Under the pieces are notes generated by a model. It saw nothing but the letters and a program-made list of their open reading frames with translations. It had not been told where the DNA came from and ran no database searches. 45,416 nt of DNA from Candidatus Coatesbacteria bacterium (lineage in GTDB: Bacteria > JAFGND01), in contig JAFGND010000087.1 of the NCBI GenBank assembly GCA_016927185.1, forward strand, positions 1 to 45,416. Direction: 5' to 3'. Shown here piece after piece: positions 1 to 45,416 of this stretch. Numbering within the stretch: the stretch's first letter is position 1; each line of letters begins with the position of its first letter. The translations under genes and the position numbers were made by a program.

Positions 1-48
1 GATGGCAGGGAGATAGACAAACGGGAAGAGAAGGGGTTGGGAGAGATG
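1..48. repeat. 48-nt exact repeat, copy 1 (truncated by window edge); encodes the start of the sorting domain
   Basis: gatggcagggagatagacaaacgggaagagaaggggttgggagagatg is identical to 1891-1938. Confidence 0.95.
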
Positions 49-1730
49 CTGAACTCCTTGATTGGAAAGTAGGATGCTGTTTTATTATCTTTGAAACCTG
101 TTCCACTATTTATTTCAAATACTGCATCGCTTTTATCGGTTGGCTTGCTAAATGCAGTGTTTGTAATCCTTACAAGACACTGGGTTGATGGAGTATTAGG
201 GACTTTCCAGCTATATGTTCCACTTGAGGCATTTTCTTGTGTTATTTCCATGAAAGAAGAGCCATTATCAGTTGAGTATTCGATAATAACACTATCAATA
301 TTTGTTGTTGCATTCCATTTGATTGCATAAACTGAATCAGCATACAATTTTTCTCCTCCATTTGGATATACTACTGTCAGTTCTCCTTCTGAAATTGTAA
401 AAACTGCGTCACTCGTATCTGAGACATTTCCCATGTGATTGGTTATCTGAACCTTAGCCTGATCAGTTGTCTGCATCCATGGTATTTTCCATGAATAAAG
501 CCCATTTCCTTCAGCAGGATCAGAAAAGGTATTTATTGATATCCATTCTTTTCCATCATTGGTTGAATAGTAAATTCTTATGCTGTCTGTGTCTGTTGAA
601 TTCCAAACAATATCATGTGAAGTATTACATAGCCATTTTTCTTTTCCATTTGGTGAGATAATCTGCATATTACTGGATTGGACTGCATATAAGTATGTAT
701 CAGTACTTCCAACAAAAAGCACTCCATCTGAAATGCTTGGGGAAGACCAGCCAATATCACCTGATGTTCTATATTTCCATTGAAATATTCCCTTGTCTGC
801 ATTCTTTATTGAATAAACAGAATGGCTAGTTCCATAACCACCAATATATACAATATTATCTGAATAGCATGGAGTATCAGATATAGGACCTTCAATCATG
901 AAACGCCATTTTAAAATCCCGCTATCTTCATTTATTGCATAAAGCATCAAATCATTCCCACCAATAAAAACAACTCCATCTGAAACGCAAGGAGATGAAT
1001 TAATTCCACCTCCATATCCTGCCTTGTATCTCCATTTCAGGGAACCATCTGAGCTATTCAATGCATAAACATACCCATCACCACTTGCAAAAAAGACAAC
1101 ATTGTTTGAAAAACAAGGGGAAGTATCGATTGAATTACCTGTTTGATATTTCCATTTAAGTGAACCATTTGAGCAATTTATTGCATAGAAATTATTATCA
1201 TGACTACCTATATAAATGATATTGTCTGACACTAAGGGAGAGGAAGTGACATCGTCATTAGTCTTATATCTCCAGTTAAGTCTTCCATCTTTTTTATCCA
1301 GTGAGTATATAAAATCATCACAACTTCCGAAATATACAGAACTATCTGATATATAAGGGGAAGATACTATTGATCCAGATTTGAATTTCCATATAACAGA
1401 GCCATTTGATGCATCAATTGCATGGAAAAAATAGTAATTCATTGACTGATCATTGTATTCTCCGCTTCCTATATAAACGACTCCATCTGAGATGCATGGA
1501 GAAGATCTATCTACTGGAGATAACAAAAAGCATTTCCATATAAGCGTGCCTTTCACAGCATCAATTGCGTAAATGTATTTATCCGAGCTACCAACGAAGA
1601 TAGTATTGTTAGAGATTCGTGGAGATGAACTGATAATATCATCTGTTTTGAACTTCCAGATTAAATCTCCTGGTAATGAAAAAAGAGAAGTGGCAATTAC
1701 CAGAATTAGGATTATAATAGTGATTTTCAT
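1..1730 (-). CDS. Secreted PQQ-like (BamB-type) beta-propeller protein with two PNGGE-type domains and a T9SS-like C-terminal sorting domain; 3' end runs off the window
   Basis: Absent from the ORF track because its stop is outside the window. ATG at 1730 follows AAGGAG and reads MKITIIILILVIATSLFSLPGDLIWKFKTDDIISSSP (signal peptide), then repeated W-K-x-K-T..SSP..D..VY.GS.D...YA blades, SPNGKE and YPNGGE domains, ending in frame at ISPNPFSSRLSISLP. Confidence 0.9.
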   Translation of the reverse strand, partial: MKITIIILILVIATSLFSLPGDLIWKFKTDDIISSSPRISNNTIFVGSSDKYIYAIDAVKGTLIWKCFLLSPVDRSSPCISDGVVYIGSGEYNDQSMNYYFFHAIDASNGSVIWKFKSGSIVSSPYISDSSVYFGSCDDFIYSLDKKDGRLNWRYKTNDDVTSSPLVSDNIIYIGSHDNNFYAINCSNGSLKWKYQTGNSIDTSPCFSNNVVFFASGDGYVYALNSSDGSLKWRYKAGYGGGINSSPCVSDGVVFIGGNDLMLYAINEDSGILKWRFMIEGPISDTPCYSDNIVYIGGYGTSHSVYSIKNADKGIFQWKYRTSGDIGWSSPSISDGVLFVGSTDTYLYAVQSSNMQIISPNGKEKWLCNTSHDIVWNSTDTDSIRIYYSTNDGKEWISINTFSDPAEGNGLYSWKIPWMQTTDQAKVQITNHMGNVSDTSDAVFTISEGELTVVYPNGGEKLYADSVYAIKWNATTNIDSVIIEYSTDNGSSFMEITQENASSGTYSWKVPNTPSTQCLVRITNTAFSKPTDKSDAVFEINSGTGFKDNKTASYFPIKEFSISPNPFSSRLSISLP

Positions 1731-1745
1731 TTCATTTCTCCTTAT

Positions 1746-3062
1746 TTACCTGACCTTCACAACCCTCTTCATTTCTTTCCCTGACTTAACAATATAAACT
1801 CCCTGTTTCCATTTGCTTGTATCAAGAGAGTGCTTGCCCTTGGGGAACTTCATAATCAGTTGACCTGTAAGGGAATAGATTGCTCCTGACGATGGCAGGG
1901 AGATAGACAAACGGGAAGAGAAGGGGTTGGGAGAGATGGAAATATAATATAAAGGCTGTTTTGTTGATGTTTTTGAAATTCTGAAATTTGTATAATCATC
2001 AGTTTGCAATGCATAGAAATTGAAATCGCAGCTTCCAAAATATACTGCCCCATTATAAATGCATGGAGAAGAAAAAACCCAGCCAGCAGTCTGAAAATTC
2101 CACCTGAGAGTTCCATCATTAATATTTACTGCATAAAAATAGTAATCATCGCTTCCTGTATAGAGTATTCCATTATAAATGCATGGTGATGAATAACTGA
2201 TTGAACTTCCAGTGGGATATTTCCAGACAAGATTCCCATCTGCTGCATTTATCGCATAAATGAAAGAATCATAACTGCCAACAAAAACAAGACTGTCTGA
2301 TACTGAAGGTGATGAGCAGTATATGATTCCATCCATTATATAAGTCCATTTAAGGGAACCATCTGCAATTCTTAATGCATAAAGATAACCATCAGTATAA
2401 CTGCCATTGAAATTGCCGATATATATTAAGCTGTCTGTTATGCATGGTGAGGAAAGTATTGGAGCATTTGTCTTGTATTGCCATTTCAATGAAGCATCTA
2501 TTGCCCCAAGTGCATACAGATTTGTATCCCAGCTGCCAAAATAGACAATTCCATCCTTCAGGCGAGGTGATGACTGGACTTCTCCTTCTGTCTTGTATTT
2601 CCATACCATTCCGCCACTTGAACAGTCAATTGCATAAAGATAGGAATCATTACTTCCTGTATAAACTATTCCATCAGCTTCAGAAGGCGAAGAGAAAATC
2701 GTATTTCCAGTAAGTAACTTCCATTTTATGCTGCCATCTTCCCTGGAAAGACAATAGAAAAAGCAATCCCAGCATCCGAAAAAGACTGAACTGTCAGTAA
2801 CACATGGTGATGAATATATAAGGTTTCCAGCATAGTATTTCCACTCAAGTGATGCATCAATGGCATTTAATGCATATAAATAACCGTCGTTGCTGCCAAA
2901 ATAAACAACATCATCTGCTATACAGGGAGATGACCATATCTGGCTTCCGGTTTTATATTTCCAGATAATTTCTCCCTGAGATGCAGAAAGTGTATCAATA
3001 ATCGAAATGAAAAGTAAAATCAATGTGATTCTGAGAATACTCCCCTGGATTCTTTCCCTCAT
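1746..3062 (-). CDS. Secreted PQQ-like beta-propeller protein with T9SS-like C-terminal sorting domain
   Basis: Signal peptide; eight WKYKT..I.SSPC..D..VYFGS.D..LYA repeats; C-terminus SPNPF...GVYIVK...KRVVKVR. Confidence 0.92.
   Translation of the reverse strand: MRERIQGSILRITLILLFISIIDTLSASQGEIIWKYKTGSQIWSSPCIADDVVYFGSNDGYLYALNAIDASLEWKYYAGNLIYSSPCVTDSSVFFGCWDCFFYCLSREDGSIKWKLLTGNTIFSSPSEADGIVYTGSNDSYLYAIDCSSGGMVWKYKTEGEVQSSPRLKDGIVYFGSWDTNLYALGAIDASLKWQYKTNAPILSSPCITDSLIYIGNFNGSYTDGYLYALRIADGSLKWTYIMDGIIYCSSPSVSDSLVFVGSYDSFIYAINAADGNLVWKYPTGSSISYSSPCIYNGILYTGSDDYYFYAVNINDGTLRWNFQTAGWVFSSPCIYNGAVYFGSCDFNFYALQTDDYTNFRISKTSTKQPLYYISISPNPFSSRLSISLPSSGAIYSLTGQLIMKFPKGKHSLDTSKWKQGVYIVKSGKEMKRVVKVR
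1891..1938. repeat. 48-nt exact repeat, copy 2
   Basis: Identical to 1-48. Confidence 0.95.
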
Positions 3063-3294
3063 AATTCCTTCCCCTGACCTTTAAAATATTTCAATATAAA
3101 GTCTTCACGCAATTTTCAAAACGTAATAAGGCTTACAAAAATACAAGCAAATTTTGTGCCAGAATCATGAAGCAGTCTGTATGGGTGTTTCTAATATGTG
3201 AATTTTATAACTTAGAAAAAATATTCCTCATTTTGAAAAGGTTATCACTTTAGAAGTTTTTAAAAAAAGTTTCAGTGAATTGATTAGTAGGTCT

Positions 3295-4560
3295 TCAGAA
3301 TAAGAAAGTCTTAATTTTTGAAAGGGATTTTGCCATGAACAATGTAGAATTGATTCCTGAAGCACTTCTTCCCTGAGGGATGAAGAATGTCTTGTTCCAT
3401 CCTTCAAGCTTACTCAGATCATCTACGATGAATTTTCCGCATTTTTTTGCAGTTTCGTATAAGTGACTGCCGGGGAATGGGATGCAAGGCTGGAAAACAA
3501 TCCTGTCAGCATCCAGAGACAAGCCATACTTGATTGTTGAAACGGAATCTGAAAACTTTTCGCCAGGAATGCCAACAAGAAAAGATACAGTTGTTTTTAT
3601 GCCTGTTTCTCTTGTAAGCCTTATCTTCTGTTTCACTTCAGCTAGATCATTGTGAAATCTTAATATGTCCATGAGATGCTTTCTTGTTGTTGCGACTCCG
3701 TAAAAAATGCTTTTGCAGCCAGATGCCTTCATTGACTGAAGAAGTTCCTTGTCAACATGCCTGACCCTTGTATAGCACGACCAGCTTATATTCTTGAAAG
3801 AGCTGCAGATAGCCTTGCAGATATCAAGTGTCCTGCTCCTGTTCAATCCGAAGGTCTCATCATAAAATTCGAAACTTGATGCACCATATTTGTAAGAGAG
3901 TATGCTCATTTCATCAATCACTCTTGAAACCGAATATTCCCTGACTGTTCCTTCCTCATTCGTTCTCGAAGGGCAGTTTGCGCAATTATATGGACATCCC
4001 CTGAAAGTTGAAATATGACCAGTAGATATTGGTTTTTCCCTGTAAAAAAACTCCCATGCAGGATAGGGAAGATCATCAAGATTGTGCATTATGCTGCTTT
4101 CAGAAGAGAGTTTCAGACTGTTTTCTTCCTTCCAGATAGAATTAGGGATGTCTGTTAATGGATTGCCATTTGAAATTTTTTCTAAAATATGTTCAAAAGC
4201 AATTTCTCCTTCGCCTTTTATTATCATATCAACTGGATAGTTGAACAGAATGTCTTCAGGAAAGTTTGCAGCGTGCACTCCCCCGAAAACTATTTTCATA
4301 TCAGGTTTTCTTTCTTTTATCCAGCATGCAAGTGACAAGCATTGCTCGATATTAGTGGCAAAAGTCTGCATTCCAACAAGATTGAATTCATCAAGATTAG
4401 CTTCCAGTTCTTCTGCGATTTCCTTCCAGGTTTTCTTGAAAAAGACTGATACTGAAAAGCCTTTTTTCTGAGCAATTGCAGCAAGATAAGAAAGCCCTAT
4501 TGGAAGGAAATGCAGTTTTGTAAGTATCTTTGTTGATGGGAGAATGAGGGCAATCTTCAT
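3295..4560 (-). CDS. Cobalamin-binding radical SAM protein
   Basis: N-terminal B12-binding region (PIGLSYLAA, IVFGGVHA, GEGE), NLDDLPYP linker, RGCPYNCANC motif, FYDETF. Confidence 0.9.
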   Translation of the reverse strand: MKIALILPSTKILTKLHFLPIGLSYLAAIAQKKGFSVSVFFKKTWKEIAEELEANLDEFNLVGMQTFATNIEQCLSLACWIKERKPDMKIVFGGVHAANFPEDILFNYPVDMIIKGEGEIAFEHILEKISNGNPLTDIPNSIWKEENSLKLSSESSIMHNLDDLPYPAWEFFYREKPISTGHISTFRGCPYNCANCPSRTNEEGTVREYSVSRVIDEMSILSYKYGASSFEFYDETFGLNRSRTLDICKAICSSFKNISWSCYTRVRHVDKELLQSMKASGCKSIFYGVATTRKHLMDILRFHNDLAEVKQKIRLTRETGIKTTVSFLVGIPGEKFSDSVSTIKYGLSLDADRIVFQPCIPFPGSHLYETAKKCGKFIVDDLSKLEGWNKTFFIPQGRSASGINSTLFMAKSLSKIKTFLF

Positions 4561-4567
4561 ATAGAAA

Positions 4568-5212
4568 CTATAATATCTCCCAACTGAAAGATCCTATTGA
4601 AGGGCTTTGTATAGTTATCCTGTCCCCCTTCATTAATGATGCAACGCCAGATGGAGTTCCAGTAAAAATAAGATCCCCTTCAAGAAGCTTCCATACAGAA
4701 GAAATTGCCATTATCAGATTTTCTATAGAGAATATCATGTCACTGGAATTTCCTTGCTGCCTGATTTCATTGTTAACAATGCAAGTGAATGCTATATTAT
4801 GAATTACTATATTTTCTACAGGCATAAAATCTCCAAGTGGGGCACTGTAATCAAATGCTTTTGAAAGCTCCCATGGCTGTCCCTTATCCTTGAGTATGTT
4901 CTGAACATCCCTCAATGTCAAATCCAGTCCCAGAGATACTCCTGAAATGAATGATTTAGCATCATCAAGTGAAACGGGCTTACCTTCTTTTCCAATTAGA
5001 TAAACTATTTCCACTTCATGATGAAGATCCTTCCCTGATGATGGGAAGGGGATTTGTATATCCTTTTCAACAAGGCAGGTATTCGGTTTCAAGAATATTA
5101 CAGGAGATTTCGGGGTTTCGCTTTTCATCTCTTTTATATGATCAGCATAATTACGTCCAATACAGAATACTCTTTGTGGATTATAAACCTTGTTCTTCAA
5201 TTTAATTTCCAT
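4568..5212 (-). CDS. Fumarylacetoacetate hydrolase family protein
   Basis: CIGRNYADH, FLKP, HHEVE, DLTLRDVQ, SKAFD, GDLIFTGTPSGV motifs. Confidence 0.93.
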   Translation of the reverse strand: MEIKLKNKVYNPQRVFCIGRNYADHIKEMKSETPKSPVIFLKPNTCLVEKDIQIPFPSSGKDLHHEVEIVYLIGKEGKPVSLDDAKSFISGVSLGLDLTLRDVQNILKDKGQPWELSKAFDYSAPLGDFMPVENIVIHNIAFTCIVNNEIRQQGNSSDMIFSIENLIMAISSVWKLLEGDLIFTGTPSGVASLMKGDRITIQSPSIGSFSWEIL

Positions 5213-5347
5213 CAGTCACCTTCCTTTCAAATGATGCTTTGTTTAATAGTCCAGTCTTTTTGTAAAGAATTATATTAAACATTAAAGAAATGAGCAACAA
5301 GAGGAAATATGAGTAACAAGATAAATATGTAACAGACTTATATACAA

Positions 5348-6463
5348 CTATTTAATATGGTTTAGAGCAAAACTTATTATATCTTTTGCAGCAAACGGTT
5401 TTCCAATTTTTCTGGCACATTCACTCATTTTTTCAAGCTTATCTTTGTTTTTGAAAAGATAATTGAGCTTGTGAATCAGTGAAGCAGGACTGTGAGCGAG
5501 TGTTGCTGAATCATTTTCCAGAAGATATATTGAATTGCATACTTCCTGACCAGGGATTGGGGCAATGATAAGCATAGGTAATCCTGCAGCCATGGCTTCC
5601 GAGGTTGTCAATCCTCCAGCCTTTGATATCAGAAGATCGCTTGCAGCCATCAATATATGCATATTGCTTACAATACCATAGACCTTCAGATTCTCGTTTT
5701 TTGATGCAATTTCATTTGCCTTTTTGTAAGCCTTCCTGTCTTCAGCAATAGCTGCAATGACAGTAACTTCCTTGCCCAATTTCAGGGAAGATTCAATTGC
5801 AATAAACAGATTCTCAGGTCTTTCCCACCTTGTTGTCGTAAGTATATAAAAACCATAGGGATTCAAGCCAAGATCCAGTCTTGCTTTCATCTTGTCAGGC
5901 AAATCAGTGAAAGCTGGATTTATCGGAATGCCAGTTACCATTATTTTATTTTCATCATATCCTTTGTTATGTAGCATGGATTTTACTTCATCATCAGGAA
6001 CGAAATAGAAATCCAGATCCTTCATAAACCAGTAATTATGTATATCATGGTCAGTTACAACGCAGAACAGAGGAGCACTTATATTTTCTCGCTCTCTTAT
6101 TCTGAGAATAAGCTGAACAGGAAGAAAATGGGTAGCAATAATCGCATCAGGATTATATTTTTTTATTTCCTTGATTACTCTTGATGAACAAAGTTCAGTT
6201 AACCATTCCTGGAACTTCCTGTTACTGAATGCCCCTCTTTCAGCTCTGTCATAAAAGTAAGCCCACATCTCAGGCATTTTCTTTACCATTTCTTCATAGG
6301 AAGCAGTATAAAGCTTGCTGAAAAGAGGATTTATCCATTGAAGTATATCAATATTCAGTACTTCGCATCTGGTTTCATCCATTCTGCATTGATTTTCAAG
6401 AGCTTCTGCAGCTGATTTATGCCCGTAACCTGCCTGGATTGAGAGAATTGCTATTTTTTTCAC
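5348..6463 (-). CDS. UgtP/MGDG synthase-like diacylglycerol glycosyltransferase (GT28)
   Basis: GYGHKSAA, ATHFLP, VVTDHDIH, TGIPI, SKAGGLTTSEA, PIPGQE motifs. Confidence 0.88.
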   Translation of the reverse strand: MKKIAILSIQAGYGHKSAAEALENQCRMDETRCEVLNIDILQWINPLFSKLYTASYEEMVKKMPEMWAYFYDRAERGAFSNRKFQEWLTELCSSRVIKEIKKYNPDAIIATHFLPVQLILRIRERENISAPLFCVVTDHDIHNYWFMKDLDFYFVPDDEVKSMLHNKGYDENKIMVTGIPINPAFTDLPDKMKARLDLGLNPYGFYILTTTRWERPENLFIAIESSLKLGKEVTVIAAIAEDRKAYKKANEIASKNENLKVYGIVSNMHILMAASDLLISKAGGLTTSEAMAAGLPMLIIAPIPGQEVCNSIYLLENDSATLAHSPASLIHKLNYLFKNKDKLEKMSECARKIGKPFAAKDIISFALNHIK

Positions 6464-6464
6464 A

Positions 6465-7976
6465 TTATTCTCTTATATATATGTAAGAGTGGGCTGTTTC
6501 AGGCAGGAATTGATAGGGAACTGTTTTATAAAGCTTGTAATGCTTTTTAAGAAGACTGAAAAAGTATTCCTGTTTTCCAAAACAAGGTCTGTTAGGTGGG
6601 AAGAAGATCTTGAAGGATTGATCAGATACTACAATCACAGAAGGCTTCCTGTTTTTTATTTCGTCAGCTATAATTCTGTCATTCAATACATGATAGTATC
6701 TGCATTGTTCTTCTGTATAATCAGGAAAATATTCGCAGTTTTCAGTTCCGGAAAGCATATCATGATTGGAAAACAATGCCAGTGTAGGTGTGTCATGCGA
6801 TAACATATAACCTTCACCTCTGGTTGCTTTCCTGATTTCATTTCCCACTTTCTGCAGATAAAGCATTATTGGTTTTCCTTCTATGAAGCGAATACTTCTT
6901 GTTCCATATTGAATATACCAGGCAAAGCCAAGCAGAATTATAGTCATTTTTGTGTTGTTTGTCAGTTTTCCTATCTCATTTTTCCATATATGGACAAATG
7001 CTACAGCGAGAAGCGAACATGAAAGAGGATAAAGTGAAGTGGAGTATGTTTCTTGTGTGTAATTTGCACTAAGATGACCTGCCGTTGTCAATGCAAGAGC
7101 TGCAGCCAATGCAAAATAATAGGGATTTCTTCTTATCATTTCAAGAGGATGTTTTGATATCCAGTAGAATACTGAAATTGCAAGCAGAAGCATGAAAAAG
7201 AAAAAATCCTGCATAGAAAGCCATATAAATTCGAATTTCCTCATGTAAAACAGGAAGTAGGTTGGGGGAGCAAACATTGTATGAAGCTTGAATGTATTCC
7301 AGTACATTCTTCCATCAGATAATATATAGAAAGGCAGATTAAACATCAAGAGGGTTATGATTCCACTCGCAAGAGCAAGAAGCATGTTTTTCGGTTTTTT
7401 CCATTCAGTTATTATATAGAAAAGGAGAATTACGCATAACATCGGAAGCATTGTCAGTCTGGATGATACTGACAGTGCAAAGAAGAATGGAGGCATGACA
7501 TACTTCAGGAATTTCGGTTTGCTCCAGAAATAACTGTCTGCTGCAATTAGCAGAAAGAGCATTACAGGAGTGAATGAGCGAACTATAACAGTGAAGTATA
7601 TTATGCAGGAGCAGAAAATATACAATGCTGTTGCAACAAAAACTGCATTTTCATCTCCGAATCTTCTTGTCAGTCTTCTTATAAAGAACATTATAAGAAA
7701 TCCGATAAGCAAGCCGATGAATCTTCCCGTAATAAATGGATAGCCGATGATTTTTATAAAAAAACCATACAAATACGGAAACAGGGGAGTCTGAATATAA
7801 AGAAAATCCCTGTATGGGATCATGCCATTATATACTATCTTTGATGCATAGATATAAGTAGATTCATCAGGATGAAGTATGCCTGCAAAAAGGTATGCAA
7901 TTCCCCATAAAATGTACAAACAATTGGAAAGCCAGAAGAATTTCATGTCCAGTTTTGCTGCTTTTTCTATTTCCAT
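6465..7976 (-). CDS. Multi-pass membrane GT-C fold glycosyltransferase (ArnT/PMT-like)
   Basis: DE motif after TM1 (HPDESTY), G.IPYRDF...TP.FPY loop, many hydrophobic segments, soluble C-terminal domain. Confidence 0.7.
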   Translation of the reverse strand: MEIEKAAKLDMKFFWLSNCLYILWGIAYLFAGILHPDESTYIYASKIVYNGMIPYRDFLYIQTPLFPYLYGFFIKIIGYPFITGRFIGLLIGFLIMFFIRRLTRRFGDENAVFVATALYIFCSCIIYFTVIVRSFTPVMLFLLIAADSYFWSKPKFLKYVMPPFFFALSVSSRLTMLPMLCVILLFYIITEWKKPKNMLLALASGIITLLMFNLPFYILSDGRMYWNTFKLHTMFAPPTYFLFYMRKFEFIWLSMQDFFFFMLLLAISVFYWISKHPLEMIRRNPYYFALAAALALTTAGHLSANYTQETYSTSLYPLSCSLLAVAFVHIWKNEIGKLTNNTKMTIILLGFAWYIQYGTRSIRFIEGKPIMLYLQKVGNEIRKATRGEGYMLSHDTPTLALFSNHDMLSGTENCEYFPDYTEEQCRYYHVLNDRIIADEIKNRKPSVIVVSDQSFKIFFPPNRPCFGKQEYFFSLLKKHYKLYKTVPYQFLPETAHSYIYIRE

Positions 7977-8147
7977 TACAAGAACAAGCCATATATAGTT
8001 ATAAATGCGTCAAGAATAAGTTGACTGGAAGTAATAATATCTTGCAGGAAATAACAATATCTTAAATATATAATATTGGATTAGAGTTTTTTATATATTT
8101 TAACTCGTTAAAAAGCATTAATGCAGCTCAGAGAATAAGGATTTATT

Positions 8148-8160
8148 TTTTTTCTTGACA
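8148..8160 (+). promoter_or_regulatory. Probable sigma70 -35 element (T-tract plus TTGACA)
   Basis: TTGACA at 8155-8160, about 30 nt before the radical SAM ATG; no canonical -10 at 17 nt. Confidence 0.4.
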
Positions 8161-8189
8161 GAAAACACCTCTATTAAAAGAGAAAAGTC

Positions 8190-9251
8190 ATGATAGACAC
8201 AAAGACAATCAATCTGGCATTTAAAGCCGGTAGAAATCTCTTTTATCAAAATTTCTATATGAAAACAGGAATAAATTTATTAAAACCAACTAACTTCTAT
8301 AGCATAATAAATGAGTTTTGTAATGCAAGATGCAAAATCTGTGACATGTGGACAAGAAATAAGATAATAGATCTGCCAGCAGAAATATGGATAAAGCATC
8401 TTGAAAGTATACATGACTGGCTTGGAAGATATTATATCAGCTTTTCAGGAGGAGAACCATTAATCAAGAAGGATTTTTTTAATATACTTGAATTTTGTAA
8501 TCAGAAAGGTATTTCCTGTGGAGTTGTAACTAATTCTATAAAAATTGATAAGCAAATGGCCGAAGAATTGATAAAACTGAGAGTATTCAATATCAGTATA
8601 AGTGTAGATGGAGCAAAAGCAGAGACTCATGATTATTTGAGAGGAGTACCAGGTCTTTTTGATCACGTTATAGAAGTAGTTTCTTATCTGAAAGATGCAA
8701 AAGAAAAAAATAAGGTCCCATTAAGGATAATATTCAAGACTGTAGTTAATAGCAGAAATCTTGAAGAGATTCCTGATATAATAAGGTTGGTCGAAAAATT
8801 GGGCATAACAGGAGTTATGTTTCAACCAGTTTTTAAGTGGACTGAAGCTACAAAAAATGAGCTCTGGGTAAAAGATATAGAGACTTTAGATAAGGTTATT
8901 AGAGAAGTAATTAAACTTTACAAAAATGGATCTCCAATACTAGTTTCTCAAGATACAATTCAATTATGGAGAAACCACTTTCTTGAAGAAAAGCTTGAAC
9001 CTAAAAGAATCTGCAATATTGGATTGAATAACTATTTAATGCAATGGGATGGAAAGGTCTTTCTCTGTACTTTTTTTCCAAGTATAGGGAATTTATCCGA
9101 GACAAAAGCAAAAGATATTTGGTATTCTGAAAAAGCAGAAAATATCAGAAAAGCAACAATTAATTGCAGGAAAACTTGTTTAAATACTTGTACCTCAAAG
9201 AAAAGTATTAACGATAGGCTAAAGCAGTTTTTTCAATTATTGAAATCCTAA
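8190..9251 (+). CDS. Radical SAM protein with C-terminal SPASM/twitch domain
   Basis: CNARCKIC, SGGEPL, SISVDG...HDYLRG, C-terminal CNIG...DGKVFLC...IGNL...IW...CRKTCLNTC. Confidence 0.9.
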   Translation: MIDTKTINLAFKAGRNLFYQNFYMKTGINLLKPTNFYSIINEFCNARCKICDMWTRNKIIDLPAEIWIKHLESIHDWLGRYYISFSGGEPLIKKDFFNILEFCNQKGISCGVVTNSIKIDKQMAEELIKLRVFNISISVDGAKAETHDYLRGVPGLFDHVIEVVSYLKDAKEKNKVPLRIIFKTVVNSRNLEEIPDIIRLVEKLGITGVMFQPVFKWTEATKNELWVKDIETLDKVIREVIKLYKNGSPILVSQDTIQLWRNHFLEEKLEPKRICNIGLNNYLMQWDGKVFLCTFFPSIGNLSETKAKDIWYSEKAENIRKATINCRKTCLNTCTSKKSINDRLKQFFQLLKS

Positions 9252-9400
9252 GTTTTCTTATTAATCAGCTGATTTCTGATATATTTAAAACACGAAGTAT
9301 ATTTTCTAAACTAATTATTTATATAAATTCAAAGTATTTTAGATCAGGATCTTCATAACTATTGACAGGAAATTGCCTTTTTAGAGGAAATGATGTTGAA

Positions 9401-10804
9401 ATGTGCGGGATAATAGGGACTATTTTATCAACCAGAAATGCTGCTGAGAAAATAATGCTTGGTCTCTTTGCAGAACAGCATAGAGGTCAGGAGAGTTGCG
9501 GCATGGCTGTCAGCGATGGCAAATCTTTACAGTTAAGAAAAGAGATGGGATTAGTGAAGGAGGTTTTTCCACAAGCAATTCTGGATACTTTACCTGGTTT
9601 TGCAGGGGTTGGGCATGTGCGATACCCAACCAGGGGGAAAAATTGTGAAAGCAATAGCCAGCCACATTTGATTAAGTTGCTTTCTGGTCCATCATTCGCA
9701 GTTGCTTCTAATGGTGATATTGTTAATTACAAAAGCAGGAGAAAACTTCTTGAAGATGACAATGTTTTTTTTGAATCAGATAATGATGGAGAATTGTTAG
9801 CCAAGTTTATTGCTTATTATATAGTCAGAAGGAATAATTCCCCGGAGATAGCAATAGCAGAGCTTATCAGGAATGTAAGGGGAGCTTTTTCAACTGTTTT
9901 TCTTACAAGAGATCAGCTTTATGCCTTCAGGGATCCCTGGGGGATAAGACCAGTTTCCTTTGGGAGGATAAATGGCAAAGGCTGGGTTGTTGCTTCAGAA
10001 AGTTGCTCGCTTGACATTCTTGGTGCGAAATCACAAAGAGAAATTGAACCAGGAGAGATTGTCATTTTTGAATCTTATAACAAATGCAAGACAATAAGAT
10101 ATACTGATTTTGGGGAGGCAGTAGAACCTCAATCAAGAAGGCATTGTATATTTGAGCTTATATATTTTGCACGCCCAGACAGTTATGAATTCGGGGAATA
10201 TGTATGGAATGTACAAAAGCAGATAGGAAGCTCATTAGCCAAAGATGATAAGGAAATCAATCCTGATCTTGTTATAAGCATTCCTGATTCCAGTAATTTC
10301 ATGGCATTGGGATATGCAGACTTCAAGAAAATTGGTTTTGATATTGGTCTTCTGAGGAATCATTATGTAGGAAGAACTTTCCTCAAACCTGAACAAAGAA
10401 TAAGAGATGAAGCAGTCAGGCAGAAATTCAATCCTCTCAAGGGTTATTTCAAGGGGAAAAAGATTGTTGTAGTAGATGATAGCATTGTAAGAGGGACAAC
10501 TGTCAGGAAAATTGTAAGAGCTATTAAAAAAACTGGGGCTAAGGAGATTCATTTAAGAATTGGAAGTCCACCTGTGAAATTTCCTTGCTATTATGGAATA
10601 GATACGCCAACTAGAGAGGAACTTGTTGCTAACCAGAAAAATCTTGAAGAGTTGAGGGAATTCATAGGTGCAAATTCATTGAAATATCTAAGCATGGAAA
10701 ACCTGAAAAGTTGTGTAAAACATCCTGAGAATTTCTGTCAGGCTTGTTTCAATGGAGATTATATACTGGAGCCTGAAGCTGGTTTTTCAAAATGCAACAA
10801 GTGA
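9401..10804 (+). CDS. purF: Amidophosphoribosyltransferase
   Basis: True start MCGIIG at 9401 (Ntn Cys); QHRGQE, GHVRYPT, CIFELIYFARPDS, VVVDDSIVRGTT, PCYYGID, C-terminal CQACF. Confidence 0.97.
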   Translation: MCGIIGTILSTRNAAEKIMLGLFAEQHRGQESCGMAVSDGKSLQLRKEMGLVKEVFPQAILDTLPGFAGVGHVRYPTRGKNCESNSQPHLIKLLSGPSFAVASNGDIVNYKSRRKLLEDDNVFFESDNDGELLAKFIAYYIVRRNNSPEIAIAELIRNVRGAFSTVFLTRDQLYAFRDPWGIRPVSFGRINGKGWVVASESCSLDILGAKSQREIEPGEIVIFESYNKCKTIRYTDFGEAVEPQSRRHCIFELIYFARPDSYEFGEYVWNVQKQIGSSLAKDDKEINPDLVISIPDSSNFMALGYADFKKIGFDIGLLRNHYVGRTFLKPEQRIRDEAVRQKFNPLKGYFKGKKIVVVDDSIVRGTTVRKIVRAIKKTGAKEIHLRIGSPPVKFPCYYGIDTPTREELVANQKNLEELREFIGANSLKYLSMENLKSCVKHPENFCQACFNGDYILEPEAGFSKCNK

Positions 10805-11730
10805 TAATTCAATCCTGCCTGAAAGTGATATAATCTGGCTTCAGATCTTCCAGATACAGGATAATTAGCTGATATAACAAGATAGAGAGTCTTGCTTAAA
10901 GGAATTGAAAAGTCAGGTTGAATTAATAGAAGAGACCTGGGAGAGTATTCATAACTTGTATCATCTTTTTTATATTTTGTTTCTGATAAATCAAATCTAC
11001 CTCCAAGAGATATTTTACAGTATGGATAAAACGCCTTGAAAGAAAGCCCTGTTGATATAAGACATTGATCCGATGGTTTTTTTATTATACTTTCATCAGC
11101 ACATTTCAGTCTATATCTGTATCCAGTCGTTAATAAATACTTGATAGTGGATATTGCCTTTCTTTCATATGAAATCCCGAAATCTATGTCCATTTGTCCA
11201 TCTGAAATATTGAACAAATCTTTCTCTATCCATTTTTTTGAAGGGATCTTGAAAATCGTGAACAGGAATAATGTCTTTCCCTCTTTCAGTATATAAAAGG
11301 AATGAAGATTAATATCTCCAAATCCCTCATATTCTCTTGATGATTCTTCTCTTATTCTCTTTAATGGATCCATTGGATCTTGTCTTATGGTTATTATATC
11401 ATCTATAGCGGAAATATATTTCACTTTTAGACCAGCTATTATTTTTTTGCCTATTCTGTAATTCCCTTCTACTTTCCAGCAGTTTAAGTCTCTTTTTGTC
11501 GCCCGGGTTCTTATTGTATCAAGGTCATTAGCAACAATTCTCTCTGCCACATAATCATTGATTGTCCCGTTTTCACTGAAACTGTTATTTGAGAATTCCT
11601 TAATGAACAAGAAGTTCAATGAAGCATTCTGTTTTTTCTCGACAAAAGGTAAATCAACGAATTGTGGGGCTTCTTCAGAATGAAGAATAGAAAAAAGAAG
11701 CATAAAATAAACAAAAAATCTTTTCATCAA
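10759..11730 (-). CDS. Probable outer-membrane beta-barrel protein
   Basis: Signal peptide, amphipathic beta strands, GFGDI motif, FQAGLNY near the C-terminus; overlaps the purF 3' end by 46 nt. Confidence 0.6.
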   Translation of the reverse strand: MMKRFFVYFMLLFSILHSEEAPQFVDLPFVEKKQNASLNFLFIKEFSNNSFSENGTINDYVAERIVANDLDTIRTRATKRDLNCWKVEGNYRIGKKIIAGLKVKYISAIDDIITIRQDPMDPLKRIREESSREYEGFGDINLHSFYILKEGKTLFLFTIFKIPSKKWIEKDLFNISDGQMDIDFGISYERKAISTIKYLLTTGYRYRLKCADESIIKKPSDQCLISTGLSFKAFYPYCKISLGGRFDLSETKYKKDDTSYEYSPRSLLLIQPDFSIPLSKTLYLVISANYPVSGRSEARLYHFQAGLNYHLLHFEKPASGSSI

Positions 11731-11776
11731 TTATGATTATTCAAGCCTGATTTTGTATTAAATGATATTAGTCAAT

Positions 11777-11807
11777 AAAAAACCCGATACTATATAAGTA
11801 TCGGGTT
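11777..11807 (-). terminator. Intrinsic terminator after the Spy/CpxP-like gene
   Basis: Perfect 11-bp stem aacccgatact/agtatcgggtt, 5-nt loop, T-run on the minus strand. Confidence 0.8.
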
Positions 11808-11839
11808 ATGGGAGAGAAGTATGAGGTAAGGAGAGGGAG

Positions 11840-12274
11840 TTATTTATTTCTGTATTTATGCTTGTTTTTTCCTTTCATATTAATTCTGGATTTCTTTATT
11901 TTTTCCAGCTGTTCTTTTGTTAGTATTTTTTCATATATTTCTTTGTAAAAAGACTTTTTAAGTTCCCTGTGCTTCTTGCTGGTTTCATCAATTTCCTTCA
12001 GATATTGAGCAATCTTGTTATAGTCAGGGTCTTTTCTGGTTTTCTCAAGCATCATCTTGAAATTCAAATCCATTCTTTGCTTCTTTAACTGAAATTCCTG
12101 CTCTATGAATTTCATATGTTGCTCATGAATTTTTATTTTCTGTTCTTCAGAGATGTTCTCTATCTTGAAAAAGAATTTCATTATTCCCTTCTCTTCATGA
12201 GCATTGCATTTCCTGAATGCAGAAAGTGATGAAAATGTCAGGATAAACATGGTTAACAATGCTATTTTTTTCAT
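11840..12274 (-). CDS. Periplasmic helical protein, Spy/CpxP or heavy-metal sensor-like
   Basis: Likely start MKKIALL at 12274 after GGTGG; signal peptide; ISEEQKIKI and ILTKEQ (LTxxQ-type) motifs; PD..KI. Confidence 0.7.
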   Translation of the reverse strand: MKKIALLTMFILTFSSLSAFRKCNAHEEKGIMKFFFKIENISEEQKIKIHEQHMKFIEQEFQLKKQRMDLNFKMMLEKTRKDPDYNKIAQYLKEIDETSKKHRELKKSFYKEIYEKILTKEQLEKIKKSRINMKGKNKHKYRNK

Positions 12275-12386
12275 TATATGCCACCTTTTCTCTTTTCCAT
12301 TTATAATATAACTATTTTTTTTCATTTGTCAAGTAACTTTAATAAATCTCTTGACCGAGTTTGAGATATTTAAAATTGGTGTTTGT

Positions 12387-12959
12387 ATGCATGCAATAGA
12401 TGAACAAATTGAGGCACTTGATAATCTTGTAAAAGAATTGCATTCTTCTATTCCTGAGATTGAAAAGGCTTCCATCATAATTAAAAACTGCCTTGAAAAC
12501 AATGGAAAGATTCTCATTGCAGGCAATGGAGGAAGCTCTTCAGATGCAATGCATTTCGCAGCAGAATTGGTAGGGAACTTCATTAATAAGGAAAGGAAAG
12601 CCTTGCCAGCTATTGCATTAAGCAGCAATCAATCGACTTTGACAAGTATTTCCAATGATTCAGGTTTTGAAAATGTTTTCAAGAGACAGATGGAAGCACT
12701 TGCATCAGAAAATGATGTTTTCATAGGCATTTCCACAAGTGGTAAAAGCCTTAATATTGTTAAAGCACTTCAATATGCAAGAAACAATGGATTAAAGACA
12801 ATTGGATTATGTGGAGGCTACAAAGATGAGATGCTTGGATATTGTGATGTTTTATTATCTGTGAATTCGGAATGCACTCCAAGGATTCAGGAATGCCATA
12901 TATTAATAATCCATATATTGTGCTCGTTGATAGAGGATATATTCATTAAGGAGAAGTAG
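12387..12959 (+). CDS. gmhA: D-sedoheptulose 7-phosphate isomerase
   Basis: GNGGSSSDAMHFAAEL, SND.GF..VF.RQ, ISTSGKS, TPRIQECH; start uncertain (12351 TTG or 12387 ATG). Confidence 0.93.
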   Translation: MHAIDEQIEALDNLVKELHSSIPEIEKASIIIKNCLENNGKILIAGNGGSSSDAMHFAAELVGNFINKERKALPAIALSSNQSTLTSISNDSGFENVFKRQMEALASENDVFIGISTSGKSLNIVKALQYARNNGLKTIGLCGGYKDEMLGYCDVLLSVNSECTPRIQECHILIIHILCSLIEDIFIKEK

Positions 12960-12961
12960 AC

Positions 12962-13906
12962 TTGAAAATCCTGGTAACTGGCGGAGCAGGTTTTATTGGT
13001 TCTCACATTGCAGACATATATATAAATGCTGGATACGAAGTTGTGATAGTAGATAACCTGTCTACAGGCAATAAAAGGAATATCCCGGAAAAATCTGAAT
13101 TCTACGAAGGGGATATAAATGACAGAGAATTCATAGATAAGATAATAAAAAAACATGATATCAAGATTATAAATCATCATGCGGCACAGATAGATGTCCG
13201 TATATCAGTTGCTGACCCCGTATATGATGCTACGCAGAACATTATAGGAAGTCTTAACTTGATTTCTGCTGGTATAGAGAATGGACTTGAGAAATTCATA
13301 TTTGCCTCAACTGGAGGTGCGATATATGGAGAACCAGTTCCCTTACCAACAAATGAAGAAACTCAAGCTAATCCTCTTTCACCTTATGGTGTTGCTAAAA
13401 AGAGTATAGAACTTTATCTATCTGCCCTTTCAAGAATTCATGATTTCATATATGTTTCTCTGAGATATGGGAACGTATATGGTCCCAGGCAAAATGCTCA
13501 TGGAGAAGCAGGTGTTATTGCGATTTTTTCAGAAAGAATGCTGAAAGGAGAGAAAACAACAATATTCGGAGATGGAAATAATACAAGAGACTATGTATAT
13601 TGTATTGATGTTGCAAGAGCAAATCTGCTTGCTTTGAATTGCCATATAAGTGATTATTTCAATATTGGAACGTCAGTAGAAACCAATGTTAATGAAATAT
13701 ATGCTGATCTCAAGAAATTGACTTCTTATGAATTGGCTGTAAATTATGGAGAAGCAAGATCCGGGGAACAGAAAAGAAGTTGCCTGGAGTGGTGGAAAGC
13801 AAAAGAGATACTTGGATGGTATCCCAAATATAATCTTGAAGATGGATTATCAGAGACAGTAGAATATTTCAGGGGAGAAACAAATAATGGAATGCAAATC
13901 AAATAA
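12962..13906 (+). CDS. NAD-dependent epimerase/dehydratase (UDP-glucose 4-epimerase-like)
   Basis: [32 protein letters not shown] (YxxxK), [10 protein letters not shown]. Confidence 0.92.
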
Positions 13907-14078
13907 AAACGATTGTCCATGCACATATGTTTCTTGCAGCAAGCATGGAATTTGTTGTGAATGTATTAGAAGCCATAGAATGAATGATGAACTTCCGGCA
14001 TGTTATTTCAGCAAGGAGGAAGAATTGACTTATGATAGATCAATATCTTACTTCATAAATCAAAGGAGAAAGAAATGA
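13887..14078 (+). CDS. Small Cys/His-rich protein (resembles DUF6485 family)
   Basis: [21 protein letters not shown]...LPACYF; GGGGAG RBS; overlaps both neighbours in operon fashion. Confidence 0.75.
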
Positions 14079-14902
14079 GATATTTTATTACCATTGTATT
14101 TTTGTTTACTTCTCTACATGCAATGTTTGAGGATTATGCTAAAGGACCTAAAGGTTTAGGTCTTGGAGATGCTTTTTATACAATGGCAAATGATCCTACT
14201 GCTATATTCTACAATCCTGCAGGGCTTGCTGATCTTGAAAAGTTTAATGCTCAGGCAGGATTTGGAAACAAGTATCAACACCAGGATTTAAATGAATTGT
14301 TTCTGGCAGCAACTTATAACTTCAATAAACTGGGAACAGCAGGTATTGGTTTAAGTCAGATAGGTCCATCTTTCATGCAGGAAAGACAGGTTATTATTGC
14401 TCATGGTATTGAAATTGCACCTTATCTCAAGGCAGGTTATTCACTTCAAATGTATCAGATTACACAGGATGACGGAAGCAAGAAGGAATCTGCTACTGCA
14501 TTTGGGGGAAATCTTGGAATTCTGAGCAGGATTTATGAGAGATGGCAATTTGGATTCTCTCTTCATAATATTTCCGAACCTGAAATAGGGCAGGAAGGAG
14601 AGAAGATACCTCAATCATTAGCTGCTGGTGTAAGTTACTTCTTTGCTTCCAATATCTGTACAAACATCAATTTAAGAGCGGAAGGAGACAAACCAGTTTC
14701 TATTCTGGCAGGCCAGGAATTCGGAATAAATGAGTATTTTTCTTTGAGAGCAGGGCTTGGAACAGAACCAAGGCATATTTCTGGTGGTCTTTCTCTGAAA
14801 TATAAATATGTTGATATTATATATGGAGCTAATTATATAGAGAATCTTCCACTTTCCCACAATGTCAGTTTGAATTTTTCAATTCCCCAGCTAACGAGAT
14901 GA
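14075..14902 (+). CDS. PorV/PorQ-like outer-membrane beta-barrel
   Basis: Signal peptide; [22 protein letters not shown] plug motif; LRAG; terminal beta strands. Confidence 0.75.
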
Positions 14903-14905
14903 TTT

Positions 14906-15136
14906 ATGCTTGATAAGAAAAGAATAAATGAAATAAACAGTAAAGCAAGAGATGATATTACAAGACTTGCAGGAGAAGGATTGTGGGTAGAAGCAGCATT
15001 AAGTGCCATTGATGTTATTAATGATCTTTATGGAAATTTAGATGAAGAAAGGAAAATCTATACAGCAAGGAAATATGTGGAAGAACTTAGATGTCTTTCA
15101 TGTGATTTGAAAAGATCAGATCCTGCAAAACAATAG
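14906..15136 (+). CDS. Hypothetical protein
   Basis: 76-aa ORF starting 3 nt after the preceding stop; plausible composition. Confidence 0.6.
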   Translation: MLDKKRINEINSKARDDITRLAGEGLWVEAALSAIDVINDLYGNLDEERKIYTARKYVEELRCLSCDLKRSDPAKQ

Positions 15137-15138
15137 CT

Positions 15139-15312
15139 TTATTTGTCAGCCTTTTTTTCTATTTCGATTAAATCTTTCGGTTTCTCATTAGAATTTTCTT
15201 CTTGTGTCATGACTGCTTGAGAAATGAAAAGTATTCCAAGCACTATCAGCGAAATCAAAATCAAGATTATTGACATTTTCTGTGATCTTGCAGGTCTTCT
15301 TTGAACAGGCAT
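15139..15312 (-). CDS. Small single-pass membrane protein (57 aa), not in the ORF track
   Basis: MPVQRRPARSQKMSIILILISLIVLGILFISQAVMTQEENSNEKPKDLIEIEKKADK; basic N-terminus, TM helix, charged tail; fills the gap between neighbours. Confidence 0.6.
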   Translation of the reverse strand: MPVQRRPARSQKMSIILILISLIVLGILFISQAVMTQEENSNEKPKDLIEIEKKADK

Positions 15313-15324
15313 ACTTTATTTCAG

Positions 15325-15987
15325 CTATTCCTTTGCACCAGCTTCTTTAAGCAAATCTACAATTTCCTTTCTGCCCTGTAATTCAGCCCATTTCAGTGCA
15401 GTCCAGCCATCTTTAGTTTTTATAGTTACATCTGCTTTTTTTGAAAGTAAAAGCTTGGTTATATCTATATCTCCTTTCAATACTGCATAGAAAAGTGAAG
15501 TTCTTCCCCAGTCGGTTTTTGCATTGATGTCAGCCCCTTTTTCTATAAGAAGCTTGATTATTTCATTGTTGCCTTTCCTGACTGCCTTCATAAGAGCAGT
15601 ATCTCCGACATTCCCTTTTGCATTTACATCTGCACCTTTCTCTATAAAAAACTTCACTAATGACAAATTTCCCATCCATGCAGCTTCCATTAATGCAGTC
15701 CTTGCCTTATTGTTTTTTGCATTAACATCTGCACCTTTCTCTATAAGTACTTTTACTGCTTCTTCCTGTTCTGACATTGTGGCAATCATTAATGCAGTAT
15801 CTCCATCACTATTCAATGCATTCGCACTAATTCCTTCATCTATCATTGCCTTTATTTTTACAATAACTCCTTCTTCGCATGAGCGAAAGAAATCCTTCAT
15901 TTTCTGGCTGTCATCTTCTGCATAAGTTGTTGAGTATAAAAGAAATATCGCCAAGATGACAATTCGTGAATATATAACCTTATTCAT
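15325..15987 (-). CDS. Secreted ankyrin-repeat protein
   Basis: Signal peptide; about five G.TALM.A...G....V..LIEKGADVNAK repeats; AAGGAGG RBS. Confidence 0.95.
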   Translation of the reverse strand: MNKVIYSRIVILAIFLLYSTTYAEDDSQKMKDFFRSCEEGVIVKIKAMIDEGISANALNSDGDTALMIATMSEQEEAVKVLIEKGADVNAKNNKARTALMEAAWMGNLSLVKFFIEKGADVNAKGNVGDTALMKAVRKGNNEIIKLLIEKGADINAKTDWGRTSLFYAVLKGDIDITKLLLSKKADVTIKTKDGWTALKWAELQGRKEIVDLLKEAGAKE

Positions 15988-16102
15988 AATGCCTCCTTAT
16001 TCCTGAATTAATATAAAAGATAAGCATTTGAAGTCAAGAGATTTGTAGTTTATAATCAATAAACTGCTTGCTCAAGAAGGACAAGAAAGAAAACAAAGCA
16101 GC

Positions 16103-16900
16103 ATGAATAAATCAAGAATAAAAATGATTGCAACTGACTATGATCATACTTTGACTAATGAAGATAGAACTGTCCCTGAAGAAGTAGTAAAGGTGTTAGG
16201 TCAGTTTGTGCAGAAAGGTGGAATCCTGCTTATAGCTTCAGGAAGAGCACCAAATTCTCTTCAGCAGGCAGTTAACAAGCTTCCTTTTCAAATGTGGATT
16301 TCTCCATCCAATGGTTCCATATTGAGAAAAAAGGATGGGACTGGAATTCTTATCAATGAATATCTCGATATCAGTATTGTTCACAAGGCAATGGAGATAG
16401 TAGGGAATCTTGGCTTTCCTCACTTGTTTTATGATGATGAAGCTTACAGCGTGCTAGAAAGCCCTGAAACCAGGATGTATGCAACTGCTCTAGGGATAGA
16501 GATCAATCAAGTGGACAATATCAGTAATTATGTAAAAGAGGGTTTAAGGAGTCTCATTTTCAGATGCAGTGAAGATATAACTCATCATGTTCATGCATTG
16601 TTGAACAACGAAATATCTGAAAAAGCACAGATAACAACATCTCATGCAAAACTGGTTGATGTAATACCATTACACGCCGGAAAAGGGAGAGCAGTAAAGA
16701 CATTGCTCGATTATCTGGATATTGGAAATGAAGATTGTCTCGGGATGGGTGATTCATTGAATGATTTACCTCTTCTTAATTCAACAGGAAAGAAAGCAAC
16801 TGTTTCAAATGGAGTTTACGAGTTACGGGAAATCGCTGATTTCATAGCAAATGAACCAAAAGGTGCTGGAGCACTCGAAATTCTTAATCATTTTCTATAA
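16103..16900 (+). CDS. Cof-type HAD-IIB hydrolase
   Basis: DYDHTL, ASGR, SNGS, GKG.A, GDSLND motifs. Confidence 0.9.
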   Translation: MNKSRIKMIATDYDHTLTNEDRTVPEEVVKVLGQFVQKGGILLIASGRAPNSLQQAVNKLPFQMWISPSNGSILRKKDGTGILINEYLDISIVHKAMEIVGNLGFPHLFYDDEAYSVLESPETRMYATALGIEINQVDNISNYVKEGLRSLIFRCSEDITHHVHALLNNEISEKAQITTSHAKLVDVIPLHAGKGRAVKTLLDYLDIGNEDCLGMGDSLNDLPLLNSTGKKATVSNGVYELREIADFIANEPKGAGALEILNHFL

Positions 16901-16910
16901 GAATAAAGAG

Positions 16911-16937
16911 AGGGATTTTCTTTAAAATCTCGTTTAA
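16911..16937 (+). promoter_or_regulatory. Putative ECF sigma promoter, copy 1 (AGGGWTTTT-N11-CGTTTAA)
   Basis: agggattttctttaaaatctcgtttaa upstream of the Cys-rich gene; same motif and spacing at 17924-17950. Confidence 0.65.
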
Positions 16938-16972
16938 CTAAGAAAATGATGATTCAAGATAAGGAGGTTTTA

Positions 16973-17308
16973 ATGAAACGCGTAATAGTATTATCATCAA
17001 TAATTGCATTTATGTTGAGTACAGTATTTCTTTATGGAGACCTTAGTCAATCGGTTGTGGATGAAATTGCAAAGGCAACTGGCAAGAAGATCGATTCAAA
17101 AGCAACATGCAACTGTCAGGGAGACTGTAAATGTGAAAACTGCAAGGGTAATTGTGGTGATGGGAAATCCTGCTCATGCAAGCAGAATTCAAAATGTACA
17201 TGTACCAACTGTGCTCAAGGAAAGTGTTCTCCTGATTGCAAATGCAAGTGCAAGGATGGAAAGAGTAACATGGGAAAGTGCAAAAAGAATGGTCAATGCT
17301 CTAAATAA
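16973..17308 (+). CDS. Secreted cysteine-rich metallothionein-like protein
   Basis: AAGGAGG RBS before ATG 16973; signal peptide MKRVIVLSSIIAFMLSTVFLYG; 17 Cys in the last 66 aa with many CxC motifs. Confidence 0.8.
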   Translation: MKRVIVLSSIIAFMLSTVFLYGDLSQSVVDEIAKATGKKIDSKATCNCQGDCKCENCKGNCGDGKSCSCKQNSKCTCTNCAQGKCSPDCKCKCKDGKSNMGKCKKNGQCSK

Positions 17309-17332
17309 TTCATGTCATTATTAAATATCAAA

Positions 17333-17366
17333 ACCCGATGCTGAATACTAGTATCGGGTATTTTTT
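17333..17366 (+). terminator. Intrinsic terminator between the Cys-rich gene and the ECF sigma gene
   Basis: acccgatgct/agtatcgggt stem (one G-U pair) followed by a T-run. Confidence 0.7.
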
Positions 17367-17921
17367 ATGAAAAATAAAGATTATAAGAAATCAAGTTCCG
17401 AAGAATTGATGCTGATAATAGCAGATGGAGATCATAAGGCATTCGAAGAGCTCTTGTTGCGCCATCAAAAGAAAGCCTGGTGTATTGCATACAAGATGCT
17501 TAATAATAATGAGGATGCTGAAGATGCAGTACAGGAATCCTTCATTAAGTTGTATCAGAATGCAGAAAGATACAGAACAAGAGCTAAATTTTCAACCTTC
17601 TTTTACAGAATAATTATTAATGTATGCATAGACCATTTGAGAAAATCAAAAGCAAGTAAGGATCAGCAGATAACAGATGATGTTCCAGTAATGGACGGCA
17701 GCATTAAGGAATTGCTTGATGGTGAAAGGAAAGAATTTATTCAGAAAGCGATTGATAGCCTTCCTGAAAACCAGAAGGTTGCAATTATCATGAAACATTA
17801 TGAGGGAATGCAATACAAGGAAATAGCAGACGTTCTTGATACAACTCCTAAAGCAATTGAATCCTTGATTGCAAGAGCTAGAAAAACCTTATCTAAAATT
17901 CTTTCAAGCTTAAAAGAATAG
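17367..17921 (+). CDS. ECF RNA polymerase sigma factor
   Basis: Region 2 DAEDAVQESFIKLY...FSTFFYRIIINVCIDHLRK; region 4 LPENQK...YKEIADVL. Confidence 0.95.
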   Translation: MKNKDYKKSSSEELMLIIADGDHKAFEELLLRHQKKAWCIAYKMLNNNEDAEDAVQESFIKLYQNAERYRTRAKFSTFFYRIIINVCIDHLRKSKASKDQQITDDVPVMDGSIKELLDGERKEFIQKAIDSLPENQKVAIIMKHYEGMQYKEIADVLDTTPKAIESLIARARKTLSKILSSLKE

Positions 17922-17923
17922 AA

Positions 17924-17950
17924 AGGGTTTTTTTCTTGTTTTACGTTTAA
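17924..17950 (+). promoter_or_regulatory. Putative ECF sigma promoter, copy 2
   Basis: agggtttttttcttgttttacgtttaa between the sigma and anti-sigma genes. Confidence 0.65.
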
Positions 17951-17967
17951 GGAGTTAGGAGAATGAA

Positions 17968-18408
17968 ATGAATCACAATGAATACAAAGATGAACTAAGC
18001 AGGTATTTTGACAATGAGCTGAGTTCAGATGAAAAGGATTTGATGGAAAAGCATATCGTAAAATGCGATATCTGCAGATCCGATTTGGATAAATTCAATG
18101 AGATAGGTTTATTCATAAATGATCTTGAAGTTCCAGAAATACCTTCCAGCCTTACTGAAGATATATTATCAAAAACAAGGTTCATGAATATGAAGAGAAG
18201 AAGAGCATATTTCTCAATAGCTGCAGCTGCAATGTTATTTGGAATTATTTCTGGACTTATACTTGGTTTCAATATCATAGAGAAGAATTCGTCGCCACAT
18301 ATGGCAATCAAGAATCTGGAGGCTGATTTATCAGTTGATAGTTTCTCCTTATCCCCCAAGACATCTATTACCTACTCATACAATGAATTATCAGGCAAGG
18401 GTGATTAA
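17968..18408 (+). CDS. Zinc-binding anti-sigma factor (ZAS, zf-HC2) with one TM helix
   Basis: LSRYFDNEL...HIVKCDIC (HxxxCxxC), TM segment, directly downstream of the sigma gene. Confidence 0.9.
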   Translation: MNHNEYKDELSRYFDNELSSDEKDLMEKHIVKCDICRSDLDKFNEIGLFINDLEVPEIPSSLTEDILSKTRFMNMKRRRAYFSIAAAAMLFGIISGLILGFNIIEKNSSPHMAIKNLEADLSVDSFSLSPKTSITYSYNELSGKGD

Positions 18409-18409
18409 A

Positions 18410-18889
18410 GTGAAAAGAATAAAAACTGCCTTGATTTGTCTTTCCATAGGATTGAATATAGCTTTTGCAGCAGTAGCAATATATTATTCTATAAACAGGC
18501 AGAACCCGAAAGAAAATATCTGTTGCGAATCAAATATATGCGATTTCAACTGCCCACTGCACAGAAAAATGGGTGTTTCAAAAAAGCAGTGGAATAATAT
18601 CAAACCACTATTTATGGAATATCAGAAAAGAAGGAAAGAACTGGAAGACAAGAATATTGTTGCAAGAGACAGTCTATTGATACTGCTTGAAACAAATTCT
18701 GAAGACACTGTTTCAATAAACAGGCAGATTGAAAAGGTTGCCGCAGCTCAAAGAGAATTACAGCATAGCGTGATAAATTTGCTTGTCAAAGAGAAGTCAC
18801 ATCTCTCACGAACGCAGGAGAGGATCTTGTTTCAGCTTCTGAGACAGTCAGGCATGGGAAGAAATCATTCGTGTTGTCCCTCTCCCTGA
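18410..18889 (+). CDS. Membrane-anchored periplasmic heavy-metal sensor (CnrX/Spy-like)
   Basis: Probable GTG start; LSIGLNIAF anchor, CCESNICDFNCPLH, helical body, LSRTQ, C-terminal HSCCPSP. Confidence 0.72.
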   Translation: MKRIKTALICLSIGLNIAFAAVAIYYSINRQNPKENICCESNICDFNCPLHRKMGVSKKQWNNIKPLFMEYQKRRKELEDKNIVARDSLLILLETNSEDTVSINRQIEKVAAAQRELQHSVINLLVKEKSHLSRTQERILFQLLRQSGMGRNHSCCPSP

Positions 18890-19548
18890 TGCTCGATATT
18901 TATTCTCTCTTTATAGCTCAGGTAATTATTGCCAGGGTGCTCAAGAAGAATGAAACTGTGTCCTTCAGATGCTTTTTCCAAAACAATCCTGGTTACTGCC
19001 TTGATATTTTTTTCATCAAGGCTTGAAAAAACCTCATCTAGTATGTAAATTGACGGATCGGAAACCAGCAGGGACGACAGGAGAAGGATTTTTCTTGATC
19101 CATGACTTAACTCTAAAGGGTTCTTTTTTTCTAACTCCATGAAATTGAAAAGTTCTGCCACTTTTTTATATTTTTCTTCAATTATCTGTCTGTCTATACC
19201 TTGCCATACAGCATTGAAAACAATCTCATCAAGAACGTTATCAGTGAAGCAATATGAATAGGCATCTTGAAACAAGAGACCCATTTTAAGAGCTCTTTCT
19301 TTTATAGGTTTATCAGTCAAATCATTATTATTGAAGAAGATGCTTCCTTCAAGGTATCCTTTCAGATAATCTGTATGCATACCCATCAAAACTTCAGCAA
19401 GGGTAGTTTTGCCTGAACCTGAAACTCCCTCAATGCATATTATTTGCCCTTTTAAAATGCTAAAATTGATATTGGAAAATGCATTTCTTGATGTATTCGA
19501 ATATCTGAAAGACAGATTGCTGACTTTCAATTCAAAGTTTTCAGTCAT
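18865..19548 (-). CDS. ECF-transporter-type ABC ATPase
   Basis: Walker A GVSGSGKT, LFQD, LSHG signature variant, YILDE, EH. Confidence 0.85.
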   Translation of the reverse strand: MTENFELKVSNLSFRYSNTSRNAFSNINFSILKGQIICIEGVSGSGKTTLAEVLMGMHTDYLKGYLEGSIFFNNNDLTDKPIKERALKMGLLFQDAYSYCFTDNVLDEIVFNAVWQGIDRQIIEEKYKKVAELFNFMELEKKNPLELSHGSRKILLLSSLLVSDPSIYILDEVFSSLDEKNIKAVTRIVLEKASEGHSFILLEHPGNNYLSYKERINIEHQGEGQHE

Positions 19549-20015
19549 TTAAGCAGTCTTATTTCATATATGTCTTTTACCCATCTATGCATATATTCAT
19601 CTTCAGTAAAAGCTATTCCAATTTTGCTGGTAGAAGGCTTGTAATTAGCTTTGTCAAACTCAGCAAGAATCAAAAGGACTTTTGAATCCATGTCTTTCTT
19701 GCTTATTTTAGATTGATAACCATCTCTTGCAAGTACAAGCAAGTCATTGTAATCATTGAAGTTATTGGTGGCAGATTCAATAAGATTCTTCAGAACATAA
19801 CCTTCCACATTGAAATCATTATATTTTGCTTTGACAGTATTTAAATTTCTCATGAAATCTGCATCCAGTATTTTATTTGAGTTTCCCCATACAAGTCTTA
19901 CTTTGCCTTGTTCAGGAGGTGGATTCTCTTTAGCAGTATTTGCAATAACCAAGGTAATGGCAAACAAAACAATTGTAACTGCAAAATAGACATATTTCAT
20001 TTTTTTCTCCTTCAT
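19545..20015 (-). CDS. Exported hypothetical protein
   Basis: N-terminal hydrophobic segment; ARDGY and RWVKDI resemble the molybdopterin-oxidoreductase-like fold; 4-nt overlap with the ATPase gene. Confidence 0.6.
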   Translation of the reverse strand: MKEKKMKYVYFAVTIVLFAITLVIANTAKENPPPEQGKVRLVWGNSNKILDADFMRNLNTVKAKYNDFNVEGYVLKNLIESATNNFNDYNDLLVLARDGYQSKISKKDMDSKVLLILAEFDKANYKPSTSKIGIAFTEDEYMHRWVKDIYEIRLLK

Positions 20016-20073
20016 ATACCCTTTCTATTAGAAATCCATGAAATCCTCGATTAATTGAGCTATTTTTGTAAAG

Positions 20074-20868
20074 CTAAATCCTCCATGGTTTTCTGCATCT
20101 TATTATAATGGAATTTGTTATAATCCTGGAATCTGCAACTTCAGGATATTTGACAGAAGTCTCATCATCAGCATGAGGTTCACAGAAATATTCAAGAATA
20201 AAACCTGATTCTATAATCATATTCAACCAGGCTGAAAGAGTTCTCTTGAAAACAGGGATTCTGAATTTCCTTAAGCTTTTCCTTAGGTTTTCAGGAGCTG
20301 CACCAAAAGTCCATTCTTCAATTCTGACTTCAGGCTGATCAAAATAATTTCCACATACAACACCTATTTTATTCCCTTCATTATCATATACCCAGCTGTA
20401 CAAGGGGGTTTGAAAACATGGATGTGATATAGAGAATTGAAGGAAACCTTCAGGTTTCAGCACTCTGAAACATTCAGCTATAACTATTTCCTGATCCGGC
20501 ATGTTCATTATTGACATTGTTGCAATAATGAAGTCAAAAAAATCATCCTTGAATGGGAGGAAGTTACCTGAGGCAATAAGATAGTCTATTCCTGTATCAG
20601 TATTCCTGTTTTCTTCAGAAGCTAATTTTATAAAAGTCTTTGATATATCTATTGCATATATCTTTGCACCCTTGCCTGCAGCAAGCTTGGTATTATATCC
20701 TTCTCCACAACCTAAATCCAAGCCTCTTTTTCCTTTAATATCAGGTAGTATGTTGAAAAAAGCAGGTGAATTGACCAGATTTCTGAAAATATCATAACCT
20801 TTTCTTGCAAGGAATGTCCATACTTCAGCATTTTCATCCCACATTTTTCCAACTTCAATATATTTCAT
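20074..20868 (-). CDS. Class I SAM-dependent methyltransferase
   Basis: LDLGCGEG, AIDIS, LPF.D..FD, RVLKPEG, SISHPCF; start at 20868 after AAAGGAG. Confidence 0.92.
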   Translation of the reverse strand: MKYIEVGKMWDENAEVWTFLARKGYDIFRNLVNSPAFFNILPDIKGKRGLDLGCGEGYNTKLAAGKGAKIYAIDISKTFIKLASEENRNTDTGIDYLIASGNFLPFKDDFFDFIIATMSIMNMPDQEIVIAECFRVLKPEGFLQFSISHPCFQTPLYSWVYDNEGNKIGVVCGNYFDQPEVRIEEWTFGAAPENLRKSLRKFRIPVFKRTLSAWLNMIIESGFILEYFCEPHADDETSVKYPEVADSRIITNSIIIRCRKPWRI

Positions 20869-21161
20869 ATCATCTCCTTTCATCTATAATAAAGCAACAT
20901 TTCGCATATGTGCTGATACTGACTTTATAAAAACAATATGCCTCAACCTTGCTTCCTGATTTTACTTTACTGTCAATGTAATATTTGAAGAACTCAGATA
21001 TTTCTGATGAAAACTTTCACTGCGTAGAGTATTCATAGTATATTAATGTCTGCTTGCTTTTTTATATAGGGGTTTGTAATCTTTTGAGTATTGCTTGACA
21101 TAAAGAGAGCCTTTTTTTCCTGTGGCAATAATACTTTTTAATTCGCTTAAGCAGGAGTTCT

Positions 21162-22346
21162 ATGGATATATTTCAGAAATGCTTTGCTTTTGATAGAGCC
21201 ATGATTGCCAAGAAGGAAGGTTATTATCCATATTTCAGTCCGATTAGCTTCAATAAGCATGGCAGATCTATCATTGGCAACCGTGAAGTAATTATGATAG
21301 GATCCAATAATTATCTTGGATTGACTGATAATTTGAGAGTAATTGCGGTTGCAAAAGATGCAATTGATGTATATGGATCAAGCTGTTCTGGCTCAAGATT
21401 CTTGAACGGAAATCTGGACTTGCACCTGGAACTGGAAGAAAAGCTGGCGAAATTCATGAACAAGGAAGCAGCTCTTGTTTTTTCAACTGGTTATCAAACT
21501 AATCTTGGAACAATATCAGCTCTTGTTGGAAGGAATGATATAGTAATAATAGACAAGGATGCACATGCATCGATAGTTGATGGTTGCAGACTTTCTTTTG
21601 GAGATCTCAAGAGATACAAACATAATGATCTTGATGATTTAAGAAGAGTTATGCAATCCTGTGAAGAAGACAAGGGAAAGCTAGTAGTAACAGATGGTGT
21701 TTTCAGTATGGGGGGAGATCTTGCCCCATTACCTGAGATAGTCAAGATATGTAAGGAATATAGTGCAAGATTAATGGTTGATGATGCTCACAGCATTGGC
21801 GTTATGGGAAAAAATGGTCGGGGAACTGCTGAACATTTCGACGTGGAAAATGATGTTGATATAATAATGTGTACTTTTTCGAAGAGTTTTGCTGGTTTAG
21901 GTGGATTTATTGTTGGATCGAAGCAGGTAGTTGAATATATACAGCATGTTTCTCGACCTTTAATTTTCAGTGCAAGCATGCCTCCTGCAGTAGTAGCTAC
22001 AGTGTTAAAGACACTTGAAATCATAATTAATGAACCAGAAAGAAGAGAGAAACTCTGGAATATATCCAATTTTATGCTTGACGGGTTTAAATCCCTGGGT
22101 TTCAATACAGGAAACAGTGTTACTCCAATAATCCCCATAGAAATTGGTGAAGACATGGATTGCTTCTATTTCTGGCATGATCTCTATAAAGCAGGTGTTT
22201 TTGCAAATGCTGTAATATCACCAGCTGTACAGCAAGGTCAGGCAATGATAAGAACAAGTTATATGGCTACTCATGAAAAATCGGATATGGAAAAGGTTTT
22301 GGAAATTTTTGCAGATATTGGTAAGAAAAAAGGAATTATTCACTAG
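21162..22346 (+). CDS. PLP-dependent alpha-oxoamine synthase, serine palmitoyltransferase-like
   Basis: GYYPYF..IS, MIGSNNYLGL, GSRFLNG, AHASIVDG, DGVFSMGGD, VDDAHS, TFSKSF (PLP Lys), IRTSYMATH. Confidence 0.88.
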   Translation: MDIFQKCFAFDRAMIAKKEGYYPYFSPISFNKHGRSIIGNREVIMIGSNNYLGLTDNLRVIAVAKDAIDVYGSSCSGSRFLNGNLDLHLELEEKLAKFMNKEAALVFSTGYQTNLGTISALVGRNDIVIIDKDAHASIVDGCRLSFGDLKRYKHNDLDDLRRVMQSCEEDKGKLVVTDGVFSMGGDLAPLPEIVKICKEYSARLMVDDAHSIGVMGKNGRGTAEHFDVENDVDIIMCTFSKSFAGLGGFIVGSKQVVEYIQHVSRPLIFSASMPPAVVATVLKTLEIIINEPERREKLWNISNFMLDGFKSLGFNTGNSVTPIIPIEIGEDMDCFYFWHDLYKAGVFANAVISPAVQQGQAMIRTSYMATHEKSDMEKVLEIFADIGKKKGIIH

Positions 22347-22358
22347 TGAGGAATAAAA

Positions 22359-22625
22359 ATGGCTCATAAAAAAGGTGTAGGAAGTTCAAGGAATGGCAGG
22401 GATAGCAAACCTAAAATGCTTGGTGTAAAGCGTTATGGTGGAGAATATATCAAGGCTGGAACTATTCTTGTAAGACAGAGAGGAACTAAAATTCATCCAG
22501 GTTTAAATGTGAAGCGTGCAGATGATGACACTTTATTCGCTTTGATTGATGGATTGGTAACTTTTGAAAGATATGACAAGAATAGAAAAAAGGTCAGCAT
22601 CTATCCTGTAGAAAATCAAGGTTAA
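22359..22625 (+). CDS. rpmA: 50S ribosomal protein L27
   Basis: [16 protein letters not shown]...LVRQRGT. Confidence 0.99.
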
Positions 22626-22741
22626 GAAATATATATGGATTTGAAAGAAGCAGAAGAAAAAACAGATACTTTTTTCTTGACAGAGCTTTACCAAAAAAAA
22701 TCTAAAACCCTTATTATAACTAGTAATAATAAGGAGTAGTA

Positions 22742-23071
22742 ATGAGGAAGCAATCTAAAACAGCTAAAACAAGACCTTTTAATCAGAAAGCAATGCAAAA
22801 GGTTAAGGGTAAGCTTATTATTATTGAAGAAAGATGTAAAGGTTGTGGTTTTTGTGTAGAATTCTGCCCTAAAGGGGTTTTATATGTCTCTGACAGGTTT
22901 AACAAATCAGGTTATCATCCTCCCGAAATAGATGAAACAAAAGATTGTGTCATGTGCAGGCTTTGCGAGCTTATCTGTCCAGAATTTGCTATTTATAATG
23001 AGGAAGAATCAAAAGGATTTATTGATGAGGGGGAAGAAGAGCATAAGCTCAACAAGGAGGCAAAGAACTGA
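22742..23071 (+). CDS. 2-oxoacid:ferredoxin oxidoreductase delta subunit (2x4Fe-4S)
   Basis: CKGCGFCVEFCP and CVMCRLCELICP; first gene of the operon. Confidence 0.9.
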   Translation: MRKQSKTAKTRPFNQKAMQKVKGKLIIIEERCKGCGFCVEFCPKGVLYVSDRFNKSGYHPPEIDETKDCVMCRLCELICPEFAIYNEEESKGFIDEGEEEHKLNKEAKN

Positions 23072-24219
23072 TGCATGGTGAATTTTTCATGAATGGAGAT
23101 ATAGCATGCGCTGAAGGAGGAATTTCTGGAGGGTGCAGGCTTTTTGCCGGTTATCCAATCACTCCCGCAACTGAAATAGCAGAAAGAATGTCTCAGCGTT
23201 TACCTAAAATAGGGGGAGTCTTTATTCAAATGGAAGATGAAATAGCTTCCATGAACTGCATACTTGGAGCTAGCTGGGGTGGAGTCAAGAGCATGACAGC
23301 TACTTCTGGTCCAGGTTTCAGTCTGATGATGGAAAATCTGGGTCTGGGAGTTATTACTGAAACTCCCTGTGTGCTTGTAGATGTTCAGAGGGGAAGTCCT
23401 AGTACAGGACTGCCAACATTGGTTGGACAGGCTGATATGATGCAGGCAAGATGGGGCAGTCATGGTGATTATGAAATAATAGCAATTTCTCCATGGTCTC
23501 CACAGGAAGCTTATGATTTTACAATAAAAGCTTTCAATTTATCGGAGAAGTACAGAACACCAGTATTAGTGATGACTGATGAGGCAGTTGGACACATGAC
23601 TGAAAAAGTGACAATCCTGCCTGAAGATAAAATAGTACTTGAACCAAGAAGAAAACCTCCCTTGCCCCCTGATAAATTCAAGTTGTATTCTTATGATGAA
23701 AAAAATATTCCATGGGCACCTAATGCAGGAGACGGTTACAGGATACATGTAACTGGTTTAACTCATGATGAAAGAGGTTATCCAGTTGTTAATGCTGAAA
23801 CTCAAAATAAACTGGTTAGAAGACTGGTTAATAAAATCAGACTGAATGAAAAGGAAATAGCAGATTATAAGGGATTTTATATGGATGACGATCCAGAAAT
23901 AGTAATTGTTTCTTATGGCATAACCGCGAGACCATCTCTTTCAGTAGTAAGAAGATTGAGAAAAAAGGGAATGAAGATTGGTCTTTTGAAATTAAATGTT
24001 GTATGGCCTTTTCCTGAAGATGTCATCAGGAAAATTGCTTCCATAGCAACATCCATGTTTACTGTCGAAAACAATCTTGGTCAGGTTTCTATAGAAGTTG
24101 AGCGAGTTAATTTTGGAAGATGCCCTTGTTTTCAAATCGGGCATGCTGGAGGAGAAATCCATAGTCCTGAAGAAATAATAAAAGAAATAGAGGTGTCATT
24201 AAAAAATGGTCATAGATAA
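23071..24219 (+). CDS. 2-oxoacid:ferredoxin oxidoreductase alpha subunit
   Basis: AGYPITPATE, QMEDEIAS, TATSGPGFSLM, QRGSPSTGLPT. Confidence 0.95.
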   Translation: MHGEFFMNGDIACAEGGISGGCRLFAGYPITPATEIAERMSQRLPKIGGVFIQMEDEIASMNCILGASWGGVKSMTATSGPGFSLMMENLGLGVITETPCVLVDVQRGSPSTGLPTLVGQADMMQARWGSHGDYEIIAISPWSPQEAYDFTIKAFNLSEKYRTPVLVMTDEAVGHMTEKVTILPEDKIVLEPRRKPPLPPDKFKLYSYDEKNIPWAPNAGDGYRIHVTGLTHDERGYPVVNAETQNKLVRRLVNKIRLNEKEIADYKGFYMDDDPEIVIVSYGITARPSLSVVRRLRKKGMKIGLLKLNVVWPFPEDVIRKIASIATSMFTVENNLGQVSIEVERVNFGRCPCFQIGHAGGEIHSPEEIIKEIEVSLKNGHR

Positions 24220-25036
24220 ACATCCAATGGATGATTGGCTGAGGAAGGACAGAATACCTCATATCTGGTGTCCAAGTTGTGGAATTGGAATTGTTGCAAC
24301 ATGCTATATTGATGCATTGAGAGCAAGTGGAATAGACAGAGACAAAGCTACTGTTATAAGTGGAATAGGTTGTACAGGAAGAATACCAGGATATATGAAT
24401 CTTGACAGCTTTCATACAACTCACGGCAGAGCTCTTCCATTTGCTACTGGTATTAAACTTGCCAATCCTGAACTGAATGTTACAATACTTTCAGGTGATG
24501 GTGATTTGTTTGCTATAGGAGGCAATCACTTCATACACGCAGCAAGAAGGAATATTGACTTGACGGTTATCTGCGTCAATAATTTCACTTATGGAATGAC
24601 AGGTGGTCAGGTAGCACCTACTACTCCTATGAAAGCAATATCAGCAACTTCTCCTTATGGGAATTTTGAGCATCCTTTCAATCTTGTTCATGTTGCTTCA
24701 GCAGCTGGAGCAATTTATGTAGCAAGATGGACAACATTACATGTAAGGAGACTGAGGAATGCAATTCTTGAAGCCATGACCAAAAGAGGATTTTCGTTTA
24801 TTGAAGTTATATCTCCATGCCCGACATCTTATGCCAGATCCAATAAGCTAGGTACTGGTCTTGATATTATGAGATTCTATCAACAAAGATCCGTTATAAG
24901 GCATGGATTTGATCCAGCTAAAACTGATATAACAATGTCATCAGAAATAATTGTTGGCAAGTTTGTTGATTCTGAAAAACCGACTTTTACAGACAATTAT
25001 GAGGAATATTGTAAGAAACTAAAGGAGAATAAATGA
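24206..25036 (+). CDS. 2-oxoacid:ferredoxin oxidoreductase beta subunit
   Basis: WCPSCG, SGIGC, HTTHGRA, TPP motif GDGD...NN, YGMTGGQ. Confidence 0.95.
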   Translation: MVIDKHPMDDWLRKDRIPHIWCPSCGIGIVATCYIDALRASGIDRDKATVISGIGCTGRIPGYMNLDSFHTTHGRALPFATGIKLANPELNVTILSGDGDLFAIGGNHFIHAARRNIDLTVICVNNFTYGMTGGQVAPTTPMKAISATSPYGNFEHPFNLVHVASAAGAIYVARWTTLHVRRLRNAILEAMTKRGFSFIEVISPCPTSYARSNKLGTGLDIMRFYQQRSVIRHGFDPAKTDITMSSEIIVGKFVDSEKPTFTDNYEEYCKKLKENK

Positions 25037-25587
25037 TGCATTATCAAATCCGCGTAAGTGGTTTTGGAGGACAAGGTATAATTCTTGCAGGTTACATTAT
25101 TGGCAAAGGAGCATCTATATATGATAGATCTAATGTCTCTTTTACCCAGAGTTATGGACCGGAGGCACGTGGAGGAGCTTGTTCAAGCCAGGTAATAATT
25201 TCTTCAGAAGAGATAGACTATCCCCATGTAACTGATCCTGATGCAGTAATCATAATGAGTCAGGCTGCATATGCAAGATATGGAAAAAACTTGAAACCAG
25301 GTACTTTTCTTTTGACGGATAGCGATCTGGTTAAAGTAGATCCTGAAGATTTAGTTAATATCAAGCATTTTTCAATTCAAGCGACCAAGTTTTCTGAAGA
25401 TCTTGGAAAGAAGATTGTTGCAAATATAGTCATGCTTGGATTTTTCACTGGAATTACTGAAATGGTAAGCAGGGAAGGAATGCTTAAGGCAATTGAAAGC
25501 ACAGTTCCCTCGAAGATGTTTGATATTAATAAAACTGCATTTGAAAAGGGTCTACAAGAAGCTGAAAAAGCTAAAGTAGCTGTTTAG
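25033..25587 (+). CDS. 2-oxoacid:ferredoxin oxidoreductase gamma subunit
   Basis: GFGGQG, QSYGPEARGG, ANIVMLG. Confidence 0.95.
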   Translation: MMHYQIRVSGFGGQGIILAGYIIGKGASIYDRSNVSFTQSYGPEARGGACSSQVIISSEEIDYPHVTDPDAVIIMSQAAYARYGKNLKPGTFLLTDSDLVKVDPEDLVNIKHFSIQATKFSEDLGKKIVANIVMLGFFTGITEMVSREGMLKAIESTVPSKMFDINKTAFEKGLQEAEKAKVAV

Positions 25588-25698
25588 AAAAAATAAAGAT
25601 TGTTTAGTTAAACAATTATTAGTAAGGATTTTGTTCATTATTGTTTATCAATGCATTTGAATTTGCTTCATTTTTGCTGACATCAAAGGAAGTCTTTT

Positions 25699-28600
25699 TT
25701 GGCTAAACCTGGCTATTTTTGCACTCCATTAATATTCAATCAGCTGAGCAGGATAAAGGAAATTATCTCAGATAATAAAACCAGGCATGCTGTAGAATAT
25801 CTGGATTTCAGAAGGATTGTACTGGCTATCTCATTTACCTTTTCAGGAAAGAATAAAGAAGAATACAAGGCTAATAATGCTTTTTTCAAGTACACAGGAG
25901 ATATTCTTTGCAAAGCAGGTTTGATACCACTTGGAATAATGAAACCTGTTCTTTATTTCGCCTTTAATGAGAATACTAATAAAGAAGAAGCAATTATCCT
26001 GGCAAGAGCCATAATGATGAAATTCCAGCAGAAGCAATTCAAAAAAGGTTATATCAAGATTTTCAAATCACTTGAACCACTGGAAATAAAAGCAGCACTT
26101 TTTGAAGGGAATCTGACTGTTTCTCTGCTAAAACTTGGAAGAAAAAGACAGAGTTTCATTTTTGGCACTGCATTTGATGCAGTTACTGAATCGCTTACCA
26201 ATACTGCTCCCTGGATGATAGCATTTCCTTCAAGCTGGCAAAGAGAGAACGAGGATCTTCTCGATTTAAGTACTGCAAATGGTCAGCTAGTCTTTCTTAC
26301 TCCTAGGGGAGAGATGGCAGAAAAAGCAAGAAAACAAATTTCCTATAAACTGGATGAAATAGCAGGTTTTCTCAAGGAATTCAGCTTACCTGATTTTCCT
26401 GGAAAACAAAGGGAATTTGATGCAGAATGCAATCTGGAATATTTTTGTTTCAAGGGACATTTTCCAGTAAATTCAAGTATTGCTTTAAAGAAAAGCACCT
26501 GGAATCAAATATTCAAGGAAATTGATTATTTGTTATCGCGAATACCTGATAGCATTGATTATTATTATCTTATAAACACAAAGGCAAATAGCTGGTTTTT
26601 TGAATTATTAGTGAATTCAGATCATTCACGATTACCTTTTATAAAAGAAAGCGAAATCAATCTTCCAGGTTTTTCAATCAGAGATAATTTCAAGATAAAC
26701 ATAATCACTCTGGGGAGTTATAAAAAGGTAAACCTCATTGATAGTATTAGTGATTCAGCAGATGAAGTACTATCAGGAGTTTCTGTTAATGATAAAATTC
26801 TTTTTATTGAAAGAGCTGATAAAGAAGGTGCTGATTTAATTATCAAGAATGGTGATGCTTTCAGGAAAAGGACTTTGCTTGTTACTGAAGAGAAAGCATT
26901 AGATAAAGAAATAGCTGTTGAGAATAAAGATGCAGAAAAAGCTGCAAAACCTAAAATAATAATATATACTCCCCAGCAAAAAACCAGAATTGCTTATCCT
27001 TCAACAAGGGAGGTTTTTGCAGGAAGGGAACAAGAAAAGAAAATATTAGCTAAAGCATTAAATGAGCAATTTGCTTTTGTTGAAATAACAGGGGAAGCTG
27101 GTATTGGTAAAACCACCTTGATAAAGGAGTTCTCACGGAATGCTAATGCTAACCTGTTTTATGGTTCTGGACAAAGCAGACATGGTAATATCCCTTTATT
27201 TGCTGATATTTTAAATAATATATTAGCAGTTAAGTTTCCGATTGAATTTTCAGCATTGGAAAAGGCCTTTTTCTCTTATATTGGCAAAGCTTTCAGCAAA
27301 ACACCTGACAGGGAAAAGATAATAGCAAAATGGACAGAGATTTTCCCGCTCTTTTCAGAAAGTGTATGGGGAGTAAAAAGCAATAAGTGTTTTTTAGATT
27401 GGCCTTCAGAAGCCGTTAACAAGTTTATAGATGATGTTTTCATTGATTTCATCAAAAATCACGGAATGACAGGTAACAAGAAGCTATTGATATGTATTGA
27501 TGATGCCCATAAACTAATGATTTCTGACAAGAACAGATTAAAGAAGATTGTTTCAAGGCTATATAATGTTCAAAATGAGCAATCTGTTTGCCTGGTATAT
27601 ATATCAAGATCAATAGATAAGCTAGATGATAGAATTATCAAGAATTGGTGTTTTCACCATATTGATTTGGGGAAATTAGATGCTAACGAATGCAAGACAA
27701 TTATCAGTAGTTCAAGAAATAAAGACAAGATAACAACAGAGATTGAAAAAAGGCTTATTTCTTTTGGAAATCCTGTTTTTATCAAGCTTGCAGAGTGTGG
27801 AATTCTACCTGAAAGAAAAGACAAGATTCAGGATGCAGTTCATGAATATTTGCAGAAACTCGGAACAGAAGAAAGAAAGGTTATCAGTATTCTTTCATGG
27901 TCAGGAAATGAATGGAATTTGAATCATCTTAAAGAGATTTACAAGTTCAATTTGAAAAACATAGATGAGATTAAATTTTTCTTTTCAGACCTGGATATAA
28001 AAGAGGGTTCTTTTGCTTTTAGATGCCTATTTTTAAGAGATATCATTGTTTCCGAAATTCCAAAAGAAGACAAAATAAAATTGCATGCTAAATGGTTTGA
28101 TCACCTTAAGATATTGCATCAATGCAGTAACTGGACATCAGATTTATCTCTATGCTTCTATCATGCTTTTGAATCAAGAAGATATGAAGAAGCTTCTGAG
28201 TTGGGAATGAAATTAGCAAGATTATTTCAGAAGGATGAACAATGGAATGAATTGGTTAGAGTTTTAAGAAAGCTTGAAATGATTCCAAAACCTTCAAGGA
28301 TGCTTACTTTCACTATATCCCTATTTTATCTTTACTATTTTCTTCATCAGGATTCTCTTCAGGAAATAAAAAGAAGGATAAATCAACTTGATAAACTTGT
28401 CAGAAATATGAAGGATAAAAAAGAGATAATTGAATACTGGCTTCTCAAGGCAGAATATTCAAAAAGATATGAGTCCAGAATACTGGCTCAGGAGATGATA
28501 CTTGAGCTGCAAAGACGTGTAAAAAGATGGAAAGACGAGGAAATTCAGGCAAGCATATCTTTTCTTATAGGTAGCATAGCATTCAAACTTGGTCAATACA

Positions 28601-30126
28601 AACTTGCTGATAAATCTCTTGAAGAAGCTTTTTCATATTTTAAAAGTTATAAAGATAGCAGTTTCTTATATAAGATCTCTCATATTTATTATAAATTGAA
28701 TATTGAGGAAAAGGAGTTTCATAAAGCCTCTGAAATTGCAGGGGATGTTATTAATTATGCAAATTCTGCAAATCATTTCTACTCAAAATCTTCATGGGAA
28801 CTTAAGCTAGCCTATGTTTTGTATAAAACAAATGACTTTAACAAGGCTGAACAAGTTTTATTGAATGCAAAGAAATACTTCCAGTCATTCAACATAGCTT
28901 ATAAATGGACTAATCTTCTTGAGTTAGAGGGAGATTTATATAAATCGATGGAAAATTACAGGGATGCCAGGTTGACTTATGAAAAAGCGCTTGAATGCTT
29001 GAAATATAAGGAAGAACACGAGCTTGAACTTAATTTACTTATAAAATATATCAACTTGCTTGCTGAGAGTGGACTAATACAAAGATGTCATCAAGTGGCA
29101 GAAACGATAAGCAGGTTAGCCAGGGAAAAGAGCAGCAGCATATATGTAACTGAAAGCAATCTGGTTCTATCTGGTCTTTATCTGTCTCTGGGTATTTATG
29201 ATAAGGTAAAAGAGGTTATTAATCAATCAGCTGTTTTTTATCAGCATAACAGAAGATTAATAGCATTGGCTCGACTTCATACAGGACTGTCTGAATTATA
29301 TAAAGGTAATACTGAATATGGATTCAGGGAATTGAAGCATTCAGTTGCAACAGCATTTACTGTAGAGGATATGCTTTTAAGGTTCAATTGTCTGATAGGT
29401 ATATGCAGATACTTCATTGCAACAAAAGACTGGGTTAATGTGGTGGAAATACTAGACAAACTGAAAGCTCTTATCCCACCAAAATGGTTAAAAATAAAGA
29501 TAAGTTACTATCAGGCTCAGCTAGAGTATCTGCAGATATTGTTTCATTTTCAGAAATATCTGACTCTTAAAAATAAAAACGATCTTGATAGTGCACTTTC
29601 TATTCTGGAAGTATTATTTGAGCATTATAATCCCCCGGTAGAAGCAACTGTTTTCGATCTCAAGCTGAATTTATTGGCTTATCATATTTATGATAGCATG
29701 AATGATAGCAAATCATCATACCATATTTCAAGTGCTTACAAGATAGCGGAGAATATATTAATAGAAAATAAAAATGAGAAGATTCAGCTCCTGTTAAGAT
29801 CAAAAACAAGCTTCTGTCAGAGGGTATTGGATATTTTTGAAAAAAGCAATTTAAACGTAGGAAAAAGTAAACAAACAGAGATCTTTATAAACAGCAAGAA
29901 TACAAAGAGGGATTTTTTTAAGCAAAAAAAAGATAAATCAAATGCCAAAAAACATCATAAAATGGTTACTCATCAAAATGAAACTAAAGATAACAGAAAT
30001 AATGTTTCATTGGTAAGTATTCATCATGAAGAAAAAAGACAGGCAAATGTTCAATCTGATCCTTTCCAAGAGGAGAAGCCTGGCTTCATTCCAAGAATCG
30101 TGAAAAAGAAGATCTCCAAAAAATGA
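25699..30126 (+). CDS. Large STAND-like P-loop ATPase with TPR-like C-terminus and possible degenerate cyclase N-terminus
   Basis: FAGREQE, Walker A GEAGIGKT, Walker B LLICIDDAH, GNPVF, long helical repeats, disordered basic tail; TTG start uncertain. Confidence 0.8.
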   Translation: MAKPGYFCTPLIFNQLSRIKEIISDNKTRHAVEYLDFRRIVLAISFTFSGKNKEEYKANNAFFKYTGDILCKAGLIPLGIMKPVLYFAFNENTNKEEAIILARAIMMKFQQKQFKKGYIKIFKSLEPLEIKAALFEGNLTVSLLKLGRKRQSFIFGTAFDAVTESLTNTAPWMIAFPSSWQRENEDLLDLSTANGQLVFLTPRGEMAEKARKQISYKLDEIAGFLKEFSLPDFPGKQREFDAECNLEYFCFKGHFPVNSSIALKKSTWNQIFKEIDYLLSRIPDSIDYYYLINTKANSWFFELLVNSDHSRLPFIKESEINLPGFSIRDNFKINIITLGSYKKVNLIDSISDSADEVLSGVSVNDKILFIERADKEGADLIIKNGDAFRKRTLLVTEEKALDKEIAVENKDAEKAAKPKIIIYTPQQKTRIAYPSTREVFAGREQEKKILAKALNEQFAFVEITGEAGIGKTTLIKEFSRNANANLFYGSGQSRHGNIPLFADILNNILAVKFPIEFSALEKAFFSYIGKAFSKTPDREKIIAKWTEIFPLFSESVWGVKSNKCFLDWPSEAVNKFIDDVFIDFIKNHGMTGNKKLLICIDDAHKLMISDKNRLKKIVSRLYNVQNEQSVCLVYISRSIDKLDDRIIKNWCFHHIDLGKLDANECKTIISSSRNKDKITTEIEKRLISFGNPVFIKLAECGILPERKDKIQDAVHEYLQKLGTEERKVISILSWSGNEWNLNHLKEIYKFNLKNIDEIKFFFSDLDIKEGSFAFRCLFLRDIIVSEIPKEDKIKLHAKWFDHLKILHQCSNWTSDLSLCFYHAFESRRYEEASELGMKLARLFQKDEQWNELVRVLRKLEMIPKPSRMLTFTISLFYLYYFLHQDSLQEIKRRINQLDKLVRNMKDKKEIIEYWLLKAEYSKRYESRILAQEMILELQRRVKRWKDEEIQASISFLIGSIAFKLGQYKLADKSLEEAFSYFKSYKDSSFLYKISHIYYKLNIEEKEFHKASEIAGDVINYANSANHFYSKSSWELKLAYVLYKTNDFNKAEQVLLNAKKYFQSFNIAYKWTNLLELEGDLYKSMENYRDARLTYEKALECLKYKEEHELELNLLIKYINLLAESGLIQRCHQVAETISRLAREKSSSIYVTESNLVLSGLYLSLGIYDKVKEVINQSAVFYQHNRRLIALARLHTGLSELYKGNTEYGFRELKHSVATAFTVEDMLLRFNCLIGICRYFIATKDWVNVVEILDKLKALIPPKWLKIKISYYQAQLEYLQILFHFQKYLTLKNKNDLDSALSILEVLFEHYNPPVEATVFDLKLNLLAYHIYDSMNDSKSSYHISSAYKIAENILIENKNEKIQLLLRSKTSFCQRVLDIFEKSNLNVGKSKQTEIFINSKNTKRDFFKQKKDKSNAKKHHKMVTHQNETKDNRNNVSLVSIHHEEKRQANVQSDPFQEEKPGFIPRIVKKKISKK

Positions 30127-30152
30127 AAGCGGTGAGATTTCCAACCGCTTTC
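30125..30152. terminator. Hairpin between convergent genes, likely bidirectional terminator
   Basis: gaaagcggt/accgctttc 9-bp stem. Confidence 0.65.
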
Positions 30153-30176
30153 GAGTAAAATGAGTTTTAAAAATCC

Positions 30177-31010
30177 TTATTCTATATCATAGGGTAAGCC
30201 CCAGGCTTTGCTTGAATAAGCTTCATCATCAGTAAACATGGAATCATGAGTTATGACATCGAAAAAAACATGATATCTTTCAGGTTCTTCTGGAGTATAC
30301 CAATCTCCCTTGAAAGTATTATTCCCCATATATTGAAATGGTCTTCTTGATTGATATTTTGTGTCTTTTTTGTGTGAATGTATGAAAACAATCTCATTCT
30401 CACCTGGTCCATATACTGTAATTGTTGCAAGAGTATTTGCAGGGAAAAGAGCAATATTTTCAACCTGGAACAAATCTGATACAGATGTTATCAGAGTATC
30501 TATAGAACCGCATTCAACTCTAACTGAATCTATTTTGAGAGTATTTTCCTGGGTATCCATTGCTATACCAGTAATTTCCTTGATTGTCCAGCCGCGATAT
30601 GGATCTGAAATGTCTCCAGTTCTTTCTAAGACTATAATACGATGTCCTGTATCATTCAAGTCTTTCTGAATGATTTCTGTTAGAGTCTGAATATTGAAAT
30701 AACCTTTCAGATAGGTTGTTACATCAACAGTACAAATATCAGCTCTTTGTTTTATATATATATCCTTGTCAAATGGGCGTTGAGCAGTACGCCACCATGC
30801 TAAAGGATCAATATCTCCCCCAACAGTATCTTGTTCATATTTGTCTTCAGAATAGGAATCGCTGAAATCAAGATATGAGGTATTTTTTATCAAGGCAGCT
30901 ATAGCAGATTGATCCGTTGCATATTCTTCACTATCATCTGTATCATTATCGCAATTCAAACAAAGGAATACTGATAGTAAAATGGATGCAATCACAGATA
31001 GTTTTTTCAT
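30177..31010 (-). CDS. Probable lipoprotein of unknown function
   Basis: Start MKKLSV at 31010 after AAAGGAG; hydrophobic signal ending LNC, then acidic DNDTDDSEE. Confidence 0.75.
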   Translation of the reverse strand: MKKLSVIASILLSVFLCLNCDNDTDDSEEYATDQSAIAALIKNTSYLDFSDSYSEDKYEQDTVGGDIDPLAWWRTAQRPFDKDIYIKQRADICTVDVTTYLKGYFNIQTLTEIIQKDLNDTGHRIIVLERTGDISDPYRGWTIKEITGIAMDTQENTLKIDSVRVECGSIDTLITSVSDLFQVENIALFPANTLATITVYGPGENEIVFIHSHKKDTKYQSRRPFQYMGNNTFKGDWYTPEEPERYHVFFDVITHDSMFTDDEAYSSKAWGLPYDIE

Positions 31011-31091
31011 AATTTCTCCTTTCAAGATATCTAATACTTATACAGAAATTTGACATAAAACTCGCGAATACAAAATCATTAAGAGGTGAAA

Positions 31092-31105
31092 TTTTTTTCT
31101 TGACA
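31092..31105 (+). promoter_or_regulatory. Probable -35 element upstream of the peptide genes
   Basis: T-tract plus TTGACA at 31100-31105; a second TTGACA near 31050. Confidence 0.4.
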
Positions 31106-31180
31106 ATTTTTATTGTATTATTAAGACAACTTCAAAATGAATCAATAAAGGGAAACCATGTCAGGGAGGTGAATGATTAA

Positions 31181-31345
31181 ATGAAGAGATATAGTAAGCC
31201 AATTATCAGATCAGAGCAGATCTTTGAAAAAACAGCATTAGCATGCGACGATTATGTTTACTACGCAAAAGATTATGAAGGATGTATGGACGAATATCTT
31301 GGTCGCGGTAAAGAAACCACTGCTTGTGCTGAGACCTGGAGTTAA
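31181..31345 (+). CDS. 54-aa putative RiPP precursor peptide 1, not in the ORF track
   Basis: MKRYSKPIIRSEQIFEKTALACDDYVYYAKDYEGCMDEYLGRGKETTACAETWS; GGAGG RBS at 31165-31169; followed by a terminator; paralogue downstream. Confidence 0.9.
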   Translation: MKRYSKPIIRSEQIFEKTALACDDYVYYAKDYEGCMDEYLGRGKETTACAETWS

Positions 31346-31358
31346 TTTTTAATTCTTT

Positions 31359-31386
31359 AAAAGCGGTTCGTAAGAACCGCTTTTTT
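31359..31386 (+). terminator. Intrinsic terminator after peptide 1
   Basis: aaaagcggttc-GTAA-gaaccgctttt perfect stem with GNRA loop and T-run. Confidence 0.9.
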
Positions 31387-31455
31387 ATTTGTAAATCTCT
31401 TCAATGTGAAGAAGATACAAACTCAAATAATTGAAATGAGTTAAAGGGGTATGAA

Positions 31456-31626
31456 ATGAAGAAATATTTAAAACCGGTAGTAGTTTCTGAAAGGATTATG
31501 GAAAGAACTGCTCTCAAATGTGAAGACTACTTGTATTATACCAAGGATTATGAAGGCTGCACAGAAGATTACCTGGGAAGAGGTAAGGAAGAAGGTACTG
31601 GAGCTTGTGCAGAAACATTCAGCTAA
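31456..31626 (+). CDS. 56-aa putative RiPP precursor peptide 2, not in the ORF track
   Basis: MKKYLKPVVVSERIMERTALKCEDYLYYTKDYEGCTEDYLGRGKEEGTGACAETFS; AAAGGGG RBS; 37 identical residues with peptide 1. Confidence 0.9.
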   Translation: MKKYLKPVVVSERIMERTALKCEDYLYYTKDYEGCTEDYLGRGKEEGTGACAETFS

Positions 31627-31664
31627 GAATTGAATGTTGTAAATTGCTTTAAGATGTTTTTATC

Positions 31665-31699
31665 CTCTGCAAGACAGTCTTAAATATTGTTTTGCAGAG
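31665..31699 (+). terminator. Hairpin after peptide 2
   Basis: ctctgcaagacagt/attgttttgcagag stem with G-U pairs; weak T-tract. Confidence 0.5.
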
Positions 31700-31804
31700 T
31701 TAAAAAGTTTTTTTATATATTTCAAATCTGAAAATCATTAATATGACTTATATTCTTTACTAGAAAACTTGACTAAAAGTCTTTTTTTTAAATCAGCTAC
31801 AAGC

Positions 31805-32257
31805 ATGAAAAACAAGGAATTGATAGATAGTATTGAAAGCGACATTCCTTCTAGAACAATATCATGGACAGTTTTTCCCCTAAAGGATGAGAAAAGAGCT
31901 GCCAGTTTAATATGCATTTTTCTTATTGCACTTTTTGTTTATTTATATTTTGTATGGGGAACATTATACATGTTTCTTGGAATAGTAATAATGCTATCCT
32001 CTTTATGGGAATTCTTCACCCCTGTTACCTATACTTTCAAGGAGAATGAAATAGTAATACAAACAGTCTTCTCAAAAAAAACTTATGAATGGTCAAGATT
32101 CAGGAATTTTCTCATTGACAAAAAAGGAGTATTACTAAGTCCATTTAGTGGCAGAAGCCGTTTAGAACGATTTAGAGGGATATCAATACGTTTCTTGCCA
32201 GAAAAGAGAGAGGAAATAATTGAGTATGTTAAGAAACACATGGCAAGGGATAGTTGA
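31805..32257 (+). CDS. Membrane protein with two TM helices and a small C-terminal beta domain
   Basis: Likely ATG at 31805; hydrophobic hairpin; FFTPVTY, LLSPF...SRLERFRG. Confidence 0.75.
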   Translation: MKNKELIDSIESDIPSRTISWTVFPLKDEKRAASLICIFLIALFVYLYFVWGTLYMFLGIVIMLSSLWEFFTPVTYTFKENEIVIQTVFSKKTYEWSRFRNFLIDKKGVLLSPFSGRSRLERFRGISIRFLPEKREEIIEYVKKHMARDS

Positions 32258-32558
32258 GTGGTGGTATATGCCCACTCAGGAAGACAAGGAAGATCCTGAA
32301 GAAGATGCCGAGTTTATTTCATGGGCATCTAAAGAAGTGACAAAACGTCAAATGACAGTTCCAGCAATAATTTTCCTTGAAAGTATAAAACCAATGAATT
32401 TTATTTCTAATCAGCTTTTAGTAGGTTTGTCTCCAATAGTGCTTAGCATTTTTAAGGGGAAACGTTATGATCAACTTACAAAATTTCTTGAGAAAAGAGG
32501 AAACATAGAACGATTGCTTCAAGCTATTGAAGATGAAGATGCAAAGTTGAGAAAGTAA
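32220..32558 (+). CDS. Hypothetical protein
   Basis: Operon position; VPAIIFLESIKPMNFISNQ...FLEKRGNIERL; start uncertain. Confidence 0.7.
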   Translation: MSMLRNTWQGIVEWWYMPTQEDKEDPEEDAEFISWASKEVTKRQMTVPAIIFLESIKPMNFISNQLLVGLSPIVLSIFKGKRYDQLTKFLEKRGNIERLLQAIEDEDAKLRK

Positions 32559-32587
32559 GAGAAAGATAAGAAAGGAGCCTTAAGTCT

Positions 32588-34480
32588 ATGGCTAAAGACA
32601 TAGAAATAATTCTTGCAACTGATTGCGGGAGTACAACTACAAAATCAATATTGATAATGAAAAAAGAAGGTAAATATAGATTGATACGTAGAGGTGAAGC
32701 TCCTACAACAGTTGAAGCTCCAGTTGAGGATGTTACTCGAGGAGTGATAAATGCAATTGAAGAACTGGAAGAACTTACCGGTCTAAAGCTTTTGAAAGAT
32801 GGAAAAATACAAACTCCAATAGTTGATGGAGTGGGAGCTGATTTATATATATCTACAAGCTCAGCCGGTGGAGGCCTCCAGATGATGGTAGCTGGAGTTG
32901 TAAGAAGCATGACTGCTGAGAGTGCTCAACGTGCAGCATTAGGCGCAGGAGCTATAGTCATGGATGTTCTTGCTACCAATGACAAGAGATTGCCTCATCA
33001 GCAGATTGAAAGAATAAGGCATTTAAGACCTGATATGATATTGCTTTCAGGCGGGATTGACGGAGGAACAACGAAACATGTAATAACATTGGCAGAAATC
33101 ATCAAAGCAGCAGATCCAAAACCAAGATTGGGAAAATCATATAATCTTCCGGTGATCTATGCAGGAAATAACATGGCAATAACTAATGTAAAAGAACTTC
33201 TAGAGAATGTATGTTCTCTTCTGGTTGTAGAAAATATAAGACCAGTACTGGAAAAGGAGAATCTGGGTCCGGCAAGAGAGGAAATTCATAAGTTATTCAT
33301 GGAGCATGTAATGGCACAAGCTCCAGGGTATGACAAGCTAATGGATTGGACAGATGCCCCAATAATGCCGACTCCAGGAGCTGTCGGTTTTATTATAGAG
33401 CTTATTGCTGAGCAGCAGCAGATTGAGGTGGTTGGTGTTGATATTGGAGGAGCAACGACTGATATTTTCTCTGTTTTTGTAGACCATGATGACAAGATAG
33501 AAGGAACAGACCAGGGAAAGCGGAAATTCAACAGAACAGTTTCAGCTAATCTTGGAATGAGCTATTCTATATCCAACGTGCTTGCTGAAGCTGGTCTTGA
33601 AAATATTATGAGGTGGGTTCCTTTCAATTTTGATGAATCTGACATAAGAAACAGGATAAAGAATAAAATGATTAGACCAACAACAATCCCCCAGCTTATG
33701 GAAGAGCTCATTGTTGAACAAGCCATTGCCAAGGAAGCTTTAAGGCTTGCATTCAATCACCACAGGTCATTCGCTGTAGGGTTGAAGGGTGTCCAGAAAG
33801 AAAGAACAATTTCAGATGCTTTTGATCAAACCTCATCAGGAGCTACTCTTGTAAATATGATGAATCTCGACTTACTTGTTGGATCAGGAGGAGTATTAAG
33901 TCATGCCCCTAGAAGGCATCAATCAGCAATGATGATGATTGACGCATTTATGCCGGAAGGATTCACTAAACTGGCAGTTGATAGCATATTCATGATGCCA
34001 CAGTTAGGTGTTTTAGCTTCGATAGAGAATGAGGATATAAAGCATGATTGTCATAAGGCGGCTATGGAAGTATTCGAAATGGACTGTCTTATACATCTTG
34101 GCACTTGCATCTGTCTATCAGGTTCCACAAAAAAAGAAGGTGCTGAAGTTGCCAAGTTTACAATTGATTTCAAGAGTGGAAGGCAAGTAATTGACTTGTT
34201 GTATGGACAAATGAAACTCCTGCCTTTGAATTTGGGAGAAACTGCAACAGTACTGGTTGAACCGACAAGCAAGTTTGATGTCGGAGCAGGATTTGGCAAA
34301 CCCATTACTAAAGAAGTTACAGGTGGAGTGGTTGGACTTATTCTTGATGGAAGAGGCAGGATAAGAAATACAGATGGAACGAGTTATGTTCCAATTCCAA
34401 CAGATCCTGCAGTTAGAGTAAAGAAACTGAAGGAATGGATGCTGGAATTGAAAGCTTATCCTGAAAGAGTTTTTAGATAG
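32588..34480 (+). CDS. Glutamate mutase L (GlmL)-like ASKHA-fold protein
   Basis: TDCGSTTTK, TSSAGGGL, LSGGIDGG, IYAGN, MPTPGAV, VDIGGATTDIFS, RTVSANLGM. Confidence 0.85.
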   Translation: MAKDIEIILATDCGSTTTKSILIMKKEGKYRLIRRGEAPTTVEAPVEDVTRGVINAIEELEELTGLKLLKDGKIQTPIVDGVGADLYISTSSAGGGLQMMVAGVVRSMTAESAQRAALGAGAIVMDVLATNDKRLPHQQIERIRHLRPDMILLSGGIDGGTTKHVITLAEIIKAADPKPRLGKSYNLPVIYAGNNMAITNVKELLENVCSLLVVENIRPVLEKENLGPAREEIHKLFMEHVMAQAPGYDKLMDWTDAPIMPTPGAVGFIIELIAEQQQIEVVGVDIGGATTDIFSVFVDHDDKIEGTDQGKRKFNRTVSANLGMSYSISNVLAEAGLENIMRWVPFNFDESDIRNRIKNKMIRPTTIPQLMEELIVEQAIAKEALRLAFNHHRSFAVGLKGVQKERTISDAFDQTSSGATLVNMMNLDLLVGSGGVLSHAPRRHQSAMMMIDAFMPEGFTKLAVDSIFMMPQLGVLASIENEDIKHDCHKAAMEVFEMDCLIHLGTCICLSGSTKKEGAEVAKFTIDFKSGRQVIDLLYGQMKLLPLNLGETATVLVEPTSKFDVGAGFGKPITKEVTGGVVGLILDGRGRIRNTDGTSYVPIPTDPAVRVKKLKEWMLELKAYPERVFR

Positions 34481-34495
34481 AAAGGGGAGATAGAA

Positions 34496-35623
34496 ATGGC
34501 TCATGCATACAGTCCGGGATTAAAAGTAACAGATAAGATATTATTCAAGAAAAGAAGACGTCTTCCCTTGAAAGGTGATGTTCTTGTAAAGATAGGACAG
34601 AAAGTGAAAGCAGAAATGGTTGTTGCAAAAACCAATCTTCCTGGAAATGTTGAATCTTTCAATATTGCGAATAAATTATCTATACCACCTGAAGAAATCA
34701 GGGAGTATATGCTTAAGAAAGAGGGAGATTCTATACAGATTGATGAAGTTATTGCCAGAACAAAGGGTTTCTTTGGATTATTCAAATCAGAGTGCAAGAG
34801 TACAATTAATGGTACTATAGAATCTGTTTCCCAAATAACGGGTCAGGTTATGCTGAGGGAACCTCCAACTCCTGTTGAAGTCAAGGCATATATAGATGGG
34901 GAAGTGGTAGAGATAATCCCGCAGGAAGGAGTTGTTGTTGAGACACCAGCTGCATTTATACAAGGTATTTTTGGAATAGGTCCTGAAACACATGGAGAGC
35001 TGAAACTTATAACGGATGATCCCAACAAGATAATAGAAGCATCAGATATTCCATCTGATGCTGCAGGAAAAATACTTGCAGGGGGAAGTCTGGTTACTGT
35101 ACCGGCAATTAAAAGAGCTATTGAAATGAAGGCATCAGCAATAGTAACAGGTGGAATAGATGCAAAAGATCTAAAGGATTTCCTGGGATATGATCTGGGA
35201 GTTGCAATAACTGGAAATGAAGAGAATGGCATTACATTAGTTATAACAGAAGGTTTTGGCCGTATTAGAATGGCAAAATACACTGCAGACTTGCTTAAGA
35301 AAATGGAAGGAAGAATCGCTTCTGCTAACGGAGCAACTCAAATCAGGGCAGGAGTTATAAGACCGGAGGTTGTAATCCCATTACCAGATGTTGATAAAGT
35401 CAATCTGAAGGCAGCAGAAAAGGAAATGGCCGTTGTAGAAATGAGTTCTCCTGTCAGAGTGATAAGAGTACCTTTTTTCGGGATTCTTGGTAAAATAAAA
35501 GATTTGCCACCAGAACTGGAATTGATTGATAGTGAAGCTCATGTAAGAGTGTTTAATGTTACGCTGGAAGGTGGAGAAGATGAAACCATCCCAAGAGCTA
35601 ATGTTGAAATAATAGAGCAATAA
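34496..35623 (+). CDS. Conserved hypothetical protein with barrel-sandwich hybrid-like repeats
   Basis: GDVLVKIGQKV, LKKEGDSI, TEGFG, ATQIRAGVIRPE; directly after the GlmL-like gene. Confidence 0.8.
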   Translation: MAHAYSPGLKVTDKILFKKRRRLPLKGDVLVKIGQKVKAEMVVAKTNLPGNVESFNIANKLSIPPEEIREYMLKKEGDSIQIDEVIARTKGFFGLFKSECKSTINGTIESVSQITGQVMLREPPTPVEVKAYIDGEVVEIIPQEGVVVETPAAFIQGIFGIGPETHGELKLITDDPNKIIEASDIPSDAAGKILAGGSLVTVPAIKRAIEMKASAIVTGGIDAKDLKDFLGYDLGVAITGNEENGITLVITEGFGRIRMAKYTADLLKKMEGRIASANGATQIRAGVIRPEVVIPLPDVDKVNLKAAEKEMAVVEMSSPVRVIRVPFFGILGKIKDLPPELELIDSEAHVRVFNVTLEGGEDETIPRANVEIIEQ

Positions 35624-36474
35624 TGGCAAACTGGTTTGATAGTCCTGGTAAACCAAGTATAAAGACATCTACCAAAGCAGATATTCCAGATGGACTTTGG
35701 GCAAAATGTGATAACTGCAATGAGGTTTTCTATCAGAAAGTAATTGAAGAAAACCTCTGGACCTGTCCTGAATGCAAGTTTCATTTCAGAATATCAAGCA
35801 GACAGTATATGTCTTTTTTGCTGGATGAAGGAAAATTTACAAAAGAGATTGGAAGAACTTTAATACCAAAGGATCCCCTTGAGTTTATTGATACACAACC
35901 TTATCCTAAAAGAATAGGTGATATGCAGAAGAAAACTGGTATTAATGAAGCTTGTATTGCAGGGGAAGGGAGTATTTCCGGGCATCCCGTAATAATGAGT
36001 TTGCTTGACTTCAGTTGCATAGGCGGAAGCATGGGGAGTGTTGTCGGAGAAAAAGTTGCAAGAGTTTTCAAGAGAGGAATTCAGAATCGTTGTCCTGTAA
36101 TAACAGTTAATGCTTCTGGTGGAGCAAGAATGCAGGAAGGAATACTTTCTCTAATGCAAATGGCTAAGACATCAGCAATAGCAGGAGTATTTGCAAGGGA
36201 AGGCTTGATTTACATATCAATTTTTACTGATCCTACAATGGCAGGAGTTATGGCATCTTATGCAAGTCTGGGAGATATAATTATCTCTGAACCTAATGCG
36301 CTTGCAGGTTTTGCAGGACCACGGGTTATAAAACAGACAATCAGGGAGGAGTTGCCTGTTGGTTTCCAGAGAGCTGAATTCTTGCAGAAACATGGTTTCA
36401 TTGATATTATTTCTTCAAGAAAAAACTTAAGAGAGCTTCTTGTAAAGATCCTCTCATATGTTAGTATCCAATAA
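35623..36474 (+). CDS. accD: Acetyl-CoA carboxylase carboxyltransferase beta subunit
   Basis: LWAKCDNC...CPEC zinc finger, GGSMGSVVGEK, SGGARMQEG, GFAGPRVI, FQRAEFL. Confidence 0.96.
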   Translation: MANWFDSPGKPSIKTSTKADIPDGLWAKCDNCNEVFYQKVIEENLWTCPECKFHFRISSRQYMSFLLDEGKFTKEIGRTLIPKDPLEFIDTQPYPKRIGDMQKKTGINEACIAGEGSISGHPVIMSLLDFSCIGGSMGSVVGEKVARVFKRGIQNRCPVITVNASGGARMQEGILSLMQMAKTSAIAGVFAREGLIYISIFTDPTMAGVMASYASLGDIIISEPNALAGFAGPRVIKQTIREELPVGFQRAEFLQKHGFIDIISSRKNLRELLVKILSYVSIQ

Positions 36475-36480
36475 TAATAA

Positions 36481-37653
36481 ATGAACTGCAAACACTGTGG
36501 ATGTTTATTGACAGAGAATGATAAATTCTGTCCTGAATGCAAATCTCCACCTCCAAAGATCTGGCAAAAAGTAGACCTGGAAAATATAAGAAAGAAAATC
36601 AGGAAAGCTGAACCAAAATCAAATGCATTTAGGAATTTTGAAGAAACAAAAGAAAAAGAATCAAAGCTGGAATTCTTTGATTATTCAAGAGACCAGGATT
36701 TAAATATTGAGAAAGAAAACAGAAACAGATATAAGAGACTGATTATTGTTGGAGTTTTCTTCATGTTTATCCTGTTTTCAATAATTGCATACTCAATATA
36801 TACTGATGCAAAGAACAAGGAAGTCAATGAGGAATTCTCAGTGAAGGAAGAAGAAAAAGGATTAATCCAGGATGATGGAACATATGGTTTTGGAGAGGAA
36901 AAGAACGGAAAAAAGGTAGGAAAATGGAATTTCAAATCAGCAAATGGCATTCTTCTAAGAACAGAGGAATTTGATAGTAATGGTTTAAATATAAATTCAT
37001 TATTGATTTATTATCCAAATGGAAATATAAAGGAAAAAAGATATATTACAGTCGGTAAGCAGGATAGCCTTGAGGAATATAGTGAGACAGGTGTTCTTAT
37101 GAAAAAAGGATCTCTTAAAGACAATCTACCTCATGGTGAATGGCAAATGAGAGAAGCAAACATGGATAGTGCAGCTTTCAAGACAGTGTATTATCTTGAA
37201 GGCAAGGAAGTCAGTAAGCAGCAATTTGATATGCTCAGGAATGCTCAAGCCAATCCTGTATTGGTTCATGAAGGAGAAGAGAAAGAGGAAAGCAAGGGAT
37301 TTACGTATATAGGGAAGAAGAAAGATAACAAACGTGATGGAGTATGGAGAGTTGTAGATGCGAAAGGCAGTCTTAGAGAAGAAATTACTTATGAAAATGG
37401 AATTAGGGAAGGTGAAAACAAGAAGTATAGCCAGAAAACAGATGGAACTTACGAAATAAGAATTTACAAAAATGATATTTTGATAAGCGGGAAATGGTAC
37501 AACAAGGAAAACAAGATTTTGTCAGAAGGTAAATATAAAAACAATCAAAGACATGGTATATGGATTTTATATAATTATATGAAGAACTCAGACATACCAA
37601 GAGAGAAAAAAACGGAATATAATCTAGGCAAGGAAGTTAAAAGGATGCCTTAA
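36481..37653 (+). CDS. Zinc-ribbon, single-TM protein with MORN-variant (YwqK-like) repeats
   Basis: CKHC...FCPEC, TM helix, repeated G.W..Y..NG units. Confidence 0.8.
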   Translation: MNCKHCGCLLTENDKFCPECKSPPPKIWQKVDLENIRKKIRKAEPKSNAFRNFEETKEKESKLEFFDYSRDQDLNIEKENRNRYKRLIIVGVFFMFILFSIIAYSIYTDAKNKEVNEEFSVKEEEKGLIQDDGTYGFGEEKNGKKVGKWNFKSANGILLRTEEFDSNGLNINSLLIYYPNGNIKEKRYITVGKQDSLEEYSETGVLMKKGSLKDNLPHGEWQMREANMDSAAFKTVYYLEGKEVSKQQFDMLRNAQANPVLVHEGEEKEESKGFTYIGKKKDNKRDGVWRVVDAKGSLREEITYENGIREGENKKYSQKTDGTYEIRIYKNDILISGKWYNKENKILSEGKYKNNQRHGIWILYNYMKNSDIPREKKTEYNLGKEVKRMP

Positions 37654-40059
37654 ATGAATAAAACTAGATTGAATATCTGTTTTGTAATGTTTCTGGTATC
37701 TGCTATCACATTGTGTCTTGAGCTTGTTCAAATGAGAATTTTCTCATTCATGCTATGGCATCATCTCGCTTATGTAGTTATAACTGTTGCCTTGTTAGGT
37801 TTCGGGGCTGCAGGATCCTTCATGTTTTCGTATCTTGACAAGTATATTGATAGCAAGAGAATTCTGTTTTACATTACTTCTTTTTTTGCACTATCAATCC
37901 CGTTATCTTTCAGCATTTTGGCAAGAATTCCTCTTGATACATTCGGATTCAAGTCACAAAATATCTTCAATCTTTTGCTGTATTATATTCTTTTGTTTAT
38001 ACCTTATTTTTTTGCAGGACTTACAATAGCATTTATAATAAGAAAATATCTTGAGCATATAAGCATTTTATATTTTGTCAATATGTGTGGTTCAGGAATT
38101 GGTTGCTTGTTAATGCTTTTGCTGTTGGGACCATTGACAGCCAGTCAATTATTATTCTTGCTGGCTTTTCTATCATCAATATCAGCATTATTCCTGTCAG
38201 ATAAATCAGATAAAAAGATACTTTGCTATTCAGTTGTTTTATCTTCTCTTCTACTTATATTGATACCTTTTGCAGACAATTTGATACCTATAAAACCAGC
38301 GAAATCGAAGCTTCTTTCAGTTTCGCTGAAAGCTAAAGGTGCAGTAATAGATTATTCAAGATGGCATCCTCTATACAGGATAGATGTTGTGAAATCTGAA
38401 GAAGGGACACATCCTGCAAGATTTGATACAGGTACAGTTATGAGAAATATCTCTCTTGATGGTGATGCCAATACATGGATGTATGAAAAAACCAATCTGG
38501 ATTCTCTCAGAGGGATTTATGGAATGAAAACCTTGTTTGGTTTGTACCAGGCACCGTTTGTGATAAAGAACAATCCCAAAGTACTTATCATAGGAAGTGG
38601 TGGAGGGAATGAAGTAAGGGTTGCTCAATACTATATGTCCAAGGATATTGTGGGAGTTGAACTTCATCCAGTAATTGTAGATCTTGTTAAAAAAAGGTAC
38701 GCTGAATTCACTGGTGATATTTATAACAAACCTAATACAAGGATTTTCGTGGGAGAAGGCAGAAGTTTCATAAGAAGAATTAATGAGAAGTTTGATATAA
38801 TACAAATGACTGGTGTTGACACCTGGTCAGGTTTAAGCTCAGGTGCCTATGTTCTGTCAGAAAATTATCTTTATACTGTTGATGCAATAAAGGATTATAT
38901 GAATCATCTTTCTGATGATGGAATACTTTCCATAGGAAGATTCTTGATGACACCACCAAGGGAGACATTGAGACTTGCATCTATCAGTGTTAAAGCCATG
39001 GAAGATATTGGTATAAAAGATCCATCAAAACACATAATTATAATAGCATTTCTTGTAGGCAAATCTGAAATGCATATGGGCAACATCCTTATTAAAAAAA
39101 CTCCATTCACTGATGAAGAGATAAAAGTTTTTGAATGGGCTTCAGTTACAAAACCTTTTATTAAGCTGATTTATGCTCCCAATATGCCAGAAGAAAAAGA
39201 CAATCCGTTTACTGTTTTTCTTAATCTGACAACTGAAAAGGAAAGAGAAGATTATTACAAATCATACATTTATAATATCAGACCTGTTTATGATGACAAG
39301 CCATTTTTCTTTGAGTATTATAAATGGGACAGGTTCTTTAAAGACTTTGCCAGTCCAGGAAAAGGGGGACAACCTGGAGCTAACAAACCTTATGGTCTCT
39401 TTATCCTGGGCTCTCTTCTGCTGCAAACGATGATTTTCTCTATATTATTGATTTTACTACCATTGAAAAAATTCAACAAGTCTATTCAATATTTATCTAA
39501 TAGATATAGTATAATGATTTACTTTCTCTGTTTAGGATTTGCCTATATGCTTATAGAAATAAGTTTTATGCAGAAATTCATCTTATTTCTGGGATATCCA
39601 ACCTACTCTATATCAATAGTCTTGATAAGCCTTCTAATATCATCAGGTCTGGGGAGTTTGTTATCAGGTTACCTGAAAATGGAAACTCTCAGGATTGCTA
39701 AATATGCCTTGATAATAGTAATAGGATTAAACATAATCTATTTATTATCAATGCCTTGCATATTCAAGCTATTTCTAGGGTATGGATTAAAGGTAAAGGG
39801 AATCATAGCATTATTAATGGTATTTTCAGTTGGTTTTTTCATGGGAATACCATTCCCCATGGGATTGAAGAAACTTGAAGGAAAATACAACTCATTCTCT
39901 TCCTGGGTTTGGGGAATTAATGCATCAGCATCAGTTGTTGCATCAGTATTAGCTATTTTGATGGCAATGGCTTTTGGATTCAAGTTTGTTGGACTTATAT
40001 CTTCAGGACTTTATTTTATTGCCTTATGGATGCTTCCGGCTTTTCAAGAAAAAAGTTAA
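37654..40059 (+). CDS. Multi-pass membrane protein with central spermidine synthase-like SAM-binding domain
   Basis: N- and C-terminal TM bundles; VLIIGSGGG, GVE, GEGRSFI, FDII, ENYLYT, DDKPFFF. Confidence 0.85.
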   Translation: MNKTRLNICFVMFLVSAITLCLELVQMRIFSFMLWHHLAYVVITVALLGFGAAGSFMFSYLDKYIDSKRILFYITSFFALSIPLSFSILARIPLDTFGFKSQNIFNLLLYYILLFIPYFFAGLTIAFIIRKYLEHISILYFVNMCGSGIGCLLMLLLLGPLTASQLLFLLAFLSSISALFLSDKSDKKILCYSVVLSSLLLILIPFADNLIPIKPAKSKLLSVSLKAKGAVIDYSRWHPLYRIDVVKSEEGTHPARFDTGTVMRNISLDGDANTWMYEKTNLDSLRGIYGMKTLFGLYQAPFVIKNNPKVLIIGSGGGNEVRVAQYYMSKDIVGVELHPVIVDLVKKRYAEFTGDIYNKPNTRIFVGEGRSFIRRINEKFDIIQMTGVDTWSGLSSGAYVLSENYLYTVDAIKDYMNHLSDDGILSIGRFLMTPPRETLRLASISVKAMEDIGIKDPSKHIIIIAFLVGKSEMHMGNILIKKTPFTDEEIKVFEWASVTKPFIKLIYAPNMPEEKDNPFTVFLNLTTEKEREDYYKSYIYNIRPVYDDKPFFFEYYKWDRFFKDFASPGKGGQPGANKPYGLFILGSLLLQTMIFSILLILLPLKKFNKSIQYLSNRYSIMIYFLCLGFAYMLIEISFMQKFILFLGYPTYSISIVLISLLISSGLGSLLSGYLKMETLRIAKYALIIVIGLNIIYLLSMPCIFKLFLGYGLKVKGIIALLMVFSVGFFMGIPFPMGLKKLEGKYNSFSSWVWGINASASVVASVLAILMAMAFGFKFVGLISSGLYFIALWMLPAFQEKS

Positions 40060-41165
40060 TATTCAGATTTATAATCCTGATACTTTCTGTTATTGCGGGT
40101 TACAATCTCTCTGAATTTGTACTCAAGCAGATGGCTTACAGAAAGCTCAAAGAAGCATGCTCTATACAGCAGTTTTTCGAGGCAGATAAGATACTTGGCT
40201 GGAAAGGCAGGAATAATGCAAAAGGCTGGTTCAAGGAAAAGGAAGTATCTAGAATAAGTTTTGTTTCACTAAATAGTAGAGGTTTCAGGGGAGAAGATTT
40301 CCATTATCATAGAAGAAAAAAACATAGATTGGTTATTCTGGGAGATTCTTTCACCTGGGGTTATGGTGTAAACCAGGATGAGATGATGTCCAGATATCTC
40401 AAAGAATTGCTGGGGAAAGATTGGGAAATAATTAATCTATCAGTATTTGGCTACTCAACTGATCAGGAACTTATTCTTCTTGAACGCGAGGGAATAAAAT
40501 ATAAACCAGATTTGGTATTATTGTTCTTTTTTACTGGTAATGATTTCGGTGACAATTCAAAGGATAAAGTCTATAATAGATACAAACCTTTTTTTGAACT
40601 TGAAAAAGACAAAAAATTGTTGCAGAAAAGCAAGTTTTCAAGACTTTCCTGGAAAAGAAGAATTAGTACGAGTCTTAAAGAAAGCAGTTATACATACTTG
40701 CTTTTACGTAAACTGCTTGGAAGAGATGATACAAAGAATTTATCTGAAATAACTTCCCTGAATTTCACTGATGATTTTACAGATTACAATATTAGTCTTT
40801 CTTTTCAGATTATAAAAAGAATGAATGAATTCCTGGCAAAAAAGAAAACAAGATTTCTTGTGATTATAGTTCCTACCCAGGAACAAGTATATTCATGGTC
40901 TGCTCCTTTCTTTCCAAAGCAATATGGACGATTCAATATGAACAAGCTGTTTCATGGAAACAATGAGCTTAAGAGAATGCTGAAAGAGGAAAAAATTAAC
41001 TGCATTGATCTGACTGAACCACTTCAAACTTTATCTATAGATTATGCAAAAGAGAAGAAAAAAAGATTTGTTTATAATATAGGTGATCTTCACTGGTCTG
41101 TTCTTGGGAACAAAGAAGTTGCCAATCTGCTTGAAGTGGAAATAAAGAGATTAATCAATAACTAA
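40026..41165 (+). CDS. Membrane-anchored SGNH/GDSL hydrolase family protein
   Basis: NSRGFRG, LGDSFTWG, GYSTDQE, GND, DLHWS. Confidence 0.88.
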   Translation: MDASGFSRKKLIFRFIILILSVIAGYNLSEFVLKQMAYRKLKEACSIQQFFEADKILGWKGRNNAKGWFKEKEVSRISFVSLNSRGFRGEDFHYHRRKKHRLVILGDSFTWGYGVNQDEMMSRYLKELLGKDWEIINLSVFGYSTDQELILLEREGIKYKPDLVLLFFFTGNDFGDNSKDKVYNRYKPFFELEKDKKLLQKSKFSRLSWKRRISTSLKESSYTYLLLRKLLGRDDTKNLSEITSLNFTDDFTDYNISLSFQIIKRMNEFLAKKKTRFLVIIVPTQEQVYSWSAPFFPKQYGRFNMNKLFHGNNELKRMLKEEKINCIDLTEPLQTLSIDYAKEKKKRFVYNIGDLHWSVLGNKEVANLLEVEIKRLINN

Positions 41166-42608
41166 GACTTTGTTTGCTTTGAAATCTGAATTTCTCACTT
41201 CAATAAAATAAATCCCTTTCTCGATATTTTTAAGAGAAAGTCTCAATACAGCAGCAGGTTGATCCACAGAGCATTGTTTGTTCAATATTCTTATTCCAAT
41301 CAGATTATAAATGCTTATAGATACATCTGTTTTTCTGTAACTATTTAAAGCTATATTTACGTAGCTTCTTGCAGGTTGAGGGAATATGCAAAAGCTATTC
41401 TTTGCTGGAACAGCTCTGTTAAACTTAGCGAATCCAGTTCCCCTTCCAGAGAAAGTTGAGTCGCTTATATCATATAGCCCTGGGTTTCTCTGGGATGCAA
41501 CTTTGGCAAGCATTTCAGGTAAAGCAGGGATCGTGAAATAGCAATAACCTGTATCAACAGGAACTGTTGCTAGCTGAATCCACGATACACCAAAATCGGT
41601 TGATAAATAAAGGTTTGCGTAATCAGTAGAAGAATCATATTCCTTGATCTTGAAAATGAATTTCACTTTTTCACTGGAATTATACTTTTCTCCGCCATTT
41701 GGAACTAGCTGTTGTGCATATTCCGCACTATCATCGTAGGTGAGAGTTGAGGTTTCAATACCGAACTTGCTGTCTGCATAATAAGCAATCCTGAAGAAAC
41801 CGTTTTCTCCCCAGTTTTCTCCCCAGCTATTCTTGCAAATCCAGCAGCTGTCAGTATCTGACCAGCCGACGGTTGCTATATCATGCAAACCTGCTTCAGT
41901 GCTGCTTGTTCTTTTGTAGACTCCAGAATCATAGTAAAAGAAATCATAGTAAACCATGAAACTTACATATATTGGACCGGTTTGTATATTCTCTTTCATC
42001 CATTCAATACCTGGGTAATTAACATAAGCCCATGTGGTTGCCTTAACCAGCTCCCTGAACCACAATTCGCATCTTTCATCACAAGATGAGTTCCTTCCAC
42101 TGTATGGATAACATTCCTCTGTAACAGTACCATGTTTTGCAAGAAATCTGACAACTGCAAGCGGGGAACCTCCCCCGCAATCATTTGGCCAGCCTTCTTC
42201 AGGGAGAAGACAGGTTGATACAAGATATTGTTCAGAAAGATCAAGATCAAAAGATGGATTTTCAGTATCAATAAGTATTGCGGATTCAAGTATTGCACAG
42301 GCAGCATGAGCCCAACATGATCCGCAACCTCCTTGATCCTTGACTGAAGTAACATAGTTCTTGCCATTATGATTTCTCCAGTCCCAGTTTGCAGGGGCAG
42401 GTGATCCCGCAAGGCCGGTATGTTTCATGGAAACTGGATATTTTGCTTTCTTGACAATATTTTTCTGCATAGAGGCAGGTAATCTTGTAATCCAGTTCTC
42501 TGATGCTGTCCATTCGTATTTTTTTCTCTTTATGGCATCTCTTACCTCAGGCAAGGATGTAGAATAAAGAATTGAGGACAGCAGCAAGATTACAGATAAG
42601 ATTCTCAT
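41151..42608 (-). CDS. Secreted papain-like (C1A) cysteine peptidase with T9SS-like C-terminal domain
   Basis: DWRN, QGGCGSCW, LSEQ, catalytic His in GLHDIATVGW, KNSWG..WGENGF, PNGGE domain, FPQPA...GIYFI. Confidence 0.93.
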   Translation of the reverse strand: MRILSVILLLSSILYSTSLPEVRDAIKRKKYEWTASENWITRLPASMQKNIVKKAKYPVSMKHTGLAGSPAPANWDWRNHNGKNYVTSVKDQGGCGSCWAHAACAILESAILIDTENPSFDLDLSEQYLVSTCLLPEEGWPNDCGGGSPLAVVRFLAKHGTVTEECYPYSGRNSSCDERCELWFRELVKATTWAYVNYPGIEWMKENIQTGPIYVSFMVYYDFFYYDSGVYKRTSSTEAGLHDIATVGWSDTDSCWICKNSWGENWGENGFFRIAYYADSKFGIETSTLTYDDSAEYAQQLVPNGGEKYNSSEKVKFIFKIKEYDSSTDYANLYLSTDFGVSWIQLATVPVDTGYCYFTIPALPEMLAKVASQRNPGLYDISDSTFSGRGTGFAKFNRAVPAKNSFCIFPQPARSYVNIALNSYRKTDVSISIYNLIGIRILNKQCSVDQPAAVLRLSLKNIEKGIYFIEVRNSDFKANKVLVID

Positions 42609-42609
42609 A

Positions 42610-42879
42610 TTATTTCTCCCTTGTTACAATTGAGCTTCTGGGGCATGTTTAAATGCATGCACTACAACCGATGCAGATTTTATAGTCAATCATTATCTTG
42701 CCATCAATATTCTTGCTGATTGCCTTGACAGGACATTTCTGAATGCATAATTCACATGTAATGCATCTTCCTGCAATTATTTCTGAAAAAGGTCTCTGTT
42801 TTCTTGAGGAAGCATAGTCAGGAGTTGATAGCAATATCAGCAAAATGGAAATAAAAAAAGCAATAATTAATTTATTCAT
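42610..42879 (-). pseudogene. Exported 2x4Fe-4S ferredoxin-like gene interrupted by an in-frame TAA at 42649-42651
   Basis: Signal peptide; CITCELCIQKCP intact; second motif reads CIGCSACI*TCPRSSIVTREK*. Confidence 0.75.
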
Positions 42880-43130
42880 TCTATACTCTCTACTCCGAAA
42901 ATATCATTTGTATTCATGTTCTGAGAAATTCCAATTAATGTATAGTCTCTTAACAGGAAATCGAATTTCCTGGTCTTGAAGTTCATTGATAATTCTACAT
43001 TAATTAAGTTTGTTTGCTCAGAATAAAATGCTCCTCCATCATTCTGTTCGAAAAGAATATTGTCAGATACATCTAATTCCCATGCATAAATCTGTGAAAA
43101 AAGGATAATTATCAGACTAAAATATCGCAT
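42876..43130 (-). CDS. Short exported hypothetical protein, possibly a truncated beta-rich protein
   Basis: Likely start MRYFSLIIILFSQIYA at 43130; overlaps both neighbours. Confidence 0.55.
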   Translation of the reverse strand: MRYFSLIIILFSQIYAWELDVSDNILFEQNDGGAFYSEQTNLINVELSMNFKTRKFDFLLRDYTLIGISQNMNTNDIFGVESIE

Positions 43131-43302
43131 CTTCAGGGCATTCCTCAATACATTTTCCATCCTTGATGCAGCGTTTTGGATCAATTACTGCCTTGTTATC
43201 AACAAAAAAGGAATTGTTGGCAAACGGATTACCTTCCTTGCAAACCACGAAAAGCAGGAATATCAGTAATGCAATCAGAATGCTTATTGCCTTTTTCTTC
43301 AT
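43117..43302 (-). CDS. Small lipoprotein-like protein with a single ferredoxin-type motif
   Basis: Start MKKKAI at 43302; hydrophobic signal ending VVC; VIDPKRCIKDGKCIEECPEDAIF. Confidence 0.7.
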   Translation of the reverse strand: MKKKAISILIALLIFLLFVVCKEGNPFANNSFFVDNKAVIDPKRCIKDGKCIEECPEDAIF

Positions 43303-43536
43303 GCAAAATAAGGGAGGGATTTCCTGAATTATTGTCAAGCAAGAATGAAATACATTTGATTGATTCAGTGTTTATTTCTGATACTTGAGTTGTGAAAAAA
43401 AATCTCCTTGATTTTTATAGGTGAAGTGACATTATTAATGCAAAAGAAGACTAATACTTTTACCCTTTCTCTTGACATTTTTCAATGCTGAGAACTCATT
43501 TGCAATGTTAATTAAATGATTCGATAGGAGGTAATC

Positions 43537-45108
43537 ATGACACTTAAGTCAAGCCAGGAATATCTTGAATCCATCAAGAAGAGAAAACCAATGGAAATAT
43601 GGTTCAGGGGAGAAAAGATAGATGATCCAACAACTTATGGTCCTCTTTCATCATCGCTAAATGCCATGATGAAAGTATACGAGCTTGCACAGGATAGTGA
43701 TATTGGACCGCTTATGACTGTCGAATCAACTCTAGTGAATGGATTAGTAAATTTTTATGTCGCTCCCTTGATGTCAAGGGAAGATGCAGTAAAGAAGACA
43801 AAAATGGCAAGGATTCTTGCAGAAGTACTTGGTTGCTGCAGTCATAGGTGCACTGGAAGTGAAGCGATATCAGGTCTTTATCCACTTACATATGACATGG
43901 ATGAGATAAAAGGGACAGATTATCACGAGCGGCTCAAGAAATGGATTAAATATGTACAAGACAACGATTTGGCTTGCACTGCTACTCTGACCGATCCCAA
44001 GGGTGACAGAAAACTGACTGCAAACAAGCAGAAGCATCCTGATTTCTACTTGAGAATAAAAGAAAAACGTGATGATGGAATAGTAATCAGTGGAGCAAAG
44101 GTAAACCAGACAGGAATTATTTTCGCTCATGAAGTTGTTATTGTTCCTACAAACGCTTTTTCTGAGGACGAAAAGGAATATGCTGTCGCTTGTGCTATCC
44201 CTGCTGATACACCAGGAATGACTTATGTTCTTGGAAGAACTCCTCAGGATTTGCGTCTTGCTGGAGATGAGATAGAGAAAATAGATGCTGGCAAGGAATT
44301 TGCAGACCATCAGGCTACTGTCATTTTTGAAGATGTGTTTGTTCCCAACGAAAGAATTTTCATGTGTGAAGACTATGAATTTACCCCGCTATTGCTTGAA
44401 TACTTCACTGCTGTTCACAGGATAACCGCTGGAGGCTGCAAGTGTGGAGGGCTTTGCATGCTTACTGGTGCAGCTGATCTTGCTATAGAATATATTGGAG
44501 CTGAAAAAGCTGGTCATGTAAAGAATAAGCTGGCAGAAATGGTAATCAAGTTAGAGACGTTGTATGCACTTTCACTTGCTGCAGGATTTGAAGGTTTTGA
44601 GCATCCATCAGGAGCATGGATTCCCAATTCTCTTCTTGCACATTGCACAAAGTTTCAAGCAACATGTCTTCCATTTGAGGATATCGCAATAGCAAGAGAG
44701 TTTTTGACAGGCTGGGGAGAAACTGCTCCAGCTGCCAAGGACTTGTTTCATCCAGTAATAGGTCCTAAACTTGAGAAGTATTTTACTCCAGTAGCCAAGG
44801 AAGGAGCAACTGCTGAAGACAGACTTCGCGTGGTTCGCCTGATTGAGCATCTTTGCAGAGGTTCAAACTGGACTGCAATGGCTATACATGGTGGTGGGAA
44901 TATGGAAGCTGCCCGGCTTATGGCTTACAGACATACTGACTGGAACAAGTTGAAGGATATAGCAGCAACTGCATGCGGTGTAAGCAAGGACAAGAAAAAG
45001 ACATACAGGAAGATAGCAGAACGCAAGGGACAGATTGATTTTGGGGAAAAAGGTTTCAAGGCTTATCTGGACAAATTGAAAAAGGGGAAAGAAGAGAAAC
45101 AGGTTTAA
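43537..45108 (+). CDS. 4-hydroxybutyryl-CoA dehydratase (AbfD)/HpaB family protein, divergent
   Basis: EYLESI, CSHRC, TDPKGDR, GIVISGAK..QTG, VIFEDVFVPNERIFM, HR...GGCK, HGGG; AGGAGG RBS and upstream TTGACA at 43472. Confidence 0.88.
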   Translation: MTLKSSQEYLESIKKRKPMEIWFRGEKIDDPTTYGPLSSSLNAMMKVYELAQDSDIGPLMTVESTLVNGLVNFYVAPLMSREDAVKKTKMARILAEVLGCCSHRCTGSEAISGLYPLTYDMDEIKGTDYHERLKKWIKYVQDNDLACTATLTDPKGDRKLTANKQKHPDFYLRIKEKRDDGIVISGAKVNQTGIIFAHEVVIVPTNAFSEDEKEYAVACAIPADTPGMTYVLGRTPQDLRLAGDEIEKIDAGKEFADHQATVIFEDVFVPNERIFMCEDYEFTPLLLEYFTAVHRITAGGCKCGGLCMLTGAADLAIEYIGAEKAGHVKNKLAEMVIKLETLYALSLAAGFEGFEHPSGAWIPNSLLAHCTKFQATCLPFEDIAIAREFLTGWGETAPAAKDLFHPVIGPKLEKYFTPVAKEGATAEDRLRVVRLIEHLCRGSNWTAMAIHGGGNMEAARLMAYRHTDWNKLKDIAATACGVSKDKKKTYRKIAERKGQIDFGEKGFKAYLDKLKKGKEEKQV

Positions 45109-45227
45109 TCTAGTTGCTTTTTCAATGGATATATGATATAGTCTATTTATTTATGGACTATATCATAATCAGAAAGATATAGTTTAATTAATATTGTTGA
45201 ATTTCACATGAGTTGCTCTAAGTATTA

Positions 45228-45416
45228 TCATTTCACCTTTACAACCTTTATTACTTTCTCCCCATACTTTACTATATAAATACCCTCTCTCCAGCTGTTT
45301 GTATCTACCTTATTAATTCCCTTGCCAAAAGAATATACCTTTCTCCCTGTTATATCATAAACAGCTCCTGATGATGGTGATTCTATATTCAATCTATCCT
45401 TGAATGGATTGGGATA
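45228..45416 (-). CDS. C-terminal T9SS-like sorting domain of a secreted protein starting outside the window
   Basis: YPNPFKDRLNIESPSSGAVYDITGRKVYSFGKGINKVDTNSWREGIYIVKYGEKVIKVVKVK*, homologous to the C-terminus of 1746-3062. Confidence 0.88.
   Translation of the reverse strand, partial: YPNPFKDRLNIESPSSGAVYDITGRKVYSFGKGINKVDTNSWREGIYIVKYGEKVIKVVKVK

What the first reader, a model, noticed from the sequence alone, without database searches (positions are those of the whole stretch)
31181..31626. Tandem unannotated three-Cys peptides with a RiPP-type leader: candidate new RiPP family
Seen: two ORFs of 54 and 56 aa, below the ORF-track cutoff, each with its own RBS and downstream hairpin. They share 37 identical residues, with consensus MKxYxKPxxxSExIxExTALxC-x-DYxYYxKDYEGC-xxx-YLGRGKE-..-ACAETxS. 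Conserved residues often use different codons (LGRGK is ctt ggt cgc ggt aaa vs ctg gga aga ggt aag), which argues for selection on the peptide. Known: N-terminal YxxP motifs are the docking site for PqqD-like RiPP recognition elements in lasso peptide leaders and related systems. Inference: a 21-aa leader and an acidic, Tyr-rich core with Cys spaced C-x12-C-x13/15-C. An odd Cys count with Asp/Glu within 1-3 residues of each Cys could suit radical-SAM thioether crosslinking. I do not recognise the core as a named family.
Basis: partly seen in the sequence, partly recalled or inferred. Interest (0 to 1): 0.9.

Follow-up and report, generated by a model that had tools for sequence, protein, structure and literature searches.

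The report
Orphan RiPP-type three-cysteine peptide genes
Two small tandem genes belong to a ten-copy family of 54-residue peptides whose front end matches the docking leader of peptides made by radical-SAM maturation cassettes, so they are probably precursors of an undescribed modified-peptide family.

Summary
Both ORFs (31181-31345 and 31456-31626, + strand) are real. They share 37 of 54 residues, and 26 of those 37 use different codons. Each has its own RBS and its own terminator or hairpin.

They are 2 of 10 intact copies, plus 1 frameshifted copy, scattered over this 3-Mb genome. About a dozen relatives exist in metagenomes. None was found in the GTDB species genomes scanned with three peptide patterns. 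No Pfam, NCBIfam, PHROG, PADLOC or PDB family matches.

The key evidence is a profile built only from the ten copies. In 6 of 6 genomes of another lineage its only hit is a 46-51-aa peptide. In 5 of those 6 the peptide lies inside a conserved cassette: P-loop protein, PqqD, radical SAM/SPASM, precursor, signal-peptidase-I-like protease. The match covers the leader plus the first Cys.

This genome has one such cassette, split over contigs C107 and C50, and it also carries a PF14907 nucleotidyltransferase.

No maturase lies beside the window's genes, so maturation would have to occur in trans. The chemistry is untested. RRE-leader docking got only weak support (0.45 against a best control of 0.10).

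Verdict: probable orphan RiPP precursors, a new variant of a known kind.

The parts
31050..31079 (+). sigma-70-like promoter match (TTGACA, 18 nt spacer, AATCAT) upstream of the first peptide gene
   Evidence: 10 of 12 hexamer positions match. This is a consensus match only. The scan found 6 such sites in the region against 4.3 expected, so it is weak evidence.
31163..31169 (+). ribosome-binding site AGGGAGG of peptide gene 1
   Evidence: Read directly. It lies 11 nt before the ATG at 31181.
31181..31345 (+). peptide gene 1, 54 aa. The proposed leader is about codons 1-19/21 (31181-31243). The invariant Cys are at 22, 35 and 49, and the last residue is Ser.
   Evidence: The gene is a member of the 10-copy family.
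31359..31391 (+). intrinsic-terminator-like hairpin (11 bp stem) plus T run after gene 1
   Evidence: One search gives -16.1 kcal/mol, z -4.36, and 0 of 200 shuffles fold as well.
31444..31449 (+). ribosome-binding site AAGGGG of peptide gene 2
   Evidence: Read directly. It lies 6 nt before the ATG at 31456.
31456..31626 (+). peptide gene 2, 56 aa. The proposed leader spans 31456-31518. The invariant Cys are at 22, 35 and 51, and the last residue is Ser.
   Evidence: A related strain in two DNA runs shows no change in this gene.
31665..31712 (+). hairpin followed by a T run after gene 2
   Evidence: the 77-nt fold has energy -20.8 kcal/mol and z -3.85. The T run is read. The terminator scan did not call this site.

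Best explanation
**What they are.** The two genes are separately transcribed members of a lineage-restricted, multi-copy family of about 54-residue precursor peptides. The family layout is:
- an RRE-docking leader, MKxYxKPxIISExVFEKTAL;
- a conserved acidic, Tyr-rich middle part with two invariant Cys (C22, C35) and a GxGK motif;
- a fast-evolving tail of about 10 residues that keeps one Cys and ends in Ser.

**How they probably work.** This mechanism is inferred, not shown.
1. A discrete PqqD-type recognition protein binds the YxKPxI leader.
2. It presents the peptide to a radical SAM/SPASM enzyme, which cross-links the Cys residues.
3. A signal-peptidase-I-like protease removes the leader, probably near residue 19-20.
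4. The terminal Ser is possibly phosphorylated and further decorated by the cassette's P-loop (HprK-like) protein and its PF14907 nucleotidyltransferase.

**Where the enzymes are.** They are not next to these genes. They lie in the genome's single cassette, split over contigs C107 and C50. The ten scattered genes would therefore be orphan substrates matured in trans. A second candidate maturase is the rSAM/SPASM on contig C99.
For: **Shown**
- Real genes under purifying selection: 37 of 54 residues are identical and 26 of those 37 use different codons. The crude mean pN/pS is 0.36 for the leader, 0.30 for the middle part and 0.70 for the tail.
- Ten intact copies plus one frameshifted copy exist in the genome, nine of the ten with a plain RBS-like sequence (C70 has none obvious).
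- A profile of these ten copies alone gives one hit at E<=1 in each of 5 further genomes searched and, at E<=0.01, one in G014, with E between 8e-6 and 7e-4. In every case the hit is a 46-51-aa peptide. In 5 of the 6 genomes that peptide sits in the cassette P-loop protein, PqqD, rSAM/SPASM, peptide, SpI-like protease. The sixth contig is too short to tell.
- The distance from the leader Pro to the first Cys is 15 residues in the family, in the cassette peptides, in this genome's cassette precursor and in P0026 and P0027. The published LppA motif and numbering place its modified Ser3 at the same offset (PMC13381572, sections 6-7 and passages read).
- This genome has a discrete PqqD protein at 63 bits. 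Its closest solved relatives are the lasso RRE TbiB1 (5v1u, E 3.4e-6), a PqqD-family chain (9x8z_B) and TfuB1.
- After that PqqD gene come, in order, an rSAM/SPASM, a 66-aa Cys-rich precursor and an SpI-like protease. Before it lie a PF14907 nucleotidyltransferase and a P-loop protein whose best NCBIfam hit is HprK-related kinase A at E 2.6e-5.
- The last residue is Ser in 19 of 21 family members and Thr in the other 2, although the tail is the most variable part. All six cassette peptides also end in Ser.
- In paeninodin-type systems an HprK-like kinase phosphorylates the C-terminal Ser, and the nucleotidyltransferase PsmN is needed to add hexose (PMC6993621, passages read).
- The peptide alone shows no predicted fold: pLDDT 52.7, pTM 0.15.
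- The complex of PqqD with the peptide got weak support: score 0.45, best of 3 controls 0.10, runs agreeing in at least 83% of contacts, partner pLDDT 49. That mark was reached by 58 of 80 solved complexes and 2 of 110 mismatched pairs. At 0.60 or under it was reached by only 7 of the 80 and by both passing mismatches.
Against: - No modifying enzyme, RRE or exporter lies beside the window's genes. The neighbours are a lipoprotein, a 1475-aa AAA_16/TPR protein, small membrane-like ORFs and a MutL-family gene.
- Two metagenome relatives (L036, L037) also have no maturase within their 1.5-1.8-kb contigs.
- The cassette's own precursor in this genome scores only 6.9 bits (E 23) against the family leader profile. 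It shares only the YSKPxII core and the Pro-to-Cys spacing.
- The rSAM of the foreign cassettes matches the C99 enzyme better (147-178 bits) than the C107 enzyme (83-126 bits for a truncated query). C99 lies in a polysaccharide-export operon with no PqqD or peptide.
- The conserved part of the family includes two Cys inside what could be read as a long leader. The leader/core boundary is therefore uncertain.
- The kinase assignment rests on a weak P-loop-centred hit, and the structure model failed (pLDDT 39).
- The complex score falls in the band where passes are more often wrong than right unless the guess was likely beforehand.
- There is no mass-spectrometry or expression evidence.
Confidence: 0.58

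Rival explanations
1. The peptides are unmodified small cytosolic proteins, for example thiol- or metal-binding, or regulatory. Their N-terminal resemblance to RiPP leaders would then be inherited or convergent, without any maturation.
For: - The copies are scattered among housekeeping genes, each with its own promoter-like site and terminator.
- Conservation is strongest in the middle part (pN 0.22). That fits a folded or binding segment as well as it fits a core.
- No maturase lies beside 7 of the 8 loci in this genome.
- Neither metagenome locus has one either.
Against: - The leader profile's hit in 6 of 6 other genomes is a 46-51-aa peptide, which in 5 of the 6 is encoded inside an rSAM cassette.
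- The Pro-to-Cys spacing is identical in the family and in the cassette peptides.
- The Ser/Thr terminus is invariant in a variable tail.
- No fold is predicted.
- The Cys count is odd.
- No family match was found in four HMM libraries or in the PDB.
Confidence: 0.22
2. The peptides are precursors of a protein-bound or free peptide-derived cofactor or cross-linked small subunit, in the manner of PqqA, MftA or QhpC. They would serve the genome's large family of secreted PQQ-repeat beta-propellers rather than act as a secreted bioactive peptide.
For: - The core is rich in Tyr, Asp and Glu next to Cys.
- 4 of the 8 peptide loci lie within 200 nt of one of 117 propeller-like loci, while only 9.4% of the genome lies within 1000 nt of such a locus.
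- PqqD plus rSAM/SPASM is the machinery of PQQ and mycofactocin synthesis. The NCBIfam hits include PqqE, MftC and PqqD, all below their cut-offs.
Against: - The copies next to propellers share flanking DNA, so the adjacency may stem from one duplication.
- Gene orientation relative to the propeller is not conserved.
- PQQ-repeat propellers of this type are not known to need a cofactor (recalled).
- Ten divergent tails fit a single cofactor poorly.
- No hit to PqqA or any other Pfam family was found at E<=10, apart from a sub-threshold DUF19 match.
Confidence: 0.08
3. The real product is only the variable tail of about 10-12 residues after GRGK. The first 44 residues, including two Cys, would then act as a long leader or scaffold. 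This is a different reading of the boundary within the RiPP hypothesis.
For: - The tail evolves about twice as fast as the rest: pN 0.48 against 0.22-0.25, with pair dN/dS of 0.7-2.1. It keeps only one Cys and the last Ser.
- A conserved leader with a hypervariable core is the usual pattern in multi-precursor RiPP families (recalled).
- G41, G43 and K44 are invariant in 21 sequences and could mark a cleavage site.
Against: - In the cassette peptides of the other lineage the similarity ends right after the first Cys (model positions 1-23).
- The LPP leader is cut 12 residues after the Pro (PMC13381572), which points to a boundary near residue 19-20.
- The dN/dS values are crude and come from very short segments.
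Confidence: 0.1
4. The ORFs are chance open frames or non-coding.
For: None beyond their small size.
Against: - 26 of 37 identical residues use different codons.
- 10 paralogues have start codons, and nine of them a plain RBS-like sequence.
- 14 columns are invariant.
- Relatives occur in independent metagenomes.
Confidence: 0.01

Closest known systems
Linear polyphosphorylated peptide (LPP) system of Bacillota (Popov et al., Nat Commun 2026, PMC13381572; sections 6 and 7 and searched passages read)
   Same: [quoted passage not shown]
- The leader is similar: Y-x-x-P followed by two hydrophobic residues and an F-E-(K)-T stretch.
- The modified or invariant residue lies 15 positions after the Pro.
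- The N-terminus is conserved and the C-terminus variable.
- The foreign cassettes are embedded in polysaccharide loci.
   Different: - The cassettes here carry a radical SAM/SPASM enzyme, which the LPP paper does not mention ('radical' occurs 0 times in its text).
- Position Pro+15 is Cys, not Ser.
- No MsbA-like exporter was seen.
- The organisms are not Bacillota, to which the paper says LPPs are restricted.
- The ten family genes are unlinked to the cassette.
- Whether PF14907 is the paper's NTP transferase family was not verified.
Lasso peptide leaders and B1-type RREs (TbiB1 5v1u/5v1v, TfuB1 6jx3)
   Same: - The leader has the [Y/W]xxPx[L/V/I/F/A] motif.
- The C107 PqqD protein's best solved relatives are TbiB1 (E 3.4e-6) and TfuB1.
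   Different: - The cassette holds no lasso cyclase or B2 protease.
- The core has no lasso ring architecture that I could recognise.
Radical SAM/SPASM thioether RiPPs and QhpC/QhpD (sactipeptides, ranthipeptides such as the PapB substrates)
   Same: - Cys-bearing acidic peptides occur with rSAM/SPASM enzymes.
- The C107 rSAM hits PapB, AlbA, StsB, SkfB and QhpD-like profiles at E 1e-16 to 1e-23.
   Different: - All of those hits are far below the family cut-offs.
- The RRE is a separate protein, not fused to the enzyme.
- No thioether has been shown here.
- Most precursors are not clustered with the enzyme.
SynChlorMet cassette (NCBIfam ScmC, ScmD, ScmE)
   Same: The gene order is an HprK-like P-loop protein, then a PqqD-like protein, then an rSAM/SPASM. 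Weak hits were found to ScmC (E 0.0094), ScmD (1.1e-7) and ScmE (2.3e-26).
   Different: - All scores are far below the curated cut-offs.
- Only one rSAM was seen here. That the SCM cassette has a pair of them is recalled, not checked.
- Two further points: an SpI-like protease is present here, and I found no literature on the SCM cassette in the held library.
Prochlorosin-type combinatorial systems: many scattered precursors served by one enzyme (recalled, no paper read)
   Same: Ten precursor genes with a conserved front and a variable end are scattered over the genome, while there is one candidate maturation cassette.
   Different: The enzyme class is different. Here a large conserved Cys/Tyr block lies between the leader and the variable tail. 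Action in trans is not shown.

Membership tests
RiPP precursor recognised by a PqqD-type RRE | Leader with the [Y/W]xxPx[L/V/I/F/A] motif | tested here: met
   Y4, P7 and a hydrophobic residue at position 9 are invariant or nearly so in 21 sequences. The motif definition is taken from PMC13381572.
RiPP precursor recognised by a PqqD-type RRE | An RRE protein is encoded in the same genome | tested here: met
   Two PqqD hits exceed the Pfam cut-off: C107 at 63.1 bits and C21 at 28.2 bits.
RiPP precursor recognised by a PqqD-type RRE | Physical binding of the leader to the RRE | tested here: inconclusive
   One search gave weak support: score 0.45, best control 0.10, at least 83% contact agreement, partner pLDDT 49. 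The mark was reached by 58 of 80 solved complexes and 2 of 110 mismatched pairs. At 0.60 or under it was reached by only 7 of the 80 and by both passing mismatches.
RiPP precursor recognised by a PqqD-type RRE | Precursor gene clustered with its modifying enzymes | tested here: not met
   No such enzymes lie around 31181-31626. One of the 8 loci (C106) lies 70 nt downstream of an rSAM/SPASM plus GT2 pair. The feature is met only by homologous-leader peptides in 5 other genomes and by the C50 precursor.
RiPP precursor recognised by a PqqD-type RRE | Post-translational modification and leader removal demonstrated | not testable with these tools
   This needs mass spectrometry.
LPP family (PMC13381572) | SpI-like leader protease co-localised with a discrete RRE | tested here: met
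   The feature is met for the cassette, not for the window genes. The C50 119-aa protein hits signal peptidase I profiles at 1.7e-5 and 1.4e-4, and the G014 protein at 2.2e-7. The PqqD gene is the next gene but one.
LPP family (PMC13381572) | HprK-like kinase that phosphorylates a Ser of the core | tested here: inconclusive
   The 222-aa P-loop protein hits TIGR04352 at E 2.6e-5 with 23 bits, against a cut-off of 200. The structure model failed. No phosphorylation data exist.
LPP family (PMC13381572) | Leader consensus YxxPxVLxHQxIxFETxxS with Ser at Pro+15 | tested here: not met
   The length and the hydrophobic pattern are the same, but H, Q and the Ser are absent and Pro+15 is Cys. I therefore do not file the peptides as LPP members.
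Sactipeptide/ranthipeptide | Cys-to-carbon thioether installed by an rSAM/SPASM maturase of the family | not testable with these tools
   Only sub-threshold profile hits were found, for example PapB at 71.6 bits against a cut-off of 340.
PqqA | Match to the PqqA family and a conserved Glu-x3-Tyr core | tested here: not met
   No PqqA hit was found in Pfam or NCBIfam at E<=10.

The most novel reading that the evidence does not exclude
A candidate-phylum bacterium may run a combinatorial RiPP system. In this reading one cassette matures eleven scattered precursors. The cassette holds a PqqD-type RRE, a radical SAM/SPASM enzyme, a Cys-nucleophile signal-peptidase-like protease, an HprK-like kinase and a nucleotidyltransferase. 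The precursors share a Cys/Tyr scaffold and differ in a hypervariable tail. The tail's invariant C-terminal Ser would be phosphorylated and glycosylated. The result would be a hybrid between radical-SAM cross-linked peptides and the polyphosphorylated LPP/paeninodin chemistry, which has not been described. The same leader system is conserved in polysaccharide loci of another lineage.
Probability: 0.3. Interest if true: 0.8.

Novelty: new variant of a known kind. Interest (0 to 1): 0.62.

Why it matters
- If these peptides are matured as proposed, the family would add a new precursor scaffold to radical-SAM RiPPs, with three invariant Cys, a Tyr/Asp/Glu-rich block and a conserved C-terminal Ser.
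- It would extend the recently described toolkit of signal-peptidase-like protease, RRE, kinase and nucleotidyltransferase beyond Bacillota, joined to a radical SAM enzyme.
- It would give a natural example of one cassette serving many unlinked precursors in an uncultured lineage.
- The system is small enough to test by co-expression: five or six genes plus a 54-residue peptide.
- It shows that a leader profile can find cassettes that genome-neighbourhood mining of the peptides themselves would miss.

Tried and rejected
**Library searches with no usable result**
- Pfam and NCBIfam scans of both peptides found nothing except a sub-threshold DUF19 hit at E 0.025.
- PHROGs, PADLOC and a PDB profile search found nothing significant.
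- The ESM Atlas gave best scores of 0.84-0.85 to unnamed clusters, below the useful range.

**Collection scans**
- One search was rejected because the alignment had no conserved stretch.
- Two genome-contig scans found no relatives.
- The first metagenome scan found none. The second found two short loci with no informative neighbours.

**Searches for close homologues**
- Word-based searches for the C107 PqqD protein and the P-loop protein returned only the query itself, plus one close relative of the P-loop protein. No deep alignments could be built.
- The AlphaFold model of the P-loop protein reached pLDDT 39, so no fold search was done.

**Expression**
- No RNA holder is listed.
- Two metatranscriptome contig sets from the possible source study laid nothing on the stretch. 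This says nothing about expression.

**Candidates dropped**
- A candidate 'peptide' upstream of the C94 rSAM lies inside the DXS gene in another frame and was dropped.
- Long proteins hit by the profile (P0012, P0022, P0024, P0025) were set aside as probable repeat matches rather than relatives. The profile hit them only over repeated short stretches, and the one read, P0024, shows a repeated ...SDYEG... unit.

**Links that did not hold up**
- The AAA_16/TPR protein upstream of the window genes and the cyclase-AAA_16-TPR protein next to the C21 PqqD are only distant relatives (E 1e-4), so no link is claimed.
- The rSAM/SPASM next to the C106 copy belongs to a widespread multi-paralogue family, found in 10 of 60 other genomes and twice more in this one. 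Its adjacency is therefore unresolved.
- The upstream repeat seen as a depth spike at 31071-31121 in run X2 is only a short AT-rich promoter-like word in this genome.

**Literature**
- Searches for SynChlorMet/GeoRSP/HprK-related, for PF14907 and for Coatesbacteria plus RiPP found nothing relevant.

**Method caveat**
- The dN/dS script is crude. Some pS values exceed 1, so I use only the statements that synonymous sites are saturated and that the tail evolves faster.
Full report
**1. The observation**

Each has a purine-rich RBS, AGGGAGG at 31163-31169 and AAGGGG at 31444-31449.

The first gene is followed by a terminator-like hairpin at 31359-31384 with a T run. The scan found 1 such site against 0.2 expected, and the fold has z -4.36. 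The second gene is followed by a hairpin at about 31665-31699 (z -3.85) and then a T run. The genes therefore look like separate short transcription units.

The peptides share 37 of 54 aligned residues. Of those 37, 26 are encoded by different codons. The cysteine spacing is C-x12-C-x13/15-C, as reported.

**2. A multi-copy family**

Searching the window's own genome shows that the pair is part of a family. That genome is 2.99 Mb in 109 contigs, 93% complete, and the window is contig C18. There are ten intact copies:
- C18, two copies;
- C6, three copies in tandem;
- C90, C16, C100, C106 and C70, one copy each.

There is also one copy broken by a frameshift and a TAG stop at C106:35487-35650. 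Nine of the ten intact copies have a plain RBS-like sequence before the start (C70 has none obvious). The C106 copy starts with TTG. The C90 copy has AAG at the aligned start and may start at an internal Met.

Fourteen columns are invariant: K2, Y4, P7, S11, E12, E16, L20, C22, Y28, C35, G41, G43, K44 and C51. A crude codon analysis gives mean pN of 0.25 for the leader, 0.22 for residues 22-44 and 0.48 for the tail, with synonymous sites near saturation. The script is rough and some pS values exceed 1, so I rely only on the ranking.

**3. Rarity outside this genome**

- A word-indexed search of 5.8 billion proteins found 11 proteins. Nine are from this genome and two from Logan assemblies.
- An exhaustive profile search of 1.84 billion cluster representatives found 19 hits at E<=0.001. 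Three are copies from this genome or its Logan relative (P0005, P0010, P0011). Ten are further small peptides of the family (P0013-P0021 and P0023, 53-74 aa). Two (P0026, P0027) share only the leader, the first Cys and a Cys-x4-Ser end. Four are long proteins that I set aside as probable repeat matches: all four were hit only over repeated short stretches, and the one I read, P0024, carries a repeated ...SDYEG... unit.
- Most relatives lie on contigs under 2 kb.
- Scans of one genome per GTDB species found none with three peptide patterns.
- No Pfam, NCBIfam, PHROG, PADLOC or PDB family matches.
- Among 60 genomes offered as 'relatives', none is closer than domain level. An earlier AI note calls the genome Candidatus Coatesbacteria. 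I did not check this.

**4. The decisive lead**

The decisive lead came from that relatives search. The profile of the ten copies gave one weak hit in genome G014, covering model positions 3-23 (E 4e-4). The hit is a 49-aa peptide encoded directly after a PqqD gene and an rSAM/SPASM gene, and directly before a small signal-peptidase-I-like gene.

A wider search around G014 found the same kind of peptide in 6 of 101 genomes. With more flanking DNA, five of the six (G014, G061, G067, G068, G070) show the same order:
1. a P-loop protein of 226-296 aa;
2. PqqD;
3. rSAM/SPASM;
4. the 46-51-aa peptide;
5. an SpI-like protease. In G068 an 835-aa gene is inserted before the protease.

The sixth contig (G064) is too short to tell.

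To avoid circularity I repeated the search with the profile made only from this genome's ten copies. In each of the five further genomes the single hit at E<=1 is that cassette peptide, over positions 1-23, with E from 8e-6 to 7e-4. The N-terminal 20-odd residues of the family are therefore homologous to the leader of a cassette-encoded rSAM substrate.

**5. The cassette in this genome**

Contig C107 carries, in order:
- a PF14907 nucleotidyltransferase;
- a 222-aa P-loop protein;
- an 88-aa PqqD protein (63 bits);
- an rSAM/SPASM gene that runs off the contig end.

Contig C50 begins with the missing SPASM C-terminus in frame 2. That fragment matches the G070 enzyme's C-terminus at E 1e-5. C50 continues with:
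- a 66-aa, seven-Cys peptide starting MKEKYSKPQII... and ending in Thr;
- a 119-aa SpI-like protein;
- a Kelch-repeat lipoprotein.

I infer that C107 and C50 are adjacent. No overlapping contig ends were found.

The PqqD protein's best solved relatives are the lasso RRE TbiB1 (E 3.4e-6), a PqqD-family chain 9x8z_B, and TfuB1. The P-loop protein's best NCBIfam hit is HprK-related kinase A (E 2.6e-5, 23 bits, far below the cut-off), with weaker hits to ScmC and HprK-related kinase B. The cassette genes are single-copy, apart from two 303-aa paralogues of the P-loop protein and a second PqqD gene on C21.

**6. Comparison with the literature**

Popov et al. (PMC13381572) describe the LPP family of Bacillota. 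I read sections 6 and 7 and searched passages. The LPP family has:
[quoted passage not shown] - an MsbA-like exporter;
- precursors with a conserved N-terminal YxxPxVLxHQxIxFETxxS motif and variable C-termini.

These clusters are often embedded in capsular polysaccharide loci. From the paper's numbering (Pro at -13, cleavage after Thr-1, phospho-Ser at +3), the modified Ser lies 15 residues after the Pro.

In the family here, in the six cassette peptides, in the C50 precursor and in P0026 and P0027, the first invariant Cys lies exactly 15 residues after the Pro. By the same analogy the leader would be cut near residue 19-20.

The cassettes here differ from LPP in four ways:
- They carry an rSAM/SPASM enzyme. 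The word 'radical' does not occur in the LPP paper.
- They have Cys instead of Ser at Pro+15.
- No exporter is visible.
- They occur outside Bacillota.

The foreign cassettes also sit beside polysaccharide genes: WecA, a PEP-CTERM-type ATPase and chain-length-determinant-like proteins.

**7. The conserved C-terminus**

This holds although the tail is the fastest-evolving part. The last Cys lies exactly five residues from the end in 16 of 21. All six cassette peptides also end in Ser, and the C50 precursor ends in Thr.

In paeninodin and pseudomycoidin the HprK-like kinase phosphorylates the side chain of the C-terminal Ser. The nucleotidyltransferase PsmN is needed to add hexose to the phosphate (PMC6993621, passages read).

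The cassette in this genome has both a weakly HprK-like P-loop protein and a PF14907 nucleotidyltransferase. Phosphorylation of the terminal Ser is therefore a reasonable but untested prediction. An attempt to confirm the kinase fold failed (pLDDT 39).

**8. Other computed tests**

- The peptide alone is predicted without a fold (mean pLDDT 52.7, pTM 0.15, 21-row alignment). This fits a precursor but is weak evidence with so shallow an alignment.
- A complex prediction of the C107 PqqD protein with the peptide gave weak support. The score was 0.45, the best of three controls 0.10, at least 83% of contacts agreed between runs, and partner pLDDT was 49. The mark was reached by 58 of 80 solved complexes and 2 of 110 mismatched pairs. 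At 0.60 or under it was reached by only 7 of the 80 and by both mismatches that passed. RRE-leader complexes have been solved, so likeness may contribute to the score.
- A closely related strain in two biogas-fermenter DNA runs differs at 14 of about 1000 positions in this stretch. The only fixed change inside the peptide genes alters the variable residue 21 of gene 1. A third difference, at 31281 in gene 1, appears in only part of the X3 depth. Gene 2 is unchanged.

**9. What argues against the RiPP reading**

- Nothing near the window genes looks like a maturase. The neighbours are a lipoprotein on the opposite strand, a 1475-aa AAA_16/TPR protein, two small unknown ORFs and a MutL-family gene.
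- An rSAM/SPASM gene at 8190-9251 is 22 kb away, beside purF.
- Only the C106 copy lies directly downstream of an rSAM/SPASM plus GT2 pair. That rSAM belongs to a widespread multi-paralogue family. The copy's nearest metagenome relative (L037) has no such neighbours.
- The cassette's own precursor matches the family leader profile poorly (6.9 bits).
- The foreign cassettes' rSAM is closer to the C99 enzyme (147-178 bits) than to the C107 enzyme (83-126 bits, truncated). C99 sits in a wza-wzz-rSAM-nucleotidyltransferase-metK operon with no PqqD or peptide.
- Which enzyme acts on the family, if any, is therefore open, and action in trans is an inference.

**10. Verdict**

The genes are real and selected. 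The family is undescribed. Its leader is homologous to that of bona fide cassette-encoded rSAM substrates. I put about 0.6 on the reading that these are RiPP precursors matured in trans.

Within that reading:
- Radical-SAM cross-linking of the three Cys is the likeliest primary modification. It is inferred from the enzyme class and the odd, invariant Cys count.
- Terminal Ser phosphorylation is a plausible secondary modification.
- The main rival is an unmodified small protein, at about 0.2.

The system is a new variant of a known kind: RRE-dependent radical-SAM RiPPs, with a toolkit overlapping the LPP/paeninodin systems. It is not a categorically new mechanism.

Noticed in passing
genome contigs C6, C90, C16, C100 (not in the window): Four of the 8 peptide loci lie within 200 nt of a member of a very large family of PQQ-repeat beta-propeller genes with T9SS sorting tails. 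That family has 117 loci on 67 contigs, and only 9.4% of the genome lies within 1 kb of one. The copies share flanking DNA, so co-duplication may explain the pattern.
   Followed up: partly
G000 contig C106:35487-35650: An eleventh family copy is broken by a TAG stop and a frameshift after the leader. It is either a pseudogene or an assembly error.
   Followed up: no
G000 contig C90:1963-2124: This copy has AAG where the others have the start codon. The public gene call (P0008, 50 aa) begins at the internal Met, which would remove the Tyr of the YxxP motif.
   Followed up: no
G000 C50:382-741; G014 (L030:1623-1964); G068 (L053:2-211): In the SpI-like proteases the conserved G-G-S-M-x-P box has Cys in place of Ser in three of six genomes. 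The I-H-R box is kept. From recall, these boxes hold the nucleophile and the general base of ER/archaeal-type signal peptidases.
   Followed up: partly
window 8190-9251: A radical SAM/SPASM gene (353 aa) lies next to a purF-like gene and opposite glycosyltransferase genes, 22 kb upstream of the peptides. It is one of 19 SPASM-domain hits in a 3-Mb genome.
   Followed up: partly
window 25699-30126 and G000 C21:570-4664: A 1475-aa AAA_16/TPR (STAND-type) protein ends 1 kb upstream of the peptide genes. The genome's second PqqD gene sits directly before a 1246-aa adenylate-cyclase-AAA_16-TPR protein. The two large proteins are only distantly related (E 1e-4).
   Followed up: partly
window 41151-42608 (- strand): A papain-family (C1) cysteine protease with a T9SS C-terminal sorting domain.
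   Followed up: no
G000 contig C99:12794-18584: An operon-like row of a Wza-like exporter, a Wzz-like protein, an rSAM/SPASM, a nucleotidyltransferase and a SAM synthetase. Its rSAM is the best match in this genome to the rSAM of the foreign peptide cassettes.
   Followed up: partly
protein P0014 (metagenome, 74 aa): This family member has a 20-residue C-terminal extension that repeats the end module, a Cys a few residues before a terminal Thr.
   Followed up: no
G000 contig C90:2938-5814: An ABC-2 permease, an ABC ATPase and an MGDG-synthase-like glycosyltransferase lie directly upstream of the C90 peptide copy on the same strand. This could be an exporter or a coincidence.
   Followed up: no
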